The notes beneath the pieces were generated by a model. The model saw only the letters and a list, made by a program, of their open reading frames with translations. It made no database searches and had not been told where the DNA came from. From Verrucomicrobiota bacterium (GTDB taxonomy: Bacteria > Verrucomicrobiota > Verrucomicrobiia > Chthoniobacterales > UBA6821), in NCBI GenBank assembly GCA_021413925.1, contig JAIOPL010000013.1:77888-141887 (forward strand): a DNA stretch of 64,000 bases. Reading direction: 5' to 3'. Below are positions 1 through 64,000 of this stretch, in pieces. Position numbers and translations under genes: made by a program. Positions within the stretch are counted from its first letter, which is position 1; every line of letters starts with the position of its first letter.

Positions 1-2391
1 CTCGGCCTCTAGGAGAAGGCTGCCTTCGGATACCGGCTGTTTCCATGTTCCGGAGAGATGGACTTTCCCTTCTATACGGGCTTTCTTAAGGGGCCATGCT
101 TCCAGCCTCATGAGGCTCGCCCACCCATCCAGGGGGACGTGTTGGAAGGATGCGGATCCACGGATTGGCTGATCGACATCCCCTATTCTAAGGGTTCCCT
201 GATCATTGACCAAAGAAAGCGGCATCTCCAACTCCACGGCTAACGGTGAAGAGGATGCCGTTTCCTGAAGAAGCTTTAACTTGGCTTTCCCTTCCCCGGC
301 TTCCAAGGAGAGGGAAAGATCCGCGGTCGGCCCGCCATGCATGGGTGAAAAATTGCGGATGCTCATCGCGGCATGCACGTCCGGTTTTGCAGGTGTACCC
401 GTTACGGTGATCGTTCCCTCAAGGCCTCCTAAAAAAAGAATTTCCTGGCCAAAAAGGCCTGCAATTTCCTCGGCCTTGATTCCCTGGAAGGCGAGGTTGA
501 TCCCGAGCGACCCGTCCATCACGATGGTCTTGAGCGCGTCGCCGCTTTGCCAGAATTCCGTTGCATTGAACGGGAGCGACAGTTCGCCTTTCACAAGAGG
601 TAACGGCTTGCCAGCGCGGGTCGCCACAATGTCCGTGGCCCGGAAGGCGTTGGTTGTCGCTGAAAGTTTCATGGCAAGTGACAGGTCCTCCTGCTTGAAA
701 TTGGCCTTGGCGAGTTCCACTTTTCCCGGTGCGTAAGTTCCCTCGAAGGTTCCGGACATGCCGGTGGTTGTCCACTTGCTCACCCATCCGTTAACCTGAG
801 TCTGAAACGATCCGGTGTGAACTTCTGCGGCGCCCTCTCCCTGCCAGTGAAACTTCACTCCGCCACCCCCGTTGACGGTGGCTGTGGTAAGTCCTAACTG
901 GGAAAGTCGCTTTGTCAGGTCGTGTACATCGGCTTCCGCCTCGGCTACGTAAGCATGGGGGCGGCTGTTAGCGACATTACCGCTTAGATACAGGTGATCT
1001 CGTCCGCTCCATGCCTCTAGGGAGGTCAGCCGGGTCTGATCACCGGCGAAGATCACGCATCCTTTCAGCCAGTCCAATGGCAATTTACGGATGGTCATGC
1101 CGGTACCGGTGACATTGCAGTATCCTTCAGCCTTGTTCTCGGCGCCTTGAACCTCTCCCTCCAGAGCCATTCCTCCACCCAGCTGGGCAAACTGGGGGCC
1201 AAATAGTCCAGCCAGCGCACCGGCATCCTCAAGCTCGGCATGAAAGCTCGCAGTAAAAGGAGCGCGGAGCGCCGCATGCCAATCTGCCGGGAGATGGCTT
1301 TGTCCCGACGCCGTCAATTCATTCTCCCGTTGCTGGAGATGAAGTTCGGAAATGGTGAGGTTGCGCCCCGTAAGCGTCGTGGCTAATCGGAGCGACTCCC
1401 AACCCTTTCCTTCCCAATGGAAATCGCGGGCGATGAGGCGTAATGAGCTGTCGGCATCCACCGGGTTTGCGGGATCGCCACGGAACGTAAAACGCGCCTG
1501 GCTGATGACCCCGGTCGCCTTTTTTTCATCCTTCATCCATTCATGGAAGGCCTCCAGCGCCAGACCTTCGCCCACCAGCGTCAGCTCGAGATGGTTGGAA
1601 TTCATCGCCGTCCCCAAGCTGCCGTCACCCCTCAGAATACCCTGGCCGGCTGTTCCCCTGATGCCGAAATCGACACCACCGGCCACCGGTCGGAGAGACG
1701 ATTCCTTAAGGAGGAAATCATGGCCCAGATCCAGCTCACCCAGACGAAGTACTCCACCCTCCCAAGCAGCGGGGGCAGAAGCTCTGGGCAGAACGCGGTG
1801 CCAAGCGCCGACATCCAAAGACCCATCGGCATAAGAAATCCTGCCGGCCCATCGGTCAGGCAAGCGAAGCGTCAGGCCATTCACTGCCAGTCGGTGATGA
1901 TCTCCGATCATGACCAGGTCAGCGGACCCCAGAGTGCAGGAAGAGGAAGGGAGGAAGAGCGTGGTGCGCAAAAAAGGCTGTATACCCCAGCGCGGTTGCT
2001 TCTTAAGCGGCTTTGCGGTGCGTGTGCTCGCTCGGGTATCCAGTAGCACCTTGGTCTTGCCCGCCATCATCTCCCGGATCAACGGCTGTGGCTTCCCGTC
2101 GGAGAAGTGAAGAAGTTGCTTCATCGAAACAAGGCGCACCCCAATCCAGTCGGTCTTGATGCTGCTTCGGTGATCGAGCGGGCCAAATAGCCATGTCACG
2201 CCCCGGGCTTGGATCCATCCGTTCTCTGCGAGCGCGAGCTGCTCGATATGCAACTCCCCGCCATATTCCCAGGCAGCAAGCCCAAGGCCACCCCGTAGCA
2301 CACCGCAGAATACCGGCTTGAAGAAAAGCCAGGTCGCAACCGCTAATGCCAGCAAGGCCAGCGTTCTCCATGCCGTGGGTGTTCCGGACAT
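1..2391 (-). CDS. TamB/AsmA-like translocation-and-assembly protein, N-terminal 797 codons (C-terminus lies left of the window)
   Basis: Not in the supplied track because there is no stop inside the window. Manual translation of the - strand from ATG 2391-2389 gives 797 sense codons without a stop down to position 1 (MSGTPTAWRTLALLALAVATWLFFKPV...GTITVTGTPAKPDVHAAMSIRNF...). It has one N-terminal hydrophobic anchor, then a long G/T/L-rich beta-type sequence. The short ORFs listed for 58-2549 are out-of-frame shadows. The family call is by resemblance only. Confidence 0.5.
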   Translation of the reverse strand, partial: MSGTPTAWRTLALLALAVATWLFFKPVFCGVLRGGLGLAAWEYGGELHIEQLALAENGWIQARGVTWLFGPLDHRSSIKTDWIGVRLVSMKQLLHFSDGKPQPLIREMMAGKTKVLLDTRASTRTAKPLKKQPRWGIQPFLRTTLFLPSSSCTLGSADLVMIGDHHRLAVNGLTLRLPDRWAGRISYADGSLDVGAWHRVLPRASAPAAWEGGVLRLGELDLGHDFLLKESSLRPVAGGVDFGIRGTAGQGILRGDGSLGTAMNSNHLELTLVGEGLALEAFHEWMKDEKKATGVISQARFTFRGDPANPVDADSSLRLIARDFHWEGKGWESLRLATTLTGRNLTISELHLQQRENELTASGQSHLPADWHAALRAPFTASFHAELEDAGALAGLFGPQFAQLGGGMALEGEVQGAENKAEGYCNVTGTGMTIRKLPLDWLKGCVIFAGDQTRLTSLEAWSGRDHLYLSGNVANSRPHAYVAEAEADVHDLTKRLSQLGLTTATVNGGGGVKFHWQGEGAAEVHTGSFQTQVNGWVSKWTTTGMSGTFEGTYAPGKVELAKANFKQEDLSLAMKLSATTNAFRATDIVATRAGKPLPLVKGELSLPFNATEFWQSGDALKTIVMDGSLGINLAFQGIKAEEIAGLFGQEILFLGGLEGTITVTGTPAKPDVHAAMSIRNFSPMHGGPTADLSLSLEAGEGKAKLKLLQETASSSPLAVELEMPLSLVNDQGTLRIGDVDQPIRGSASFQHVPLDGWASLMRLEAWPLKKARIEGKVHLSGTWKQPVSEGSLLLEAE

Positions 2392-2523
2392 GGCGGGAGG
2401 ATGCTCCGGAACCTCGGTGTTTTTGTAACGGGGCGGCATGAGGAATCGATGCGTTGGAAAAGGAAGTATGACTGCTCCCGGCTCGCTTGACCCGCGAAAA
2501 TGATGCGGCCTGGCGTTCTCGCT

Positions 2524-2566
2524 CTAAAAGATACAGGCCGCCGCACCATTTGGTACGACGGCCTGT
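2524..2566 (-). terminator. Intrinsic terminator-like hairpin
   Basis: On the - strand there is a 15-bp stem ACAGGCCGTCGTACC / GGTGCGGCGGCCTGT (loop AAAT, one G.U) followed directly by ATCTTTTAG. It lies 210 nt downstream of the permease stop. Confidence 0.55.
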
Positions 2567-2775
2567 TGTTCCCCCCAGAACAATCTTTCGATAAGCAGAA
2601 CTTATAGGGTTTTATCTCCCGCGCAAGTTCTTTTTAAAAGAAATATCGGTTTTTCCCTACGCTGCCTTTGTTTTCAGCAACTTCCCCTCTCTCTAGTCTT
2701 CTTCTCAACGCATCTCCCAGAAGGGAGGGAAGCCCTCACATGTGCTCCTCATGCCCCTCAGTCACCTCTCTTTTA

Positions 2776-5400
2776 TCATTCCATTCTAAGGGCGGAAGCA
2801 GGTGGTATGGTTGAAGCTCGGAGTGCCGGGATAAATCCGGCAACGATCGCGGCGGCCGTCATCCATACCGGGAGCAGAGCGATGTCGCGCCATGGGTAGG
2901 CAAGATCAATGCTCCATCCGAAGAAGGCTTTATTGATCACCCACGTCAGAACCAAAGCAAGGGCTGCCCCGCTCACGATCCCCACCAGACTGGCCAACAA
3001 TCCTATCAGTGAGGCCTCGGCAAGTATCACACGCACAATCTGCCCTCGGGAGGCACCGATGGCCTTGAGCACGCCCAGCTCGCGCGTCCTCTCCATGACC
3101 AGAATGCCGAGGGTAAGCATTACACCGCCGACCGCGACGGCTATCGAAATGGTTTTGAGCACGGCCGTTACCGCAAACGTCTGGTTGAAGATCTCGAGAA
3201 TACGGGTCTTCAGGGCATGGTTACTGTAGCAGATGAAGGCCTCCTTACCGCCGAAGGCAGAGAAAAAAGCCGCACTAGCCTCGTCCCTAATCGTGTCGGG
3301 CGTTCCGGGTGCAAACTCGATCGCCAGAGAGTGCACCCCTTGGGCCCCCCAGACCTTGGCAAAATAATCGGCCCCGATCATCGCAATGCCTCGGTCGCGA
3401 GTGTAATCGCGGTAGAGGTCGATCACAGGTAGCACGAGTGGCCCCTTGGGCCCGGAAAGAACCAGCGTGTCGCCGGGTCCGAGTTTCAGCCTGCGTCCCA
3501 GACTCTCCGAAAGAGCGATACCCTCGCCACGCTCTAGGGCCCTCGTTTTCTGGGCCACCTTGCCATGCAGAAAATCAATGGAGCCACGCGCTGGTCCCGA
3601 GACCACCCCGAGCGTTACCTGCGCTCCCTTGTCGCTCCGGGCCTCCACTTCGCGGAACGTTCCCACGGCTGAAACAGCAGGCCGTTTCCTCCACCAGTCG
3701 GCCGCCGTTTCGGGCATCGTGTGCTCTAGTCCCAGCAGCTCGTTGGCCGCAGGTGCAATAAAAAGATCCGCCGTCAATGTCCGCCCCGTCCATGCAATCA
3801 CGCTGCCGCGAAAGGAATGAATCATGACACTGATTCCCACCGTCATCGCGGCGGCGGCAGCTAGAGCGGCGATTGTCGGCGCCGTCCGGTGCAGGGATCG
3901 CATGGTCTGCTCCAGGGCGATCCTGAGGATGGCGCCTCGCGTCAAGAGAGGCCGAGCCAGGAACCTCCGTAACAACGCCGCCGCGGCAAGCGCCACCATC
4001 GGCACCATCAGCGAGAAACCTGCCAGGACAAAAAAGGCGGCGCCGAATCCGAGCAGAGCAACCCCTCCGAACAGTGCCCCGAGCGAGCAGAGAAGTCCCA
4101 GCAAAAGAACCCCCATTCCGCAGAATGCCAACGGTAGGGCTGGGATGGGAAAGATCTCCGGCGCTGTTCCCGGATGGAGGACCTTCGTAGGATCGACCGC
4201 CGCCGCCTGGCGGGCGGGTATCCAGGCGGCTACCAAGGAGGCCAAGACTCCTGCTACCATTCCGGCGAGGGCTTCCAGCGGGGTGGGCCATCCGCCGTGG
4301 GCATCGACCGGAAGGTAAAGAGCAGTCACCGTCTGAGCCACCGGCGCGGCGAGAATGCTGGCAATAAGCGGCGAGATCAGGACGCCGAGGACGGATCCGA
4401 TCAACCCGCTGATCGCCGCTTCCACAAGAACCATGGCAAGGATCATTGGCCTTCCTGTCCCCAGGGCCCGGAGGATCCCGAGCGAAACGCGGCGGCGGAC
4501 CACGGAAGCGGCGGCCGAATTACCGACAAAGAACATTCCGACCATCAACGAAACAAGGCTCAGGGCCGTGAGGTTGAGCCGGAACGCCGCGAGCATAATG
4601 TCGACTTGCTGGGTTCTCCGTGCCGGGGGCTGCACGGTTACATCCGCAGGTAGAAGTCGCTGCAACCGATCGATGACAGCCTGCTTCTCCCCGGGGTCCC
4701 GAAGCTTGATCAGGATGGCGCTCAGGTAGCCTTTCTCTCCCACCCACTCCTGGGCCGTCGCAAGATCCAATGCGGCAACCCCCCCTCGCCCTTCTGCCGA
4801 GGCGTCATCCGTACGAATCACCTGCCGCATGATCAGGATCCGCGCCGGTCCGGCGCCTTGGAGACGGATCGAATCGCCCTGCTTGAGATGGTGCCGTCCG
4901 GGGAAATCTCTTAGTACAGCAATCGCTGACTCCTCTCCAAGCCACTCCGCTAGGTTGCCCGCGCCTTCTTTACTAGCCTCTTTTCCTGCGATTTGGGTTT
5001 GCTTTTGATCTTGGTCTTCGAAGGACGGGTTGAGGGAGAGCAGTCCTGCTGCTGTGAAGGGATCGATGCCGACAAGGTGGAGCGACTCGCCTGGATAATC
5101 TGGTAGCGTCACCATCGCCTCAACGAGCGGTGTCGCCGCTTTCACGCCGCGAGTATTCATCACCCCGGGCAGCACGGATTCGGGAATTCGCCCCCGGATT
5201 TCCAGATCGGCGTGTCCCGTAATCATCGCAAACACCCGGTGAAAGCTCTCAACGGCTCCGCGGTTGGCGATCGTGATTGCGAGGAATACGGCCACACCGA
5301 GCGCTATACTCAGGATGCTGAGCATCGCGGCGCGCGGGTGGAGCAAGAGGGGACGGATGCTTCCCCTCCAGAAGATGCTTCTTTGTAGTTGGCGGATCAT
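2776..5400 (-). CDS. ABC transporter permease, FtsX/MacB-type with duplicated FtsX module
   Basis: 874-aa ORF with an ATG start. An N-terminal TM is followed by a large extracytoplasmic loop and a 3-TM bundle, and this layout is repeated in the C-terminal half (YbbP/MacB-like). The start overlaps the glnD stop (ATGA at 5397-5400). Confidence 0.85.
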   Translation of the reverse strand: MIRQLQRSIFWRGSIRPLLLHPRAAMLSILSIALGVAVFLAITIANRGAVESFHRVFAMITGHADLEIRGRIPESVLPGVMNTRGVKAATPLVEAMVTLPDYPGESLHLVGIDPFTAAGLLSLNPSFEDQDQKQTQIAGKEASKEGAGNLAEWLGEESAIAVLRDFPGRHHLKQGDSIRLQGAGPARILIMRQVIRTDDASAEGRGGVAALDLATAQEWVGEKGYLSAILIKLRDPGEKQAVIDRLQRLLPADVTVQPPARRTQQVDIMLAAFRLNLTALSLVSLMVGMFFVGNSAAASVVRRRVSLGILRALGTGRPMILAMVLVEAAISGLIGSVLGVLISPLIASILAAPVAQTVTALYLPVDAHGGWPTPLEALAGMVAGVLASLVAAWIPARQAAAVDPTKVLHPGTAPEIFPIPALPLAFCGMGVLLLGLLCSLGALFGGVALLGFGAAFFVLAGFSLMVPMVALAAAALLRRFLARPLLTRGAILRIALEQTMRSLHRTAPTIAALAAAAAMTVGISVMIHSFRGSVIAWTGRTLTADLFIAPAANELLGLEHTMPETAADWWRKRPAVSAVGTFREVEARSDKGAQVTLGVVSGPARGSIDFLHGKVAQKTRALERGEGIALSESLGRRLKLGPGDTLVLSGPKGPLVLPVIDLYRDYTRDRGIAMIGADYFAKVWGAQGVHSLAIEFAPGTPDTIRDEASAAFFSAFGGKEAFICYSNHALKTRILEIFNQTFAVTAVLKTISIAVAVGGVMLTLGILVMERTRELGVLKAIGASRGQIVRVILAEASLIGLLASLVGIVSGAALALVLTWVINKAFFGWSIDLAYPWRDIALLPVWMTAAAIVAGFIPALRASTIPPASALRME

Positions 5401-8159
5401 CCGTTGTTTTCCCCTGCGCGCGCCGCTGCTGTTCGGAGGCGTCGTTCGAGACGCATGAGCTGATTGTGGTCCTCGAATTTTCCTCCTTCCTTAGTGCGGA
5501 GATAAAAGACATCCAGGGCAGCCTTTTGCTCGGTGGCGATGCGCGCAGCCTCGATCGTGATACCGCCGTGAGAGATTGCCCGCAGTAAATGGTAGAGGAG
5601 TCCCAAGCGGTCGGGGGCCTGGACTTCGAGAATCGTGCACGAGGGATGGGCGTTGTTGTTGACCACGACCCAAACGGGCAATTCCTCCTCTTCATTTCTC
5701 TTCTCTCTGTCCGTGAGAATATCGCGTTTTTGTTTGGGAACAGGGACCAGTCTGTTGCCGGGGGCCATGAGTGATTCCCCGAGTTTTTGCTCGAACAGCT
5801 TGCGCTCCCTTTCCCTCGGCAGTGGTTCGTTGCGATGGTTGGTCACCTTGAAGAGGTCGAGCGCGAGGTTGTCGCTGCGAGTAAAGATGTCGGCGCCAAG
5901 CACATTGATCCCCGCTTCTAGGAACGCGGCTGCAATTCTCTCCAGCAGGCGTTCCCTATCCCACCCGCAGACAAGAACTTCGGCATATCCTGACTCGGGG
6001 TGGTCCACCCACTCGATGACGGGGCAGAGGTTTGGCCCTTCTGTATTCAACCCCTCCTCGAAGAAGCGCCGAAAAAGCCGAATGTGACGATATACTTCCG
6101 TGGCATCCTTCGTAAGGAAGTAGCGGTCCGGCATGCCGTTCATCTGCGCGGAAGTCTCTTCTTCAAACCTGTCCGGCAATGCGGCGTTGACCTTCTGGCG
6201 CAGCTCTTCCCGGCGCTGTCGCTGCTCTTCGCGGAATCCGGCGCTGTTGGTGAGCAATCCTCGAGTCTGGTGGTACAGGGACCAGACCATCTGTTCCTTC
6301 CAGTCGCTCCAACCCTCGTCGCTTGTCCCCATGCCGTCGGCAAGAGTGATCACCATAAGCGCATCGAGAGTGACGGGATCTCGGATGATTTCGGAGAATT
6401 CCTCCACCGTCGCAGGGTCATCGACATTTCTACTGCGCGCGGTTCCGCTCATTTCCCCGTGGTTGTCGACGAGCGTGATCAGCATTTTCTTCCTCGCCGG
6501 GTTGAGCTGCAGCCTTCTGGCTACCCGCTGGGCTGCCAGGGCGCTGGCCTCCTCGTGATGTTGGGTGTTGGCGGCCTTACCTGTGTCATGAAGCAGCATG
6601 GCCAGGTAGAGGATCGCGGGGTCCTCGAAGTTCCGGAAGATTTCTCGGTACCGGGCTAGCTTCTTCTCCTTGGTTAAGAGAAGCGCATCGATCTTATCGA
6701 TGCAGAGCAGCGTGTGCTCGTCGGCGGTGTACCGGTGGAAGAACTCATGCTGCACGAGGCAGGTAAGCGGCTCGAACTCAGGCAAGTATTTACCCAAGAA
6801 ACCGAGATTATGCATGAGTCGAAGGATGCGCCCGACCTCGCCCTTCCTCGAGAGGATGGAAAGAAAGACGGCGCGGTTCTCCTTGTTGTACTGAAAGGTG
6901 CGGTCCACGAGTTTCAGCCTCCGTTTCACAAGATCCTCCAGCTCTGCGGAGAAATGCACGTTGCGGGTCTGCGCTATCTGGAAGGCCCGCATGAGGCGCA
7001 CCGGCTCACGGTTGAAGATATCTCTGGCTTTCGGAAAGAGTTCCCCGTTCCTGATCTCCATTTCGTCCACGCTCGCCTGTCTGCCAAGGAGCTTACTCAG
7101 TAGGTTCATGCGGCTTCCCTGTTGCTCGCGAATTCGCCCGAGCGCTAGAGAGCTAATGAGGTGAACCGCACGCGTGTGGCTGTAATAGTCCCTCATGAAT
7201 GCCTCGCAGCGGCGGAGGATGTTTTTCTCCGGATAGCCCAGGGCTGTGGCGACCTTTCCCTGGAGCTGCAGGGTTAGCTGCTCTGATGCGCGCCCGGTCT
7301 GGTAGTGCATTTCCGTGCGTATCCGAAGCAGAAAGTCGTGGGCTTCTTCCAAGGACTTGCGCTCTCTCTCGCGCAGGATTTTTTCCTCCACGAGCTTTTT
7401 TGTTGTGTAGGCACCGGAATGGAACATCCCCATCCAAAGAAGATTCTGATAGTCGCGCAGACCACCGCAGCCCGACTTGATGTTCGGCTCCTGCATGAAC
7501 ACGCTTGTCCCGTATTTGGTCCGTAGTTCCTTGAGATTATCCATCCGGAAGGCGATGTAATCCTTCTCCTTCCCCTTAACGCAGGTGGTTTCAAACTGAC
7601 TCCTAAATTCCTGAAACAACTTTTTGTCGCCTGCTAGCCAGCGGCTTTCCAGCATTGCCGTCTTGGTCATCATGTCGGCGTTTGCCTGACTCATCGCTCC
7701 CTGTACCGACCGCGTGGCGTGACCCACCTTGAACCCAAGGTCCCAAAGAGCCATAAGACATCTGGAGATGATCCTCTCCATCACCTCGGTCGGTTTGTTC
7801 CCCGCATGCAGAAATGTGATGTCCACGTCACTGAAGGGATTCAATTCTCTCCTTCCGTACCCTCCGAATGCACTCACCAGAAATCCGGGGAGCTCTTTTT
7901 CTCCTAGTTCCTTGCTGGTCGCGAATTGAAAAATCTCCCGCACGAGGATATCCACGATTTCGGTTCTGCGGCTTGCAATTTCCTTTCCGCCGCCCCCGCC
8001 TTTGTGCCAGATCTTCAGCCGGTGCTCTTCTTTTTTAAGGAAGGATTGAAGCTTGGTTATGGGGAGTTCTTTTTCCCCCTCAAGGACATCCGCGAGCTTC
8101 CGAGCGACTTCCTCCTGGATGCGAGCGCGGTGTTCCGAGAGAGGGATGATGCCTTCCAT
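5397..8159 (-). CDS. glnD: [Protein-PII] uridylyltransferase / uridylyl-removing enzyme
   Basis: Track ORF 5397-8318 trimmed to ATG 8159 (MEGIIPLSEH), 15 nt after the upstream stop. Carries the nucleotidyltransferase motif GGYGRRELNPFSDVDI, the HD-domain motif LLHDTGK and two C-terminal ACT-like repeats. Confidence 0.88.
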   Translation of the reverse strand: MEGIIPLSEHRARIQEEVARKLADVLEGEKELPITKLQSFLKKEEHRLKIWHKGGGGGKEIASRRTEIVDILVREIFQFATSKELGEKELPGFLVSAFGGYGRRELNPFSDVDITFLHAGNKPTEVMERIISRCLMALWDLGFKVGHATRSVQGAMSQANADMMTKTAMLESRWLAGDKKLFQEFRSQFETTCVKGKEKDYIAFRMDNLKELRTKYGTSVFMQEPNIKSGCGGLRDYQNLLWMGMFHSGAYTTKKLVEEKILRERERKSLEEAHDFLLRIRTEMHYQTGRASEQLTLQLQGKVATALGYPEKNILRRCEAFMRDYYSHTRAVHLISSLALGRIREQQGSRMNLLSKLLGRQASVDEMEIRNGELFPKARDIFNREPVRLMRAFQIAQTRNVHFSAELEDLVKRRLKLVDRTFQYNKENRAVFLSILSRKGEVGRILRLMHNLGFLGKYLPEFEPLTCLVQHEFFHRYTADEHTLLCIDKIDALLLTKEKKLARYREIFRNFEDPAILYLAMLLHDTGKAANTQHHEEASALAAQRVARRLQLNPARKKMLITLVDNHGEMSGTARSRNVDDPATVEEFSEIIRDPVTLDALMVITLADGMGTSDEGWSDWKEQMVWSLYHQTRGLLTNSAGFREEQRQRREELRQKVNAALPDRFEEETSAQMNGMPDRYFLTKDATEVYRHIRLFRRFFEEGLNTEGPNLCPVIEWVDHPESGYAEVLVCGWDRERLLERIAAAFLEAGINVLGADIFTRSDNLALDLFKVTNHRNEPLPRERERKLFEQKLGESLMAPGNRLVPVPKQKRDILTDREKRNEEEELPVWVVVNNNAHPSCTILEVQAPDRLGLLYHLLRAISHGGITIEAARIATEQKAALDVFYLRTKEGGKFEDHNQLMRLERRLRTAAARAGENNG

Positions 8160-8173
8160 AGGGTGTTCCTTTG

Positions 8174-9154
8174 TCAGTGCGTTGTGATGACGATTTCGAC
8201 GCGTCTGTTGATCTGCTGTTCGGTAACGCTCCCGGTTGAAGGAGCCAGGAGGTGTCTCTTTCCAAGACCTGCCGTTGTAATTTGACGAGTATCCAAGCCG
8301 GCGTTCTGGAGAAGCCAAGCCTTCACGGCCTCCGCTCTCCGAAGACTCAGCTGATCATTGTAGGAATCGCTTCCAAAGGAATCTGTGTGTCCCTCGATGC
8401 GAAAGGATGCCTGTGCATTTCTCCTGATCAGCTCCCCAAGTTTTAAAAGCGATTCGGATGCTTCTTTTCTCAACGTGTCGGAGTCGTATTCAAACAGCAG
8501 ATCCGTCGGCATCAAAATGGGTGCCGTTTCCTGGGTAAGGGTGGCCGTACCGGCCAGCAGATCATCGATATTACTGAAGTTGGTTCCTACTCCTGCTCCA
8601 GTCTGTTGGCCTGCCTTTGCACTGGTTCCGGAAATCCCATCCTCTCTCAGTGGCAGGAGTGCGTGCTTTTCGGCTTTGTTTCCTTGCTCCAGCACCATAG
8701 CGGAAAACGGCACTGTATTAGGAAGCGCGTTCACAGCGAGTGTTTCCGTATCCGGAAGTTTTTCGACTTTTTCTGGTGGATGCTGATCCACTCTCTCCTC
8801 TGGAAGAATTTCCTTGGGTTGCTGCATGACCTGTGGCTTTTCCAGTGTGGTGGTTTTTCCGTCGGTCACGGGGTGTTCCTGGGAAATGACGACTTCCACA
8901 TGCTGCTCCTTTTTCTCTTTGAGTGGTTCTGAATCACCCAGTGTTTTTGCATCGATCTCCACTCGTTTCATCCGGAATGTTCTTGGAACAATCGTATCGT
9001 AACTGGCAGACGAGAATCCCGGAATTATCCAAGTGCTTGATTCACTCAGAAAAAGAAGGTGTGCGAGTATGGAACCTAGGAAGCAAACAGCAAAGATCCA
9101 CACAAAAAGAGATCTTGTACCGAGCCGTGGTCTTTTTAACGATACTCTTCCCAT
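8174..9154 (-). CDS. Membrane-anchored OmpA/MotB C-terminal-domain protein
   Basis: 326 aa. N-terminal TM (LFVWIFAVCFLGSILAHLLFL) and a C-terminal peptidoglycan-binding OmpA_C pattern (FEYDSDTL...RIEGHTDSFGSDSYNDQLSLRRAEAV...NRRVEIVI). Confidence 0.8.
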   Translation of the reverse strand: MGRVSLKRPRLGTRSLFVWIFAVCFLGSILAHLLFLSESSTWIIPGFSSASYDTIVPRTFRMKRVEIDAKTLGDSEPLKEKKEQHVEVVISQEHPVTDGKTTTLEKPQVMQQPKEILPEERVDQHPPEKVEKLPDTETLAVNALPNTVPFSAMVLEQGNKAEKHALLPLREDGISGTSAKAGQQTGAGVGTNFSNIDDLLAGTATLTQETAPILMPTDLLFEYDSDTLRKEASESLLKLGELIRRNAQASFRIEGHTDSFGSDSYNDQLSLRRAEAVKAWLLQNAGLDTRQITTAGLGKRHLLAPSTGSVTEQQINRRVEIVITTH

Positions 9155-9547
9155 GAGACGTTCTTTTCTATTTGCTCCTAGCCAACACTGAAAGAATTCT
9201 TCGAGATCCTTTTTCTACGACATTACCCATTCATGGTTGTTCACAGGATGGATTTATAAAAAAATCTTTTTGCCAATTTCTTCATAATAATAAGAGTGTG
9301 AATAAGCGGGCCCACGCACACCTAAACCATTCTAACTACGGATTCTACTGCTTACTCTCGGTGTGTGAACGAAGAACGATCCTCTGTGGTGGAGAGGATA
9401 AAATAATGTTTCATGGAACAACAAGGCATCAGAAAGAATCATTCATCCACAAAGTGTTCCCAAAAGGGCCACCAATCCATAAAGCCCTTAAAAATAAACA
9501 TAAAACGTTTATAAAAAGTAACTTGTATAAAAGTTCCATGTGGAACA
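9155..9547. other. AT-rich ORF-free spacer with DnaA-box-like 9-mers (oriC candidate, or a divergent promoter region)
   Basis: Hand count gives 32 G+C in 9451-9550. One-mismatch matches to TTATCCACA at 9443-9451 (TCATCCACA) and 9297-9305 (TGTGAATAA, reverse complement TTATTCACA). Two-mismatch sites at 9237-9245, 9393-9401 and 9539-9547. A/T tracts at 9253-9272 and 9488-9530. Genes diverge from this point. Confidence 0.3.
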
Positions 9548-11437
9548 ATGCTGATGTTTAACTACCCGGATCAATTTGATGTTGTGGTTATTGGTGCTGG
9601 GCATGCTGGCATTGAGGCAGCACATGCGGCAGCGCGCCTAGGTGCACACACGCTGTTGCTTACCCAGAACGCCGATACCATCGGCCAGATGTCATGTAAT
9701 CCCGCCATCGGAGGATTGGCCAAGGGCCACATGGTTCGTGAGATTGACGCATTGGGCGGTTTGATGGGATTGAACACCGATGCCACGGGCATCCAGTTCC
9801 GGATGCTCAATGCGTCGAAGGGACCCAGCGTCCGCGCCCCAAGGGCCCAGTGTGATAAGAAGGCCTACCAGTTTCGCATGAAGGCCATCCTTGAAGACCT
9901 CCCAAATCTTTCACTCAAGCAGGCCAACATCACGCGCTTGATCGTCGAGGGAGATCACGTGACGGGAGTGGAAACAAATCTCGGGCTGCGGTTTCTGGGC
10001 AAATCTGTGGTGATTACTACCGGTACCTTCATGAGAGGCCTCTTGCATGTAGGAATGCAGACCCAGCCAGGAGGGCGTATGGGAGATACCATTTCCACAC
10101 TCAGCGACCATCTTAAGGAACTCGGTTTCGAAGTAGGTCGCTTCAAGACAGGGACACCCTGCCGACTCTTGGCCAAATCCATTGATTTTGGAAAGTGCGA
10201 GCGCCAGGACGGGGAGCTACGTCCCCCACTATTCTCTCATATCCCCGAGAGCATCAATCGGACAAAGGACGATCTTCACACGCTGAATCATTACCATGAA
10301 GGAATGTTCCATGTGGAACAAATCCCTTGTTGGATAACCTACACCACCGAACAAACGCACGAAATCATCCGAGCCAATCTCCATCAGTCACCTCTTTACG
10401 CAGGGGCGATCGAGGGAGTCGGACCACGGTATTGCCCTTCCATTGAGGATAAGGTGGTGAAGTTTGCTGACAAGAGCCGCCATCAGATCTTTTTGGAACC
10501 AGAGGGACGGCATACTGGGGAGATTTATGTAAACGGAGTTTCTACGAGTCTCCCCTACGAAATTCAGTACGAGTTCATCAGGTCCATACCCGCGCTGGAG
10601 AAGGCTGAGATCCTTCGGCCGGGATATGCGGTGGAATACGATTATTGTCCCCCCCATCAGCTGCATTCCACTCTGGAGACCAAGAAGGTAGAGGGGCTTT
10701 ATTTTGCCGGTCAGATCAACGGAACATCCGGATACGAAGAGGCAGCAGCTCAGGGGCTGATGGCTGGAATCAATGCCGCTCTGAAGGTTCAGAAAAAAGC
10801 GCCGCTGCTACTTGGACGCGACGAAGCATACATCGGTGTCATGATCGATGATCTCGTGACCAGAGGAACTCCGGAGCCCTATCGTATGTTCACCAGCCGT
10901 GCAGAATACCGGCTACGGCTGCGCCAAGACAATTGCGATATCAGACTGACCAACAAGGCTTTAGAGATAGGAATGGCCTGCGATTACAGACAGCAGGCCT
11001 TTACAACCAAGATAAACGCCCTCGCCGCCCTGTGTAAGGAAACCACGTCCATTATTCATGAGGGAATCCCGCTGGCGCAGTGGATGAAGCGTTCTGAGAA
11101 CACACCGGAGAAACTTCCTGGGGAACTCTTCGGACGCTATGCCTCCGAAATCTGGAGTTTGATGGAAATAGATCTCAAGTACGAGGGGTACCTGCGCCGG
11201 GAGGAAGACCAAATCGAACGGCAGCGGCATCAGGAGGAGACAGAGATTCCGCGGACACTTGTTTACGAAAGCATTCCCAGCCTCCGTCTGGAGGCCCGCC
11301 AAAAGCTTGCTGATTTTACTCCGGGAACATTGGGACAAGCCGCGCGGATCAGCGGCATCACTCCGGCCGACATCTCGGTGCTCTCGGTCTGGATGCGAAA
11401 GGAAGCAGCTATGGCACAGCCGCCGGCTAGCGACTGA
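9548..11437 (+). CDS. mnmG: tRNA uridine 5-carboxymethylaminomethyl modification enzyme MnmG (GidA)
   Basis: 629 aa. FAD-binding N-terminus [12 protein letters not shown], plus [11 protein letters not shown] and [18 protein letters not shown] motifs. Full-length MnmG pattern. Confidence 0.95.
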
Positions 11438-11445
11438 TCTTTTGC

Positions 11446-11796
11446 TCAGCCTGCTCGACCAGGCAGGAGTCTGCTTGCCGCCTCTTCGAGGGTCGGGGTA
11501 ATCAAAAAAAGATCCTCCAGGCCCGCCAACCGGAAAAGATCTGCAACAGGCGCGCTTAGGCGTGCAAACACGACGCCTCCGTTCTCCGCAGTGAGATGAC
11601 GCATCGTGGAGAGAAAAACCCGCAGTCCCGCGCTGCTGATGTAGGTAAGCTCCGCGCAGTCGAAGACTAGCTTCTGGCCCGGTTCCGTCAGAAGGGGCTT
11701 GAGTCGCTCCTCGAGCAGCGGGCTCGTGGTCATGTCGAGCCTGCCGTTCAGATGGAAGACAGGAATATCTCCGGTCAAGGACAGGGTTATTTCCAT
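11446..11796 (-). CDS. STAS-domain anti-sigma-factor antagonist (SpoIIAA-like)
   Basis: Track ORF trimmed to ATG 11796 (MEITLSLTGDIPVFHLNGRLD). 116 aa with the STAS pattern DCAELTYISSAGLRVF. Confidence 0.8.
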   Translation of the reverse strand: MEITLSLTGDIPVFHLNGRLDMTTSPLLEERLKPLLTEPGQKLVFDCAELTYISSAGLRVFLSTMRHLTAENGGVVFARLSAPVADLFRLAGLEDLFLITPTLEEAASRLLPGRAG

Positions 11797-11909
11797 GGGC
11801 TTACGATAACCGACGTGCGGAAAAAGTCTCCTTGGAAATCGGCCCACGAGTACTTCGAGCAAGAATCTTTTTGACGCATGGCCTCGCCGCAAAGAATCTC
11901 TTTTCACTT

Positions 11910-13298
11910 ATGTCCACGACACCCTACGACCTCATCGTTATCGGCGGCGGCCCCGCCGGCTATGTCGGCGCTATCCGCGCCTCCCAACTCGGCAAGCGCG
12001 TCGCTGTCGTCGAGAAGGAAAGGGCCGGAGGCACCTGCCTGAACTGGGGCTGCATCCCGACCAAAGCCCTGCTCAAGAACGCGGAGCTCTATTCGCTGAT
12101 AGATCACCATGCGGCAGACTTCGGGCTCGAGGTTTCGGGGCTCAAGTACGACTGGGACAAGGTCATCGGCCGGTCCCGCAAGGTTGCCGACAAGCTCGCC
12201 GGCGGCATCGAGTTCCTCTTCAAGAAAAACAAGGTCGACTACATCAAGGGTGATGCCAGCGTTGCGAAAGCCGGCGAGGTCGAGGTCCGGGGCGCTGATG
12301 GCACGGAGCAGAAACTTACCGCGCCTAAGATCCTGATCGCCACGGGCGTTGTCACCCGCGAGATGCCCGGCTTTGCGTTCAACGGCACCAGCGTCATCGG
12401 CAGCCGCCATGCGCTTGCCATCGCGAAGCAGCCCAAGGAGATCATCGTCATCGGGGCCGGAGCGATCGGCATCGAGTTCGCCTACTTCTTCAATGCTTTC
12501 GGCTCGAAGGTGACCGTCGTCGAGATGATGCCGAACATCCTTCCTGTCGAGGACACCGAGGTTTCTGTCGCGCTCGAGAAGTCCCTTGCCAAGCAGGGCA
12601 TTCGTATCCTCACCGGCACGAAGGTCGAGAAAGCCGAGGCCACGAAAGACGGTGTGAAGATCACTGTCTCCGGCGGTGCTAACGAAACACTTTCGGCCGA
12701 TGTCGCGCTCGTGGCGATCGGCGTCTCGCCACTGCTTCCAGGCGGCGCGGCTGCGATCAAGCTCGACGAACGAGGATATATTTCCGTCAACGACCGCTAC
12801 GAGACCAGCATCCCCGGCGTCTACGCGGCGGGAGACATTATCGGGCCACCATGGCTTGCCCATGTCGCCAGCTGGGAGGCCGTTCAGGCCGTCGAGGGAA
12901 TGTTCGGCAAGCGCACCCCCTCCCGCAGGCGAACGTTCCCCGGTTGTACCTACTGCCAGCCGCAGGTCGCGAGCGTCGGACTCACTGAGCGTGCCGCCAA
13001 GGAAAAGGGACTCAAGGTCAAGATCGGCAAGTTCCCCTTCCAGGCCAGCGGCAAGGCCCTTGCAGTCGGAGAGACGGACGGATTTGTGAAGCTCCTTTTC
13101 AACGAGCCGCACGGCGAGATCGTCGGAGCACACATCATCGGGGCGGATGCCACCGAGATGATTGCGGAGATGGGACTCGCCATCACGCTCGAGGCCACCT
13201 ACGACGACATCGCCTCCACGATCCACGCACATCCCACGCTCAGCGAGGCGATCTTCGAGGCGACCGAGGCGGCACTCGGTCACGCCATCCACATTTAG
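11910..13298 (+). CDS. lpdA: Dihydrolipoyl dehydrogenase (E3)
   Basis: Trimmed to ATG 11910 (MSTTPYDLIVIGGGPAGY). Redox disulfide GGTCLNWGCIPTK, NAD site GAGAIGIEFA and C-terminal HAHPTLSE. Confidence 0.92.
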   Translation: MSTTPYDLIVIGGGPAGYVGAIRASQLGKRVAVVEKERAGGTCLNWGCIPTKALLKNAELYSLIDHHAADFGLEVSGLKYDWDKVIGRSRKVADKLAGGIEFLFKKNKVDYIKGDASVAKAGEVEVRGADGTEQKLTAPKILIATGVVTREMPGFAFNGTSVIGSRHALAIAKQPKEIIVIGAGAIGIEFAYFFNAFGSKVTVVEMMPNILPVEDTEVSVALEKSLAKQGIRILTGTKVEKAEATKDGVKITVSGGANETLSADVALVAIGVSPLLPGGAAAIKLDERGYISVNDRYETSIPGVYAAGDIIGPPWLAHVASWEAVQAVEGMFGKRTPSRRRTFPGCTYCQPQVASVGLTERAAKEKGLKVKIGKFPFQASGKALAVGETDGFVKLLFNEPHGEIVGAHIIGADATEMIAEMGLAITLEATYDDIASTIHAHPTLSEAIFEATEAALGHAIHI

Positions 13299-13327
13299 TT
13301 TAGGGCCTAGTCCGCACCGCATAACAT

Positions 13328-13978
13328 ATGGGCTCCATCATCGCACCGTCGATCCTGGCAAGTAACTTCGCCTGCCTTGGCGACGAGGTTGCCAGCGTGA
13401 CGGCCGCTGGAGCCGATTGGATTCACTGCGATGTCATGGACGGGGATTTCGTACCGAACATCTCCTTTGGCGAACCGATCGTGAAAGCCGCCGGGCGTCA
13501 CACGGTTCTTCCGCTCGATGTTCACCTCATGATCCAGCGGCCCGACCGCTACATTGGACAATTCATGGATATTCCAGGCGTTGCCTCCGTCACCTCACAC
13601 CTCGAGGCCAATCACGATGCCGGAGTAACGCTCGATACCGTGAGAGCCGCCGGGAAAAAAGCCGGTCTCTCGATCAAGCCCGGAACACCGCTCGATCAGG
13701 TCCGCGAGCTCTTTGGCCGTTTCGACATCCTGCTCATCATGACGGTCGAGCCGGGCTTCGGCGGACAGCCCTTCATGAACGACATGCTGGGCAAAATTCA
13801 GGAAGCCGATCGACTTCGTAAGGATCTGGGACTCGGATTCCTGATCGAAGTGGATGGAGGAATCGATGCCAAGACCGCCGCCCTCTGCCGTGAGGCCGGT
13901 GCCGATGTCATGGTAGCAGGCACCTCGGTCTTCAAGGCCGCCGACCGCGCTGCTGAGATCCGCGCCCTGCGGGGATAG
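13328..13978 (+). CDS. rpe: Ribulose-phosphate 3-epimerase
   Basis: 216 aa. HCDVMDGDFVPNISFG and MTVEPGFGGQPF motifs. Confidence 0.93.
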   Translation: MGSIIAPSILASNFACLGDEVASVTAAGADWIHCDVMDGDFVPNISFGEPIVKAAGRHTVLPLDVHLMIQRPDRYIGQFMDIPGVASVTSHLEANHDAGVTLDTVRAAGKKAGLSIKPGTPLDQVRELFGRFDILLIMTVEPGFGGQPFMNDMLGKIQEADRLRKDLGLGFLIEVDGGIDAKTAALCREAGADVMVAGTSVFKAADRAAEIRALRG

Positions 13979-14020
13979 GTAATAGGGAATCGGTGATTGG
14001 TAATGGGGGGATAGTGGGAG
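13974..14020. repeat. Low-complexity word block (GATAGG / GGTAAT / CGGTGAT)
   Basis: The sequence is GATAGGTAATAGGGAATCGGTGATTGGTAATGGGGGGATAGTGGGAG. The same words recur at 14614-14640, 14708-14734 (reverse complement) and 39789-39806 (reverse complement GGGGATTGGAGATAGGGC). Confidence 0.6.
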
Positions 14021-14051
14021 GGGCGCTGGATGGAGCGTGAGATTTCCTCAA

Positions 14052-14077
14052 GTTTCAGGTTTCAGGTTTCAGGTTTC
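14052..14077 (+). repeat. Heptanucleotide tandem array (GTTTCAG) x3.7 in the tadA leader
   Basis: The array gtttcag gtttcag gtttcag gtttc is read directly from the sequence. It ends 21 nt before the tadA ATG (14099). Confidence 0.9.
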
Positions 14078-14098
14078 TTTGGGCTAGGCTCATGACGC

Positions 14099-14611
14099 AT
14101 GGAAATATCCTTTCAAGATGAGCCTTCCGAGGATCCGATCATTGATCTGACCAGCGATGACTATTTCATGGGTCAGGCGCTGCGGCAGGCGCTCAAGGCT
14201 TATGAGTCCGAGGAGGTGCCGATCGGTGCCGTGGTCGTTCGCGAGGGGAAGATCATCGCGCGCGCCTCAAATCTGGTGGAGACCCTCAAGGACGCCACCG
14301 CTCATGCCGAGATGCTGGCCATTACCCAAGCGGAGAACTCGATCGGCGATTGGCGCCTGAACGAATGCGACCTCTACGTGACCAAGGAGCCTTGTCCGAT
14401 GTGTGCCGGGGCTCTGGTGAACTCACGGGTCAGGAGGGTCATCTTTGGATGCCATGATCCCAAGGGAGGAGCGGCAGGTGGCAGCATCAATATCCTTCAG
14501 ATGGATGGACTCAGTCACAGGTGTGAAATCACCGGCGGTGTGCTCGGAGAGCAGAGCGGACAACTGCTAAAGTCCTTTTTCGCCGAGCGACGAGGTAGTG
14601 CTGGGATATAG
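14099..14611 (+). CDS. tadA: tRNA-specific adenosine deaminase
   Basis: 170 aa. Cytidine-deaminase-fold zinc motifs HAEMLAI and PCPMCAGAL. Size is typical of TadA. Confidence 0.92.
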   Translation: MEISFQDEPSEDPIIDLTSDDYFMGQALRQALKAYESEEVPIGAVVVREGKIIARASNLVETLKDATAHAEMLAITQAENSIGDWRLNECDLYVTKEPCPMCAGALVNSRVRRVIFGCHDPKGGAAGGSINILQMDGLSHRCEITGGVLGEQSGQLLKSFFAERRGSAGI

Positions 14612-14613
14612 GC

Positions 14614-14734
14614 GATAGGGGATTGGTCATGGGGGTTCGGCAAAACGGGGCCGGGTGTTACCTACGTCCTGACCCGTGCCCTTTGCCGGGAACCCGAAAC
14701 CCGAAACCCGAAACCCTATCACCGATTACCTATC
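14614..14734. repeat. Inverted-repeat element with internal (AACCCGA) x3.7 array
   Basis: The left arm GATAGGGGATTGGTCATGGGGGTTCGG (14614-14640) matches the reverse complement of the right arm, GATAGGTAATCGGTGATAGGGTTTCGG (14708-14734), at 21/27 positions. The heptad array lies at 14691-14716. Confidence 0.7.
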
Positions 14735-14800
14735 CTCCTTGGCTTGCTACAAGGAACTCCTTCGGGTTTAGTGACCTTTCCCTAAACCGGGCCTCTTTTC

Positions 14801-17794
<2,994 letters not shown>

Positions 17795-17842
17795 GCGGTG
17801 CCGACTGGTGTTTTTGGCGGATAGCTTTGTTGGCCTGCGCTT

Positions 17843-17860
17843 GCTGTAGTTGACTACAGC
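17843..17860. terminator. Palindromic hairpin between convergent secA and the helicase gene (possible bidirectional terminator)
   Basis: GCTGTAGT-TG-ACTACAGC has a perfect 8-bp inverted repeat. No clear U-tract on either strand. Confidence 0.3.
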
Positions 17861-17912
17861 GGCGCTTGGCAGCCTTGCTCTCCATCCAAAATCCCGCAGC
17901 CTATAAAAGATA

Positions 17913-20519
17913 TCAGGGACAAACTCGACGAAGCAGAGCTAGAAGCTCGAGCTTTTCCTCTTTAGAAACGTAACCATCTTCTGTGATGCGCTCTAGCGTA
18001 TCGGCAATTTCTGTTCCTGGCCAATTTCGTATTGGGCCGGCTTTAGCAAACCAATCGCCAAGATAACTGACTTCTGATGTGGTAATTTTTCCGTCAGCGA
18101 TAAGACCCTGACACAGCCCCATTAGTTCAGAAAGCTTAGCACGCTCAGTTTCTTCGAGTGGTCCAGGGAGATGGTTTAGTTGAGTTTCGGAACATCTAAT
18201 AAATTCTGCATCTTCATTCGAAGCGGTCCAGTCCTGCATACCCTCCCTCCATACCCAACAAGTCAGAGGCGCTGTTTTTTCTAGAATTATTGAGGCAGGA
18301 AAGGGACCTAAGGCTTGGTTTTCATTAGGATCGATAAAATACCAGTGATCCGTAAACTCAGGCTTAGATGCTACGATTTCATTTTTTGCAGAGGAAAGAG
18401 CACTCAAGCACTTTGCAATCGGAGTTTTTTTGGAGAATTCAGTTAGAGATTCAAAAGAGTCTAATCCAATAGATGCGATTCTGGGATAAATGACCGAGGT
18501 AAATAGTGTTGTTAAAGTATCCACATCACCAAAAGCACGATGAGCATGGCTGGCGTTAATATCAAACCGATCGGCCAGATATGAAAGGCTGTAGCTATCT
18601 GCATCACCGATGACGCGGCGACACAGCATAAGAGAACAGAATCCTCTCCTCCCTGCCGGCGGAAGACCCAGGCGTAGCCATTCGGAAAACAATGCACGAT
18701 TCCAATCAAAACTTAAATTGTGAGAAACAATGGGGCGGTCGCCTACAAATGTAGAAAACTGTTGATGAGCCGCTATTGGATCAACGCCGTTCTTTGCGAG
18801 AAACGCTTTTGTGTATCCATGAATAGCCGTAGCTGCCTCGGGAATATCTACATTATGATTTAAAAGCACCCGAAATTTATCTCCATCGGGTAGCCATCCC
18901 CTCATTTTTTGGGCGGCAATTTCAACAACATGCACTGGTTCAGCGAAGCCGTCTGTTTCAGTATCAATTAACACCCACTCTGTATCGTTCATTTTATTTG
19001 ATAGTTTGATGTTTTGGTTAGTATCGAGATCTATTGTTTGAGAACCATCTTTTTTCAGCCATTGGTTGAGATCCTGATTGAAATCAACTTGTTCTGCTCC
19101 CCGAGTCATTGCCACATACAGAAGATTCATTTCCTGAAAACAATCATCGTTTTCTTCACCGCGAGGTAATAATTCCTTCATGCTGAGCAACTCATCAAGA
19201 AGTGTAAAATCATCGGTCATCTTAACACGCCTCCATTCACCGCCCTTAGCCCTGTGAGCAGTGGCAAAGGAAATAGAGGCTTTACTAGGACTTGTAGAAT
19301 TAGACCTGATTGAATCAATAATGGACGGCAGCGAGTCACCATAGGTGTTTACTAGAGCGACATGCTTGGCCAGCTCATCGTCCGCACCAGATCCGTCTTG
19401 CCCTTGTGCGTGGTCAAGCACTTCTGCCCATGATTTGAATGCCATGATGTATGGCGTTCGTATCCTTGATCTATCCCCTTGCTTTAGAAAAAGTAAATCT
19501 AGTGGGGTCTGAAATTCGTATGTGTAGTAAGGATCCCAACTCTCTCGCTCAGATGTTCCGGCAAAATGAAGTAGCTCGCCTGCTTCGGAATATGGTATCG
19601 CAGCTCCAATCAAAAAAGCATTTGTGCGACTGATTGTAGCAGAGCCAGATAATCTACTCTTTGAAGGTCCAACTCCCACTAATTGAACAGGATCGTTTTT
19701 GAACTGATTTAAAAAACGGGTTGCTACCGATGCAATGTTCGCACCAAAACGGAAACAACTTGTTAAAGAAACAGAAGAAGTAGCGTAGCCTTCTAGTTTT
19801 TCGATAACATTTATTGCATGCCTGAATTGATAAATACTCTGATGTTTATCACCCACCATTACCAAGGGAGTTCTTAGACTGGTATTTTGTCTTAAAACGA
19901 TATCTAGGGTTACAGGATTAATATCTTGGGCCTCATCAAGGAGAATTACGTCGTAGCCGTGCAGAAGGGGGGTACTTAATGACCATAATTTAAGATAGCC
20001 GTCATGGGTCATCGGGCAGCTTGAGGAAACATCCTGCATCAATTTCCATAAGCGGCGCGCTTCATATAATAGCGTGCTAGGATTAATGAGGCATTCTAAC
20101 ACGCTAGGCAGGTGCTTTTCGCCAATCTCGGCATCAACACTATAGAAGAATCTCTCAACTACTTGAATGATGAAAACAGCAACATGCGGTGTCTTTAAGC
20201 CCAAGAGTTTCATCACCACGAGTGGCCTTAGGTTGCCTATTTTCTGCTTATACCTATAACCAGTGGCTCTAAACGCAAAGCTGTGGATTGTTCGGCATTC
20301 CGTATTTTTAGGAAATCTACGACGAGCTTTTATAGCGGTTTCTTTATTAAAACAAAGGTAGACAAACGTTTTTTTAGGAGATGCGGCAGCGAGTAGTTCT
20401 AAAGAAGCTGTTTTCCCTGTTCCGGCGTAGGCATTTATAATTAACAACGTTTCCGGAGAAAGATCCGACGAAATAACTGCCTCCTGCTCATCTGTAGGTT
20501 TAAGTGAGTAGCGAGCCAT
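17913..20519 (-). CDS. Multidomain SF1 (UvrD-like) helicase + DEDDh 3'-5' exonuclease + GYF_2 domain + TerB-like C-terminal domain
   Basis: 868 aa with an ATG start. Helicase motifs: I AYAGTGKT (K36), II ILLDEAQD (D195/E196), III VGDKHQSIYQFR, IV SCFRFG, V/VI TAHRAKGGEW and LLYVAMTRG. Exonuclease motifs: ExoI LIDTETDG (D519/E521), ExoII SHNLSFDWN (D605), ExoIII HRAFGD (H660/D665). GYF_2-like region HWYFIDPNENQALGPFPASIIL...WVWREGMQDWTASNEDAEF (aa 724-774). TerB-like tail LCQGLIADGKITTSEVSYLGDWF...EDGYVSKEEKLELLALLRRV. The gene is much more AT-rich than its flanks (33 and 40 G+C in 19001-19100 and 18301-18400). Confidence 0.85.
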   Translation of the reverse strand: MARYSLKPTDEQEAVISSDLSPETLLIINAYAGTGKTASLELLAAASPKKTFVYLCFNKETAIKARRRFPKNTECRTIHSFAFRATGYRYKQKIGNLRPLVVMKLLGLKTPHVAVFIIQVVERFFYSVDAEIGEKHLPSVLECLINPSTLLYEARRLWKLMQDVSSSCPMTHDGYLKLWSLSTPLLHGYDVILLDEAQDINPVTLDIVLRQNTSLRTPLVMVGDKHQSIYQFRHAINVIEKLEGYATSSVSLTSCFRFGANIASVATRFLNQFKNDPVQLVGVGPSKSRLSGSATISRTNAFLIGAAIPYSEAGELLHFAGTSERESWDPYYTYEFQTPLDLLFLKQGDRSRIRTPYIMAFKSWAEVLDHAQGQDGSGADDELAKHVALVNTYGDSLPSIIDSIRSNSTSPSKASISFATAHRAKGGEWRRVKMTDDFTLLDELLSMKELLPRGEENDDCFQEMNLLYVAMTRGAEQVDFNQDLNQWLKKDGSQTIDLDTNQNIKLSNKMNDTEWVLIDTETDGFAEPVHVVEIAAQKMRGWLPDGDKFRVLLNHNVDIPEAATAIHGYTKAFLAKNGVDPIAAHQQFSTFVGDRPIVSHNLSFDWNRALFSEWLRLGLPPAGRRGFCSLMLCRRVIGDADSYSLSYLADRFDINASHAHRAFGDVDTLTTLFTSVIYPRIASIGLDSFESLTEFSKKTPIAKCLSALSSAKNEIVASKPEFTDHWYFIDPNENQALGPFPASIILEKTAPLTCWVWREGMQDWTASNEDAEFIRCSETQLNHLPGPLEETERAKLSELMGLCQGLIADGKITTSEVSYLGDWFAKAGPIRNWPGTEIADTLERITEDGYVSKEEKLELLALLRRVCP

Positions 20520-20542
20520 ATTTCAACAATACAAAATCCTGC

Positions 20543-20573
20543 ATTGTAGCCAAGCCATGTAGCAAGTCAGCAA
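20543..20573 (-). promoter_or_regulatory. Sigma70-like promoter candidate for the helicase gene
   Basis: On the - strand, the -10 TACAAT (reverse complement of 20543-20548) lies ~24 nt upstream of the ATG. The -35 is ambiguous: CTGACT with a 16-nt spacer, or TTGCTG with a 19-nt spacer. Confidence 0.3.
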
Positions 20574-20647
20574 ATTTTCAGGCGATTCATGGTTATGTCC
20601 TCACCATGCGGTTCCTAGCGTCTAAAAAGCTAGAGCCTATACGCCTC

Positions 20648-21196
20648 CTAATTCAATTTCCTGCTTTCCCGAGTTCCAGATTCAACCATGGCCATTCCCC
20701 ATTTGATTGCTCCCTTCAGGACGGATAATTCTGAACCAACCGACAAACGGATTGAGGTAAGGCGGGTGCGGTAGTCGCTGATGAGCCGCAGGGCGTCCTC
20801 GCCCATTTCCTTCCCGGCAAAGAGTTCGGGTGAGGAAGTCGCGAAGTTCAAGCCGATCTGAAGTTCTGTCGCTGGTAGTATAAAGCCAAGGTCGATGTTG
20901 GAGAGGAGCAAGCGACGATCGGGTTCGGCGGCAACGGAGCAGGCATCAACCGTCCAGGTTGGAGAACTCTGCGAATCCAGATGGAGCACCTCGATCAGCT
21001 TCTGCTCCACAGCCCAGAACTCCCGAACGGTCTCCTCACTCACGCCGAGTATGCGAAGATGCAGGATCTTCCGGAGAAACGACTCATACCCTTCGGAATA
21101 ACTCTCCAGCACAGGCAGGCCAAAACGCTTCTGCACACCAGCAATCCACACTGCCGGCCTCCCCAGCCTCTTCGCCAGTTCCGTCATGCTCTTCAT
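20648..21196 (-). CDS. Hypothetical protein with N-terminal MerR-like helix-turn-helix
   Basis: 182 aa with an ATG start. The N-terminus MTELAKRLGRPAVWIAGVQKRFGLPV...YSEGYESFLRKILHLRILGVSEETVREFW resembles MerR-type HTH plus linker. The C-terminal ~110 aa has no motif I recognise. G+C is intermediate (52 in 20801-20900). Confidence 0.4.
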   Translation of the reverse strand: MKSMTELAKRLGRPAVWIAGVQKRFGLPVLESYSEGYESFLRKILHLRILGVSEETVREFWAVEQKLIEVLHLDSQSSPTWTVDACSVAAEPDRRLLLSNIDLGFILPATELQIGLNFATSSPELFAGKEMGEDALRLISDYRTRLTSIRLSVGSELSVLKGAIKWGMAMVESGTRESRKLN

Positions 21197-21216
21197 GGTG
21201 CAGCGGGATGGATCCT

Positions 21217-28624: not shown

Positions 28625-29500
28625 TTATTCCAGAAAGCTCCGGAGCAGGGCCATTGCCTCCACGTCCTCGGCGAGGTCTTTCCCCTTGGGGGTTTCCAGG
28701 ATTTTCGGGATCTCGGCCAACGCGGGCGCGTTCATGATCCAGCGGAAGGCATCTAGGCCGATCTTTCCGTTGCCGAGATTGTCATGCCTATCGACTCGTG
28801 AGCCGAGCGCGGCCTTCGAGTCATTGATATGGAGCAGAGAGAGATGATTCAGGCCGATCACCCGATCGAACTCTGCGAAGGTCGTTTCTGCACCGCTTTG
28901 AGCCGAGAGATCGTATCCGGCGGCGAAAACATGGGCTGTGTCGAGACAGACCTCCAGGCGCTTGCGATCCTTCACTCCAACGAGGATCGCCGCGATTTCC
29001 TCGAAGCGCGCTCCGAGGCAGGCGCCCTGACCGGCTGTTGTTTCCAAAGTGATGCGCACCTTCAGCTCCGGGTTCTCGGCGTGCAACCTGTCAAGATTGC
29101 GAATGACACAGGCGATGCCGGCCTCGATACCCATGCCGAGATGGGAACCGGGATGGAGAACAAGAGAGCGGATACCGAGTTGCTCGCAGCGAAGCATCTC
29201 GTCGGCTAGGGAGCGCAGAGATTTCTCATGGTTCTCGGTTCCCTCGACCCCGAGGTTGATGAGGTAACCGGCATGCGCCACCACGGCTCCCAGCCGTCCC
29301 CGCATTGGATGATCAGTGAAAGCCTTCACATCCGCCTCAGGCAGGGGCTTGGCAAACCACTGCATGTTGTTCTTCACGAAGATCTGCATGGCCGTGCAGC
29401 CGATCCCGACAGCACGGTCAATAGCTGTCGCAACACCGCCGATCGTCGGCACATGGGATCCAAGGAGCGGGAGAATTTCGGATTTTGTGGTTTTGGTCAC
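28625..29500 (-). CDS. nfo: Deoxyribonuclease IV (endonuclease IV, AP endonuclease)
   Basis: The track ORF (to 29608) is trimmed to GTG 29500 (VTKTTKSEILPLLGSHV), giving ~291 aa, the usual Nfo size. Motifs LVLHPGSHLG, ITLETTAGQG and HINDSK...DRHDNLGNGKIG. The exact start is uncertain. Confidence 0.85.
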   Translation of the reverse strand: MTKTTKSEILPLLGSHVPTIGGVATAIDRAVGIGCTAMQIFVKNNMQWFAKPLPEADVKAFTDHPMRGRLGAVVAHAGYLINLGVEGTENHEKSLRSLADEMLRCEQLGIRSLVLHPGSHLGMGIEAGIACVIRNLDRLHAENPELKVRITLETTAGQGACLGARFEEIAAILVGVKDRKRLEVCLDTAHVFAAGYDLSAQSGAETTFAEFDRVIGLNHLSLLHINDSKAALGSRVDRHDNLGNGKIGLDAFRWIMNAPALAEIPKILETPKGKDLAEDVEAMALLRSFLE

Positions 29501-29529
29501 AGGGATGAAGGGGATGAAAAAGATGGAGG
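29501..29529 (-). repeat. Heptad-type array (sense strand CCTTCAT-like) abutting the nfo start
   Basis: The + strand reads agGGATGAAGgGGATGAAaaaGATGgAGG, with more ATGAAATGAAG at 29540-29550. This is the same ATGAAGG word as in the purU leader. Confidence 0.6.
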
Positions 29530-29673
29530 AACAAGATCTATGAAATGAAGTTCTTACCCTATGGAAATTTTCAGTTCGGCGCGATCCTGCTGAAGCTTCA
29601 TATCCCATTTATCCACTTTACCCCTGTGAATCGTAAAATAGTTCCATATTCGAGTGTCGGCTGATAGCCAGAG

Positions 29674-30360
29674 ATGATGACAACCACCCGCAGGGAGCTG
29701 CTCGCTTACACGCTCCCCTTTGTGCTTTTCATGGTCGGTCTGGCTGCTGTCTCCGCCGCCAAGGCGCTGGGGATCACCTCATTCTGTGGAGTGGTTCTGG
29801 ACCCGATGTACTGGATCTATCCGATCCAAAGCAGTGTCTGCGCCGCGGCAGTGCTCTGGTTTTGGAAGAACTATGATTTCAGCGGAACCACAGGTGGGAA
29901 ACTCCTGATCGGTATGGCAATAGGTCTTTTGGTGCTCGGACTCTGGGTCGCGCCGCAGGAGCTTTTCCATCAGCCGAGACGGATGGATGGATTCGACCCT
30001 GGAGTCGTTGCTGGCTTGAGCCCATGGATGCTAGTGGCCCGAGTTGCACGGCTTGTGCTGGTGGTGCCATTGGTAGAAGAACTGTTCTGGCGCGGCTTTT
30101 TGCTGCGCTATCTGGTGAATGAGGATTTCACGAAGCTGCCCTTCGGGAGCAGTTCCCGCTTCAGTTTCTGGGCGGTGGCGTTTGCCTTCACCTTGGTTCA
30201 TTCGCCCGCCGACTGGCCCGCTGCCTTCTTGACCGGAGTGCTATTCAACCTTGTGGCCACCCGCACGAAGAGTCTCGCCGCCTGTGTCACAGCCCATGCT
30301 ATGGCCAACCTGGGACTGGGTTTCTACATTTGTGCGACACGACAGTGGGGATTCTGGTAG
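29674..30360 (+). CDS. CPBP-family intramembrane glutamic endopeptidase (CAAX protease-like)
   Basis: 228 aa, multi-TM. Motifs EELFWRGF, FTLVHS and HAMANL. Confidence 0.8.
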   Translation: MMTTTRRELLAYTLPFVLFMVGLAAVSAAKALGITSFCGVVLDPMYWIYPIQSSVCAAAVLWFWKNYDFSGTTGGKLLIGMAIGLLVLGLWVAPQELFHQPRRMDGFDPGVVAGLSPWMLVARVARLVLVVPLVEELFWRGFLLRYLVNEDFTKLPFGSSSRFSFWAVAFAFTLVHSPADWPAAFLTGVLFNLVATRTKSLAACVTAHAMANLGLGFYICATRQWGFW

Positions 30361-30370
30361 GGTCGAATCC

Positions 30371-31999
30371 ATGAAGGTTGGCATCGCCCAGATCAATACC
30401 ACAGTCGGTGATTTCGCCGGGAATTCCGCGCGGATTCTGGCTGCCTATCATGAGCTGGTCGACCAGGGTGCCGATCTGGTGGTGACGCCCGAGCTCTCGA
30501 TCACGGGCTATCCTCCACTAGATTTGATTTTTGCCGGGGAGTTCGTTGAGCGGAATCTGGAAACGCTTGCTGGGATCCAGACGGCCATCGGTGAGGTGCC
30601 GCTCCTCGTGGGATTCATTGATCGGAATCTGAGCGGCCACGGGAAGCCGTTCCACAACGCCGCCGCGCTTTTATGCAAAGGTGCCGAGCCCGTTATTATC
30701 CACAAGAGACTGCTTCCCACTTATGATGTCTTCGACGAGGCTCGCTACTTTGAGCCGGGCCAGGTCTCTGCTCCGATAGAGATCGCAGGGAAAAAAGTCG
30801 GCATCACGATCTGCGAGGATCTCTGGACCCCCGAATTCCTACCCGGACCGCTCTACCGCGTCGATCCACCTGCCGATCTGGTGAATGCTGGGGCCGAGAT
30901 CCTGGTCAACCTGAGCGCCTCGCCCTACCAATACGGGAAGCCGATGCTTCGGCTTCAAATGTTACATGCTCAGGCCCAGCGATTTGGGTTGACCATCTAT
31001 TACTGTAACTCCGTGGGTGGGAATGATCAGCTGGTCTTTGACGGGCATTCGTCGGCCTTCTCTGCCAGAGGCGAGCGTGTCCAAGAGATGTTGGGATTCG
31101 GAGAGCAACTTCTTGTTATTGAAGAACCTACGGATGCGTTCCGCTCCGATGGACGCGATCAACTGGGCGAGCTCTACCGGGCGCTCGTGCTAGGTCTTCG
31201 TGATTATTTCCGCAAATGCGGATTCAAGAATGCAGTTCTGGGATTGAGCGGCGGGATAGATTCCGCTCTGACAGCCGTCCTGGCCGTGGAAGCTCTTGGA
31301 AAAGATAATGTCACCGGCGCGGCCATGCCCGGCCCCTATTCCTCGGAAGGGAGCGTAAAAGATGCCTTCATACTGGCAGAAACCCTTGGCATTAAGTGTC
31401 TTAACATCCCAATCACGAATTCCTACGAGGTGATGAAGTCCGGATTGCGGGAGATCTTTGAAGGCAGGCCGGAGGATGCCACCGAGGAGAATCTGCAGGC
31501 CCGTCTGCGCGGGGTCACGATGATGGCTCTCTCCAACAAATTTGGCAGCCTTTTACTGACCACCGGGAACAAGAGCGAGCTGGCCGTGGGCTATTGCACC
31601 CTCTACGGCGATATGTGCGGCGGTCTGGCGGTCATATCTGACCTGCCCAAGACGCTGGTCTACGATCTGGCGCGCTGGATTAACAGGGGAAAGGAGATTA
31701 TTCCCGCCGCGACCATCACGAAGCCACCAAGCGCCGAACTCCGTCCGGATCAGACCGATCAGGATAGCCTGCCCCCCTACGATCTGCTCGATGCCATCCT
31801 CGCTCTCTATGTGGAGGAGAATCTGCCCATTCATGAGATCGTAGCGCGGGGGTATGATCAGGAACTGGTGCGGCGCATCACCGGCATGGTCGATCGCAAT
31901 GAATACAAGCGCGAGCAAGCTGCTCCCGGCCTGAAGGTAACGGGCCGCGCCTTTGGCATGGGGCGGCGGCTTCCGATCGCCCAGCGATACACTCCCTGA
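30371..31999 (+). CDS. nadE: Glutamine-dependent NAD+ synthetase
   Basis: Trimmed to ATG 30371 (MKVGIAQINTTVGDF). N-terminal CN-hydrolase domain (ITICEDLW) and a C-terminal PP-loop LGLSGGIDSALTA. Confidence 0.93.
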   Translation: MKVGIAQINTTVGDFAGNSARILAAYHELVDQGADLVVTPELSITGYPPLDLIFAGEFVERNLETLAGIQTAIGEVPLLVGFIDRNLSGHGKPFHNAAALLCKGAEPVIIHKRLLPTYDVFDEARYFEPGQVSAPIEIAGKKVGITICEDLWTPEFLPGPLYRVDPPADLVNAGAEILVNLSASPYQYGKPMLRLQMLHAQAQRFGLTIYYCNSVGGNDQLVFDGHSSAFSARGERVQEMLGFGEQLLVIEEPTDAFRSDGRDQLGELYRALVLGLRDYFRKCGFKNAVLGLSGGIDSALTAVLAVEALGKDNVTGAAMPGPYSSEGSVKDAFILAETLGIKCLNIPITNSYEVMKSGLREIFEGRPEDATEENLQARLRGVTMMALSNKFGSLLLTTGNKSELAVGYCTLYGDMCGGLAVISDLPKTLVYDLARWINRGKEIIPAATITKPPSAELRPDQTDQDSLPPYDLLDAILALYVEENLPIHEIVARGYDQELVRRITGMVDRNEYKREQAAPGLKVTGRAFGMGRRLPIAQRYTP

Positions 32000-32086
32000 T
32001 CGCTCCGGCAGAGGTCAGGAGCAGGGGGCCGAGGGAGGTCTCTGGCGAACGTCTCCGCTCTTGTGGTGTCGATTCTTCTTGCGACT

Positions 32087-32110
32087 GGATCTCAATCTCA
32101 ATAATTCTCC
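32087..32110 (+). promoter_or_regulatory. Candidate iron-responsive operator upstream of exbB (contains TCTCAATCTCA)
   Basis: The sequence is GGATCTCAATCTCAATAATTCTCC, ~50-70 nt upstream of exbB. The core TCTCAATCTC (32090-32099) recurs at 34055 and 37206. Confidence 0.4.
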
Positions 32111-32158
32111 TGGTTCCGTTCCTGTAACACGACGACCATTTCATCCCTGCGCGCACTC

Positions 32159-32782
32159 ATGCCCATGCATCCCATCAGCATCTTTCTCAAGGGGGGGCCG
32201 ATCATGGTTCCCATCCTTATTGTTTCCCTGCTTGTGACGGCGACCGTGATCGAACGGATCGTTTTCCTGATCAGGCATCATCGTGATCGTTCTCCACGGA
32301 CGGTGCGTGAGATCTTTGCCATCGTGGAGCACGGCCGGCCGGTTGAAGCGTTGAGGGTGGGGGAGAAATCCACCGACTCCGTTGCCAAAGTGCTCACTGC
32401 CGCGCTTCGTGAACGCGACACCAGCTACACCTCTGCCCTGCTTGCCGCCAGCTCTCTCGAATTGAAGAAGTTCAACCGAGGTCTTCCCCTCCTAGACACG
32501 GCGATCACCATTGCGCCGTTGCTTGGATTGCTCGGCACGGTGATGGGGATGATCCGTAGTTTCGGCCTGATCGCCGGCGAGCTCGACGCCCCAGCCGCCA
32601 TCACAGGCGGCATCGCTGAGGCTCTGATCGCAACGGCATTCGGCCTGCTGGTGGCCATCATGGCGTTGCTTCCTTTCAATTATCTCAATGCCCGCATGGA
32701 GGAAGCCCGAGCCGAATTGGAAGAGGCGGGGAACCGCCTGGAGATCTTGCTTGTTCGCGGTGGTGTCCGCAGCGGCGAGTAG
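32159..32782 (+). CDS. exbB: MotA/TolQ/ExbB proton-channel protein
   Basis: 207 aa, 3 TM. IAPLLGLLGTVMGMIRSF signature. Followed by exbD and tonB. Confidence 0.88.
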   Translation: MPMHPISIFLKGGPIMVPILIVSLLVTATVIERIVFLIRHHRDRSPRTVREIFAIVEHGRPVEALRVGEKSTDSVAKVLTAALRERDTSYTSALLAASSLELKKFNRGLPLLDTAITIAPLLGLLGTVMGMIRSFGLIAGELDAPAAITGGIAEALIATAFGLLVAIMALLPFNYLNARMEEARAELEEAGNRLEILLVRGGVRSGE

Positions 32783-32792
32783 GACCACGGAT

Positions 32793-33245
32793 ATGCCGGT
32801 CTCCATTCCATCACCTGGATCCCGTAAGAAGGCCCGCATCGAGATCATCCCGCTGATCGACATCATGTTCTTCCTGCTGGCTACCTTCGTCATGGTCTCG
32901 TTGTCCATGGTGAAGAACAAGGGGATCCCGGTGAACCTGCCGGGAGCCTCCACCGCGCAGCTGCAGGACCGCGGGGAAACCCACTTCGTGACCCTTACCC
33001 GCGCTGGTGAGATCGTGGTAGATCGCCAGAACATCCACCCCTCGGCTTTGGAGGGGGTTCTGCGGGATCTCCAGTCGGCGGATCCCGACCCTCGGCTCTT
33101 GATCAGCGGGGATACCGATTCCAGTTTCGGCACCGCAGTCTTCGTGCTGGACACGGCGCGGCGCCTCGGCATCCGAAGGATCGCCATCCAGACCAAGGCT
33201 CAAGCAGCGACCGCGCCGCACCCCGGTTCTTCAAAGACAAGGTGA
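32793..33245 (+). CDS. exbD: Biopolymer transport protein ExbD/TolR
   Basis: Trimmed to ATG 32793 (MPVSIPSPGSRKKARIEIIPLIDIMFFLLATFV). 150 aa. Confidence 0.88.
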   Translation: MPVSIPSPGSRKKARIEIIPLIDIMFFLLATFVMVSLSMVKNKGIPVNLPGASTAQLQDRGETHFVTLTRAGEIVVDRQNIHPSALEGVLRDLQSADPDPRLLISGDTDSSFGTAVFVLDTARRLGIRRIAIQTKAQAATAPHPGSSKTR

Positions 33246-33940
33246 TGAACCGGGTGCTTCCGGTCTATTTTCTCGCGGCCCTCCTGATCCACGGGACGAT
33301 CCTCTGGGCATGGGCAAGAACCCCCCCCGTCCTAATCGGCATGCAAGAGCCACCGGCTCTCGAGATCGAGATCTCCGAGGAGCAAAATCCCGCCACCTCG
33401 ACCGATACGGTGAAGGAAGAGTCTCAGCGCGAGGTGCCTCCACACCCGACCGAGAAGCCCACAGATCCCGAGATAAAGCCCGAACCCGAACTCGAACCCA
33501 AACCGGAAGAGATGGTGCCAGAGCCGCTCCCAATACCGGCGGCGAAGCCAACTCCCCGCCCAGACGCTTCCAAACCCCGTTCCAGCAGGCCACCTGCCGT
33601 TTCCCAAGCCAGCGTTGAGTCTTCCCCGCCCGCTTTCCGCCCGCCTGCTGGATCGGGGAAGGATCGATCCCATGCATCGTGGAAGCACCGTGTTACCCCA
33701 TCCTATCCAGCATCGGCTCTTCTGTCCCGGAAGTCGGGACGCGTCTTAGTGACCGTGCAGATCAACGCCCTCGGGCAGGCCACGGCTGCGGCGGTGACTA
33801 CCTCGAGCGCGAACCCTATTCTGGATGCTGCCGCCGTGCGTGCGGCGCGTGAGTCGACTTACCATCCCAAATGCCTCCTCGGCGTTCCACTTCCGGACAC
33901 AGTGGCTATCCCCTACAACTTCGATATCCGGGAACGCTGA
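33245..33940 (+). CDS. tonB: Energy transducer TonB
   Basis: N-terminal TM, a Pro/Glu/Lys-rich spacer (PEIKPEPELEPKPEEMVPEPLPIPAAKPTPRP) and a C-terminal TonB_C pattern (SGRVLVTVQINALGQ). ATG 33245 overlaps the exbD stop; a GTG at 33242 is also possible. Confidence 0.8.
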   Translation: MNRVLPVYFLAALLIHGTILWAWARTPPVLIGMQEPPALEIEISEEQNPATSTDTVKEESQREVPPHPTEKPTDPEIKPEPELEPKPEEMVPEPLPIPAAKPTPRPDASKPRSSRPPAVSQASVESSPPAFRPPAGSGKDRSHASWKHRVTPSYPASALLSRKSGRVLVTVQINALGQATAAAVTTSSANPILDAAAVRAARESTYHPKCLLGVPLPDTVAIPYNFDIRER

Positions 33941-34014
33941 TCCGGGTTGCTTGCGCTGGGCAGTGGTTGCGTAACACGAGCGACCTCCAATGAGATGAAC
34001 AGTGGAATGATTTG

Positions 34015-34033
34015 GATAATGAGACGCATTCTC
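34015..34033 (+). promoter_or_regulatory. Fur-box-like site upstream of the TonB-dependent receptor
   Basis: GATAATGAGACGCATTCTC matches the 19-bp E. coli-type Fur consensus GATAATGATAATCATTATC at 15/19 positions. Further AATGAGA/AATGATT words lie at 33989-34024. Confidence 0.5.
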
Positions 34034-34054
34034 AACTTTTCTATTGCGATTGGG

Positions 34055-34065
34055 TCTCAATCTCA
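34055..34065 (+). promoter_or_regulatory. TCTCAATCTCA motif (second copy), inside palindrome GATTGGGTCTCAATC
   Basis: Exact 10-11-mer shared with 32090 and 37206. It lies 42-52 nt upstream of the preferred TBDR start. Confidence 0.4.
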
Positions 34066-34106
34066 TGTATCCATTCCGCCCCATGAATCCTTCCGCCCAC
34101 TCAATC

Positions 34107-36365
34107 ATGATGACCTGCACCCGATGTTTCAGGGCACTGGCAGCACTGATTCTTTTGCCGATTGCCACCCTCAAAGCCGAATCGGCAATCGAGGATCAAA
34201 TGAAAAAGACCGGGGCCACCAACGGAGCGACGGCCGCGCAGCTCGAGGAGGTGAATGTCATCGAGAGGCTTCAGCCCCCGGAAAACGCGCCCTTCCTGCC
34301 TGATGTCGAGGGTGCGGAGATCTTTGCGGGTAAGCGGACCGACAATATCGACCCCAACCTCCTGCCGCAGATCAACAACAACAACTACCGCCAGGCCCTG
34401 CAGACGACGGCCGGTATCGTTCTCTCCGAGGAGTCAACCCCGCTGGTGAGCATCGGCACCCGCGGTCTGCCGCCCGCCCGCATGCAGTTCCTGCAGGTGA
34501 TGAAGGATGGCATCCCGATCCATGCCGATATGTTTGGCTACCCCGAGGCCTACTACACCCCGCCGATTGACGCGACGAAGCGTCTGGAGATCATCCGGGG
34601 AGGTGCCGCCCTGCTCTACGGTCCGCAGCCCGGTGGCGCCGTCAACTACATCATGGAGAAGCCGCCGCTCGACACCCCGTTCCGGCTCCGCTCGCTCAAC
34701 ACGGTCGGAAGCTTTAACTACTTCGCCAACTTCACCGAGTTGGGCGGAACCGTCGACCAACTCGGTTACTACGGCTACTACAACCACCGCCAGACCGACG
34801 GATTCCGCCAGGCCAACAGTGCTTGGACGGTTAACAATTGGAGCGGCACGCTCGCCTGGGGGGCGCAGACGACGAAGCGTACCTATCTGATAGTCGATGC
34901 CTACCAGAACTACATCCAAGAGCCGGGTGGACTCACCAAGTCAACCGGCACCAATGCGGTGAACTGGAATTCCAATCCGACCGGCACATCCCGCTTCTAT
35001 GACAACCTGCACATCGAGCGCTACGCCGTTTCGCTCATCCATGAGAATGACCTAAGCGAGAAAGCCTTCTTCAGTTTCCGCACATGGTGGAACTATTACG
35101 GCCGCTGGAGCCAACGTCAGAACGGGGGAGGCTTCGGTACCATTCCGACCGGAAAGGCGGCGCAGAGCAACCAGATCCAGAACCAGCTCTTCTACACCTG
35201 GGGTATGATTCCTCAGTTGCGTTACGATTACGACTGGCTCGGCAATACCCACACGATCACGGGCGGAGCGATGCTCTACAACACGCAGTCGCCCCTCACC
35301 CAGCAGACAGGAGCCACGCCTTGGGCGGCTACCGGGACACTCTCCAACCAGAGCTGGCGGCAAAACTGGTATACTTCCTTCTTTGCGGAGAATCGCTTCG
35401 TCTTCGGGAAGTTCCAGTTCATCCCAGCCGTCCGTTTTGAAAACATTTGGCAGACGATCAACGAGAGCGTGAACGTTTCAAAGAGCAAGGCCGGCCAACC
35501 CCTCTCCAATGAGAGCAACTACGCCTTCGTCCCGCTCCCGGGGTTTGGCGCCGAGTACAAGTTCAATGACTGGATCACGGCCTATGGGAACGCCTCCCAA
35601 TCCTACAAGCCAGTCACTTTCAGCCAGGCAATCCCCAACGCACCCAATGTCTCCGTGCCGAACAACCTCCAGCCCAGCATCGCCTGGAACTACGAGGGAG
35701 GATTCCGCGGGAACCCTCGTCCATGGCTTGCATGGCAGAGCAGCTACTTCGTCCTGAACTTCTACAATCAAATTGGCTCTGTCAATCCCACCCCGAGCAC
35801 AACCATCATCCAGACTATTGGCAACTCCTCGACGATCGGGTGGGACAACATGCTCCAGCTCGATGCCATCGGCCTCGCCGACGATCTGCGCGGCATACGC
35901 TCCACGCTTAAGCAAACGGGACCTGGAGACATCAAGCAGGGCGGCACAGCCAACATCCACAGCCTTGTCGATACCTACGGGTCGATGCTTTTCACGGCGG
36001 GTTACACCCTGCAACAGGGGAGCTACACAAGCGGACAGTTCCAAGGGAAGACCCCCCAGTACACCCCCGACTACCTCTTGCGACTCGGAGCCCTCTACAA
36101 TTGGCGCGACCGAGTGAAGATGGGGCTGCTGACCACCTTCAGTGCCGCTGCTTACGCTAACGATAACAACACGCAGCAGTATCTGATGCCCGGCTACAAC
36201 GTCTGGGACTTCACCTATGAGGTGAATCTTCTCAAGGACCGACTCAGTGTCATCGGCGGTATCAACAACCTCTTCGACCTCAAGTACACGACACGTATCA
36301 CCCAGACCGGCATCGACCCAGCCATGCCGCGCAACTGGTATGTCGGCGTTCAGGTCCAGTTCTAG
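34107..36365 (+). CDS. TonB-dependent outer-membrane receptor
   Basis: The track ORF starts at TTG 34044. ATG 34107 gives the signal peptide MMTCTRCFRALAALILLPIATLKAES (ATGs at 34065 and 34083 are also possible). Plug plus 22-strand barrel pattern, with the terminal NWYVGVQVQF. Confidence 0.88.
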   Translation: MMTCTRCFRALAALILLPIATLKAESAIEDQMKKTGATNGATAAQLEEVNVIERLQPPENAPFLPDVEGAEIFAGKRTDNIDPNLLPQINNNNYRQALQTTAGIVLSEESTPLVSIGTRGLPPARMQFLQVMKDGIPIHADMFGYPEAYYTPPIDATKRLEIIRGGAALLYGPQPGGAVNYIMEKPPLDTPFRLRSLNTVGSFNYFANFTELGGTVDQLGYYGYYNHRQTDGFRQANSAWTVNNWSGTLAWGAQTTKRTYLIVDAYQNYIQEPGGLTKSTGTNAVNWNSNPTGTSRFYDNLHIERYAVSLIHENDLSEKAFFSFRTWWNYYGRWSQRQNGGGFGTIPTGKAAQSNQIQNQLFYTWGMIPQLRYDYDWLGNTHTITGGAMLYNTQSPLTQQTGATPWAATGTLSNQSWRQNWYTSFFAENRFVFGKFQFIPAVRFENIWQTINESVNVSKSKAGQPLSNESNYAFVPLPGFGAEYKFNDWITAYGNASQSYKPVTFSQAIPNAPNVSVPNNLQPSIAWNYEGGFRGNPRPWLAWQSSYFVLNFYNQIGSVNPTPSTTIIQTIGNSSTIGWDNMLQLDAIGLADDLRGIRSTLKQTGPGDIKQGGTANIHSLVDTYGSMLFTAGYTLQQGSYTSGQFQGKTPQYTPDYLLRLGALYNWRDRVKMGLLTTFSAAAYANDNNTQQYLMPGYNVWDFTYEVNLLKDRLSVIGGINNLFDLKYTTRITQTGIDPAMPRNWYVGVQVQF

Positions 36366-36377
36366 GCCCTCTTCTGT

Positions 36378-36396
36378 CTGAATGATTGCAATTCAG
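36378..36396. promoter_or_regulatory. Palindrome CTGAAT-N7-ATTCAG between the TBDR stop and fur (operator or weak terminator)
   Basis: CTGAATGATTGCAATTCAG has a 6-bp perfect inverted repeat, followed by a third GAATTCAG. It lies 13 nt after the TBDR stop and 214 nt before the fur ATG. Confidence 0.25.
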
Positions 36397-36609
36397 GAAT
36401 TCAGCGGCACGGATTGCCCAAAAATCTCGCGCAGGGACCCGGCGCGAGAAATTCTCTTCGATCACTCGAAACATAACGGGATTCTCCGTGCTGCGCCCGA
36501 AAGCGCGGAAGTTGGAGTTTTCGGTGGATGGAGTTCATGAGCAAAGCAGCCCGCCCCTTTTTGACTTCTGGCTTTCCCCGCGCACCGAAGCGGAGCAAGG
36601 TGATATTTC

Positions 36610-37137
36610 ATGGACCAGCAATCCCTCAAAGCCATTCTTGGCCAGGCGCAGGCCTTCTTTGCCTCCAAGGGGCTCCGCTTCACGAAGCAACGCGAAGCGC
36701 TCGTCACGCTCATCTTCCGCAACCACGAGCACTTCCGTCCGGAAGACCTGATCCCGAAGCTCCGTAAGAGCGATGGAGCCGTCTCACGCGCGACCATCTA
36801 CCGCACGATCCTCCTGCTCGTGGAGAGCGGCATGCTGCGGGAGATATCTCTTGGGGGAGGAGAGCGTCTCTACGATCCCAACTTCCTGAAGAGTCCGCAT
36901 CACAATCACCTCATCTGCGTGGATTGCCGAGAGATCATCGAGTTCGAGGATCCCAACATCGATGTCATGCAGAACTGCATCACCCGGCGACTCGGCTTCT
37001 CCCCGACACAAAAGGCGCTTCGCATCGAAGCAAGCTGCGACCGGCTGCGATTGTTGGGATCCTGTAAGAACTTCAAGGCGGGCAAGGCAGCCAAGGGTGC
37101 ACGGAAACGGCTACCAAAAGCGCGCCGCCCCCTCTGA
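36610..37137 (+). CDS. fur: Ferric uptake regulator family protein
   Basis: 175 aa. Winged-helix region (FTKQREALVTLIF...ATIYRTILLLVESGMLREI) and the metal site HHNHLICVDCREIIEFED. Basic C-terminal extension. Confidence 0.88.
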   Translation: MDQQSLKAILGQAQAFFASKGLRFTKQREALVTLIFRNHEHFRPEDLIPKLRKSDGAVSRATIYRTILLLVESGMLREISLGGGERLYDPNFLKSPHHNHLICVDCREIIEFEDPNIDVMQNCITRRLGFSPTQKALRIEASCDRLRLLGSCKNFKAGKAAKGARKRLPKARRPL

Positions 37138-37193
37138 AAATAAAAGGGTAATCAGCTGCCCAAGAAATACTGCTGGCCTTCAGTCAGGATGAA

Positions 37194-37215
37194 ATTGATA
37201 CTGCGTCTCAATCTC
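37194..37215 (+). promoter_or_regulatory. Candidate operator upstream of feoAB: ATTGATA-N5-TCTCAAT plus TCTCAATCTC
   Basis: ATTGATACTGCGTCTCAATCTC has 7-5-7 inverted symmetry (ATTGATA vs the reverse complement ATTGAGA). It lies 39 nt upstream of the ATG at 37254. Confidence 0.45.
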
Positions 37216-37253
37216 GCCGACGCTTTGTTCTGAAGCAACGGGCACGGCCGTCC

Positions 37254-39731
37254 ATGTCATCACTTTCCACACTCAAGCCCGGCCAGAGCGCCGTCATTAT
37301 AAAGCTACCCGCCGATGAGCAGTTGGCGACGCGTCTTCGCGAGATGGGTGTTCTGCGTGGGACGGAGATCACCTTAGTTCGGTGCGCCCCGCTAGGCGAC
37401 CCCATGGAGTTCCGCCTTCGGGGTTTCGACCTCAGTATCAGACGGGCTGATGCAGCGCAGGTAATGATGAAGCGCGATCCCGCGTCGAGCGGTGAAGCGA
37501 CGCTGCGGCCCGTACAGCCGATTCCTCCAGCGCATGTCGTATCGCCGGCTCCGACAAAGACCGTTCTCTCCATTTCACACGTTCAGACTTCGGAGCCAGT
37601 TAGGGGATCAGGGACGGAAGTGCATCCCAAATCCTACGCTGTTGTTGGCAACCCGAATTGTGGAAAGACCACCCTCTTCAATGCCATGACGGGACTTCGC
37701 CAGAAGGTGGCCAACTATCCGGGCGTCACAGTCGAGAAGAAGTCTGGGCAGTTCATCGGCCAACACGGAGAGAAGGTCGAGCTGCTCGACCTGCCAGGCA
37801 GCTACAGCCTAGGTGCCCATGCCCCCGACGAGAGGATCACACGGGACGTGCTTCTGGATCTCCGGCAAGACACGCCACGCCCCAAGCGTATCCTTTGCGT
37901 TGTGGATGCCTCACACCTCGAGCGCAATCTCTACTTCATCACTCAAGTCTTGGAACTGGGGCTGCCGACCATCATTGCGCTGAACATGATTGATGTCGCG
38001 CAGGCACAAGGGACGCCGGTGAATGCGGAGCGTCTCGCAGAGGAGCTCGGCGTCCCAGTGGTCCCCGTGCAGGCGACGCGCCGGGAGACGCTTCTCCCGC
38101 TGCGGTTAGCCTTGAGTCGCGCTGACATTCCACGCAGCGCCTGGAAGCCTGATTTCCCTTCAGCCTGGACTCGGGCAGCAGATAAGGTTGCAGCATGCTG
38201 GCCCGGTCAGGTGCGAGATAATGGCAGGGCGCTAGGTGAATCACAGGCTCGGATGAAGGCGGCGATATTACTTGCCGCCACGGATTCGGATACCGCCTCC
38301 GTGGCAGCAGAACTGGGAGCTGGCTCCGCATTGAGCGCTGCCATCGGCCAGCGCGCAGCTCTCGAAAGGGAGCTGCCGGAGTGGCGTGAGACCGTTGTGG
38401 CGGAGCGCTACGAGCAGATTGGCAAGCTCTGCCATGCCGCCCAAGGAGGAATGACCGCCATGAGCGACAAGCTCACCCAACGGCTCGATGACCTTCTGAC
38501 GCACAAAGCATGGGGGTGGCTCATCTTCGTCGGGATGATGGTGCTGATGTTCGTCTCGATTTTCACCATCGCCTCCTATCCGATGGATTGGATCGAAGCT
38601 GGATTCGGAATGCTCTCGGGCGCCGTGCAGGAGGCCATGCCCCCCGGTGACCTCCGCGATCTCCTCACCGATGGAGTCATTGCGGGAGTCGGCGGTGTGG
38701 TGGTCTTCCTACCTCAAATCCTGATTTTATTCTTCTTCATCGGCCTGCTTGAAGACACCGGGTACATGGCGCGGGCTGCATTCCTCATGGACCGAGTGAT
38801 GAGCAAGGTCGGCCTCCACGGAAAATCTTTCATCCCCCTTCTAAGCTCCTATGCGTGTGCGATTCCGGGGATCATGTCCGCGCGAACGATCGAGAATCCG
38901 AAGGACCGCCTTGTCACCATTCTGGTGGCGCCGCTCATGAGCTGTTCAGCCCGTCTCCCCGTCTACGCCTTGATGATCGCGGCCCTGCTTCCCTCTGAGT
39001 CCGTCTGGCTCAAGGGAGCCATCATGATGGGCCTCTACCTACTCGGTACCACGGCGGCGCTCTTCTTCGCATGGCTCTTCAAGAAGACCATCCTGCGGGG
39101 CGAAACCCCGATCTTCTTAATGGAGCTCCCATCTTACCGGCTTCCCTCCCTCCGGCAAATCGCGGCGCAGATGGTGCAGCGGGCCGGCCTCTTCCTGAAA
39201 CGTGCCGGAACGGTCATCCTCGGTATAGCGATCATCCTGTGGTTCCTCGCTACCTTCCCAAAGATGAATTCCCCAGTGGGAATGCCAGAGCCAACCAAGA
39301 CAGAGCAACTCCAACACAGTTATGCCGGCCGGATCGGCCATGCACTCGAGCCTGCGATTGCACCACTCGGTATGGATTGGAAGATCGGCATCGGACTCGT
39401 GGCCGCACAGGCCGCCCGCGAGGTGTTCGTCGGCACCATGTCGATCGTCTACAACGTCGAGGGGGGTGAGGATCAGCAGGATGGCACTCTGGTGGAAACC
39501 CTCCGGGAGGAGAAACGCCCCGATGGAACGCCGACATTCACGCCCCTTACATGTCTTTCGATTCTTGTTTTCTTCGTTCTCTCGATGCAGTGCGTCAGCA
39601 CGCTGGCGGTTGTGCGCCGCGAGACGAACAGCTTCCGCTGGCCCCTCTTTCAGTTCTGCTACATGACGGGAACGGCCTATGCGCTTTCCTTCCTAGTCTA
39701 CCAAGGCGGCCGTTTGATGGGCTTCCACTGA
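37254..39731 (+). CDS. feoB: Fused FeoA-FeoB ferrous iron transporter
   Basis: 825 aa. N-terminal FeoA SH3-like domain (LKPGQSAVIIKL...LREMGVLRGTEITLVRCAPLGDPMEFRLRG), a ~55-aa linker, the G-domain VVGNPNCGKTTLFNAMTG, then the polytopic FeoB membrane domain. Confidence 0.92.
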   Translation: MSSLSTLKPGQSAVIIKLPADEQLATRLREMGVLRGTEITLVRCAPLGDPMEFRLRGFDLSIRRADAAQVMMKRDPASSGEATLRPVQPIPPAHVVSPAPTKTVLSISHVQTSEPVRGSGTEVHPKSYAVVGNPNCGKTTLFNAMTGLRQKVANYPGVTVEKKSGQFIGQHGEKVELLDLPGSYSLGAHAPDERITRDVLLDLRQDTPRPKRILCVVDASHLERNLYFITQVLELGLPTIIALNMIDVAQAQGTPVNAERLAEELGVPVVPVQATRRETLLPLRLALSRADIPRSAWKPDFPSAWTRAADKVAACWPGQVRDNGRALGESQARMKAAILLAATDSDTASVAAELGAGSALSAAIGQRAALERELPEWRETVVAERYEQIGKLCHAAQGGMTAMSDKLTQRLDDLLTHKAWGWLIFVGMMVLMFVSIFTIASYPMDWIEAGFGMLSGAVQEAMPPGDLRDLLTDGVIAGVGGVVVFLPQILILFFFIGLLEDTGYMARAAFLMDRVMSKVGLHGKSFIPLLSSYACAIPGIMSARTIENPKDRLVTILVAPLMSCSARLPVYALMIAALLPSESVWLKGAIMMGLYLLGTTAALFFAWLFKKTILRGETPIFLMELPSYRLPSLRQIAAQMVQRAGLFLKRAGTVILGIAIILWFLATFPKMNSPVGMPEPTKTEQLQHSYAGRIGHALEPAIAPLGMDWKIGIGLVAAQAAREVFVGTMSIVYNVEGGEDQQDGTLVETLREEKRPDGTPTFTPLTCLSILVFFVLSMQCVSTLAVVRRETNSFRWPLFQFCYMTGTAYALSFLVYQGGRLMGFH

Positions 39732-39827
39732 GCGAAAGCCGGGGATGGATCATCGGGAATAGCTGGATCGGGAAACCCTATAACCTATGCCCTATCTCCA
39801 ATCCCCTACAGGTGCTAACCTGTAACT

Positions 39828-39965
39828 GTGACACCAGAACTCCAGACAGCATTAGCCCTCGGCATGGTCGCCGCCGCCGCCGCGTTTTTTGTCACCCGCT
39901 GGTTCAAGGCGCGCAAGAAGCCGGGGTGCGGCGGAGGCTGCGGGTGCGCCTCAAAGAAAATTTAG
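39828..39965 (+). CDS. FeoB-associated Cys-rich small membrane protein (unlisted mini-ORF)
   Basis: Manual translation gives VTPELQTALALGMVAAAAAFFVTRWFKARKKPGCGGGCGCASKKI* (GTG 39828, or ATG 39864 for 33 aa). One TM, a basic patch and a C-terminal CGGGCGC, as in the small proteins commonly found after feoB. It is too short for the ORF track. Confidence 0.6.
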   Translation: MTPELQTALALGMVAAAAAFFVTRWFKARKKPGCGGGCGCASKKI

Positions 39966-42643
39966 ACCGGAGCTTTAGTCGATTTCTTAGCCGGTGCTTT
40001 TTTCTTAGCGGGAGCTTTCTTGGGCTTAGCTGCCTTCGTCGCCTTCTTCTCCACGGCCTCAGCCACGGCGTCAGTCGTGAGGTTGGGCTTGAGTGGTTTG
40101 CCGAAGCGACCGCGCTTTACGGTTGATCCTTCCCCTTCGGCACCCCCGGCTTTAGGAGCCTTTGGTTCCCTAGGCTCGAATTCGAAGCTAACCTTTTTCC
40201 CATCCAGTTTGAGGTAGGCGGCGAACTTGCGCCCTTTCTTGGAGACGAATCCAGCGATGAGGTTCGTTCTGCCGGTCTCGGCTAGCTTGACGATTTCCTC
40301 TCTTGGGATGGAGCGCTGGAGGATGGTCTTGCCGGTGCGGAACTCGCATGACTTCTCCGCGCCGATCGACTGGTCGCACACGTAACTGGTGACGCCTTCG
40401 CGGATGGTGCCTTTTTTGCAGACAGGGCACGGCGCGATGGCCTCGGAATTGCGGATGGCCGCCTCGGCAGCGGGATCTCCCTCGCGTTCGCCGAAGACGA
40501 ACTTGAGCTTGAACTCCGGATCAAACTCCAGCTCTGCGGAGAAAGGTTTTCCGAAGCGGCTGCGGAAGCCGTCCAGCGGGCCGACGGCTTTTTTCGTGAG
40601 CAGCTCGGTGATCTCGGGGCGCTCCAGCGGCCGGCCTGCAAGAGACTTCCAGAGACTCAGGTCACAGTTTCGGCATTTGAACTGGCGTACGTTCTCTTTG
40701 AAGGGGCCCTTGCCGCACTTGGGGCAAACGACCTCCAGGTCAGGGAAGGCCCCCTCGGCATCGTCGGTGAAGCCCTGGGCCTTCGTGATGATGTCGCGCG
40801 TGAAGACGCGGATCTCCTCCATGAACTCGGGGCGCTGGAACTCTCCGGCCTCCATCTGCTTGAGCTTGTGCTCCCAATCGCCCGTCAGCTCCGGCGAAGT
40901 CAGGACAGCCACACCCATGTGCTTGAGCAGGTTGACTAGCGCCATGCCCTTACTGGTGGCGGTGAGGTCGCGTCCCTCGCGCAGGACATAGCCGTCGCCC
41001 AGGAGTCCCTCGATGATTGCGGCGCGCGTGGCCGGAGTGCCAAGGCCGCGCAGGCTCATGGCCTCGCGCAGTTCCTCATCCTCGACCAGCTTACCCGCGC
41101 CTTCCATGGCGCTGAGCAGGGTCGCTTCATTGTAGCGGGCCGGGGGACGCGTCTGTGTCTCATGCACCTGAACGGAGTCGGTACGGGCGGGCTCGAGCGC
41201 GCCAGATGCTCCATTGGCAGCTGCAACCGGAACTAGAGTCTTCGCATCTTCCTCGCCCTCGGCGACCGCATGCTTGCCATAGACGGCCTGCCATCCTGGA
41301 TCAGTGAGCACCTTCCCCTCGCTCTTGAAAGGCTCTTCCTCCACGCGGGTGATCCGGGTGGTGACATCAAATCGGGCGGGAGGATAGAAGACCGCTACGA
41401 AGCGCTGAGCGACCATCTGGAAAAGCTTGGCCTCGACCTCGTCGAGGCCGGCGATGGAGGCGCCGGTCGGGATGATGGCATGGTGGTCGGAGACCTTCGC
41501 ATTGTTGAAGACCTTGCCGGTCTTGATGACCCAGTTCTGGGTTAATGCATGCTCGGCGTGCTTGCGCAGTTCCTTGTCCTCGAACGACTTGAAGGCTGCT
41601 TTTACTGCAGGCATGCTATCCTCGGGGAGGTAGCGGGAGTCAGTTCGGGGATAGGTGAGCACCTTGTGATGCTCGTAGAGGCGCTGGGCCAGCTGGAGAG
41701 TGCGCTTGGCGCTGAAGCCAAAGCGGCCGTTGGCCTCGCGCTGGAGGGTGGTCAGATCGTAGAGGAGGGGTGAGGCCTGGCTGGTTGATTTTTTGGTCTC
41801 TTCGATGACACCCGGTTTGCCTTCGCACTTGGTGCGGATCGCCTCCGCAGCGGCGTGATCCCAGAGGCGTTCGGCCTTCTTGTCCGCAGAGTCGGCTTCC
41901 CCTTCGGATTTCTTGAAACTCTCGTCGAACCAGCGGCCGGGATAGTTTCCGGCAGCCACGGAAAAGACTCCGTGGACCTCAAAGTAGGTCTTCGGCACAA
42001 AGGCGCGGATCTTCTCCTCACGCTCGACTAGGATAGCGAGAGTCGGGGTCTGGACGCGTCCTACGGGCGTAAGCTGGAAGCCACCCTGTCCGGAGTTCAC
42101 GGCGGTGAGTGCGCGGGTGCTGTTGATCCCGACAAGCCAGTCACTCTCGGAGCGGCAGACGGCTGCTGCGGCCAGCGGCTGCATCTCAGCATCATCGCGC
42201 AGATGGGCAAAGCCCTCCTGAATTGCTTCCTTGGTCATCGACTGGAGCCAGAGGCGCTTCACCGGCTTCTTGCAGCCGGTCAGTTGGATGATGTTGTGGA
42301 AGATGAGCTCTCCCTCGCGGCCGGCGTCGCAGGCATTGATGACCGAGGTGACCTCGGGCTTCTTGAGCAGTCGCTTGACCACGGCTAGGCGATCCGCGGA
42401 GCGCGCAATGGGTTGAAGCTCAAACTCCTCGGGAATGATAGGCAGGGACTCCAGTTTCCAAGAGAGGCCTTTGCCCCCTGTCATTTTGTTCGGAAGGCAG
42501 AGCTCCACTAGGTGACCGACCGCCGAGGTGATGATGTAGTCGTCCACCTCGAAGAACTCGGCCTTAGCTGCCTTTCCCCCCAAGGCTCTGGCCAGATCGG
42601 CGGCGACGCTGGGCTTCTCGGCGATGACTAGGGTTTTGGACAT
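39962..42643 (-). CDS. Type IA DNA topoisomerase (topoisomerase III-like signatures) with C-terminal zinc ribbons and Lys-rich tail
   Basis: 893 aa. TOPRIM N-terminus LVIAEKPSVAADLARAL, active-site region LTYPRTDSRYLPED, zinc ribbons CPKCGKGPFKENVRQFKCRNC and CPVCKKGTIREGVTSYVCDQ, and a KKA/KAP-rich tail. Confidence 0.9.
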   Translation of the reverse strand: MSKTLVIAEKPSVAADLARALGGKAAKAEFFEVDDYIITSAVGHLVELCLPNKMTGGKGLSWKLESLPIIPEEFELQPIARSADRLAVVKRLLKKPEVTSVINACDAGREGELIFHNIIQLTGCKKPVKRLWLQSMTKEAIQEGFAHLRDDAEMQPLAAAAVCRSESDWLVGINSTRALTAVNSGQGGFQLTPVGRVQTPTLAILVEREEKIRAFVPKTYFEVHGVFSVAAGNYPGRWFDESFKKSEGEADSADKKAERLWDHAAAEAIRTKCEGKPGVIEETKKSTSQASPLLYDLTTLQREANGRFGFSAKRTLQLAQRLYEHHKVLTYPRTDSRYLPEDSMPAVKAAFKSFEDKELRKHAEHALTQNWVIKTGKVFNNAKVSDHHAIIPTGASIAGLDEVEAKLFQMVAQRFVAVFYPPARFDVTTRITRVEEEPFKSEGKVLTDPGWQAVYGKHAVAEGEEDAKTLVPVAAANGASGALEPARTDSVQVHETQTRPPARYNEATLLSAMEGAGKLVEDEELREAMSLRGLGTPATRAAIIEGLLGDGYVLREGRDLTATSKGMALVNLLKHMGVAVLTSPELTGDWEHKLKQMEAGEFQRPEFMEEIRVFTRDIITKAQGFTDDAEGAFPDLEVVCPKCGKGPFKENVRQFKCRNCDLSLWKSLAGRPLERPEITELLTKKAVGPLDGFRSRFGKPFSAELEFDPEFKLKFVFGEREGDPAAEAAIRNSEAIAPCPVCKKGTIREGVTSYVCDQSIGAEKSCEFRTGKTILQRSIPREEIVKLAETGRTNLIAGFVSKKGRKFAAYLKLDGKKVSFEFEPREPKAPKAGGAEGEGSTVKRGRFGKPLKPNLTTDAVAEAVEKKATKAAKPKKAPAKKKAPAKKSTKAPV

Positions 42644-42834
42644 GGCTGGGTGCAGAAGTTAAAACGTTGAATGGTGAATCGTTAAAAGGGGAAGGCTGCG
42701 GAGTTGGGAGCAAAGCAGGAAAAATCGAATCGGGAAAAAGAAAATGAAGAGCCACGAAATCAGCAAGAGAACGACAGACCGGGCCTTTGTAACATTTTAA
42801 CGGTTCAACTCCTGTAACGCGCAGTCCTTATTTA

Positions 42835-43932
42835 TCAGATCAGTTTGATGAAGCGGTTGCCCGGTTGGGCCCGGACATGGCGTCCTAGCTCAAGGGCGAG
42901 CAACCTAGAAGAGACCGTCGCCGGTGGCAAACCGGATCTGGCAATGATCGTGTCCACGGGGGTCGGATCCTCTCCGATCGCCTCGTAAACCAGGAGCTCC
43001 TCGCCGGTCAGTTCCACCTTCGGACGGCTGCGGGAGAGCTCCGGAGGTACCGCAAAGATCATGGGAAGATCTGACAGTATGTCGGCTGCATCGATCACGA
43101 GCTTGGCCCCCTGCTGGATCAGACGGTTTGAGCCGAGCGTGCCAGGATGATCGATCCGACCCGGAACGGCATAGAGTGAACGGCCTTGATCCCCGGCCTC
43201 CCTGGCGCTGATCAGGGCGCCACTGTTCTGGCCTGCCTCCACGACCAGCAGGCCGAAGGAGCAGCCGCTGATGATCCGGTTCCGCTTGGGAAAGGTCTGC
43301 TTGGTTGGGGTGACACCCATGGGGAACTCACTGATCACAGCCCCGTGGTTCTCAACGATCTTCTCAACCAAGGGAATATTCTCCTCAGGATAGATATGGG
43401 AGAGGCCGCTGCCCAGAACCGCAACCGTGCGGCCATTAGCTGCTAGCGCTGCCTGATGGGCCGCCGTATCGATGCCGCGTGCCAGACCGCTGTAGACCGT
43501 CAGTCCTGAGTAGGCTAGCTGGTAGCCTAGCTTCTTGGCCGACTCCAAGGCGTAGTGGCTTGCCTTCCGCGTGCCGACGATGCCGATGCCATTCCGTTGG
43601 TCGCGTTCCTCCAGCTTGCCAAGGATGTAGAGGACGATTGGGGGATCATGGATCTCCTTGAGAAGTTCGGGATACTCGGAGTCGGCTTGGGTCAGGACCC
43701 GGGCTCCTGCCTTCTGAACCAAAGCAAGCTCGGCATCCAGATCGGCGTGTTCTTGCCAGGAGTTGATGACGGAAGAAACTTCAGGCCCTATCCCTTCCAC
43801 ACCGCGCAATTCCGAACCGGTGGCCCCGAGGATCGCGGAGAGGGACCCGAACCGGTCAGTCAGCCGCCGCACCCGTACGGGCCCCACCTGGGGAAGCATA
43901 TTCAGGATGATCGCGGCCTCGGTGTCAGTCAT
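42835..43932 (-). CDS. dprA: DNA-processing protein DprA (Smf)
   Basis: 365 aa. Rossmann-like core with SGLARGIDTAAHQAAL and a C-terminal winged-helix domain. Confidence 0.9.
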   Translation of the reverse strand: MTDTEAAIILNMLPQVGPVRVRRLTDRFGSLSAILGATGSELRGVEGIGPEVSSVINSWQEHADLDAELALVQKAGARVLTQADSEYPELLKEIHDPPIVLYILGKLEERDQRNGIGIVGTRKASHYALESAKKLGYQLAYSGLTVYSGLARGIDTAAHQAALAANGRTVAVLGSGLSHIYPEENIPLVEKIVENHGAVISEFPMGVTPTKQTFPKRNRIISGCSFGLLVVEAGQNSGALISAREAGDQGRSLYAVPGRIDHPGTLGSNRLIQQGAKLVIDAADILSDLPMIFAVPPELSRSRPKVELTGEELLVYEAIGEDPTPVDTIIARSGLPPATVSSRLLALELGRHVRAQPGNRFIKLI

Positions 43933-43945
43933 TGGTGGAGAGAGG

Positions 43946-44097
43946 CTATTGGGTATTTGGGCTGTTGGACTATTGGCAATTCAGTACGCCTGCCAAGTTA
44001 TGCGCAGACGTTCGTCTGAAACGAAAAATTCAAGGGACCAGACATGGTAGATTAATAAACCTGAGCCAACAGCCCAATAGTCCAACCTGCCAACAGG
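43946..44097. repeat. Paired word blocks in opposite orientation (GGGCTGTTGG / TTGGACTATTGG) around a ~87-nt core
   Basis: The left block is CTATTGGGTATTTGGGCTGTTGGACTATTGGC (43946-43977). The right block is GCCAACAGCCCAATAGTCCAACCTGCCAACAGG (44065-44097). CCAACAGCCC and CCAATAGTCCAA are exact reverse complements of the left-block words. Confidence 0.7.
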
Positions 44098-44784
44098 CTA
44101 ACGCAGCTCCTTCAGGACGGTCGTGAGGTAGACTGGTTCGGGGTGGGTCTTGCGGTATTTCGTGATCTCGCTGCGGTTGAGCACCTGGAAGCCGTAGCGT
44201 TCGAAAACCCTAGCTCCACGCCGTGCTTCAAAGGTCACCACCTGACCATAGACCTGGCGCACGTTCTTGCAGCGCAGATGCTCCAGATAACTGTTCATGA
44301 GCTTTGTGCTATGGGCCAGTCCTTGCGCTTCTGGCAGAATATTGAAGTGGAAGTGGGCGCTACGACGGGGAGCCTTAGGAACTTCCTTCCACGAAGTGCG
44401 TAGGATCCAGCCGATGAAGTCACGCGTAGCCTTGTTGTAGAAGGGGTACTTGGCCATCCCGCGGGTGAAAAGGTGGATGTTGTTGAAGAAATTGAAGAGC
44501 TGCTGGCGGAAGGGACGGTAGGAACCGAGCAGATAGCCCTTCACAATGCCCTCCTGCTCAAGCACGAACGAGGACTCCGGCTCGATGTCCGTGTAGTACC
44601 GGGTCAGGTAGTCCGCGAAAATCTCGCGATCCTGGAAGACCGGGTCGATCGCCTTACCTAGAAATCCGGTCTCGCAGCAGAGATGGCGCACGGCCTCGCG
44701 ATCACGTGACTCGTAACGGCGGATAGTCACTGCGGATTGACGTGCGGGTGAAGGGGGGGCGGTGACGGGCGATGCTACGGACAC
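44098..44784 (-). CDS. GNAT-family N-acetyltransferase
   Basis: 228 aa with a GTG start 1 nt after the upstream stop. The IRRYESRDREAVRHLC...FVLEQEGIVKGYLLG layout is typical of GNAT proteins. Confidence 0.65.
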   Translation of the reverse strand: MSVASPVTAPPSPARQSAVTIRRYESRDREAVRHLCCETGFLGKAIDPVFQDREIFADYLTRYYTDIEPESSFVLEQEGIVKGYLLGSYRPFRQQLFNFFNNIHLFTRGMAKYPFYNKATRDFIGWILRTSWKEVPKAPRRSAHFHFNILPEAQGLAHSTKLMNSYLEHLRCKNVRQVYGQVVTFEARRGARVFERYGFQVLNRSEITKYRKTHPEPVYLTTVLKELR

Positions 44785-44785
44785 T

Positions 44786-45952
44786 CTAAGGGTTGTACGA
44801 GGCGATCACCTTCCGGTAAATCGCAAAGAGACGAGCAAAGACTTCCTTCCAGCAGTAGCGGCCTTTCACGAAGGCGGAGGCCCGCAGGCCCGAGGCCGCA
44901 AGATCCTGATCCGCAACCGTCCGAATCGCCCCGGCCAGTGCCTCCGCATTGTTGTCCACCGACCAGTTGTGCAGGCCGCTGAAGTTGATCGCGTCCATGT
45001 AGCTGCCGCGGATCCCGACCACGGGTGTTCCGCAGGCCTGACTCTCGAGGGTCACCAGTCCGAAGGTCTCTTTGACCCCGGGATGCACGAAGAGATCCGC
45101 CGCCCTGTAGATATCAGCCAGCTCCTGGGATCCGTTGCAGTAACGAATCCAGCTTACGGCCTGCGTCGCTTCTTCCAGATGATGAAGCGCATTGCGGAGC
45201 ATGCCGTCGCCTACCACAACCAGATGAAAACGTCTCGGATCGCTCTTGTGAAGCAGCGCGAAAGCCTCGAAGAGCTTGCGGACGTTCTTGTCGGCATTAA
45301 GCCTGCCGACATAGAGCAGAACCTGTTTGTCGGAGGGCCATCCGAGGGCCTGGCGAGCTGCATGTCCGCGCTCTCTGTCGGGAAAGAAGATGTCCGTGTC
45401 GACGCCTAGTTCAAGAGTCTCGACGTTCTCCATGCCCCACATGCTAAGGAGTTCGGAGAGGCCGGCACTTGGGACTAGCGTGCGCTCGAAGCGGTTGTAG
45501 AGCGTGACAGCGTACTTCTTGCCGATTTCCTCGGCCATCATCACGGAGATGGAGCCGAAGTACTTGGCCACGGAACGAAGCACTGCGTCCGGAAAATGCG
45601 AATGGTAGAAGCCGACCGTGGGGATGCCGAGCGCACGTCCCGAGGCGAGGGCCTTCCATGCAATCTGATAGGGATCGCCCGATTCGATCAGGTCCGGCTG
45701 TTCCCGCTCCAAGGCCTCCTCCACAAGGTTGAGATTGATGAGCGCGCGATAGCGTGCCGTCCGCGAAATCAGCGGCGATTCGATCGTGTAGATCGTCTGG
45801 AGTCCCTCAATTCGGCGCTCGGTCTTTTCGCCCGGAATGATCAGCACATGGCGATCACCGGCCGCTTCCAAGTGAGCCGCCTTCTCCGCTACATAACGCC
45901 TCACCCCCCCCGAGAACGGGGAGTAGAATTGGGTGAGGTCGCAAATTACCAC
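44786..45952 (-). CDS. Glycosyltransferase family 4 (GT-B, retaining)
   Basis: 388 aa with a GTG start. C-terminal EX7E-type region ETFGLVTLESQACGTPVVG. Confidence 0.85.
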   Translation of the reverse strand: MVICDLTQFYSPFSGGVRRYVAEKAAHLEAAGDRHVLIIPGEKTERRIEGLQTIYTIESPLISRTARYRALINLNLVEEALEREQPDLIESGDPYQIAWKALASGRALGIPTVGFYHSHFPDAVLRSVAKYFGSISVMMAEEIGKKYAVTLYNRFERTLVPSAGLSELLSMWGMENVETLELGVDTDIFFPDRERGHAARQALGWPSDKQVLLYVGRLNADKNVRKLFEAFALLHKSDPRRFHLVVVGDGMLRNALHHLEEATQAVSWIRYCNGSQELADIYRAADLFVHPGVKETFGLVTLESQACGTPVVGIRGSYMDAINFSGLHNWSVDNNAEALAGAIRTVADQDLAASGLRASAFVKGRYCWKEVFARLFAIYRKVIASYNP

Positions 45953-45980
45953 TGAAAATGAGGAAGGGCAGGAGCCCCGC

Positions 45981-46907
45981 TTACAGACCCGCTAGCCAGC
46001 GTTCCGCGTCGATTGCAGCGGCGCAGCCCATGCCCGCTGCTGTGATGGCTTGGCGGTAGACGGAGTCGGCGCAGTCGCCGGCGGCGAAGACCCCGGGGAT
46101 GTTCGTGCGGCTACCCTCGCCGAGAATGAGGTATCCAGCCTCATCCATGGTGAGCTGTCCTTGGAAGATTTGCGTGTTCGGTGTGTGGCCGACCGCCACA
46201 AAGACCCCTGCGCAATCCAGCGTGCTGACTTCATCGGTCACGATGTTCTTCAGGCGCACGCCGGTGACGCGGTTTTGCGTGACATCGAGAACCTCTTCCA
46301 CAACGGAGTTCCAAACGGGTGTGATCTTGGGGTTGGCGAGAGTCCGCTCGGCCATAATTTTGGAAGCGCGGAGTGCATCGCGTCGGTGGATCAGATAGAC
46401 TTGGGAGGCGAACCGGGTGAGATAGCTGGCCTCTTCACAGGCCGAGTCTCCTCCTCCCACGACCACGAGCGGCTGGTTGCGGAAAATCGGTAGAGCCCCG
46501 TCGCAGGTAGCGCAGTAAGTGACCCCCCTGTTCTCGAGTTCATGTTCCCCGGGGACGCCGAGGTGGCGGTGTCCCGCGCCGACAGCAACGATGACGGTTC
46601 GGGTCTCGATTGTTTTTCCATCGACCGTGACTTTCAGCGGGTTGGAGGAGAAGTCGACCGACTCCACGCGACTCAAATACTGGATCCGTGTTCCGAAGCG
46701 GGTTGCCTGTTCCTGCATCTCCATCATCAGCGCCGTTCCCTCGATGCCGTTCTGGAAGCCGGGGAAGTTCTCGACGCTCGAGGTGGTGGTGAGCAGGCCG
46801 CCCGGCTGCTGGCCCGTGATCAGAAGAGGGTTGAGATTGGCGCGCGCTGTATAGATCGCGGCGGTCCATCCGGCGCAACCGGATCCGATGATGACGACTT
46901 GTTCCAT
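45981..46907 (-). CDS. trxB: Thioredoxin-disulfide reductase
   Basis: 308 aa. FAD site IIGSGCAGWTAAIY, redox centre CATCDG, NADPH site VVGGGDSACEEA. Confidence 0.93.
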   Translation of the reverse strand: MEQVVIIGSGCAGWTAAIYTARANLNPLLITGQQPGGLLTTTSSVENFPGFQNGIEGTALMMEMQEQATRFGTRIQYLSRVESVDFSSNPLKVTVDGKTIETRTVIVAVGAGHRHLGVPGEHELENRGVTYCATCDGALPIFRNQPLVVVGGGDSACEEASYLTRFASQVYLIHRRDALRASKIMAERTLANPKITPVWNSVVEEVLDVTQNRVTGVRLKNIVTDEVSTLDCAGVFVAVGHTPNTQIFQGQLTMDEAGYLILGEGSRTNIPGVFAAGDCADSVYRQAITAAGMGCAAAIDAERWLAGL

Positions 46908-46918
46908 CCGGTGATGTT

Positions 46919-46951
46919 AAAACCTGAAACCTGAAACCTGAAACCTGAAAA
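46919..46951 (-). repeat. Heptanucleotide tandem array, sense strand (CAGGTTT)x4, in the trxB leader
   Basis: The + strand reads AAACCTG x4 exactly (46920-47947 is wrong; correct range is 46920-46947), flanked by A runs. The array is 12 nt from the trxB start codon (46907). Confidence 0.9.
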
Positions 46952-46976
46952 TGGGAAATCTCTGTCAGAGACTTTC

Positions 46977-47393
46977 CTAAACTTCCGGAGCGAAGGGTTC
47001 CGGCCAGCCTTTGGGTAGGCGGAGAGGTTTCCCCTCCGGCATCTTCACGAAGGCTAGCGCTTGCTGGCACGTGATCAGCAGGGCCCCGTCGCGCGGGCGC
47101 TTGATCTCGAAGTGGCACCAGAAGCGGGCAGGGGTGGCCTCACCGAGGCGTCCGTGAACTTCGAGTTCGTCTCCTAGGATTGCGGGCCTCTTGTAGTCGA
47201 TCTCGGTGCGCACAACCACGGGGTAGACCGAGGTTCGGGCCATCCGCTCCCAATCCATGCCCAGCTTTACGGCGAGCAGTGTGCGAGCCGTCTCGATGAA
47301 GCGAAGGTAGGCAATGTTGTGGACGACTCCACCCGCATCCGTGTCGAAGAACATGACCTGAACGGGTGTGACGATGGAGGGGGGAGAAGACAT
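46977..47393 (-). CDS. Acyl-CoA thioesterase, 4HBT/YbgC family
   Basis: 138 aa. Hot-dog fold N-terminus VMFFDTDAGGVVHNIAYLRF. Confidence 0.8.
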   Translation of the reverse strand: MSSPPSIVTPVQVMFFDTDAGGVVHNIAYLRFIETARTLLAVKLGMDWERMARTSVYPVVVRTEIDYKRPAILGDELEVHGRLGEATPARFWCHFEIKRPRDGALLITCQQALAFVKMPEGKPLRLPKGWPEPFAPEV

Positions 47394-47401
47394 GGAAGGA
47401 T

Positions 47402-47425
47402 GAAACTGGAGACCTGAAACCTGAA
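47402..47425 (-). repeat. Degenerate heptad array (sense TTCAGGTTTCAGGTCTCCAGTTTC) in the thioesterase leader
   Basis: The + strand reads GAAACTG GAGACCTG AAACCTG AAG. The array is 8 nt from the start codon (47393). Confidence 0.75.
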
Positions 47426-47442
47426 GGCGTGTTAGCGGTTCC

Positions 47443-48132
47443 TTAGGCGAGTTGTTCCTGAAGATGGCCTTCCTTGAGGAAGAGCTGACGATCGCCGAGA
47501 GCGGCTAGAGCCGGATCATGGGTCACGGCGACAAAGGTCCGTCCATCCTGCCTCGCCAGCCCGAGAAGGAGCTCGATGATCCCGGCGCCCGTCACCGCAT
47601 CGAGGTTCCCCGTGGGCTCGTCGGCAAAGAGAATGCTGGGATCATTCACCAAGGCGCGGGCGATGGCCACACGCTGCTGCTCGCCGCCGCTGAGTTGCGA
47701 GGGGAGATGGTCGAGGCGTCCCGAAAGTCCTACCCGGTCGAGCAGGCTGCGGGCGTGAGCGTCGTTTTTTCTGCCGCCCAGCATCGAGGGAAGTAGTACG
47801 TTCTCTAGGGCAGTCAGTTCCGGCAGGAGAAAATAGGATTGGAAGACGAATCCCATGCGGCGGTTGCGCAGCAGGGCCTCACGATCGCCCTTGAGAGCAA
47901 AGAGCTGTTCGCCTTCGAACTCGACGCTTCCCTCCCTCGGATGCTCCAGACCAGCAAGGATATAGAGGAGCGTCGATTTGCCTGCACCGGATGCGCCGCG
48001 GAGAAAGACCACCTCTCCTTTGGCCACATCCAGATCGACCCCCTTGAGAACCTGAAGCTTAGCCTCTCCCAAATCGTAGGTTTGGCAAAGCCCTCGGGCC
48101 CGAAGGTGAATGATGGAGGAAGCAGTAGTCAT
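47443..48132 (-). CDS. ABC transporter ATP-binding protein (LolD/MacB-type)
   Basis: Trimmed to ATG 48132 (MTTASSIIHLRARGL). Walker A GASGAGKST, signature LSGGEQQRVAIARAL, Walker B ILFADEPTG. Confidence 0.88.
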   Translation of the reverse strand: MTTASSIIHLRARGLCQTYDLGEAKLQVLKGVDLDVAKGEVVFLRGASGAGKSTLLYILAGLEHPREGSVEFEGEQLFALKGDREALLRNRRMGFVFQSYFLLPELTALENVLLPSMLGGRKNDAHARSLLDRVGLSGRLDHLPSQLSGGEQQRVAIARALVNDPSILFADEPTGNLDAVTGAGIIELLLGLARQDGRTFVAVTHDPALAALGDRQLFLKEGHLQEQLA

Positions 48133-48136
48133 GAGA

Positions 48137-49003
48137 TCAATCCCCGAAGACAATCGCACGGGAGCCGTGAACCACGACGCGATCATCGACATGGAGGCGG
48201 ACACCACGGGCCAAGGCGAGTCGCTCGCAGTCGCGTCCGAGACGCCGCATGTCAGAGGGAGAGTGGAAGTGTTCGATCGGGATCATCTCCTGATGGATGA
48301 TCGGGCCGGCATCCAGCTCTTCGGTGGCGTAGTGGCAGGTGGCACCGATCAGCTTCACGCCGCGGTCGTAGGCACGCCGGTAGGGATCCGCTCCGGCAAA
48401 GGCGGGTAGCAGGGAGTGATGGATATTGATAACGTGGTTGTGATGCTCCTCGCAAAACCAAGCTGGGAGCACCTGCATATAGCGGCAGAGGACGGTCAGA
48501 TCCCCCGAGACATCACGGATGGCATCGCTGATCGTGCGGAAAGCCGTATCCCTGCCCGCCTCTTCTGAGGGAATCGGAACATGGAGAAACGGCAGCCCCT
48601 CCTTCTCTACCGAGGAGCGCAACGAATCATGGTTCGAGATCACCAGGGGCACTTCGATGTTCATTTCTTTGGAGCGCCAGCGCCAGATCAGGTCCGCCAA
48701 ACAGTGATCCTCCTTGCTGACCATCAGGACAGTCCTCACCGGCTTAGAACTGTCGCGGATGGAGCATCGCGCCTTGATCGACTCTACGATTGGAGCGAAG
48801 GCGGTGCGCACCGTTTCCAGCGTGACACCCTCCGGCACCTCGAAGGCAAAGCGGGCCAGGAACCAGTTATTGATCGTATCGGTGTACTGGTTCACCTCGA
48901 CGAAGTTTCCCCGTTGCTCGGCAACAAAACCGGTGATCTTTGCCAGTAGCCCCACCTGATCAGGGCAATCCAGCGTCATCAGCAGCGTGGTCGGAGAAGG
49001 CAT
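48137..49003 (-). CDS. purU: Formyltetrahydrofolate deformylase
   Basis: Trimmed to ATG 49003 (MPSPTTLLMTLDCPDQVGLLAKITGFV, the ACT domain). Formyltransferase core HHSLLPAFAGADPY. Confidence 0.9.
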   Translation of the reverse strand: MPSPTTLLMTLDCPDQVGLLAKITGFVAEQRGNFVEVNQYTDTINNWFLARFAFEVPEGVTLETVRTAFAPIVESIKARCSIRDSSKPVRTVLMVSKEDHCLADLIWRWRSKEMNIEVPLVISNHDSLRSSVEKEGLPFLHVPIPSEEAGRDTAFRTISDAIRDVSGDLTVLCRYMQVLPAWFCEEHHNHVINIHHSLLPAFAGADPYRRAYDRGVKLIGATCHYATEELDAGPIIHQEMIPIEHFHSPSDMRRLGRDCERLALARGVRLHVDDRVVVHGSRAIVFGD

Positions 49004-49015
49004 GGAGAGGAAAAT

Positions 49016-49043
49016 ATGAAGGATGAAGGATGAATTATGAAGG
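49016..49043 (-). repeat. Heptad array, sense (CCTTCAT)-type x4, in the purU leader
   Basis: The + strand reads ATGAAGG ATGAAGG ATGAATT ATGAAGG. The array is 12 nt from the purU start codon. Confidence 0.85.
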
Positions 49044-49054
49044 GTTTTCGGAAG

Positions 49055-49085
49055 CCCTCGACTCTCGACCTTCGTCGCTCGACGG
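49055..49085 (+). repeat. 7-8-nt array (CCTCGAC TCTCGAC CTTCGTCG CTCGACGG) in the leader of the GYF/Yip1 gene
   Basis: Read directly from the sequence. The array ends 14 nt before the ATG at 49100. Confidence 0.75.
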
Positions 49086-49099
49086 ATTAGCCTTTTGTC

Positions 49100-50017
49100 A
49101 TGTCCAACATCCACATTGCGCGCAACCACCAGTCCCTAGGCTCGTTCAGCGAAGAGGCCGTCAGGGAAGGAATTCATTCCGGACGCTTCTCGTCGGGTGA
49201 TCTTGCCTGGCGAGAGGGGATGGCTGAGTGGAAGCCGCTCGGCGAGATGGCCCCTCAATGGGGAATGGAGATTCCGGCTCCTTCGCTTGATACAGCAAGT
49301 CTGGGCGAGACACCCTTTGCTGCAATCCCTGTCGAGGGAAGAGGCCCTGCTTGGGAAGAGCGTGCATCGCTTGGTTTTTTCGCCGCCCTTTCCCAGACGA
49401 TCGGCGATGTGCTTTTACGCCCGACACAGACCTTCGCCTCCATGAAGCAGACGGGCGGGCTGGCCAATCCGCTCCTCTATTTCGTGCTGCTCAGTAGCGC
49501 CATGTTTGCCGTCTCCGCCTTCTACCAGATCGCGATCACAACCATGAATCCGGCACTCTTTGCCCCGAAGATCCCCCATGCTACAGGCCTGCCCACGGGA
49601 TCCTCCTTCTCGGTAGCACTGATAGGATCGGTGCTACTCTCCCCGGCGCTCTATGTCGTGAGCGCCTTCATTTCCTCGGGAATCACCCATCTTTGCCTGA
49701 AGTTGCTGGGCGGTGCCAATCGGCCGTTCGAAACCACCTTCCGAGTCATCTGCTACGCGCAGGCCAGCGCGGCGGTGCTCAATATCATCCCGATCTGCGG
49801 TAGCCTGATCGGCGTGATTTGGGGCGCTTACGCAATTATCATCGGGCTCAAGGAAGCGCAGTACACGGAAGGTTGGAGGGCGACGCTCGCTATCACCCTG
49901 CCAGGTTTACTCTGCTGTGGACTCCTTCTCTTGCTGGGTACGGCAGCGGGATTCGGGATCGCCGAGTTAAGCCATCAGATGGGCGGCAGTATGCCGACGC
50001 TGCCTAAGCTTCCCTAA
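49100..50017 (+). CDS. GYF_2 (DUF4339) domain + Yip1-like polytopic membrane protein
   Basis: 305 aa. N-terminal IHIARNHQSLGSFSEEAVREGIHSGRFSSGDLAWREGMAEWKPLGEM (GYF_2 pattern) and a C-terminal 5-TM Yip1-like region. Confidence 0.65.
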   Translation: MSNIHIARNHQSLGSFSEEAVREGIHSGRFSSGDLAWREGMAEWKPLGEMAPQWGMEIPAPSLDTASLGETPFAAIPVEGRGPAWEERASLGFFAALSQTIGDVLLRPTQTFASMKQTGGLANPLLYFVLLSSAMFAVSAFYQIAITTMNPALFAPKIPHATGLPTGSSFSVALIGSVLLSPALYVVSAFISSGITHLCLKLLGGANRPFETTFRVICYAQASAAVLNIIPICGSLIGVIWGAYAIIIGLKEAQYTEGWRATLAITLPGLLCCGLLLLLGTAAGFGIAELSHQMGGSMPTLPKLP

Positions 50018-50028
50018 TTCATAAGTCC

Positions 50029-50460
50029 TTGCTGGTTCCCCGATTCTTCTGGCGGCCGCTCTTTCCGGGGGAGCATGATCCGGAGCTGACTTGGGGTTTG
50101 GTTATCGCACTCGGTGGCATCCTGGCCATCGGCTGGCTTATCAGCGGACTCCCCACGCCGCTATGTCCGCTCCATATGCTGACAGGTCTCCCCTGCCCCA
50201 CCTGCGGCATGACCCGGGGGCTTAGCTGTCTACTTCACGGCAATCTCAAGGGGGCCATGCTGTTCAATCCACTCCTGACGGCTCTCGTTTTTGGAATAAC
50301 TCTCTATCTCCTTTATTGCGTGGTGGTTGTCTCTGCAGGACTGCCGCGTCTGCGGTGGGAGCCACTCTCTAAAAAGACCGCGCTTGCTGTGCGAGTCGGC
50401 GTGGTGGCACTGATAGCGGGGAACTGGATCTACCTGATCATCAGGGAATGGGCCCTCTAA
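50029..50460 (+). CDS. DUF2752-like membrane protein
   Basis: 143 codons from a TTG (start uncertain). Signature CPLHMLTGLPCPTCGMTRG followed by 2-3 TM segments. Confidence 0.55.
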   Translation: MLVPRFFWRPLFPGEHDPELTWGLVIALGGILAIGWLISGLPTPLCPLHMLTGLPCPTCGMTRGLSCLLHGNLKGAMLFNPLLTALVFGITLYLLYCVVVVSAGLPRLRWEPLSKKTALAVRVGVVALIAGNWIYLIIREWAL

Positions 50461-51230
50461 TTGAATCTGATGGGAGCAGACACCTCCTCCTGAAGTGCGC
50501 AGAAGAGGTTGATTGCACTCGGACCCAGCATTCGGTTCATGGCGCCGAGAGCCAGCTCTTCGCTGTTACAGTCACGGCTGAGGTGACCGAGCAGGAGATG
50601 ACCTAGGCCATCATGACGGATCCCCGAGACGGTTTCCGCCGCCGCGGTGTTCGAGAGATGGCCGTGGCGGGACTGGATCCGTTGCTTGATCGACCAGGGG
50701 CGCTTCGTGTCTTTTTCGAGGAGTTGCTCATCGTAGTTAGCCTCGATCAGGAGACCATCCACCCCGCGTAGCGATTCAGTAACGAGCGTCGTTGCATGAC
50801 CAAGGTCCGTGAGGAACCCAAAGGAGTGGGTCCGTTCTCGGATCACGAAGCCGACCGGCTCCACCGCATCGTGCGGTATGAGAAAAGAACGCACGGTTGT
50901 GCCCTCCAAGTCGAACTCGGCACCGCTTTCAAAGATCTTCCATCCGTTGAAATCGAGGACTTTGTCCCGGAGAACCGCCGCCGTCTGGCGGTTGCAATAG
51001 ATCGGGGTGGCATGCTTCTTGGACCACTGGGCGAGTCCCTTGGTGTGGTCGCCGTGCTCGTGGGTCACTAGGATCGCGCAGAGGTCGCGCGGTTCCACGC
51101 CGCAAGAGCTTAAACGGAGAGTCAGCTCCTTGGTGCTCAGGCCCGCATCAACCAGGAAGGAGGCCGTTTCGGTCCGAACCAGTGCGGCGTTGCCATTGCT
51201 GCCGCTGGCCAGAATCGTGATCTCGAGCAT
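50457..51230 (-). CDS. MBL-fold metallo-hydrolase
   Basis: Trimmed to ATG 51230 (MLEITILASGSNGNAALV). HxHxDH motif THEHGDHTKGL. Confidence 0.8.
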   Translation of the reverse strand: MLEITILASGSNGNAALVRTETASFLVDAGLSTKELTLRLSSCGVEPRDLCAILVTHEHGDHTKGLAQWSKKHATPIYCNRQTAAVLRDKVLDFNGWKIFESGAEFDLEGTTVRSFLIPHDAVEPVGFVIRERTHSFGFLTDLGHATTLVTESLRGVDGLLIEANYDEQLLEKDTKRPWSIKQRIQSRHGHLSNTAAAETVSGIRHDGLGHLLLGHLSRDCNSEELALGAMNRMLGPSAINLFCALQEEVSAPIRFN

Positions 51231-51262
51231 GGGATGAGAATGAATCCGACGGGGCGTACTCG

Positions 51263-52270
51263 CTAGGACTTTTGACTGAGATCTAGAAAAGCGGCAGCGA
51301 CTTCCTCCACGGAGATATCCGTCACTTCGCGACTGGGCGGATGCAGGACCACATACGGCACCTTCCAGGGGCCCCAATGTTCTGGATCGGAATCGCCGAA
51401 GAGGCAGACCATCGGTTTGCCAAGAGCGGCGGCCAGATGCATGGCGCCGCCATCGCTACAGACCATGGAGTCGCAGAGGGAGAGAGCCGCAATCAGGTCT
51501 TCCAGCCGTTCCGTGGGAACGGGATGCAGTGGTAGGCCCGCCGTGGAGGTCAACACGTCACGGGCCTTCTCATCGTCGCCGGGGTGGAGAGGGTTGTCGG
51601 CTGATCCGGGAGACCAGAGCAGGAGAAATTTGGCATCCAGTTTCTCATGCAGCATGCGGGCCAGTTCGGCAAATCGCTCGGCAGGCCACCGCTGGGAAAT
51701 CTTTCGCGAGCTGAGATGCAAGGCGATTACGGGGCCAGAATGCCGGTTCCACTCCCGGGGCAACGAGTGCTTGAGCTTTGTCACCCGGGCTTTGTCCGGG
51801 GTCAGGCGAGCCTCCGGTGCTGCGAACTCCAACCCCATACGGACAAGCTGGTGGCAGCATTGCTCGACATGGTGTTCGCCGCCCACCGCATCCTCCGCGT
51901 CGCGGACCAGAATCTTCTTGGCACCGATCCATCTGGCGAAACGGAGCGAGCTGCGTTGAGGGCCGCCCGGCAGGAGAATCCAGTCGAAGCGTTGCTTGCG
52001 AAGTTTCCAGATGGTCTTGAGACGGCTCCAGAAGATGCCGATGCGGCTCTCGCCATGCTCCAGATGCTTCGCCTTCGTGTAGGAGAAGAGCGCGTCAATA
52101 TCAGGATTCCCTGCCATCACGGCCAAATTATATTTTGTCACGAGTGCGGCGATGTAGGCCGTCGGAAGCTGTGCTCTGAGGGCACGGATCAGTGGGGTCG
52201 TGCAGACCAAGTCCCCGATATTGTCCCGGCGGATGATCAGGATGCGCGGTGATTTTTCTGGGGAGTCCAT
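51263..52270 (-). CDS. Glycosyltransferase family 9 (heptosyltransferase-like), paralog 2
   Basis: 335 aa with an ATG start. ILIIRRDNIGDLVCTTPLIRALRAQLP and MVCSDGGAMHLAAALGKPMVCLFG. Collinear with 26543-27568. Confidence 0.85.
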   Translation of the reverse strand: MDSPEKSPRILIIRRDNIGDLVCTTPLIRALRAQLPTAYIAALVTKYNLAVMAGNPDIDALFSYTKAKHLEHGESRIGIFWSRLKTIWKLRKQRFDWILLPGGPQRSSLRFARWIGAKKILVRDAEDAVGGEHHVEQCCHQLVRMGLEFAAPEARLTPDKARVTKLKHSLPREWNRHSGPVIALHLSSRKISQRWPAERFAELARMLHEKLDAKFLLLWSPGSADNPLHPGDDEKARDVLTSTAGLPLHPVPTERLEDLIAALSLCDSMVCSDGGAMHLAAALGKPMVCLFGDSDPEHWGPWKVPYVVLHPPSREVTDISVEEVAAAFLDLSQKS

Positions 52271-52283
52271 GGTGAGGCAATCG

Positions 52284-52359
52284 TGGTGCGCCCGGCAGGA
52301 ATCGAACCTGCTACCAAGGGTTTAGAAAACCCCTGCTCTATCCGATGAGCTACGGGCGC
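52284..52359 (-). tRNA. tRNA-Arg (anticodon TCT), CCA encoded
   Basis: The reverse complement reads GCGCCCG TA GCTC ATCGGATA GAGC A GGGGT TTTCTAA ACCCT TGGTA GCAGG TTCGATT CCTGC CGGGCGC A CCA. The cloverleaf folds by hand, and the 7-nt loop places TCT at positions 34-36. Confidence 0.9.
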
Positions 52360-52365
52360 AAAGTC

Positions 52366-53355
52366 TCAGACCGCCGCAGGCATTCCCTGCTCCATGGGAG
52401 CTAGGTCGATGGCGCGAAGGAGGTCAAGATCTTCATTGGTTCCGGGGTTGGCCGCCGTCAAGAGTTTGTCACCGTAGAAAACGGAGTTCGCGCCGGCGAA
52501 GAAACAGAGGGCCTGGCCCTCCCGGGTGAGGCGGGTGCGTCCCGCAGAGAGTCGGATGCGGGCCTTGGGCAGCATGATGCGGGTGGTGGCGATCAGGCGC
52601 ACGAGCTCGAAGACATCAACAACAGGCTGATCCTCCAGCGGGGTGCCGGGCATCGACATGAGGCAGTTGATCGGCACGCTCTCGGGCGGGGGATTGAATC
52701 CGCAGAGGACCTCCAGCATCCGCAAGCGGTCACGCTCGGTCTCGCCCATCCCGATAATGCCACCGCAGCAGACGGCCATGCCGGCCTTCTGGACGGAGGA
52801 GATGGTGTTGAGCCGGTCGTCGAAGGTATGGCTGGTGACGATCTGCGGGTAGAATTCCGGAGAGGTGTCGATGTTGTGATTATAAGCGGTGACTCCCGCT
52901 TCCTTGAGCTGGCGAGCTTCCTCATCTCCCAGCTGACCGAGTGTGACACAGACCTCCATGCCGAGTTTGCTGACCTCGCGGACGGTCTCGAGCATCGACT
53001 CGAAGCGGCTGTCGCCTGACTTGACACCCTTCCAGGCGGCGCCCATGCAGAATCGGGTCGTGCCGCTTTCCCGTGCCTGTTTGGCTAGAGGCAGGATCTC
53101 GTCGCAGCCCATCAGCTTTCCGGCCTTCACACCGGTATTGTAGCGGGAGCTCTGGGCGCAGTAGGAACAATCCTCACTGCAGCCGCCGGTCTTCACGCTC
53201 AGCAGGGTGCAGAGCTGGACATTGTCCTCGTCCCAGTTCTGGAGCTGGACGGAGCGCGAGCGCTGGATCAGGTCGAAGAATGGGGAGCGGTAGATTTCCT
53301 CCAGCTGGGCAATGGAGACGGGGTGGGCGGGGGAGTGGTGGGTTTGAGTGCTCAC
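52366..53355 (-). CDS. bioB: Biotin synthase
   Basis: 329 aa with a GTG start. Radical-SAM cluster CSEDCSYCAQS and the full BioB pattern. Confidence 0.95.
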   Translation of the reverse strand: MSTQTHHSPAHPVSIAQLEEIYRSPFFDLIQRSRSVQLQNWDEDNVQLCTLLSVKTGGCSEDCSYCAQSSRYNTGVKAGKLMGCDEILPLAKQARESGTTRFCMGAAWKGVKSGDSRFESMLETVREVSKLGMEVCVTLGQLGDEEARQLKEAGVTAYNHNIDTSPEFYPQIVTSHTFDDRLNTISSVQKAGMAVCCGGIIGMGETERDRLRMLEVLCGFNPPPESVPINCLMSMPGTPLEDQPVVDVFELVRLIATTRIMLPKARIRLSAGRTRLTREGQALCFFAGANSVFYGDKLLTAANPGTNEDLDLLRAIDLAPMEQGMPAAV

Positions 53356-53547
53356 GATCCGGTCAGTTTAAGGGAGTAGGTGGAAGCGTTGAAGCGTAAA
53401 AAAGTCGAAAAGGTCCTCGGAGGTGTCTGCGGAAGAAAATCCTGAGGGAGCAACCGTTTTTTCAACACACCTTTTCACTACTCTTCTCCATGTCTGTCAC
53501 TTGCCAGCTGTAAGTGGGTAACCCGAGCCTTGTAAAAAGGGATCCCC

Positions 53548-55992
53548 TTACCAAGTGAGCCCTTCCATAAAGTCGGCTTTGCCGCCATGGGTTCCACGGG
53601 GGGCCTCTGGCTTCTTGGTTTTGCCTGCACGGGGCTCCTTGGCGATCTTGAAGTCGATCTGCTGTTTGAAGTTATCGACGCGGGCTACCTGGACGCGGAA
53701 CTCGTCACCGGCCTTGAGGATTTTCCGGGAATTCTTCCCGACAAGGCGGGAGCGGGGCCCGTCGAAGATGTAGAAATCGTCGTCCATCGAGGAGACGGGC
53801 ACGAGGCCTGTCATCATCGCCTCGGGCAGTTCGACCAGCAGGCCGTAGTTACGGGCCTCGATCACCCTGGCATCGAAGGAGGGGGCGACGCCTCCCTCGG
53901 TGGCCGCCTCGGCTAGCTTGCTGAAGTACTCCAGCTTCTTGAGCCGAACCGATTCCTTCTCGGCGTCGGCGGCGGTGCGCTCGGTCGTGGAGAGGTGCTC
54001 GCTGACTGGGCCGAGATCGATGGAGAGGGGGCCGTGCTGCTTCGGGTCGAGGTCGCGGGCGAGCGAGCGGTGGGTGAGTAAATCGGCGTAGCGGCGGATG
54101 GGGCTGGTGAAGTGGCTATAGTCCGACTTCGAGAGGCCAAAATGACCCAGAGGATCGGGCGAGTAGCGTGCGCGCTTGAGGCTCTTGAGCAGACCGATCT
54201 TTAGCGCGCTGGCGTAAGGTTTCCCCTTCAGACCATCGAGCAGCTTTTGTAGCTCGGCCCTATTGCTCAGATCGCCCGCCTTCACGCCGTAGGTGGCGGC
54301 TAGCTCCCGGTACTCGTCGAGCTTTTCGGGCTCGGGTTTCTCGTGGATGCGGTAGATGTTCGGCTGGCGCTTGTTCTTGAGATGGCGTGCGACCTGCTCG
54401 TTGGCCAGCAGCATGAGCTCCTCGATGAGCTGGTGGGAGATATCGTTCTCGACAAGTTCGAGCTTCACGGGATGGCCCTCCTTATCCAGCCAGACCTTCA
54501 CTTCGGGCATCTCCAGGTCGAGGGCTCCGGCGGCAAAGCGCTTCTTCCGGAGTGTGGAGGAGCAGTCCCACGCCGCATGGACACGGCGGCTCACTTCGTC
54601 AGTCGGGGGGGATTCGAGCAAGGCAAGCGCCTGCCGGTAGGTGAGGCGCGCGCAGCTCCGGATGACCGAGCGTCCGAAGCGGACCTTGCCCACACTGCCG
54701 TCCCGGTTGATATGCGCGAAGACACTGAAGGCGAGGCGGTCCTCGTCGGGGCGAAGGCTACAGAGTCCGTTGGAGAGGTTTTCCGGAAGCATTGGGATGA
54801 CCCGGTCTGCCATATAGACGCTGTTGCCCCGCGTGCGGGCCTCCTTGTCGAGGCCGGTGCCGTGCTTCACATAATGGGAGACGTCGGCGATGTGGACGGC
54901 CACATCCCAGCCGTTATCAGTGGGCTGGACTTCGATGGCGTCATCGAAATCACGGGCTGTGTCCGGATCGATCGTGATGATGCTGCGGTTGCGAAGGTCC
55001 TCACGGCCCTCGAGATCGCGAGCCGTGATGGCGCTCCCAAACTTTTCCGCCTCAATGCTGACAGGGGCGGGGAATTCGCGCGGCAGGCCGTGCTTATGGA
55101 TGACCGAGAGCATGTCGACGCCCGGCGCGTCGGCGGCCCCGAGCACCTCGACGATGTGTCCCTCGGGGTTGCTCTGGCTGTTCTCCCAGCGGTCGAGCTG
55201 AGCGACCACTTTCTCACCAACTTTCGCCCCCTCGGGAGTGGGGACATAGAGAGTGCGGGGAAAGCGCGGGTCATCGGCGACGACATGGTAGAAATTCGCC
55301 GTCTTCTGCAGCGTGCCGACGATGGGAGCGCCGACTCTCTCGACGACGCGGATGATGCGGCCCTCCTGGCGTCCGTCGCGGCGTGGGCGGCCATGGTAGC
55401 GGGGTTCCTGAATAAGGCGGGCCACGACGCGGTCGCCATTCAGCGCGGTTCCGAGATTATCCGAGGAGATGAAGAGATCCTTGCCCCCCTCCTGGTCTGC
55501 CAGCACATGGCCTGATCCGCCGGCATGGATCTGCAGCTTGCCCGTGAAGAGATCGGCGGTCTCTGGCAGGATATAGTGATCTTGGCGCACACGGACGATA
55601 CGACCCTCCCTCTCCAGAACGGCCAGGGTGTGGTCGAGAAGGGGGAGATCGTCGCGATCCATCCGGAGGGCGCTGGCAATTTTCGGAGCCTGAAGAGGCT
55701 CTCCTTCCCCTTCTAGGAGGCGGATCAGATCGTTGACAAGGCGCTCGTTCAAGCGCTCCCCTCTTTGCGATGAACGGGATGATGGTGGCCGCTTGGCTCC
55801 GTCCTGCTTCCTAGGCTTGCCAGACTTCCTAGGTTTTTCGCCGGAACGCTGGCGAGAGGATCCCTGCTCGACTCGGGCCTTTTCCTGTCGCGGCATGGCC
55901 GGTCTTTCGCCCCGCGGCTTCCCGGATGCGGGTTTGACGGAAGGTTGCGGATGTTTCGCTTTCTTGGGGGAGCGCGGGCTGTTCTTGGGCAC
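53548..55992 (-). CDS. rnr: Ribonuclease R with ~85-aa basic N-terminal extension
   Basis: 814 aa (GTG start; the exact start is uncertain). HTH/cold-shock region, RNB motif ITIDPDTARDFDDAIEV and C-terminal S1 domain (FDARVIEARNYGLLVELPE). The N-terminus is rich in K/R/P/S. Confidence 0.92.
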   Translation of the reverse strand: MPKNSPRSPKKAKHPQPSVKPASGKPRGERPAMPRQEKARVEQGSSRQRSGEKPRKSGKPRKQDGAKRPPSSRSSQRGERLNERLVNDLIRLLEGEGEPLQAPKIASALRMDRDDLPLLDHTLAVLEREGRIVRVRQDHYILPETADLFTGKLQIHAGGSGHVLADQEGGKDLFISSDNLGTALNGDRVVARLIQEPRYHGRPRRDGRQEGRIIRVVERVGAPIVGTLQKTANFYHVVADDPRFPRTLYVPTPEGAKVGEKVVAQLDRWENSQSNPEGHIVEVLGAADAPGVDMLSVIHKHGLPREFPAPVSIEAEKFGSAITARDLEGREDLRNRSIITIDPDTARDFDDAIEVQPTDNGWDVAVHIADVSHYVKHGTGLDKEARTRGNSVYMADRVIPMLPENLSNGLCSLRPDEDRLAFSVFAHINRDGSVGKVRFGRSVIRSCARLTYRQALALLESPPTDEVSRRVHAAWDCSSTLRKKRFAAGALDLEMPEVKVWLDKEGHPVKLELVENDISHQLIEELMLLANEQVARHLKNKRQPNIYRIHEKPEPEKLDEYRELAATYGVKAGDLSNRAELQKLLDGLKGKPYASALKIGLLKSLKRARYSPDPLGHFGLSKSDYSHFTSPIRRYADLLTHRSLARDLDPKQHGPLSIDLGPVSEHLSTTERTAADAEKESVRLKKLEYFSKLAEAATEGGVAPSFDARVIEARNYGLLVELPEAMMTGLVPVSSMDDDFYIFDGPRSRLVGKNSRKILKAGDEFRVQVARVDNFKQQIDFKIAKEPRAGKTKKPEAPRGTHGGKADFMEGLTW

Positions 55993-56068
55993 GCCTCACC
56001 TTCGGGTGCTTTCACGGAGCAAACAAGAAAATGCTTGTACGGGAAGAGAGTCGGCAGAAAGTAGCGAG

Positions 56069-56617
56069 ATGAACTTCCTCCCGATTGCTACCGCGATATC
56101 CCGCAAAAAAGCCTCCGCCTTCACCCTGATCGAACTGCTTATTGTGATCGCCATCATCGCGATCTTAATGGGTCTTCTCTTCCCTGCAGGCCAGTCGGCC
56201 ATGAATTCGGCTAAGAAGACAACCGCCAAGAATCAGATTGTGCAGATTGCCACGGCGATCACTGCTTACGAGACCGAGTACGGCCGGTTGCCATCAAATA
56301 CAGGAACAACTGTCGGAACAAACTTGGCATCCATTCTCTGCACTGCGAATGACACAGTGAACAACCCCCGCGGACTGATTTTCCTAGAGGCTAACGCTTG
56401 GAAAAACGGGAAAGGAGGCACCAACTCATTGGGGTTCTGCGATCCTTTCAGTGCCACAAATGTTTACTCGGTGGCATTGGACACCAATTATTCAAATATT
56501 CAATCCAACGTCGACCTGCGTGGTGGCTTTGGAACTACCAACCTGACAAAACATATCGGAGTCTGGTCGACGCCAAAAGTTGGCAATACAAACGTCCTCA
56601 TCAATTCCTGGGACTAA
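56069..56617 (+). CDS. Prepilin-type N-terminal cleavage/methylation domain protein (type II secretion/type IV pilus pseudopilin)
   Basis: Trimmed to ATG 56069 (MNFLPIATAISRKKASAFTLIELLIVIAIIAILMGLLFP). Classic G/A-FTLIELL pilin leader. Confidence 0.75.
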   Translation: MNFLPIATAISRKKASAFTLIELLIVIAIIAILMGLLFPAGQSAMNSAKKTTAKNQIVQIATAITAYETEYGRLPSNTGTTVGTNLASILCTANDTVNNPRGLIFLEANAWKNGKGGTNSLGFCDPFSATNVYSVALDTNYSNIQSNVDLRGGFGTTNLTKHIGVWSTPKVGNTNVLINSWD

Positions 56618-56624
56618 TTTATAC

Positions 56625-56698
56625 GCGGGTGTGGTTCAATGGTAGAATGTGGGCTTCCCAAGCCTGAGACGAGGGTTCGATTCCCTTCACCCGCTCCA
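56625..56698 (+). tRNA. tRNA-Gly (anticodon CCC), CCA encoded
   Basis: GCGGGTG TG GTTC AATGGTA GAAT G TGGGC TTCCCAA GCCTG AGAC GAGGG TTCGATT CCCTT CACCCGC T CCA. Hand-folded cloverleaf. Confidence 0.9.
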
Positions 56699-56921
56699 AG
56701 ACAAACCCGTTATTTGGTTTGTTGAGCCTAGTAGTAAATGACGTGGGGTTCGATTGATTGACAGCACTTGCCTCCCGGCAAGCCGTGCAGCCCTTTCAGG
56801 GTCCTGCGGTCGCAGGATCTACCGCGCCGCTTCCCATCGGCTTGGTTCGGTCGTTCCCACGACCCTCGCCCTAAAGGGTTTACCTTCAGTCAATCTACAC
56901 CGTGCCTCCCGGCACTCGGTG

Positions 56922-56939
56922 TTCCCTTCACCCGCTCCA
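56922..56939 (+). repeat. Exact 18-nt direct repeat of the tRNA-Gly 3' end (att-like)
   Basis: TTCCCTTCACCCGCTCCA is identical to 56681-56698. Confidence 0.9.
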
Positions 56940-56947
56940 CTTTCCTC

Positions 56948-56967
56948 GGAGGCAAAACGCCTCTTTT
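56948..56967 (+). terminator. Intrinsic terminator
   Basis: GGAGGC-AAAAC-GCCTC followed by TTTT. Confidence 0.6.
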
Positions 56968-57129
56968 GAGCTCATAAATACAGCCTCCACGGGCAATCAG
57001 TAAAAAGGCAGCACTTGTATGAAGTTGCCTGGATTTACCTTTAGTTTGTCAGGATTTGTCAGGAAAATATTGCCGGCCCGGTGAGTGTTGGAATGGCTCG
57101 AGCTAGCCTAGAGTAGCTCCGGTTGGGCA

Positions 57130-58314
57130 CTATTTTTTCAACCACTGATCGACCGGCGTGGAGAGAAATTCCTTCAAAGGTATCCCGTCACCTCCCACGA
57201 GTAGTGAGCGCAGCGGAGTGAATTGTTTCTGGAATGAGGCCATCCCGTTGAGAGCTTCCCTCCGCTTCCCGCTCTTCACCTCGATCGCGACGATATTTCT
57301 TCCCTGTTGAATCACGAAGTCCACCTCCATGTTTCTGTCACGCCAGTAGGTGACTTCAATATCCTTGCCCAGCGTGTCGCCAAGCAGATGGGCCCCCACA
57401 GCTGATTCTACCAAACGACCCCAGGCATTACCGTCCTTTCTAGTTTCCTCAAAGTTCATGCCCGAGGTGACGGTCATGAGTGCGGTATTGAGCACCTGGA
57501 GTTTGGGGCTCGAACCCCGCTGACGAACTTTTCCATGCGAGAATTTTGAGAGGCCGGCGACCATGCCTGCTCCTTGGAGAAGCTGGAGGTAATGAGCCAG
57601 CGTCACGGTGTTTCCGGCATCGGTCAATTGACCGAGCATCTTCTGGTAGGAAAGGATCTGCCCTGAGTAATCGCAGGCCAGTTGAAAGACCCGCCGAAGG
57701 AGGGCCGGTTTGTCCACCCTTGTCATCAGCAGGATGTCTCGTGAGATGCTCGTCTCTACCAGCGAATCCAGAATGTATCTGCGCCAGCGATCCGGTTGGG
57801 AGATCAAGGGGGCGGCTCCGGGATATGAGCCGTAGTAGACGAACTGCTCCACTCCCCATCGGAACGCCTGATGTATTTCAGAAAACGACCAATGGGGAGC
57901 TGCAATGACCTCGAACCTTCCGGCAAGACTCTCTGTCAGTCCGCTTTGGATGAGCAAAGGGGAGGAACCAAGGAGCACCACGCGCAGGCGCACCTTGTTA
58001 TGGGTATCGGCATCCCAGAGCGATTTGACCGATTCCGACCATCCCTGCACCTTCTGGACTTCATCCAGGATCAGCAAGGCATAGCCATTTCTAGCCATCA
58101 GACGCCCTATTTCCCACTGTTGGGCAAGCCACGCGGATCCCTTCAGCGCAGGTTCATCCGCAGAGGCGTAATGGGAGGGCAAATCGAGCTTCTCCATGAC
58201 CTGCCTTGCCAGTGTGGTCTTCCCAACCTGTCGAGGACCTGCCAGCACCTGGATGAAGCGCCTTTTCTCGGACAGTCTTTCTAGGAGGGTATCGTGGATG
58301 AATTGGCGAATCAT
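57130..58314 (-). CDS. AAA+ ATPase with C-terminal DUF4143-like domain
   Basis: 394 aa with an ATG start. Walker A LAGPRQVGKTTLARQV, Walker B LLILDEVQKV. The C-terminal third (EVDFVIQQGRNIVAIEVKSGKR) resembles the restriction-endonuclease-like DUF4143 module. Confidence 0.8.
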   Translation of the reverse strand: MIRQFIHDTLLERLSEKRRFIQVLAGPRQVGKTTLARQVMEKLDLPSHYASADEPALKGSAWLAQQWEIGRLMARNGYALLILDEVQKVQGWSESVKSLWDADTHNKVRLRVVLLGSSPLLIQSGLTESLAGRFEVIAAPHWSFSEIHQAFRWGVEQFVYYGSYPGAAPLISQPDRWRRYILDSLVETSISRDILLMTRVDKPALLRRVFQLACDYSGQILSYQKMLGQLTDAGNTVTLAHYLQLLQGAGMVAGLSKFSHGKVRQRGSSPKLQVLNTALMTVTSGMNFEETRKDGNAWGRLVESAVGAHLLGDTLGKDIEVTYWRDRNMEVDFVIQQGRNIVAIEVKSGKRREALNGMASFQKQFTPLRSLLVGGDGIPLKEFLSTPVDQWLKK

Positions 58315-58390
58315 ACAAATTACTCAGTAACATGAGTGAAAATACTCACAAGAACTATCAATGCTCTATTTCTCTGTCGGAATGCTACGC

Positions 58391-58408
58391 CCCCTCACCC
58401 GCTCTAAG
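58391..58408 (+). repeat. Degenerate third copy of the tRNA-Gly 3' end
   Basis: CCCCTCACCCGCTCTAAG matches CCCTTCACCCGCTCCAAG (56683-56700) at 16/18 positions. Confidence 0.6.
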
Positions 58409-58530
58409 GCGCGTGCTTTTGGCGCCGGACTGTGTTCTCAGCGCGCGCGCTATTTTCCATAGAGCGCTTCGGTTTTCGGCCCTTGTGCGCCCATCAAAAT
58501 CACAGCGACTTGTTGTGATGGATACCGAAA

Positions 58531-58830
58531 TCAGTTTTTTAGCGGAATTTCAGACGCCTTTTCCTTGGCCTCTATCAACTTCAAGCCCTGCTTGGAATAC
58601 ATGGCAACATACATCTTCCGGATGTCTGCATTGCTGGTCTGGACCACTTCTTTGGCCGTCATGTGCGGATGTGATGGCTGCAGATCACTGAGGATCCGTT
58701 TAACGATCGGGTCCTTTGTGGGGTCTGGTGTGGATTTGGAAGTCGGATTCGAGGCCTTGGATTTCGACCTGGCATAGGCAGGTGTCGCAGCAATAAAAAT
58801 CGCGGCTAAAAATGCCAGGAGCCGCTTCAT
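58531..58830 (-). CDS. Small secreted hypothetical protein
   Basis: 99 aa with an ATG start. Signal peptide MKRLLAFLAAIFIAATPAYA, then a K/S/P-rich linker and a helical C-terminus. Confidence 0.5.
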   Translation of the reverse strand: MKRLLAFLAAIFIAATPAYARSKSKASNPTSKSTPDPTKDPIVKRILSDLQPSHPHMTAKEVVQTSNADIRKMYVAMYSKQGLKLIEAKEKASEIPLKN

Positions 58831-58840
58831 TAAGCTGGGG

Positions 58841-59284
58841 CTACTTTTTCAAGGAGTCGCGGATTTCGGTTAGGAGCTCTTCTGTTTTCGTCGGATTTGC
58901 GGCTGCGGATTCGGTTCTTTTCAGCGTGTTGATGGCCTTCACAAGAGCGAATACACAGGCGCTGATGATCACAAACTCGATCACCGTGTTGATGAAGCTC
59001 CCGTAGGCTAGGATAGCAGCCCCATCTTTCTGGGCATCGGCAAATGTGGCGTAGTGTTTGCCGTTAAGGGGAAGATAGAGGTCCTTGAAGTCAATGCCCT
59101 TCAGGACCAGTCCGATCGGGGGCATGATAATGTCGCTGACCAGGGCGGCGACGATCTTGCCGAAGGCGGCTCCCATGATAACGCCGATCGCCAGATCGAC
59201 GACATTCCCGCGACTGATGAATTCCTTAAACTCCCCGAGGAACTTCGTGGAGTTAGCGACGACTTTTTTGGGTTCAGGGATCAT
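58841..59284 (-). CDS. mscL: Large-conductance mechanosensitive channel
   Basis: 147 aa. [27 protein letters not shown] signature. Confidence 0.92.
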
Positions 59285-59294
59285 GTGAAAAGGG

Positions 59295-59321
59295 TGAAGG
59301 CTAAAGGCTAAAGGCTGAAGG
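59295..59321 (-). repeat. Heptad array, sense (GCCTTCA/GCCTTTA)x4, in the mscL leader
   Basis: The + strand reads TGAAGGC TAAAGGC TAAAGGC TGAAGG. The array is 10 nt from the start codon (59284). Confidence 0.85.
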
Positions 59322-59351
59322 AAAAAATCCTAAGGATTACCTTTCTCTTCC

Positions 59352-59732
59352 CTAACGGGCATGCTGGATCAGCTCCACTTCGTAACCCTCAGGGGCGTCG
59401 ATGAAGGCGATGATCGAGCCTGAGGAGGTGTGATGGGGCCCGTCACTGAGCGGGTAGCCCTTGGCTGCGGCCTCCTTGGCAAAGGCCTCCAGATCCGTGA
59501 CCTCGAAGGCGAGATGGGTGAGGTCCGGCCCGACCACCACGGGGCCGCTGGCGTTATATTCGCAGATCTCGATTTCCTCGGTGCTTCCGGGGGCTTTCAG
59601 AAAGACCAGCTTAGAACCGCGTCCGCTCTCGCTCCGGCGGACTTCCTGCAACCCGAGGACGTCGCGGTAAAAAGAAACCGTCTTCTCAAGTTCCTGAACG
59701 CGATAGCGGGTGTGGAGGAGTTTGGTGATCAT
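59352..59732 (-). CDS. VOC-family protein (glyoxalase I / methylmalonyl-CoA epimerase-like)
   Basis: 126 aa. LLHTRYRVQELEKTVSFYRDVLGL N-terminus and a paired beta-alpha-beta-beta-beta layout. Confidence 0.8.
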   Translation of the reverse strand: MITKLLHTRYRVQELEKTVSFYRDVLGLQEVRRSESGRGSKLVFLKAPGSTEEIEICEYNASGPVVVGPDLTHLAFEVTDLEAFAKEAAAKGYPLSDGPHHTSSGSIIAFIDAPEGYEVELIQHAR

Positions 59733-59746
59733 TTTTTAGAGGATGT

Positions 59747-59770
59747 GACCTGAAGCTTGAAACCTGAAAG
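59747..59770 (-). repeat. Degenerate heptad array (sense TTTCAGGTTTCAAGCTTCAGGTC) in the VOC-gene leader
   Basis: The + strand reads GACCTGA AGCTTGA AACCTGA AAG. The array is 14 nt from the start codon (59732). Confidence 0.75.
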
Positions 59771-59853
59771 AAAATAATTGGTTCGGCATGAGGGGCCCAG
59801 CGACTGGGAACATCCTTGTCTATCAGGCGGATCTTTTCCACCCTTATGGACAG

Positions 59854-60915
59854 ATGTCGTTTCTCCAATCTGTTTACGCAAAACTTCGCCGTCATCCGAA
59901 GAGGATCGTCTTCCCGGACGGAAACGATCCCCGCGTTATTCGGGCGGCTCGAATGTTCAACGACCAGGGGCTTGGTGTGGCGGTGCTTATCGGCAAGCGC
60001 GACGAGATCCAGCAGTTAGCGGCCTCCCATCACGTCTCGCTGGAAAAGGTGGCCATCGTGGATCCGGAGACCTCCTCGGAGATGCCGCGTTTCTTGAAGA
60101 TGGCGGCGGTGCTGGAACGTTACAATGGAATGGCCGAGGGGGATCTGCGCAATTTGCTGATCACCCCGAATTACTTTGCCTGCATGATGTTGCAGCATGG
60201 GCTGGTGGACGGCTTGGTGGGCGGGGTGGGATCGTACTCTGCTTCGCTCTTCCGCCCCCTGTTGCAGCTCATCAAGCCCCTGCCCCACGCGCCGGTTGTA
60301 TCGGGCGCGATGATCATCGAGGTGCCGCGGCACGAGTTCGGCGATGAGGGGGTACTCTTCTTCGCCGACTGCGGCGTGGTGCCCGAGCCGACGGTGGATC
60401 AGCTCGCCTCGATCGGTGTGCAGACGGGCCTTCTGGCTAGGCAGGTTTTTGGAACGACTCCGCGCATCGCTTTCCTCAGCTTTTCCACACATGGCAGCTC
60501 GTCCCACGCCTCAGCGACCAAGATGTCAGCTGCCGCCGCGCTGGCCAAGGAGCTCGCGGTGCGCGTCGGAGGAGCCGCCGGGTTGGATTATCCGATGGAG
60601 ATCGATGGAGAACTGCAGGGGGACACGGCGATCGTGCCCGCTGTCGCGCAGATCAAACTGCCCGACAGTCTGGTAGCCGGAAAAGCCAATGTCCTGATTT
60701 TCCCCGATCTGAACTCCGGCAACATCGCCGCCAAGCTGGTCCAATACCTCTCCGGTGCCAAGGTCTACGGCCAGATCGTGACCGGCCTCTCACGGCCTGC
60801 CGCGGAACTCTCGCGCGGAACTCTGAGCGAGGACATCGCCGCAGTTGCCGCGATCATCGGCCTGCAGGCCATTGAGTACCGTAAGCTCTATCCTCTGGAG
60901 GTTAACGGGCTATGA
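59854..60915 (+). CDS. pta: Phosphate acetyltransferase
   Basis: Trimmed to ATG 59854 (MSFLQSVYAKLRRHPKRIVFPDGNDPRVIRAA). PTA_PTB pattern throughout. The stop overlaps the mpl start. Confidence 0.88.
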   Translation: MSFLQSVYAKLRRHPKRIVFPDGNDPRVIRAARMFNDQGLGVAVLIGKRDEIQQLAASHHVSLEKVAIVDPETSSEMPRFLKMAAVLERYNGMAEGDLRNLLITPNYFACMMLQHGLVDGLVGGVGSYSASLFRPLLQLIKPLPHAPVVSGAMIIEVPRHEFGDEGVLFFADCGVVPEPTVDQLASIGVQTGLLARQVFGTTPRIAFLSFSTHGSSSHASATKMSAAAALAKELAVRVGGAAGLDYPMEIDGELQGDTAIVPAVAQIKLPDSLVAGKANVLIFPDLNSGNIAAKLVQYLSGAKVYGQIVTGLSRPAAELSRGTLSEDIAAVAAIIGLQAIEYRKLYPLEVNGL

Positions 60916-62309
60916 CCCCCGCAACGCGCCGAGTCCACTTCCTCGGTATCTGCGGCACCGCAATGGGCGCAGTTGCCGTCGGCATGAAGGAACAAGGCTG
61001 GATCGTGACGGGCTCCGACAACCAGGCCTATCCGCCGATGAGCGACTTTCTGGCCGAGCGCGGGATCGATGTTTCTGCCGGATTCCGTCCGGAGAACCTT
61101 CCCAAGGAGGAGACGCTTATCGTTATCGGCAACGCCATCTCGCGTGGCAATCCCGAGGTCGAGGCAGTCCTCAACCGCAAGCTGAACTACGTCTCCCTGC
61201 CCGAAGTGCTCCGCTCCCATTTCCTCCGCGGTCGCCACAATATCGTCGTCACCGGCACCCACGGAAAGACCACTACGACATCGATCGCGGCCTGGATCAT
61301 GGAATATGCGGGACTGAATCCCTCCTACCTGATCGGAGGCTTGCCCGCAAATCTTGGCCAAGGGGCCTGTCTCCGGGATCCTTCCAACTCCCGGCATTTC
61401 GTGATCGAGGGGGATGAATACGACACCGCCTTTTTCGACAAGCGCTCGAAGTTCCTCCACTACCTTCCGGAGTTGGTCGTGGTGAACAACATCGAGTTCG
61501 ACCACGCCGACATCTTCGAGAATCTGGAGGCGATAAAACTGAGTTTCCGCAGGCTTCTCAACGTGGTCCCTTCGGAAGGCCTGGTCTTGATCAATGGCGA
61601 TGATCAGAACTGCATCGATGTGTCGCAGAAGTGCCAGGCACCGATCGTCGAGGTCGGGTTTTCAGAAAACGCCGGGAACCGCATCCTGCATCCGTGGCAG
61701 AAGGATGGACGCAGTGGCTTTGAACTCTTCGGCGAGAAGTTCGAGATTCCCATGTCAGGGGAGTTCAATATCCGCAATGCCGCGATGGCTGTCTCTGCGG
61801 CACACTTCTACGGAGTTCCCACGAAGTTGATCCGTGAGGCCCTGCTCGCATTTCAGGGGATCAAGCGACGTCAGGAAGTGCGCGGCGTGGTCGGCGGCAT
61901 TACCATCATCGATGACTTCGGCCATCATCCCACGGCCATTCGTCAGACCCTCGAGGGGCTTGCTCGCCAGTATGCAGGATCGCGCCTGTGGGCTCTCTTC
62001 GAGCCGCGCTCGAACACGACACGACGCGCCATCTTTCAGGAGGAGTTTCCCAGGGCTTTTGCCGCCGCGCATGGCGTGGTCATCGGCGAGGTGAACCGTG
62101 CGGCCGAATTGGAATCCACGGAGCGGCTTGATGCAGAGCGCCTGGTCGCCGATCTGCAGCAACTAGGGAAGCCCGCCTTCCATGAGCCTTCAGCTGACCG
62201 GATTATTGAGAAACTCCGTCCCCAGCTCCAGAAGGGGGATGTGCTTGTGGTCTTGAGCAACGGCGCCTTCGATGGCCTCCATGTCAAGCTACTGACGGCG
62301 CTGGTTTAA
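60912..62309 (+). CDS. mpl: UDP-N-acetylmuramate:L-alanyl-gamma-D-glutamyl-meso-diaminopimelate ligase
   Basis: 465 aa. HFLGICGTAMGAVAVGM N-terminus and the Mur-ligase P-loop VVTGTHGKTTTTS. Confidence 0.9.
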   Translation: MTPATRRVHFLGICGTAMGAVAVGMKEQGWIVTGSDNQAYPPMSDFLAERGIDVSAGFRPENLPKEETLIVIGNAISRGNPEVEAVLNRKLNYVSLPEVLRSHFLRGRHNIVVTGTHGKTTTTSIAAWIMEYAGLNPSYLIGGLPANLGQGACLRDPSNSRHFVIEGDEYDTAFFDKRSKFLHYLPELVVVNNIEFDHADIFENLEAIKLSFRRLLNVVPSEGLVLINGDDQNCIDVSQKCQAPIVEVGFSENAGNRILHPWQKDGRSGFELFGEKFEIPMSGEFNIRNAAMAVSAAHFYGVPTKLIREALLAFQGIKRRQEVRGVVGGITIIDDFGHHPTAIRQTLEGLARQYAGSRLWALFEPRSNTTRRAIFQEEFPRAFAAAHGVVIGEVNRAAELESTERLDAERLVADLQQLGKPAFHEPSADRIIEKLRPQLQKGDVLVVLSNGAFDGLHVKLLTALV

Positions 62310-62683
62310 GGGCATCTTTTCTGTGTTCTTGATAAGATAGCTCAGGTTATTCACAGAGGTTCTCCTCTGGGTTTCATGAGCTGATTGCCCGTAGAGCCTG
62401 ATTTGATGCCATGTTACGGAATCGCCATGGAAAAACCGCTGATCAGGCCGTGATCAGAGAATGTTCCACGGCATGAAGAGAGATTCGAAGAGGTAAAAGC
62501 CGCTTGATGATCTGATCGAAGCGATCTGTTCCACGGATTTCCGAGGACCAGATGAAGCCACTACACACAACTTATTCACAAGACATCCCCAAAGGCGGAT
62601 ATCAAAGGAGAAGACCCATGGTGGAGACCAATGGTCAAGACTTCTGGCTTGGCGGATGCCGCCCGCTCGGAAAGCATCGTGCC

Positions 62684-63133
62684 ATGGGCAAAAAACAATC
62701 CAAACCGCAGTCGGACACCCGGAACCTGACCCTCCTGGGAGGCGGCCCCCTCCAGCAGCTTTCTTCACCGGAAGAGGCCGTTCTGGAAACCTTTGAAAGC
62801 CCTTCCAAGCGGGATTACGAGGTGACGTTCTCCACGCAGGAATTCACCTCCCATTGTCCCGTCACGGGCCAGCCGGATTTTGCCGAGATCATCATCCGCT
62901 ACACTCCTGATCGGCGCTGTATCGAGAGCAAATCGCTCAAGCAGTACCTCGGCGCCTACCGCAACCAGGCGGTCTTTGCTGAAGGAATCACTAACAGGAT
63001 CTTGGATGACATCGTCCAGGCGATCTCGCCACGTCGGGCCAAGGTGATCGGGGATTTCTTTCCGCGGGGCGGCATCGGCATCCGTGTCGAGGCGACCTAC
63101 GAAGGCTCGAAAGCGAAGACAGGGCGCCGGTGA
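62684..63133 (+). CDS. queF: NADPH-dependent 7-cyano-7-deazaguanine (preQ0) reductase
   Basis: Trimmed to ATG 62684 (MGKKQSKPQ). Active-site region EFTSHCPVTGQPDFAEIIIRY. ~149 aa unimodular type. Confidence 0.9.
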   Translation: MGKKQSKPQSDTRNLTLLGGGPLQQLSSPEEAVLETFESPSKRDYEVTFSTQEFTSHCPVTGQPDFAEIIIRYTPDRRCIESKSLKQYLGAYRNQAVFAEGITNRILDDIVQAISPRRAKVIGDFFPRGGIGIRVEATYEGSKAKTGRR

Positions 63134-63819
63134 AGGTCGTTGTCCTGGTGAGTGGCGGACTCGATTCCATCACGGCCCTGCATGATGCGCTTCGCGCTCA
63201 CGAGGTGGTGGCCGCTCTCAGTTTTGACTACGGGGCGAAACATCACGCCCGTGAGCTCCCAATGGCTGCGTGGCAATGCAACCTGCTCGGCATTTCTCAT
63301 CGCATCGCACCCCTCGGATTCGTCGCGGGGGAATTCCGGTCCGATCTCCTGAGTGGCGGCGGTACCATACCGGACGGTCACTACGAGGAGGAATCGATGA
63401 AGAGTACGGTTGTCCCTTTTCGCAACGGCATTATGCTCGCGATCGCCGCCGGATTTGCCGAGAGTCGGGGAGCGGAGGGGGTCGTCATTGCGGCCCATTC
63501 CGGGGACCATGCCATCTACCCTGATTGCCGGGAGTCGTTCATGGAGCCTATGGCACGGGCGATCCGCGAGGGAACCTATGCACGGATTGAGCTGCTCAGA
63601 CCCTTCATTGCCAAGGACAAGGCGGGGATCGTACGGCAGGGAGCGGAACTCGGTGTCGACTTCTCCCATACCTGGTCCTGCTACAAGGGCAATGAGGTGC
63701 ACTGCGGCACCTGTGGCACCTGCGTCGAACGACGCGAGGCTTTCCTGCTGGCCGGAGTTCCGGATCCGACAATTTATGCTTCCACGGAACCGCTTCCGCC
63801 AAAACCCTCGCATCTATGA
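63130..63819 (+). CDS. queC: 7-cyano-7-deazaguanine synthase
   Basis: 229 aa with a GTG start overlapping the queF stop. PP-loop [13 protein letters not shown] and zinc site [14 protein letters not shown]. Confidence 0.93.
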
Positions 63820-64000
63820 GAATCTCGGAGATCTTCCACTCGATCCAGGGAGAGGGCTTACTGCTGGGTGTCCCCTCCGTCTTTGTGCGCACCTCCGGCT
63901 GCAATCTGCGCTGTCGCTGGTGTGATACCCCGTATGCCTCGTGGAATCCCGAGGGTGAGGAGATGAGCTTGGAGGAGATCCTTCGGCAGGTTCGAGGCTA
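63816..64000 (+). CDS. queE: 7-carboxy-7-deazaguanine synthase, 5' part (runs off the window)
   Basis: Not in the track because it is open-ended. Manual translation gives [61 protein letters not shown], with the radical-SAM CxxxCxxC motif. The ATG overlaps the queC stop. Confidence 0.85.

Follow-up and report, generated by a model that had tools for sequence, protein, structure and literature searches.

How bacteria with little Shine–Dalgarno (SD) use mark the starts of their genes is only partly understood. The DNA analysed here (the window, 64,000 nt in full) comes from an SD-poor, Chthoniobacterales-like member of Verrucomicrobiota, and in it short tandem arrays of a 7-nt unit lie in one orientation against the start codons of unrelated genes, an arrangement now found in Beggiatoaceae and in Verrucomicrobiota. 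The question raised by this locus is whether such arrays form a dedicated signal or are repeats that happen to be tolerated where they lie. The reading preferred here, to which a probability of about one half is given, is that they are lineage-specific, slippage-generated heptanucleotide SSRs which are tolerated near starts and at most tune expression, and that they do not constitute a conserved dedicated signal.

If functional, the arrays would give experimental access, by simple tests, to SD-independent initiation or to the architecture of leaderless promoters. As microsatellites that are merely tolerated, they would mark unconstrained DNA within very compact gene-start modules, break metagenome assemblies and serve strain typing as rapidly evolving markers. 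In neither case should annotators take them for a conserved regulatory motif.

Heptanucleotide arrays in the window

Arrays were detected with Tandem Repeats Finder (TRF) and with our own period scans, coordinates and distances were read off the sequence, and the identities of the host genes were confirmed with Pfam (Table 1). The copy numbers given by TRF in the window range from 3 to 4.7, and the unit family S-Y-T-T-Y-A-K, mainly GTTTCAG, is common to six of the nine arrays in these 64 kb. The preliminary description listed eight genes with 7-nt arrays, and seven of them (tadA, trxB, thioesterase, purU, GYF/Yip1, mscL and VOC) stand; the eighth, nfo, which encodes an AP_endonuc_2 domain (Pfam), carries a related motif, but in two copies with a 9-nt period, and hence has no 7-nt array. 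The distances to the start codon given earlier agree with those measured for tadA, trxB and purU, while the values of 8 nt for the thioesterase and 14 nt for GYF/Yip1 had to be corrected to 6 and 16 nt.

Table 1. Tandem arrays and putative −10-like boxes in the window (−10 boxes assigned from the sequence)
Feature	Positions	Strand	Units or sequence	Relation to start	Source
tadA array	14048-14077	+	(GTTTCAG)x3.7	21 nt to ATG 14099	TRF + sequence
tadA −10-like TAnnnT box	14085-14090	+	TAGGCT	8 nt to ATG	
tadA-secA array	14686-14716	.	(AACCCGA)x3.7 on + = (GGGTTTC) on -		TRF + sequence
nfo leader repeat	29503-29518	-	two TTCATCC copies, 9-nt spacing	2 nt to probable GTG start 29500	sequence
trxB −10-like TAnnnT box	46914-46919	-	TAACAT	between array and ATG, 6-nt gap	
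trxB array	46920-46950	-	(CAGGTTT)x4 exact + partial unit	12 nt to ATG 46907	TRF: period 7, 4.4 copies, 100% matches
Thioesterase array	47400-47427	-	CCTTCAG GTTTCAG GTCTCCA GTTTCAT	6 nt to ATG 47393	sequence + loose period-7 scan
purU −10-like box	49011-49016	-	TATTTT	7 nt to ATG	
purU array	49016-49043	-	CCTTCAT AATTCAT CCTTCAT CCTTCAT, one unit variant	12 nt to ATG 49003	TRF + sequence
GYF_2/Yip1 array	49056-49083	+	CCTCGAC TCTCGAC CTTCGTC GCTCGAC	16 nt to ATG 49100	sequence
GYF/Yip1 −10-like box	49088-49093	+	TAGCCT	6 nt to ATG	
mscL array	59294-59321	-	CCTTCAG CCTTTAG CCTTTAG CCTTCAC	9 nt to ATG 59284	TRF + sequence
VOC/glyoxalase array	59749-59769	-	TTTCAGG TTTCAAG CTTCAGG	16 nt to ATG 59732	TRF + sequence

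The thioesterase array, two of whose four units are degenerate in sequence, occupies a 49-nt spacer 3′ of the stop codon of an ABC ATPase gene. The VOC array lies in a divergent spacer of 55 nt and is also found 18 nt from the ATG of the divergent pta gene (59788), with respect to which it has the opposite, purine-rich orientation. The array in the tadA-secA intergenic region, 84 nt 5′ of the secA start, belongs to the same family but runs contrary to the orientation rule. Two array types bracket tadA as an inverted composite.

Enrichment near start codons and strand bias

Under a strict cut (at least three units, at most two mismatches), five period-7 arrays were observed in the window against 0.13 expected from dinucleotide shuffles. 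With a looser cut, all eight period-7 arrays proved to be intergenic, although intergenic DNA makes up only 11% of the window. Six of the eight end no more than 21 nt 5′ of a start codon and are pyrimidine-rich on the sense strand, whereas 0.44 such arrays would be expected on average if intergenic placement were random, and none of 20,000 permutations reached six; the enrichment in position and strand close to starts, on which the proposal of a leader signal depended, is therefore borne out. General leader composition was rejected as the source of the strand bias. The pyrimidine fraction in the window is 0.66 in array leaders and 0.52 in non-array leaders, and since the latter are not generally pyrimidine-rich, the orientation of the arrays is not simply the local norm.

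The preference for a period of 7 extends beyond the window. In 866 kb of sequence around (GTTTCAG)3 matches, 63 heptamer arrays of other units were counted against two to four arrays for each of the periods 5, 6 and 8, and an unbiased sample of 264 kb from distant trxB loci contained 16 heptamer arrays of diverse units compared with two period-8 arrays. As a dispersed single-copy motif, YTTCAGS gave 65 matches against 46 expected, an excess for which the arrays themselves account, and no enrichment of GATAGGK was found. The features of the heptanucleotide long SSR class are all present, namely head-to-tail copies, beyond chance, of a unit within the 1–11 nt that define the class, over-representation of period 7, intergenic location and copy-number polymorphism in whole units.

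SD-poor leaders and predicted RNA structure

The earlier remark that the array leaders lack an obvious SD sequence is confirmed by the absence of SD-like 4-mers at positions −20 to −4 in all seven of them; in the window overall, such 4-mers occur in 6 of 35 leaders. In a per-class table of SD usage, the entry for Spartobacteria is 10 (PMC10783764). The host was placed taxonomically by its TadA homologues, which are named as Verrucomicrobiota or Chthoniobacterales, whereas tblastn against the named genome loci yielded distant hits only. The array leaders are predicted to fold weakly (mean MFE −6.4 vs −12.0 kcal/mol), the predicted MFE of both (GUUUCAG)6 and (CCUUCAU)6 is 0, and where the two strands differ in predicted structure, the sense strand has less of it. 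Searches of the window with Rfam covariance models returned only two tRNAs at gathering score and no known RNA family at the arrays.

Pairing of CAGGUUU with GAACCUG in helix 45 of the 16S rRNA was considered and, the window containing no rRNA, dropped by reasoning, on the grounds that this rRNA segment is base-paired in the ribosome, that the other units mismatch, and that other phyla use the opposite strand.

Promoter-like boxes between array and start codon

When nine array-bearing trxB orthologues were aligned, the T, A and final T of the TAnnnT box were invariant at a fixed 6-nt gap from the ATG, while the middle three bases varied. Among 41 distant trxB orthologues, 33 TAnnnT matches were found at gaps of 8–14 nt, often in the configuration TTGCCA-N17-TAnnnT. 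Because an invariant box separates the array from the ATG and distant orthologues carry this configuration, the trxB array probably forms the spacer/−35 zone of the promoter of a near-leaderless gene, located 5′ of the transcription start and outside the leader RNA. Among the forms of leader-embedded signal suggested earlier, a promoter-proximal element consequently fits better than a translational enhancer.

For leaderless genes, a TANNNT motif about 12 nt 5′ of the start codon has been published as a signature (Zheng et al. 2011, PMC3160421). The boxes of trxB, GYF, purU and tadA resemble it in that the first T of TAnnnT lies 12–14 nt before the start, and for trxB a short, conserved distance was observed in addition to the box. 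The published signature is silent on tandem repeats, whereas here a repeat fills the adjoining spacer/−35 zone. In the window, TAnnnT at a gap of 6–8 nt was found in four of seven array genes, compared with four of 28 other genes at a gap of 4–10 nt. The TATTTT of purU is kept in the relatives L123, L127 and L130 and reads TGTTTT in L125. Since the divergent spacers that contain arrays measure only 55 and 96 nt, promoters have no room outside the arrays.

All of these −10 assignments are putative, and three array genes (thioesterase, mscL and VOC) have no well-placed TAnnnT box. Consensus scans found no full canonical sigma-70 promoter around the arrays, and the combination TTGnnn-N16-18-TAnnnT near a start occurs once in the window. 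The −35 boxes of ECF sigma factors and sigma-32 (TGAAAC, CTTGAAA), which can be read on the purine-rich strand, were rejected, as no −10 box lies at the right distance and the strand is the wrong one for the genes of the window.

Turnover among relatives

The comparison of orthologous leaders comes out largely against the conserved leader signal that had been proposed, as relatives lose, shrink or swap the arrays. The trxB array persists with two to four units in relatives of 89–99% TrxB identity, having four units with two substitutions in L122–L124 and two units in L125, and is absent from L130 (90% TrxB identity) and L142/L143 (85%), in which synteny is kept. The tadA array is found with one substitution in a 99% relative (L202) and is absent from relatives of 96%, 93% and 87% TadA identity; the tadA-secA array has 3.7 units in the window and approximately 1.7 in the 99% relatives L202 and L203. 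The thioesterase array is restricted to the three closest relatives (L122–L124), and elsewhere the upstream stop codon abuts the start. At purU, conservation of the proximal units and TATTTTCC extends to relatives of 82% PurU identity, in contrast to the distal units, which decay. Relatives fall into two sets by their GYF/Yip1 leader, which contains (TCTCGAC)n in the first and (CTTTCAG)n in the second; in L124, L127 and L130, the latter consists of three to four units, 13 nt from the ATG, and these (CTTTCAG)n leaders have no TAnnnT before the ATG.

Arrays form and vary in copy number by whole 7-nt units, decay by point substitution, and survive only in the short DNA immediately 5′ of start codons. 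No intergenic heptamer arrays were found in 15–20 kb of syntenic DNA from relatives of 87–96% identity. Assemblies were observed to break at or near arrays.

Occurrence in other phyla and comparison with known repeats

The exact 21-mer (GTTTCAG)3 was found in at least 120 genome stretches from nine or more phyla, against approximately 0.3 expected. In a control on viral contigs, (GTTTCAG)3 was present in 32 stretches, permuted units of the same composition in 27, 78 and 4, and TAACTGA in 107. In other phyla, arrays of (CTGAAAC)n end 1–25 nt before the ATG, and CTGAAAC lies on the sense strand in 25 start-proximal cases as opposed to 6. A (GTTTCAG)n element conserved across phyla was therefore rejected, because permuted units are similarly abundant and the orientation relative to genes differs between phyla, and the wide occurrence of (GTTTCAG)n is taken to reflect how abundant heptamer SSRs are in general, and not a single element. 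A literature search for (CTGAAAC)n or (GTTTCAG)n repeats found nothing relevant.

The preliminary description did not recognize the arrangement as a described element, and in this respect has to be revised, as both the heptamer SSR class and start-proximal TAACTGA repeats of Beggiatoaceae have been published (PMC4679880, PMC4692102). According to these papers, no class of long SSR is more over-represented in bacteria than the heptanucleotides, for which polymerase slippage was proposed (Mrazek 2007, cited therein). As the class is summarized there, its members favour period 7, are intergenic and phylogenetically scattered and vary in length between strains, all of which resembles the present arrays, and the excess of period 7 was reproduced here. 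The difference is that these summaries present a statistical class without a positional rule and describe no start-proximal, strand-biased subset.

The closest precedent is provided by the TAACTGA arrays of marine Beggiatoaceae, which lie just 5′ of start codons without a ribosome-binding site (RBS), consist of 2–6 tandem units, are almost all intergenic and mostly have one ‘forward’ orientation; binding of S1, Csp or CsrA was proposed, and their function is unproven (MacGregor 2015, PMC4679880). Shared with the window are the unrelated hosts, including essential genes, the single preferred unit per genome, the predicted lack of RNA structure and the one orientation near starts without an RBS. 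Unit identity is not shared, as the unit here is S-Y-T-T-Y-A-K, mainly GTTTCAG, accompanied by CCTTCAT, CCTTTAG and TCTCGAC, and the hosts of TAACTGA belong to the Gammaproteobacteria, not to Verrucomicrobiota. Moreover, the TAACTGA sets mostly end 1 nt before the start and supply stop codons in every frame, whereas the arrays of the window end 6–21 nt before it, four with a −10-like box in between, and GTTTCAG supplies no such stops. The Beggiatoaceae survey covered a whole genome with 169 sets; the one presented here covers 64 kb.

Genome-specific preferred intergenic heptamers are also known from Xanthomonas and Nostoc (GGGAATC/GGGGAYT; Rehm et al. 2015, PMC4692102) and as cyanobacterial STRR sequences (Mazel 1990, as cited there). 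In related species, such repeats persist between the same genes while varying in length and sequence, and they often form inverted pairs able to fold into hairpins (PMC4692102). The Xanthomonas and Nostoc units are G-rich, quadruplex-prone and not tied to starts, in contrast to the single arrays described here, which are T/C-rich on the sense strand. G-rich GGKRATN heptamer families, including GGGAATC, are likewise found in the window, directly 3′ of stop codons and as a hairpin.

Origin and possible roles of the arrays

According to the preferred explanation, the arrays would belong to the long SSR/STRR-like class, with the 7-nt unit as the favoured slippage length, and the start-adjacent stretch would be that part of a compact gene-start module in which the sequence is relaxed. 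At trxB, tadA, purU and GYF/Yip1, the array, which abuts a −10-like TAnnnT box 6–8 nt before the start and so occupies roughly positions −13 to −45, may be regarded as the spacer/−35 zone of a near-leaderless promoter. At the thioesterase gene and mscL, it would instead fill a short intercistronic spacer and probably be transcribed. The bias in orientation and unit (S-Y-T-T-Y-A-K, T/C-rich on the sense strand) may reflect a selective filter: such units would be tolerated next to the start site, and may mildly help, because they are AT-richer than the genome, contain no ATG or SD-like motifs and cannot self-pair. Gain or loss of units would then tune expression and not switch it. Slippage-generated, tolerated SSRs do not account readily for every observation. 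Had the arrays originated by slippage independently of one another, their units should be unrelated, yet six of the nine share S-Y-T-T-Y-A-K, and this family recurs at the GYF leader of relatives. Furthermore, position and orientation are far from random, and the trxB array persists down to 89% TrxB identity.

An alternative is a dedicated signal at the RNA level, in which the transcribed array would serve as an SD-independent ribosome landing pad bound by S1 or cold-shock-domain proteins, one heptamer each, with the start kept open, a role that resembles MacGregor's proposal for the TAACTGA repeats (PMC4679880). Such a role, considered unlikely here, would be consistent with the start-proximal placement, the sense-strand bias, the lack of SD-like motifs in all seven array leaders, the predicted absence of structure, with the sense strand always the less structured one, and the preference of the lineage for one unit family, as well as with the reported binding of one Bacillus subtilis CspB protein per heptamer (PMC4679880). 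It is also favoured by the thioesterase and mscL arrays, which are probably transcribed because they lie in short co-directional spacers without a −10-like box, by the (CTTTCAG)n of the relatives' GYF leaders, which has no TAnnnT before the ATG, and by (CTGAAAC)n arrays of other phyla that leave no room for a −10 box. On the other hand, the −10-like box at a leaderless position between array and start in trxB, tadA, purU and GYF would place the array outside the mRNA unless read-through occurs, close relatives lose or swap the arrays while the genes remain, and the preference of other phyla for the opposite strand (CTGAAAC on the sense strand, 25 vs 6) implies that no single RNA sequence is recognized across taxa. 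In a broader proposal, heptamer arrays close to the start could mark genes generally in SD-poor bacteria, being read by a lineage-specific OB-fold protein (S1 or cold-shock-domain, one domain per 7 nt) or by RNA polymerase, and replacing the SD or the −35 element independently of copy number. The arrays concerned would include the TAACTGA of Beggiatoaceae, the CTGAAAC of Bacteroidota and Acidobacteriota and the S-Y-T-T-Y-A-K of the window. The strong preferences of the lineage for position, strand and unit, the unit family recurring at another leader in relatives and the arrays abutting starts in several phyla are compatible with this proposal, which is nevertheless rated as quite unlikely.

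It appears improbable that the arrays act at the DNA level as a dedicated promoter element, either a register-independent −35/UP surrogate or a tandem operator for a transcription factor, so that RNA polymerase or a regulator would meet an identical contact at 7-bp intervals irrespective of copy number. Their spacer/−35 position 5′ of TAnnnT in four genes, the replacement of the TTGCCA of distant orthologues by the array in array-bearing trxB promoters, the single preferred unit family and the divergent purU/GYF spacer with its two arrays, each facing its own gene, would all fit such an element, and sequence inspection places TTCAGG 17–18 bp 5′ of the −10-like box in trxB and tadA and TCGACC (four of six matches to TTGACA) 17 bp 5′ of that of GYF. 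However, the −35 matches are poor (three of six for TTCAGG) and lacking at the right spacing in the purU and mscL arrays, the CTGAAA of the reverse strand would match TTGACA better, and a 7-bp period does not keep phase with the helical turn of DNA. The negative consensus promoter scan, the relatives that do without arrays and the lack of a suitably placed −10 box at the thioesterase, mscL and VOC arrays argue in the same direction. Contingency loci, in which frequent slippage would switch or grade expression, have a model in the 7-bp repeats of the Haemophilus influenzae hmw1A and hmw2A genes, whose repeat unit is ATCTTTC. Phase variation dependent on heptanucleotide SSRs is documented in H. 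influenzae (PMC12721329, PMC8262952), and in the available accounts these repeats resemble the present arrays as pyrimidine-rich 7-nt units between promoter and start whose copy number affects expression. The promoter/leader location of the SSRs, the copy-number variation among 97–99% relatives (four vs two units at trxB, 3.7 vs 1.7 downstream of tadA) and the breaks in assemblies would agree with this possibility. The same accounts concern long hypermutable arrays before phase-variable surface adhesins; the 3–4 units found here fall far short of the lengths at which switching becomes frequent, the hosts (tadA, trxB, purU, mscL) are housekeeping and not surface, restriction or virulence genes, and an additional unit would leave the −35/−10 spacing unaltered because the array sequence is self-similar. 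Contingency loci are accordingly very improbable, in line with the earlier judgement on phase variation, which rested on the housekeeping hosts. An origin of the arrays as remnants or termini of a small MITE-like mobile element targeting gene starts is just as hard to credit. It would explain one unit family at several sites and the inverted composite that brackets tadA, and a different element, ended by octamer arrays, is clearly dispersed in the clade; the GTTTCAG-family sites, however, share no flanks, terminal inverted repeats or target-site duplications and have no conserved non-repeat body of the MITE/REP kind. Instead, variation takes place in situ, by whole units and point changes, and arrays of many unrelated units behave alike in related genomes.

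Heptamer arrays in the window and their placement

The window, with a G+C content of ~58%, derives from a member of the Verrucomicrobiota, probably of the order Chthoniobacterales, as the nearest named TadA homologues belong to 'Verrucomicrobiota bacterium' (87% identity) and 'Chthoniobacterales bacterium' (72–77%). Period-7 arrays were located using Tandem Repeats Finder and our own period scans. The preliminary description listed eight genes with such arrays in their leaders, and its gene names agree with Pfam (tadA, trxB, 4HBT thioesterase, VOC/glyoxalase, purU, GYF_2+Yip1 and mscL). Seven of the eight are true heptamer arrays of 3–4 units, pyrimidine-rich on the sense strand and ending 6–21 nt before the start codon, whereas nfo has only two TTCATCC copies, 9 nt apart, directly 5' of its probable GTG start.

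Coordinates of repeats and other features (window positions unless a compared locus is named), with the TAnnnT hexamer and its distance from the ATG
Feature	Position	Hexamer	Gap (nt)
Period-7 array, tadA leader	14048-14077	TAGGCT	8
Period-7 array, downstream of tadA	14686-14716		
Period-7 array, trxB leader	46920-46950		
Period-7 array, thioesterase leader	47400-47427		
Period-7 array, purU leader	49016-49043	TATTTT	7
Degenerate period-7 array, GYF gene leader	49056-49083	TAGCCT	6
Period-7 array, mscL leader	59294-59321		
Period-7 array, VOC leader	59749-59769		
G-rich GGKRATN arrays	13973-14009, 14608-14635, 14715-14735 (inverted copy), 39745-39808		
tadA with inverted composite	13970-14740		
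Inverted octamer array pair	26393-26416 / 26502-26524		
Inverted octamer array pair	28481-28500 / 28589-28613		
Inverted octamer array pair	L204 4926-5080		
Inverted octamer array pair	L206 10538-10690		
868-aa gene	17913-20519 (-)		
queF leader	62310-62551		
queF	62552-63133 (+)		
841-aa open reading frame	1-2523 (-)		
(TTCATCC)2	1525-1544		

These arrays are real and non-randomly placed. Five were observed under a strict cut, against 0.13 expected from dinucleotide shuffles, and under a looser cut 8/8 period-7 arrays are intergenic, although intergenic DNA makes up 11% of the window. When eight arrays were dropped randomly into intergenic DNA on random strands (n=20,000), on average 0.44 had both the pyrimidine-rich orientation and an end ≤21 nt 5' of a start; the six observed were reached in 0/20,000 permutations, and position alone gave P = 1e-4. 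The proposed positional and strand enrichment at start codons thus holds within the 64-kb window, with the exceptions of the VOC array, which is equally near the divergent pta start and there oppositely oriented, the array at 14686, which lies reversed 84 nt from secA, and the G-rich GGKRATN arrays, which directly follow stop codons.

The lack of Shine–Dalgarno (SD) sequences in array leaders was also borne out (an SD-like 4-mer in 0/7, versus 6/28 other leaders). The host is SD-poor, and Spartobacteria stand at 10 in the per-class SD-usage table of a survey (PMC10783764). The predicted structure of array leaders between -50 and +20 is weaker than that of other leaders (mean MFE -6.4 versus -12.0 kcal/mol), GUUUCAG and CCUUCAU, each repeated six times, give an MFE of 0, and for the three units with a strand difference (GCCUUUA, UCUCGAC and ACCCGAA) the sense-orientation strand is predicted to be the less structured. 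Weak structure and SD paucity are both compatible with a gene start.

Turnover in orthologous leaders

Orthologous leaders were compared across 80 loci from a TrxB metagenome scan (99% to 70% identity) and further loci obtained via TadA homologues. The trxB array is found in most relatives at 89–99% identity, varying by whole units and substitutions (four units in the window, four with two substitutions in L122-124, two in L125), but is missing from L130 (90%) and L142/143 (85%), though the thioesterase–trxB order is retained, and from all 70–75% relatives. The thioesterase array occurs in the three closest relatives only; elsewhere the stop of the upstream ABC gene abuts the start. The tadA array is kept at 99% TadA identity and lost at 96%, 93% and 87%. 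Downstream of the gene, the array counts 3.7 units in the window and 1.7 in two 99% relatives. Decay in the purU leader affects the distal units, the two proximal ones and the TATTTTCC after them being retained to 82% identity. At the GYF leader, L124, L127 and L130 have (CTTTCAG)3-4 where the window and L123 have (TCTCGAC)n. No intergenic heptamer array was found in 15–20 kb of syntenic DNA from 87–96% relatives. Since absence from the leaders of close relatives was what the preliminary description held to speak against a leader signal, this loss, unit change and swapping argue against a conserved one. Among close relatives, metagenome contigs L001 and L203 start a single nucleotide 5' of an ATG (that of trxB and that of tadA, respectively); assemblies therefore tend to break beside arrays.

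Relation to probable start-adjacent promoters

In an alignment of nine array-bearing trxB leaders, a TAnnnT hexamer (TAACAT, TAATAT, TAGCAT or TATCCT) lies between array and ATG at a constant gap of 6 nt, its T, A and final T invariant while the middle bases and flanks vary. Distant trxB orthologues show TTGCCA-N17-TAnnnT, and across 41 such genes 33 TAnnnT matches fall at gaps of 8–14 nt, with almost none elsewhere. For leaderless genes, the published signature is a TANNNT ~12 nt 5' of the start codon (PMC3160421). In the window, the hexamer lies near the start in 4/7 array genes (trxB, tadA, purU and GYF), versus 4/28 others at gaps of 4–10 nt. The divergent VOC/pta (55 nt) and purU/GYF (96 nt) spacers are nearly filled by arrays, and their promoters must therefore overlap them. 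From these sequence patterns we infer that the trxB, tadA, purU and GYF arrays occupy the spacer and -35 zone of a start-adjacent promoter and are probably untranscribed. Consensus promoter scans found no promoter around the arrays. Thioesterase and mscL lack such a box, and their arrays are probably transcribed because they lie in short co-directional spacers.

Origin of the arrays

The arrays are heptanucleotide microsatellites, a kind already described, though the preliminary description did not recognise it as such. Among long simple-sequence repeats, heptanucleotide units are cited as the most over-represented in many bacteria, perhaps since ~7 nt is a slippage-prone length at the polymerase (Mrazek 2007, as cited in PMC4679880 and PMC4692102). 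GGGAATC-type heptamers occur in Xanthomonas and Nostoc (PMC4692102), and the same source mentions STRR heptamers in cyanobacteria. A Beggiatoaceae genome holds 169 TAACTGA repeat sets, mostly in one orientation, immediately 5' of start codons and without a ribosome-binding site, for which binding of S1, cold-shock protein or CsrA was proposed (MacGregor 2015, PMC4679880), the same reading as that first offered for the window arrays.

The exact (GTTTCAG)3 21-mer matched at least 120 stretches in species-representative genomes, against ~0.3 by chance, in Bacteroidota, Acidobacteriota, PVC phyla, Desulfobacterota, Chloroflexota, Cyanobacteria and others. The arrays there often form inverted pairs, potentially long hairpins, and start-proximal ones read CTGAAAC on the sense strand more often than GTTTCAG (25 versus 6). 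GTTTCAG was nevertheless dropped as a specific element: viral contigs gave 32 (GTTTCAG)3 stretches, 27, 78 and 4 for same-composition permuted units and 107 for TAACTGA, so that many heptamer units form arrays at similar frequency. The period-7 excess of the literature is reproduced in 866 kb flanking the genome matches (63 heptamer arrays of other units, versus 2–4 for periods 5, 6 and 8) and in 264 kb of unbiased sequence flanking distant trxB orthologues (16 of diverse units, versus 2 of period 8).

The likeliest account, to which we assign a probability of about one half, is that slippage generates heptamer arrays that would persist only in tolerated DNA adjoining gene starts, namely the spacer and -35 zone in several genes with near-leaderless promoters, and a short intercistronic spacer in others. 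A selective filter that favours AT-richer units lacking ATG, SD motifs and self-pairing would give the strand and unit bias, and any effect would be modulatory. This account does not explain well why one unit family, S-Y-T-T-Y-A-K, makes up 6/9 arrays in 64 kb and recurs at the GYF leader of relatives. Because of that preference, a dedicated RNA landing pad, though rather improbable, and a dedicated promoter element, less probable still, are kept as live rivals to slippage with tolerance. Phase variation is unlikely given the few units per array and the housekeeping genes downstream, as is a mobile-element origin, since the array sites share no common flanks.

Other repeats and loci

Across Acidobacteriota and Bacteroidota (L010, L017, L033, L050, L103 and many other loci), (GTTTCAG)n and (CTGAAAC)n often form inverted pairs 10–25 nt apart that would fold into 20–30-bp hairpins, usually in the order stop codon, GTTTCAG arm, loop, CTGAAAC arm and ATG 1–25 nt on; some arrays exceed 18 units, at contig ends.

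The G-rich GGKRATN-type arrays of the window, which include the Xanthomonas unit GGGAATC, begin exactly at the rpe and tadA stop codons, form a hairpin in the convergent feoB/topA spacer and apparently make up another heptamer family, one located near stop codons. tadA is flanked by an inverted composite of both array types, with a G-rich array and (GTTTCAG)4 upstream and (CCGAAAC)4 and the G-rich array in reverse complement downstream (arms of 19–21 nt, 81–89% complementary, ~715 nt apart). Period-8 arrays also exceed expectation (3 versus 0.03): inverted pairs of (C)GCAGAGG x3 and CCTCTGCG x3 bracket an 85–110-nt core that differs between sites and has no Rfam match, and may constitute a dispersed hairpin-ended element. 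In 93–96% relatives this architecture takes the position downstream of tadA that a heptamer array occupies in the window.

The slot after secA looks like a variable defence-island slot, holding in the window a low-GC (~43%) 868-aa gene with UvrD-like helicase, RNase_T exonuclease and weak GYF_2 matches, and in relatives McrBC, DNA methylase, SLFN-like helicase or Fic/HTH genes. queF, preceded by a 242-nt spacer, folds between -50 and +20 far more stably than shuffles (z = -2.9), with no match to a preQ1 riboswitch or other Rfam family even at E<=5. The 841-aa open reading frame, truncated by the window start and without a Pfam match, contains (TTCATCC)2 in its coding sequence, the sole non-intergenic heptamer-like repeat.

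Follow-up and report, generated by a model that had tools for sequence, protein, structure and literature searches.

The structured segment that follows the tRNA-Gly(CCC) gene in the window (the whole 64,000-nt stretch analyzed here, positions 77,888-141,887 of JAIOPL010000013.1, in whose numbering all coordinates are given) is probably a REP/BIME-like structured repeat lodged in an att-type remnant of the tRNA-Gly gene, and not a purpose-built tRNA decoy. The repeat belongs to an uncatalogued, high-copy family of freshwater Verrucomicrobia and their phages, with a unit of ~90 nt that folds into four hairpins; the hosts are freshwater Chthoniobacterales, and the family is confined to uncultured freshwater Verrucomicrobiota.

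Anatomy of the tRNA-Gly locus

An intact tRNA-Gly(CCC) gene was located at 56625..56698 on the plus strand by ARAGORN and by the Rfam tRNA model (66.7 bits); the neighboring genes encode a prepilin-type protein and an AAA_14/DUF4143 ATPase. In agreement with the preliminary description of this DNA, a repeat search showed that the final 18 nt of the gene (56681-56698) recur exactly, 18 of 18, at 56922..56939. This 18-mer (TTCCCTTCACCCGCTCCA) has those two exact occurrences, and about 0.08 would be expected even at 3 mismatches. The second copy consists of the 3' part of the T-loop, the 3' strand of the T-stem, the 3' strand of the acceptor stem, and CCA, and it appears to behave like an attR-type remnant. 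Direct reading of the sequence revealed a further pseudo-tRNA piece, GACGTGGGGTTCGATT, at 56740..56755, which duplicates the variable loop, the 5' strand of the T-stem, and the T-loop of the intact gene (compare 56668-56682, GACGAGGGTTCGATT) and which had been overlooked earlier. Since 56740-56755 copies the 5' half of the T-arm, the duplication goes beyond the 3' end and amounts to the last third of the tRNA (56740-56755 and 56922-56939 combined), split in its T-loop by an insert of 166 nt.

The DNA bounded by the direct repeats (223 nt) is non-coding, and only two mechanical open reading frames with TTG starts (71 and 69 amino acids) overlap the segment. The interval folds at -108.3 kcal/mol, compared to -81.8 +/- 5.0 for shuffled sequences (z = -5.3; z = -4.0 for the minus strand), so that its description as a structured non-coding segment was borne out. 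It begins with a spacer (56699..56739) that contains a predicted hairpin (56700-56707 paired with 56716-56723). The canonical four-hairpin repeat unit occupies 56756..56847, as defined by the structure and covariation of the family; covariance model R1 scored it at 90.1 bits (E = 2.4e-16), which was the sole match in the window. The unit begins with TTGAC and ends with CTTGGTT, and its hairpins are P1 (56764-56788, loop TCCC at 56773-56776), P2 (56790-56802), P3 (56803-56816), and P4 (56821-56846, loop CTTCCCAT at 56830-56837). It is followed by a solo P4-like hairpin, GGTCG-TTCCCA-CGACC (56849..56864, loop TTCCCA at 56854-56859), which belongs to an older insert, and by a small predicted hairpin, GCCC-TAAA-GGGT, and the motif GTCAATC (together 56868..56895). 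This motif (56889-56895) is the inverted partner of GATTGAC at 56756-56762, and the pair bounds the older insert. The last part, 56896..56921, was identified by blastn as a junction and the P4 tail of an older unit of the type found in the related locus L008 (TACACCG-TGCC-TCCC-GGCA-CT-CGGTG, loop TCCC at 56907-56910). The four loop sequences thus read as originally reported. An enclosing helix between 56791-56803 and 56861-56878, also proposed earlier, is present in the minimum-energy fold of this sequence but is not conserved: in 113 relatives 56790-56802 pairs locally to give P2, and its supposed partner strand is not part of the conserved unit.

A terminator-like hairpin, GGAGGC-AAAAC-GCCTC followed by TTTT, is found at 56948..56967. 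It had been described as a good intrinsic terminator; a strict consensus terminator scan did not call it, because it has just four T residues, but in two close relatives it stands directly 3' of tRNA-Gly. Since the segment lies between the tRNA and this displaced terminator, it could plausibly, judging from the anatomy, be transcribed together with the tRNA as a 3' trailer.

Empty, filled, and variant sites in relatives

The window was compared with related loci and contigs (L-numbers). In the closest relatives, L003 and L004, whose RNase R proteins are 96% and 92% identical to that of the window, the site is empty: the tRNA end reads tRNA-CCA|ctttcctcggagg..., which is the window sequence 3' of the second repeat. 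Because these relatives join the tRNA straight to the same terminator, the segment represents an insertion of 241 bp, one of the two 18-bp repeats included, and the hairpin at 56948-56967 is the native terminator-like hairpin of tRNA-Gly, moved 241 bp downstream. The empty site could equally have arisen by precise deletion between the 18-bp repeats. The segment is also missing at tRNA-Gly in L005, L007, L010, L019, and others, and variant forms of it are found there in L008, L011, L020, and L021. The T-loop of a tRNA fragment is likewise interrupted, by units that are shorter or variant, in these four loci and in L012, where the tRNA copy reaches back to the D-loop. By blastn, window positions 56895-56939 matched L008 and L011 at 91% identity and L012 at 81%, in the same place before the copy of the tRNA 3' end, and L021 has a homologous, compensated version of the solo hairpin (56849-56864). 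CCA is absent from the copy that belongs to the tRNA itself in L008 and L011 (..gct ttc / tac), and the distal copy has or resembles CCA. A second tRNA is affected in L019, where next to an intact tRNA-Ser lies a copy with units 3' of the D-loop GGTCGA and of the T-loop GGTTCGA; L011, its sister genome, has a single uninterrupted tRNA-Ser gene.

In L008, L011, L013, and L226, the end of the tRNA is likewise followed by a spacer of this layout, its hairpin compensated; L003 and L004 have no such spacer. Conservation of this hairpin with compensation across distant lineages fits selection, or mobility of the module, better than it fits a decayed remnant.

At another locus, L226 carries two tandem 240-nt modules, head to tail and with identical spacers. 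Module 1 contains the canonical unit of the window with one mismatch in 92 nt and about five differences in the rest of the insert, and the solo hairpin GGTCG-TTCCCA-CGACC is identical in both modules. The second module is precisely without the canonical unit, while the ends of the older insert (GATTGAC/GTCAATC) are still present. Since what is absent is exactly 56756..56847, the canonical unit is a nested insertion.

Site-specific integration at the T-arm of a tRNA gene leaves redundant duplicates of its 3' part. Under the explanation that we favor, such an event would have left the redundant copy of the last third of tRNA-Gly that frames the insertion, with the 41-nt hairpin spacer between the intact gene and the duplicate. 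The T-loop of this dead copy (GGTTCGATT^) would then have been struck twice, in nested fashion, by members of the repeat family moving at the DNA level, first by the older short element (56756-56762 plus 56848-56921) and then, inside it, by the canonical ~90-nt four-hairpin unit (56756-56847). The element would probably be carried passively on tRNA read-through transcripts up to the displaced terminator, and it may have no dedicated function at this place.

A covarying four-hairpin repeat family

The covariance model detected one unit in the window and at least 176 units in 628 kb of related lake-metagenome contigs. In the model-fitted alignment, 94.6% of the cells were paired and double (compensatory) changes were seen in 19 of 24 pairs, amounting to 382 double-change cells compared to 114 in shuffles; slid controls reached at most 47% paired and 37 cells. 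An alignment made with MAFFT only gave 91.6% paired and 194 double-change cells compared to 61. The conservation and covariation among relatives that the preliminary description had proposed to look for were therefore seen, and the covariation was heavy. These alignments indicate that compensatory changes preserve the hairpins, mostly in the form of pairs that are Watson-Crick on either strand. With one G.U pair set aside that is invariant across the family on the UCCC strand, G.U pairs (37) were no commoner than A.C mismatches (27), and UNCG tetraloops, an RNA-specific signature, were absent in the units, the CTTCG loops being triloops. The consensus loops are TCCC in P1 (77 of 113 distinct units) and TTCCCA in P4 (63 of 113), and nearly all of these units lie away from tRNA-Gly.

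The ends of the canonical unit, TTGACGGCAC... and ...GCTTGGTT, do not form an inverted repeat, and only the older insert has terminal inverted repeats, of 7 bp (GATTGAC/GTCAATC). No clean target duplication was seen at the units, and no constant tetra- or pentanucleotide precedes them. The unit is thus not of classical transposon shape.

Of 182 units, 170 were intergenic. In host contigs units occur singly, in tandem, or as mosaics with other modules, and their presence or absence varies between sister genomes. A (TTCAGCT)n array, for example, is filled in L009, L008, and L021 and empty in L011 and L019. Left and right flanks of units matched at 5.37 of 8 positions, compared to 4.37 +/- 0.13 for shuffled partners; since the empty sites already hold tandem heptamers, insertion into arrays explains this likeness equally well. 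The target is a TTC-N4-TT-like sequence, as found in short heptamer arrays, in the T-loop TTCGATT, and in the D-loop of expendable tRNA copies. No clear pattern emerged when heptamer arrays were oriented against genes, as the G/C-skew rule used mis-assigns the TTTCAGG type.

Searches for known families, enzymes, and sources

Comparison with curated RNA families (Rfam 15), a check that had been suggested at the outset, returned no family for the segment. At gathering scores two tRNAs and nothing else passed in the window, at E <= 10 the region 56500-57200 gave the tRNA and chance matches only, and units in six related loci had no match at E <= 1. No match was obtained by blastn against GenBank phages and PLSDB plasmids. 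The segment had also been considered as a possible attP-arm remnant. A scan for the junction CGGYGTTCCCYTCACCMGCT yielded a single spurious coding match, and none of 120 viral contigs carrying the tRNA 18-mer contained units, spacer, or insert.

When 150 genes located no more than 2.5 kb from units were assigned to Pfam families, PIN (8), AAA_14/DUF4143 (6 and 5), and HEPN/nucleotidyltransferase families recurred, and the AAA_14/DUF4143 ATPases were not fixed in position or orientation relative to the units. No mobilizing enzyme emerged: transposases and integrases were not among the 25 commonest Pfam families of these genes, no integrase or transposase was found near the site in the window, and none of the genes in the 2-kb islet of L012 was an integrase. 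A longer autonomous element bounded by P1-type and P4-type unit ends was likewise not seen.

Copies in phages

In viral contigs, all 23 distinct units were sense, i.e., on the coding strand. Of the 18 phage units that could be scored, 16 ended 13 to 17 nt before the start codon, 10 of them at exactly 13 nt, and a Shine-Dalgarno-like 4-mer was present in just 4 of the 18 genes downstream. Divergent phages carry units in syntenic places, namely, between the protease gene and a gene of ~187 amino acids that precedes the major head gene, and between the terminase gene and a gene of ~96 amino acids that precedes the portal gene. The sense bias, spacing, and synteny point to a putative expression function of the phage copies, beyond selfish DNA. 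A sigma-70, sigma-54, or leaderless promoter at the TTGAC/TTGACA ends was considered by eye and rejected, as the 13-nt spacing was unfit and there was no conserved -10 element.

Alternative explanations

It is possible, but doubtful, that the whole 241-bp module (tRNA 3' end, spacer hairpin, T-arm half, and insert) is a miniature non-autonomous integrative element, resembling a cis-mobilizable element (CIME), that an integrase supplied from elsewhere would place at the T-arm or 3' end of tRNA-Gly and that would restore the gene with its own 3' end; its circular junction would read ..CTCGGTG|TTCCCTTCACCC..-spacer. Exact 18-bp direct repeats from T-loop to CCA, the clean empty site in close relatives, and a spacer hairpin that covaries across the window, L008, and L226 are consistent with such an element, as are the proximal copies without CCA in L008 and L011, which are expected if the element supplied the 3' end, and the head-to-tail modules of L226, which resemble site-specific accretion. 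However, integrases were absent from the window neighborhood and from the L012 islet, the spacer and insert were found in 0 of the 120 viral contigs with the tRNA 18-mer, and 241 bp is too small for arm-type sites. Moreover, the window and L226 have nearly the same insert but differ in repeat and spacer, a pattern more readily explained if the insert moved than if the module did. It appears rather unlikely that the unit is a functional RNA module on the UCCC strand, a cis-acting leader or trailer of which the host copies are working or decaying instances; it could protect mRNA ends, serve as a processing site, or position ribosomes where Shine-Dalgarno sequences are rarely used. The strand, start-codon spacing, and synteny of the phage copies argue for this reading, together with the strong covariation of the family, the invariant G.U pair on the UCCC strand, and the place of the window copy within the tRNA-Gly transcription unit. 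On the other hand, host units between co-directional genes had no orientation preference (26 sense and 26 antisense), G.U pairs were not enriched over A.C once the invariant pair was excluded, the opposite strand folds better and has stable G..A loops, the nearest relatives are without the window copy, and the co-orientation in phages could also reflect strand-specific insertion. A broader proposal, which we consider unlikely, is that the ~90-nt unit, perhaps itself a derivative of tRNA-Gly(CCC), is the working part of an undescribed mobile or regulatory system of Verrucomicrobiota and their phages, spread to TTC-N4-TT sites, possibly via a single-stranded DNA or RNA intermediate, and fixed by phages as a Shine-Dalgarno-independent expression signal. 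The module may in that case be strand-specifically folded and free of inverted repeats, with targets that include tRNA T-loops and with placement 13 nt upstream of phage structural-gene starts.

The remaining alternatives come from the preliminary description and fared less well. For the minus strand, a CsrB/RsmZ-style array of GGA loops had been suggested. An active minus strand, whether as a decoy of this kind or as another RNA or single-stranded DNA showing GGGA loops, is very unlikely, although part of its basis held up. G..A-type predicted hairpin loops (GGGA, GAA, GUA, and GUAA) made up 222 of 359 loops on the minus strand, compared to 4 of 338 on the plus strand. Of 107 units, 90 had a lower folding energy as the minus strand under RNA parameters and 97 did so under DNA parameters, and the ATPase gene (57130-58314) is transcribed toward the element on the minus strand. 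The loops GGGA, GAA, and GUAA are of the GNRA/GNA type, and those of the window (GGGA and UGGGAA) are mostly 4-nt loops of the GNRA type, but typical CsrA-binding loops are larger than GGGA tetraloops. Furthermore, no CsrB/Rsm family of Rfam was matched even at E <= 10; the units form a dispersed high-copy repeat in both orientations and not a discrete gene, and a scan called no promoter or terminator on the minus strand around the window copy. In phages the minus strand is antisense to every gene. A tblastn search with Escherichia coli CsrA had no match in the window and ~1 Mb of related loci, a weak test given that these genomes are incomplete. Least probable of all are the readings tied to the tRNA itself, namely, a 3' external spacer dedicated to an sRNA or sponge role, or hairpins that act as anticodon-stem-loop decoys for a tRNA-Gly-binding or -cleaving factor. 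The segment does lie between the tRNA and a terminator, and UUCCCA corresponds to six of the seven bases of the anticodon loop. However, the closest relatives do without the segment, its core is one member of a repeat family that numbers at least 176 copies in 628 kb, its loops are of 4, 6, and 8 nt and not 7, and L226 carries the same insert with no intact tRNA nearby. Since UCCC and UUCCCA are the consensus loops of a family with more than 100 copies away from tRNA-Gly, the likeness to the anticodon loop is incidental. Together, these results favor the explanation of the segment as a REP/BIME-like repeat within a tRNA-Gly remnant.

Significance and comparison with known systems

This explanation accounts for a puzzling tRNA-linked structure and suggests that the redundant tRNA fragments left by integration would offer safe landing pads to a repeat that targets T-loop-like sequences. 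The family also matters in practice, because it breaks assemblies, many contigs ending inside units, and because RNA-motif screens could take its units for a riboswitch or an sRNA. One and the same module is scattered over host genomes in both orientations, yet phage structural operons keep it in a single orientation and at a fixed spacing to start codons. If functional, these phage copies would open a way to study gene expression in a phylum that appears to make little use of Shine-Dalgarno sequences and in which, to our knowledge, nothing is known experimentally about gene expression.

Like the 3'ETS-leuZ trailer and CsrB/RsmZ, the segment lies downstream of a tRNA in its transcription unit and has several hairpins sharing a loop motif (UCCC/GGGA), but it is not locus-specific, is not kept in the nearest relatives, forms no discrete gene, and has no covariance-model match. 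The BOX elements of Streptococcus pneumoniae, ERIC/IRU, and Correia/NEMIS are likewise modular, of ~100 to 150 nt, and stably folded when transcribed, and they insert beside genes, whose leaders or trailers they may become. In contrast to these elements, the unit has neither terminal inverted repeats nor a fixed TA-type duplication, and its stems are hypervariable yet compensated, with far more covariation than is seen in young MITE copies. With tRNA att duplications and CIMEs the locus shares a direct repeat that runs from T-loop to CCA, an intact gene and a dead fragment at opposite ends, an empty site in relatives, and, in L226, tandem accretion; it differs in having just 41 nt and repeat elements between the copies, no integrase nearby, and a dead fragment that is itself split by insertions. 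The PATEs derived from IS200/IS605 and the attC sites of integrons, both recognized as folded single-stranded DNA, also conserve structure while varying in sequence, show strand asymmetry (in the unit, loops of the G..A type on a single strand and a mismatch or wobble that is invariant), lack inverted terminal repeats, and have hairpins near both ends. Those systems, however, use a left-end/right-end pair or a single bulged hairpin and not four hairpins, the sequence 5' of the unit is not a constant tetra- or pentanucleotide, and no Y1 transposase, IntI, or cassette open reading frames were found.

The REP/BIME elements of enterobacteria and pseudomonads, with the related REPIN/RAYT systems, remain the nearest comparison. 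A REP/BIME element is built on one palindrome of 20 to 40 bp, whereas the unit described here is ~90 nt long and has four distinct hairpins with conserved loops and junctions; the GTAG/CGTC tag is not conserved, no RAYT was seen among the genes near units, and, unlike REP/BIME, copies of the unit are also carried in phage structural operons. What the two have in common is a high copy number, intergenic placement in both orientations, occurrence as single, tandem, or mosaic copies, hairpins held together by compensatory change, and presence or absence that varies between close relatives.

Anatomy of the insertion after tRNA-Gly

The tRNA-Gly(CCC) gene was placed at 56625-56698 by ARAGORN and the Rfam tRNA model. 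The 18-mer TTCCCTTCACCCGCTCCA, spanning its T-loop to CCA, has two exact copies, at 56681-56698 and 56922-56939, as the preliminary description had held in bounding the segment by a repeat of the tRNA 3' end; about 0.08 matches would be expected by chance, even with three mismatches permitted. That description overlooked positions 56740-56755 (GACGTGGGGTTCGATT), which repeat the tRNA variable loop and the 5' half of the T-arm (GACGAGGGTTCGATT, 56668-56682). Therefore, the order after the tRNA is a 41-nt spacer with a hairpin (56699-56739) and then a second copy of the last third of the tRNA, split in its T-loop by a 166-nt insert. The 18-bp repeat, together with its imperfect T-arm extension, is best explained as an att-type duplication of the last third of the tRNA.

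Species-representative genomes were scanned with the neighboring RNase R gene, yielding 22 syntenic loci, all from the order Chthoniobacterales ("Spartobacteria") of the Verrucomicrobiota and mostly from lake MAGs. In L003 and L004, the closest loci reaching past the tRNA (96% and 92% RNase R identity), the tRNA CCA is directly joined to ctttcctcggagg...cctcttttgag, the sequence that follows the second repeat in the window. Relative to L003 and L004, the window bears a clean 241-bp insertion. The hairpin at 56948-56967, previously taken for a good intrinsic terminator, is the tRNA's own terminator-like hairpin, displaced downstream, but it was not called by a strict consensus terminator scan because it has only four T. 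A variant of the arrangement follows tRNA-Gly in the more distant L008, L011, L020, and L021 and partly in L013; in L012, it lies 2 kb off, joined to a longer tRNA-Gly pseudogene. Beyond the insertion, the spacer between the terminator and the next gene, an ATPase gene, holds a perfect tandem decamer (TTTGTCAGGA, two copies, 57045-57064). The ATPase gene (57130-58314, minus strand) is not shared with L003 and L004, whose homology ends near 57067.

Within the insert, the T-arm half (56740-56755) is followed by a canonical four-hairpin repeat unit (56756-56847), a solo hairpin like the fourth hairpin (P4) of the unit, with loop TTCCCA (56849-56864), a small hairpin (56868-56879), GTCAATC (56889-56895), which is the inverted partner of GATTGAC at 56756-56762, and the junction and P4 tail of an older unit (56896-56921; 91% identity to the L008 and L011 copies), which abuts the second tRNA 3' end. 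Contig L226 carries, at a different locus lacking an intact tRNA, two 240-nt modules head-to-tail (7400-7830), each built from the 3' end of a tRNA (TTCCCTCTACCCGCTCCA), a hairpin-bearing spacer, the T-arm half GGGTTCGATT, and an insert. The first insert closely resembles window positions 56750-56921, with one difference in the canonical unit and about five in the rest, whereas the spacer and tRNA end differ from those of the window; by sequence, the insert appears to have moved or been copied between loci with differing spacers and tRNA ends. In the second module, GGTTCGATTGAC is directly followed by TCGTTCG, so that exactly the canonical unit is missing, which shows that this unit was inserted, nested, within an older element. 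On the best-supported reading, the T-loop of the dead tRNA copy received members of a high-copy structured interspersed repeat in two steps. At the tRNA-Gly locus, the element most likely has no dedicated role and would simply be included in transcripts that read through from the tRNA to the displaced terminator.

A covarying repeat family

Parts of the insert are also present at other places in related genomes, including the rnr-bioB interval of L009, L008, and L021. A search pattern made from the first two hairpins of the unit matched units in viral contigs and in 102 metagenome contigs, nearly all from lakes, which held about 80 distinct units. The consensus unit (about 90 nt) starts with WTTGAC and continues with P1 (outer stem GSCAC/GTGSC plus an inner stem, loop YCCC), P2 (GCCC..GGGC), a variable hairpin P3, the junction TCTWCCGCG, P4 (variable stem, loop TTCCCA), and the 3' tail CTTGGTT. 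When 60 units were used to train a covariance model, it found exactly one unit in the 64-kb window (56756-56847, 90 bits) and 176 units in 628 kb of metagenome contigs; the tRNA-linked copies of L008, L011, and L012 scored as weaker, shorter versions (30 to 35 bits). In the model-fitted alignment, 94.6% of cells were paired, and two-sided changes occurred in 19 of 24 pairs (382 cells versus 114 ± 12 in shuffles), while control structures slid by 1 to 3 columns gave at most 47% pairing and 37 cells. A MAFFT alignment, fitted to no structure, gave 91.6% pairing and 194 cells versus 61. The covariation that the preliminary description had proposed to seek in relatives is therefore strong in the unit family.

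The structured character ascribed to the segment was borne out by a minimum free energy of -108.3 kcal/mol versus -81.8 ± 5.0 in dinucleotide shuffles (z = -5.3; complementary strand, z = -4.0), and apart from tRNA no Rfam family matched the segment, even at E ≤ 10. The proposed enclosing helix (56791-56803 with 56861-56878) is present in the minimum-energy fold of the window sequence but is not conserved, positions 56790-56802 forming the local hairpin P2 in every relative. All four C-rich loops were found where they had been described. Among 113 distinct units, the P1 loop reads TCCC in 77 and GCCC in 18, and the P4 loop, which lies outside the search pattern, reads TTCCCA in 63; loop lengths are 4, 6, or 8 nt versus 7 in the anticodon loop to which they had been compared. 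Since these loops are family features, the likeness to a CCC anticodon loop belongs to a family whose members almost never adjoin tRNA-Gly, and the repeat's own consensus is the best-supported reading of the C-rich loops.

Two further modules recur in or beside units, GCCCGGCCGTTGCTTCRCAGCCGTTAMGGC and CTTTTGTACTCGCTTGCTCCCGCAAGG.TCACCCTTTGGGTCCACCTTCGGTGGCT (L192, L202, L216, L218, L225, and L287; L229, L238, and L287), and the system that they and the units make up is a BIME-like mosaic. Contig L001 ends at about window position 56670, L002 begins at the tRNA end, and L199, L211, L223, L224, L229, L241, L247, and L252 likewise stop at the tRNA repeat or within a unit; short-read assembly of these genomes evidently breaks at the repeat family.

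Landing sites

In L019 (12069-12580, minus strand), a tRNA-Ser(GGA) copy carries one unit after the D-loop GGTCGA and another after the T-loop GGTTCGA, followed by duplicated flank sequence and, about 270 nt from the split copy, an intact tRNA-Ser copy; in the sister genome L011, one unbroken tRNA-Ser gene occupies the same place (12495-12581, minus strand). The rnr-bioB interval holds a bare (TTCAGCT)x4 array in L011 and L019 and units inside the array in L009, L008, and L021. Among 79 distinct units, the right flank begins with TTC in 59, and left and right flanking 8-mers agree at 5.37 of 8 positions versus 4.37 ± 0.13 for shuffled partners. These data fit a target of the form TTC-N4-TT, satisfied by the T-loop TTCGATT, and the flank likeness could reflect either target duplication or insertion into preexisting tandem heptamers. 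Insertions in tRNA loops were seen only in redundant copies, presumably because a comparable insertion in a needed gene would not persist.

Short tandem arrays of T-rich heptamers (3 to 5 copies; TTTCAGG, TTCAGGT, AGCCTTT, and CCTTCAT types), the kind of array in which units are inserted in relatives, precede start codons by about 5 to 25 nt, their T-rich strand being sense. They occur in the window at 14048-14077, 46920-46950, 59289-59321, 59748-59769, 49016-49043, and 1525-1544, with downstream gene starts including 14099 (plus strand), 46907 (minus), mscL at 59284 (minus), and glyoxalase at 59732 (minus), and are a possible leader or promoter element in the lineage. A second repeat structure, different in kind from the units, consists of inverted octamer arrays, (CGCAGAGA)x3 ... 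(CTCTGCGC)x3, separated by about 100 nt, and lies in two intergenic regions of the window (26393-26416 with 26502-26524; 28481-28500 with 28589-28613); a similar pair occurs at L011 1886-2008.

Strand use in host and phage copies

With genes called by our own codon log-odds caller, 170 of 182 nonredundant units were intergenic. Host units showed no orientation preference, since 26 were sense and 26 antisense between codirectional genes; 17 lay between convergent and 13 between divergent genes. With one invariant G.U set aside, G.U pairs (37) were no commoner than A.C (27), indicating that Watson-Crick pairing is maintained on both strands, a pattern that marks a DNA-level palindrome or two-strand use rather than a one-strand RNA. 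Loops of the G..A kind (GGGA, GAA, GUA, GUAA; GNRA/GNA types) made up 222 of 359 predicted loops on the minus strand versus 4 of 338 on the plus strand, and the minus strand had the lower energy in 90 of 107 units under RNA parameters and 97 of 107 under DNA parameters. Loop composition thus favors the complement of the strand first emphasized.

Evidence from the phage copies runs the other way. The viral contigs L058, L067, and L059 are genuine regions of the head module, encoding terminase, portal, protease, and major head. A second viral scan raised the sample to 23 distinct phage units, and all 23 were on the coding strand. Eighteen cases could be scored: the TTTGACA end of the unit preceded the start codon by exactly 13 nt in 10 of them and by 13 to 17 nt in 16; an SD-like 4-mer preceded only 4 of these 18 genes, about the background rate of these contigs. 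Divergent phages shared the syntenic slots protease-[unit]-~187 aa-major head and terminase-[unit]-~96 aa-portal. The phage copies look like products of selection for a role in expression, and strand-specific insertion could contribute to their co-orientation. They form a subfamily with junction TCTTACGCG and tail CTTGTTTGACA (L058, L063, L066, L067, L059, and L290-L309), sense in head-morphogenesis operons and sometimes with a terminator just upstream.

Alternative explanations

It is possible, if rather unlikely, that the 241-bp module constitutes a miniature integrative element in its own right. In its favor are the tandem modules of L226, the clean empty site, the first tRNA copy without CCA in L008 and L011, and the covarying spacer hairpin, but what is shared with L226 is the insert, not the module, and no recombinase was found. 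No integrase or transposase was detected at the site or in the L012 islet, and none was among the 25 commonest families of 150 genes within 2.5 kb of units, where PIN (8), AAA_14 (6), DUF4143 (5), and HEPN/nucleotidyltransferase (2 to 3) recurred. The ATPase gene beside the window copy is one of these recurrent AAA_14/DUF4143 ATPases, whose homologues varied in position and orientation with respect to units. No longer element bounded by unit ends was found, the spacer and insert were absent from all 120 viral contigs bearing the tRNA-Gly 18-mer, and GenBank phages and PLSDB plasmids gave no match to unit or segment.

That the unit is a functional RNA we consider unlikely: orientation, spacing to the start codon, and synteny in the phages argue for it, but the orientation of the host copies and the wobble statistics argue against it. 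The three functions first suggested, a tRNA trailer acting as an sRNA or sponge, an anticodon decoy, and a minus-strand CsrB-style array, were unsupported as stated, although the attention drawn to the minus strand was worth keeping for its G..A loops and lower energy. CsrB identity was rejected on the defining feature, the family being no discrete gene.

Relation to known systems

Full-text literature searching found no description of this repeat family, which is weak evidence of absence, and Rfam holds no family matching the repeat. Its closest known counterparts are the REP/BIME, BOX, ERIC, and Correia repeats, with which it shares behavior, and the att remnants or CIMEs at tRNA genes, with which it shares the frame. 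It differs from REP in having no single tagged palindrome and no observed RAYT, and from MITEs in having no inverted terminal repeats. We file the repeat as a new member of the structured interspersed intergenic repeats, set in an ordinary tRNA att remnant.
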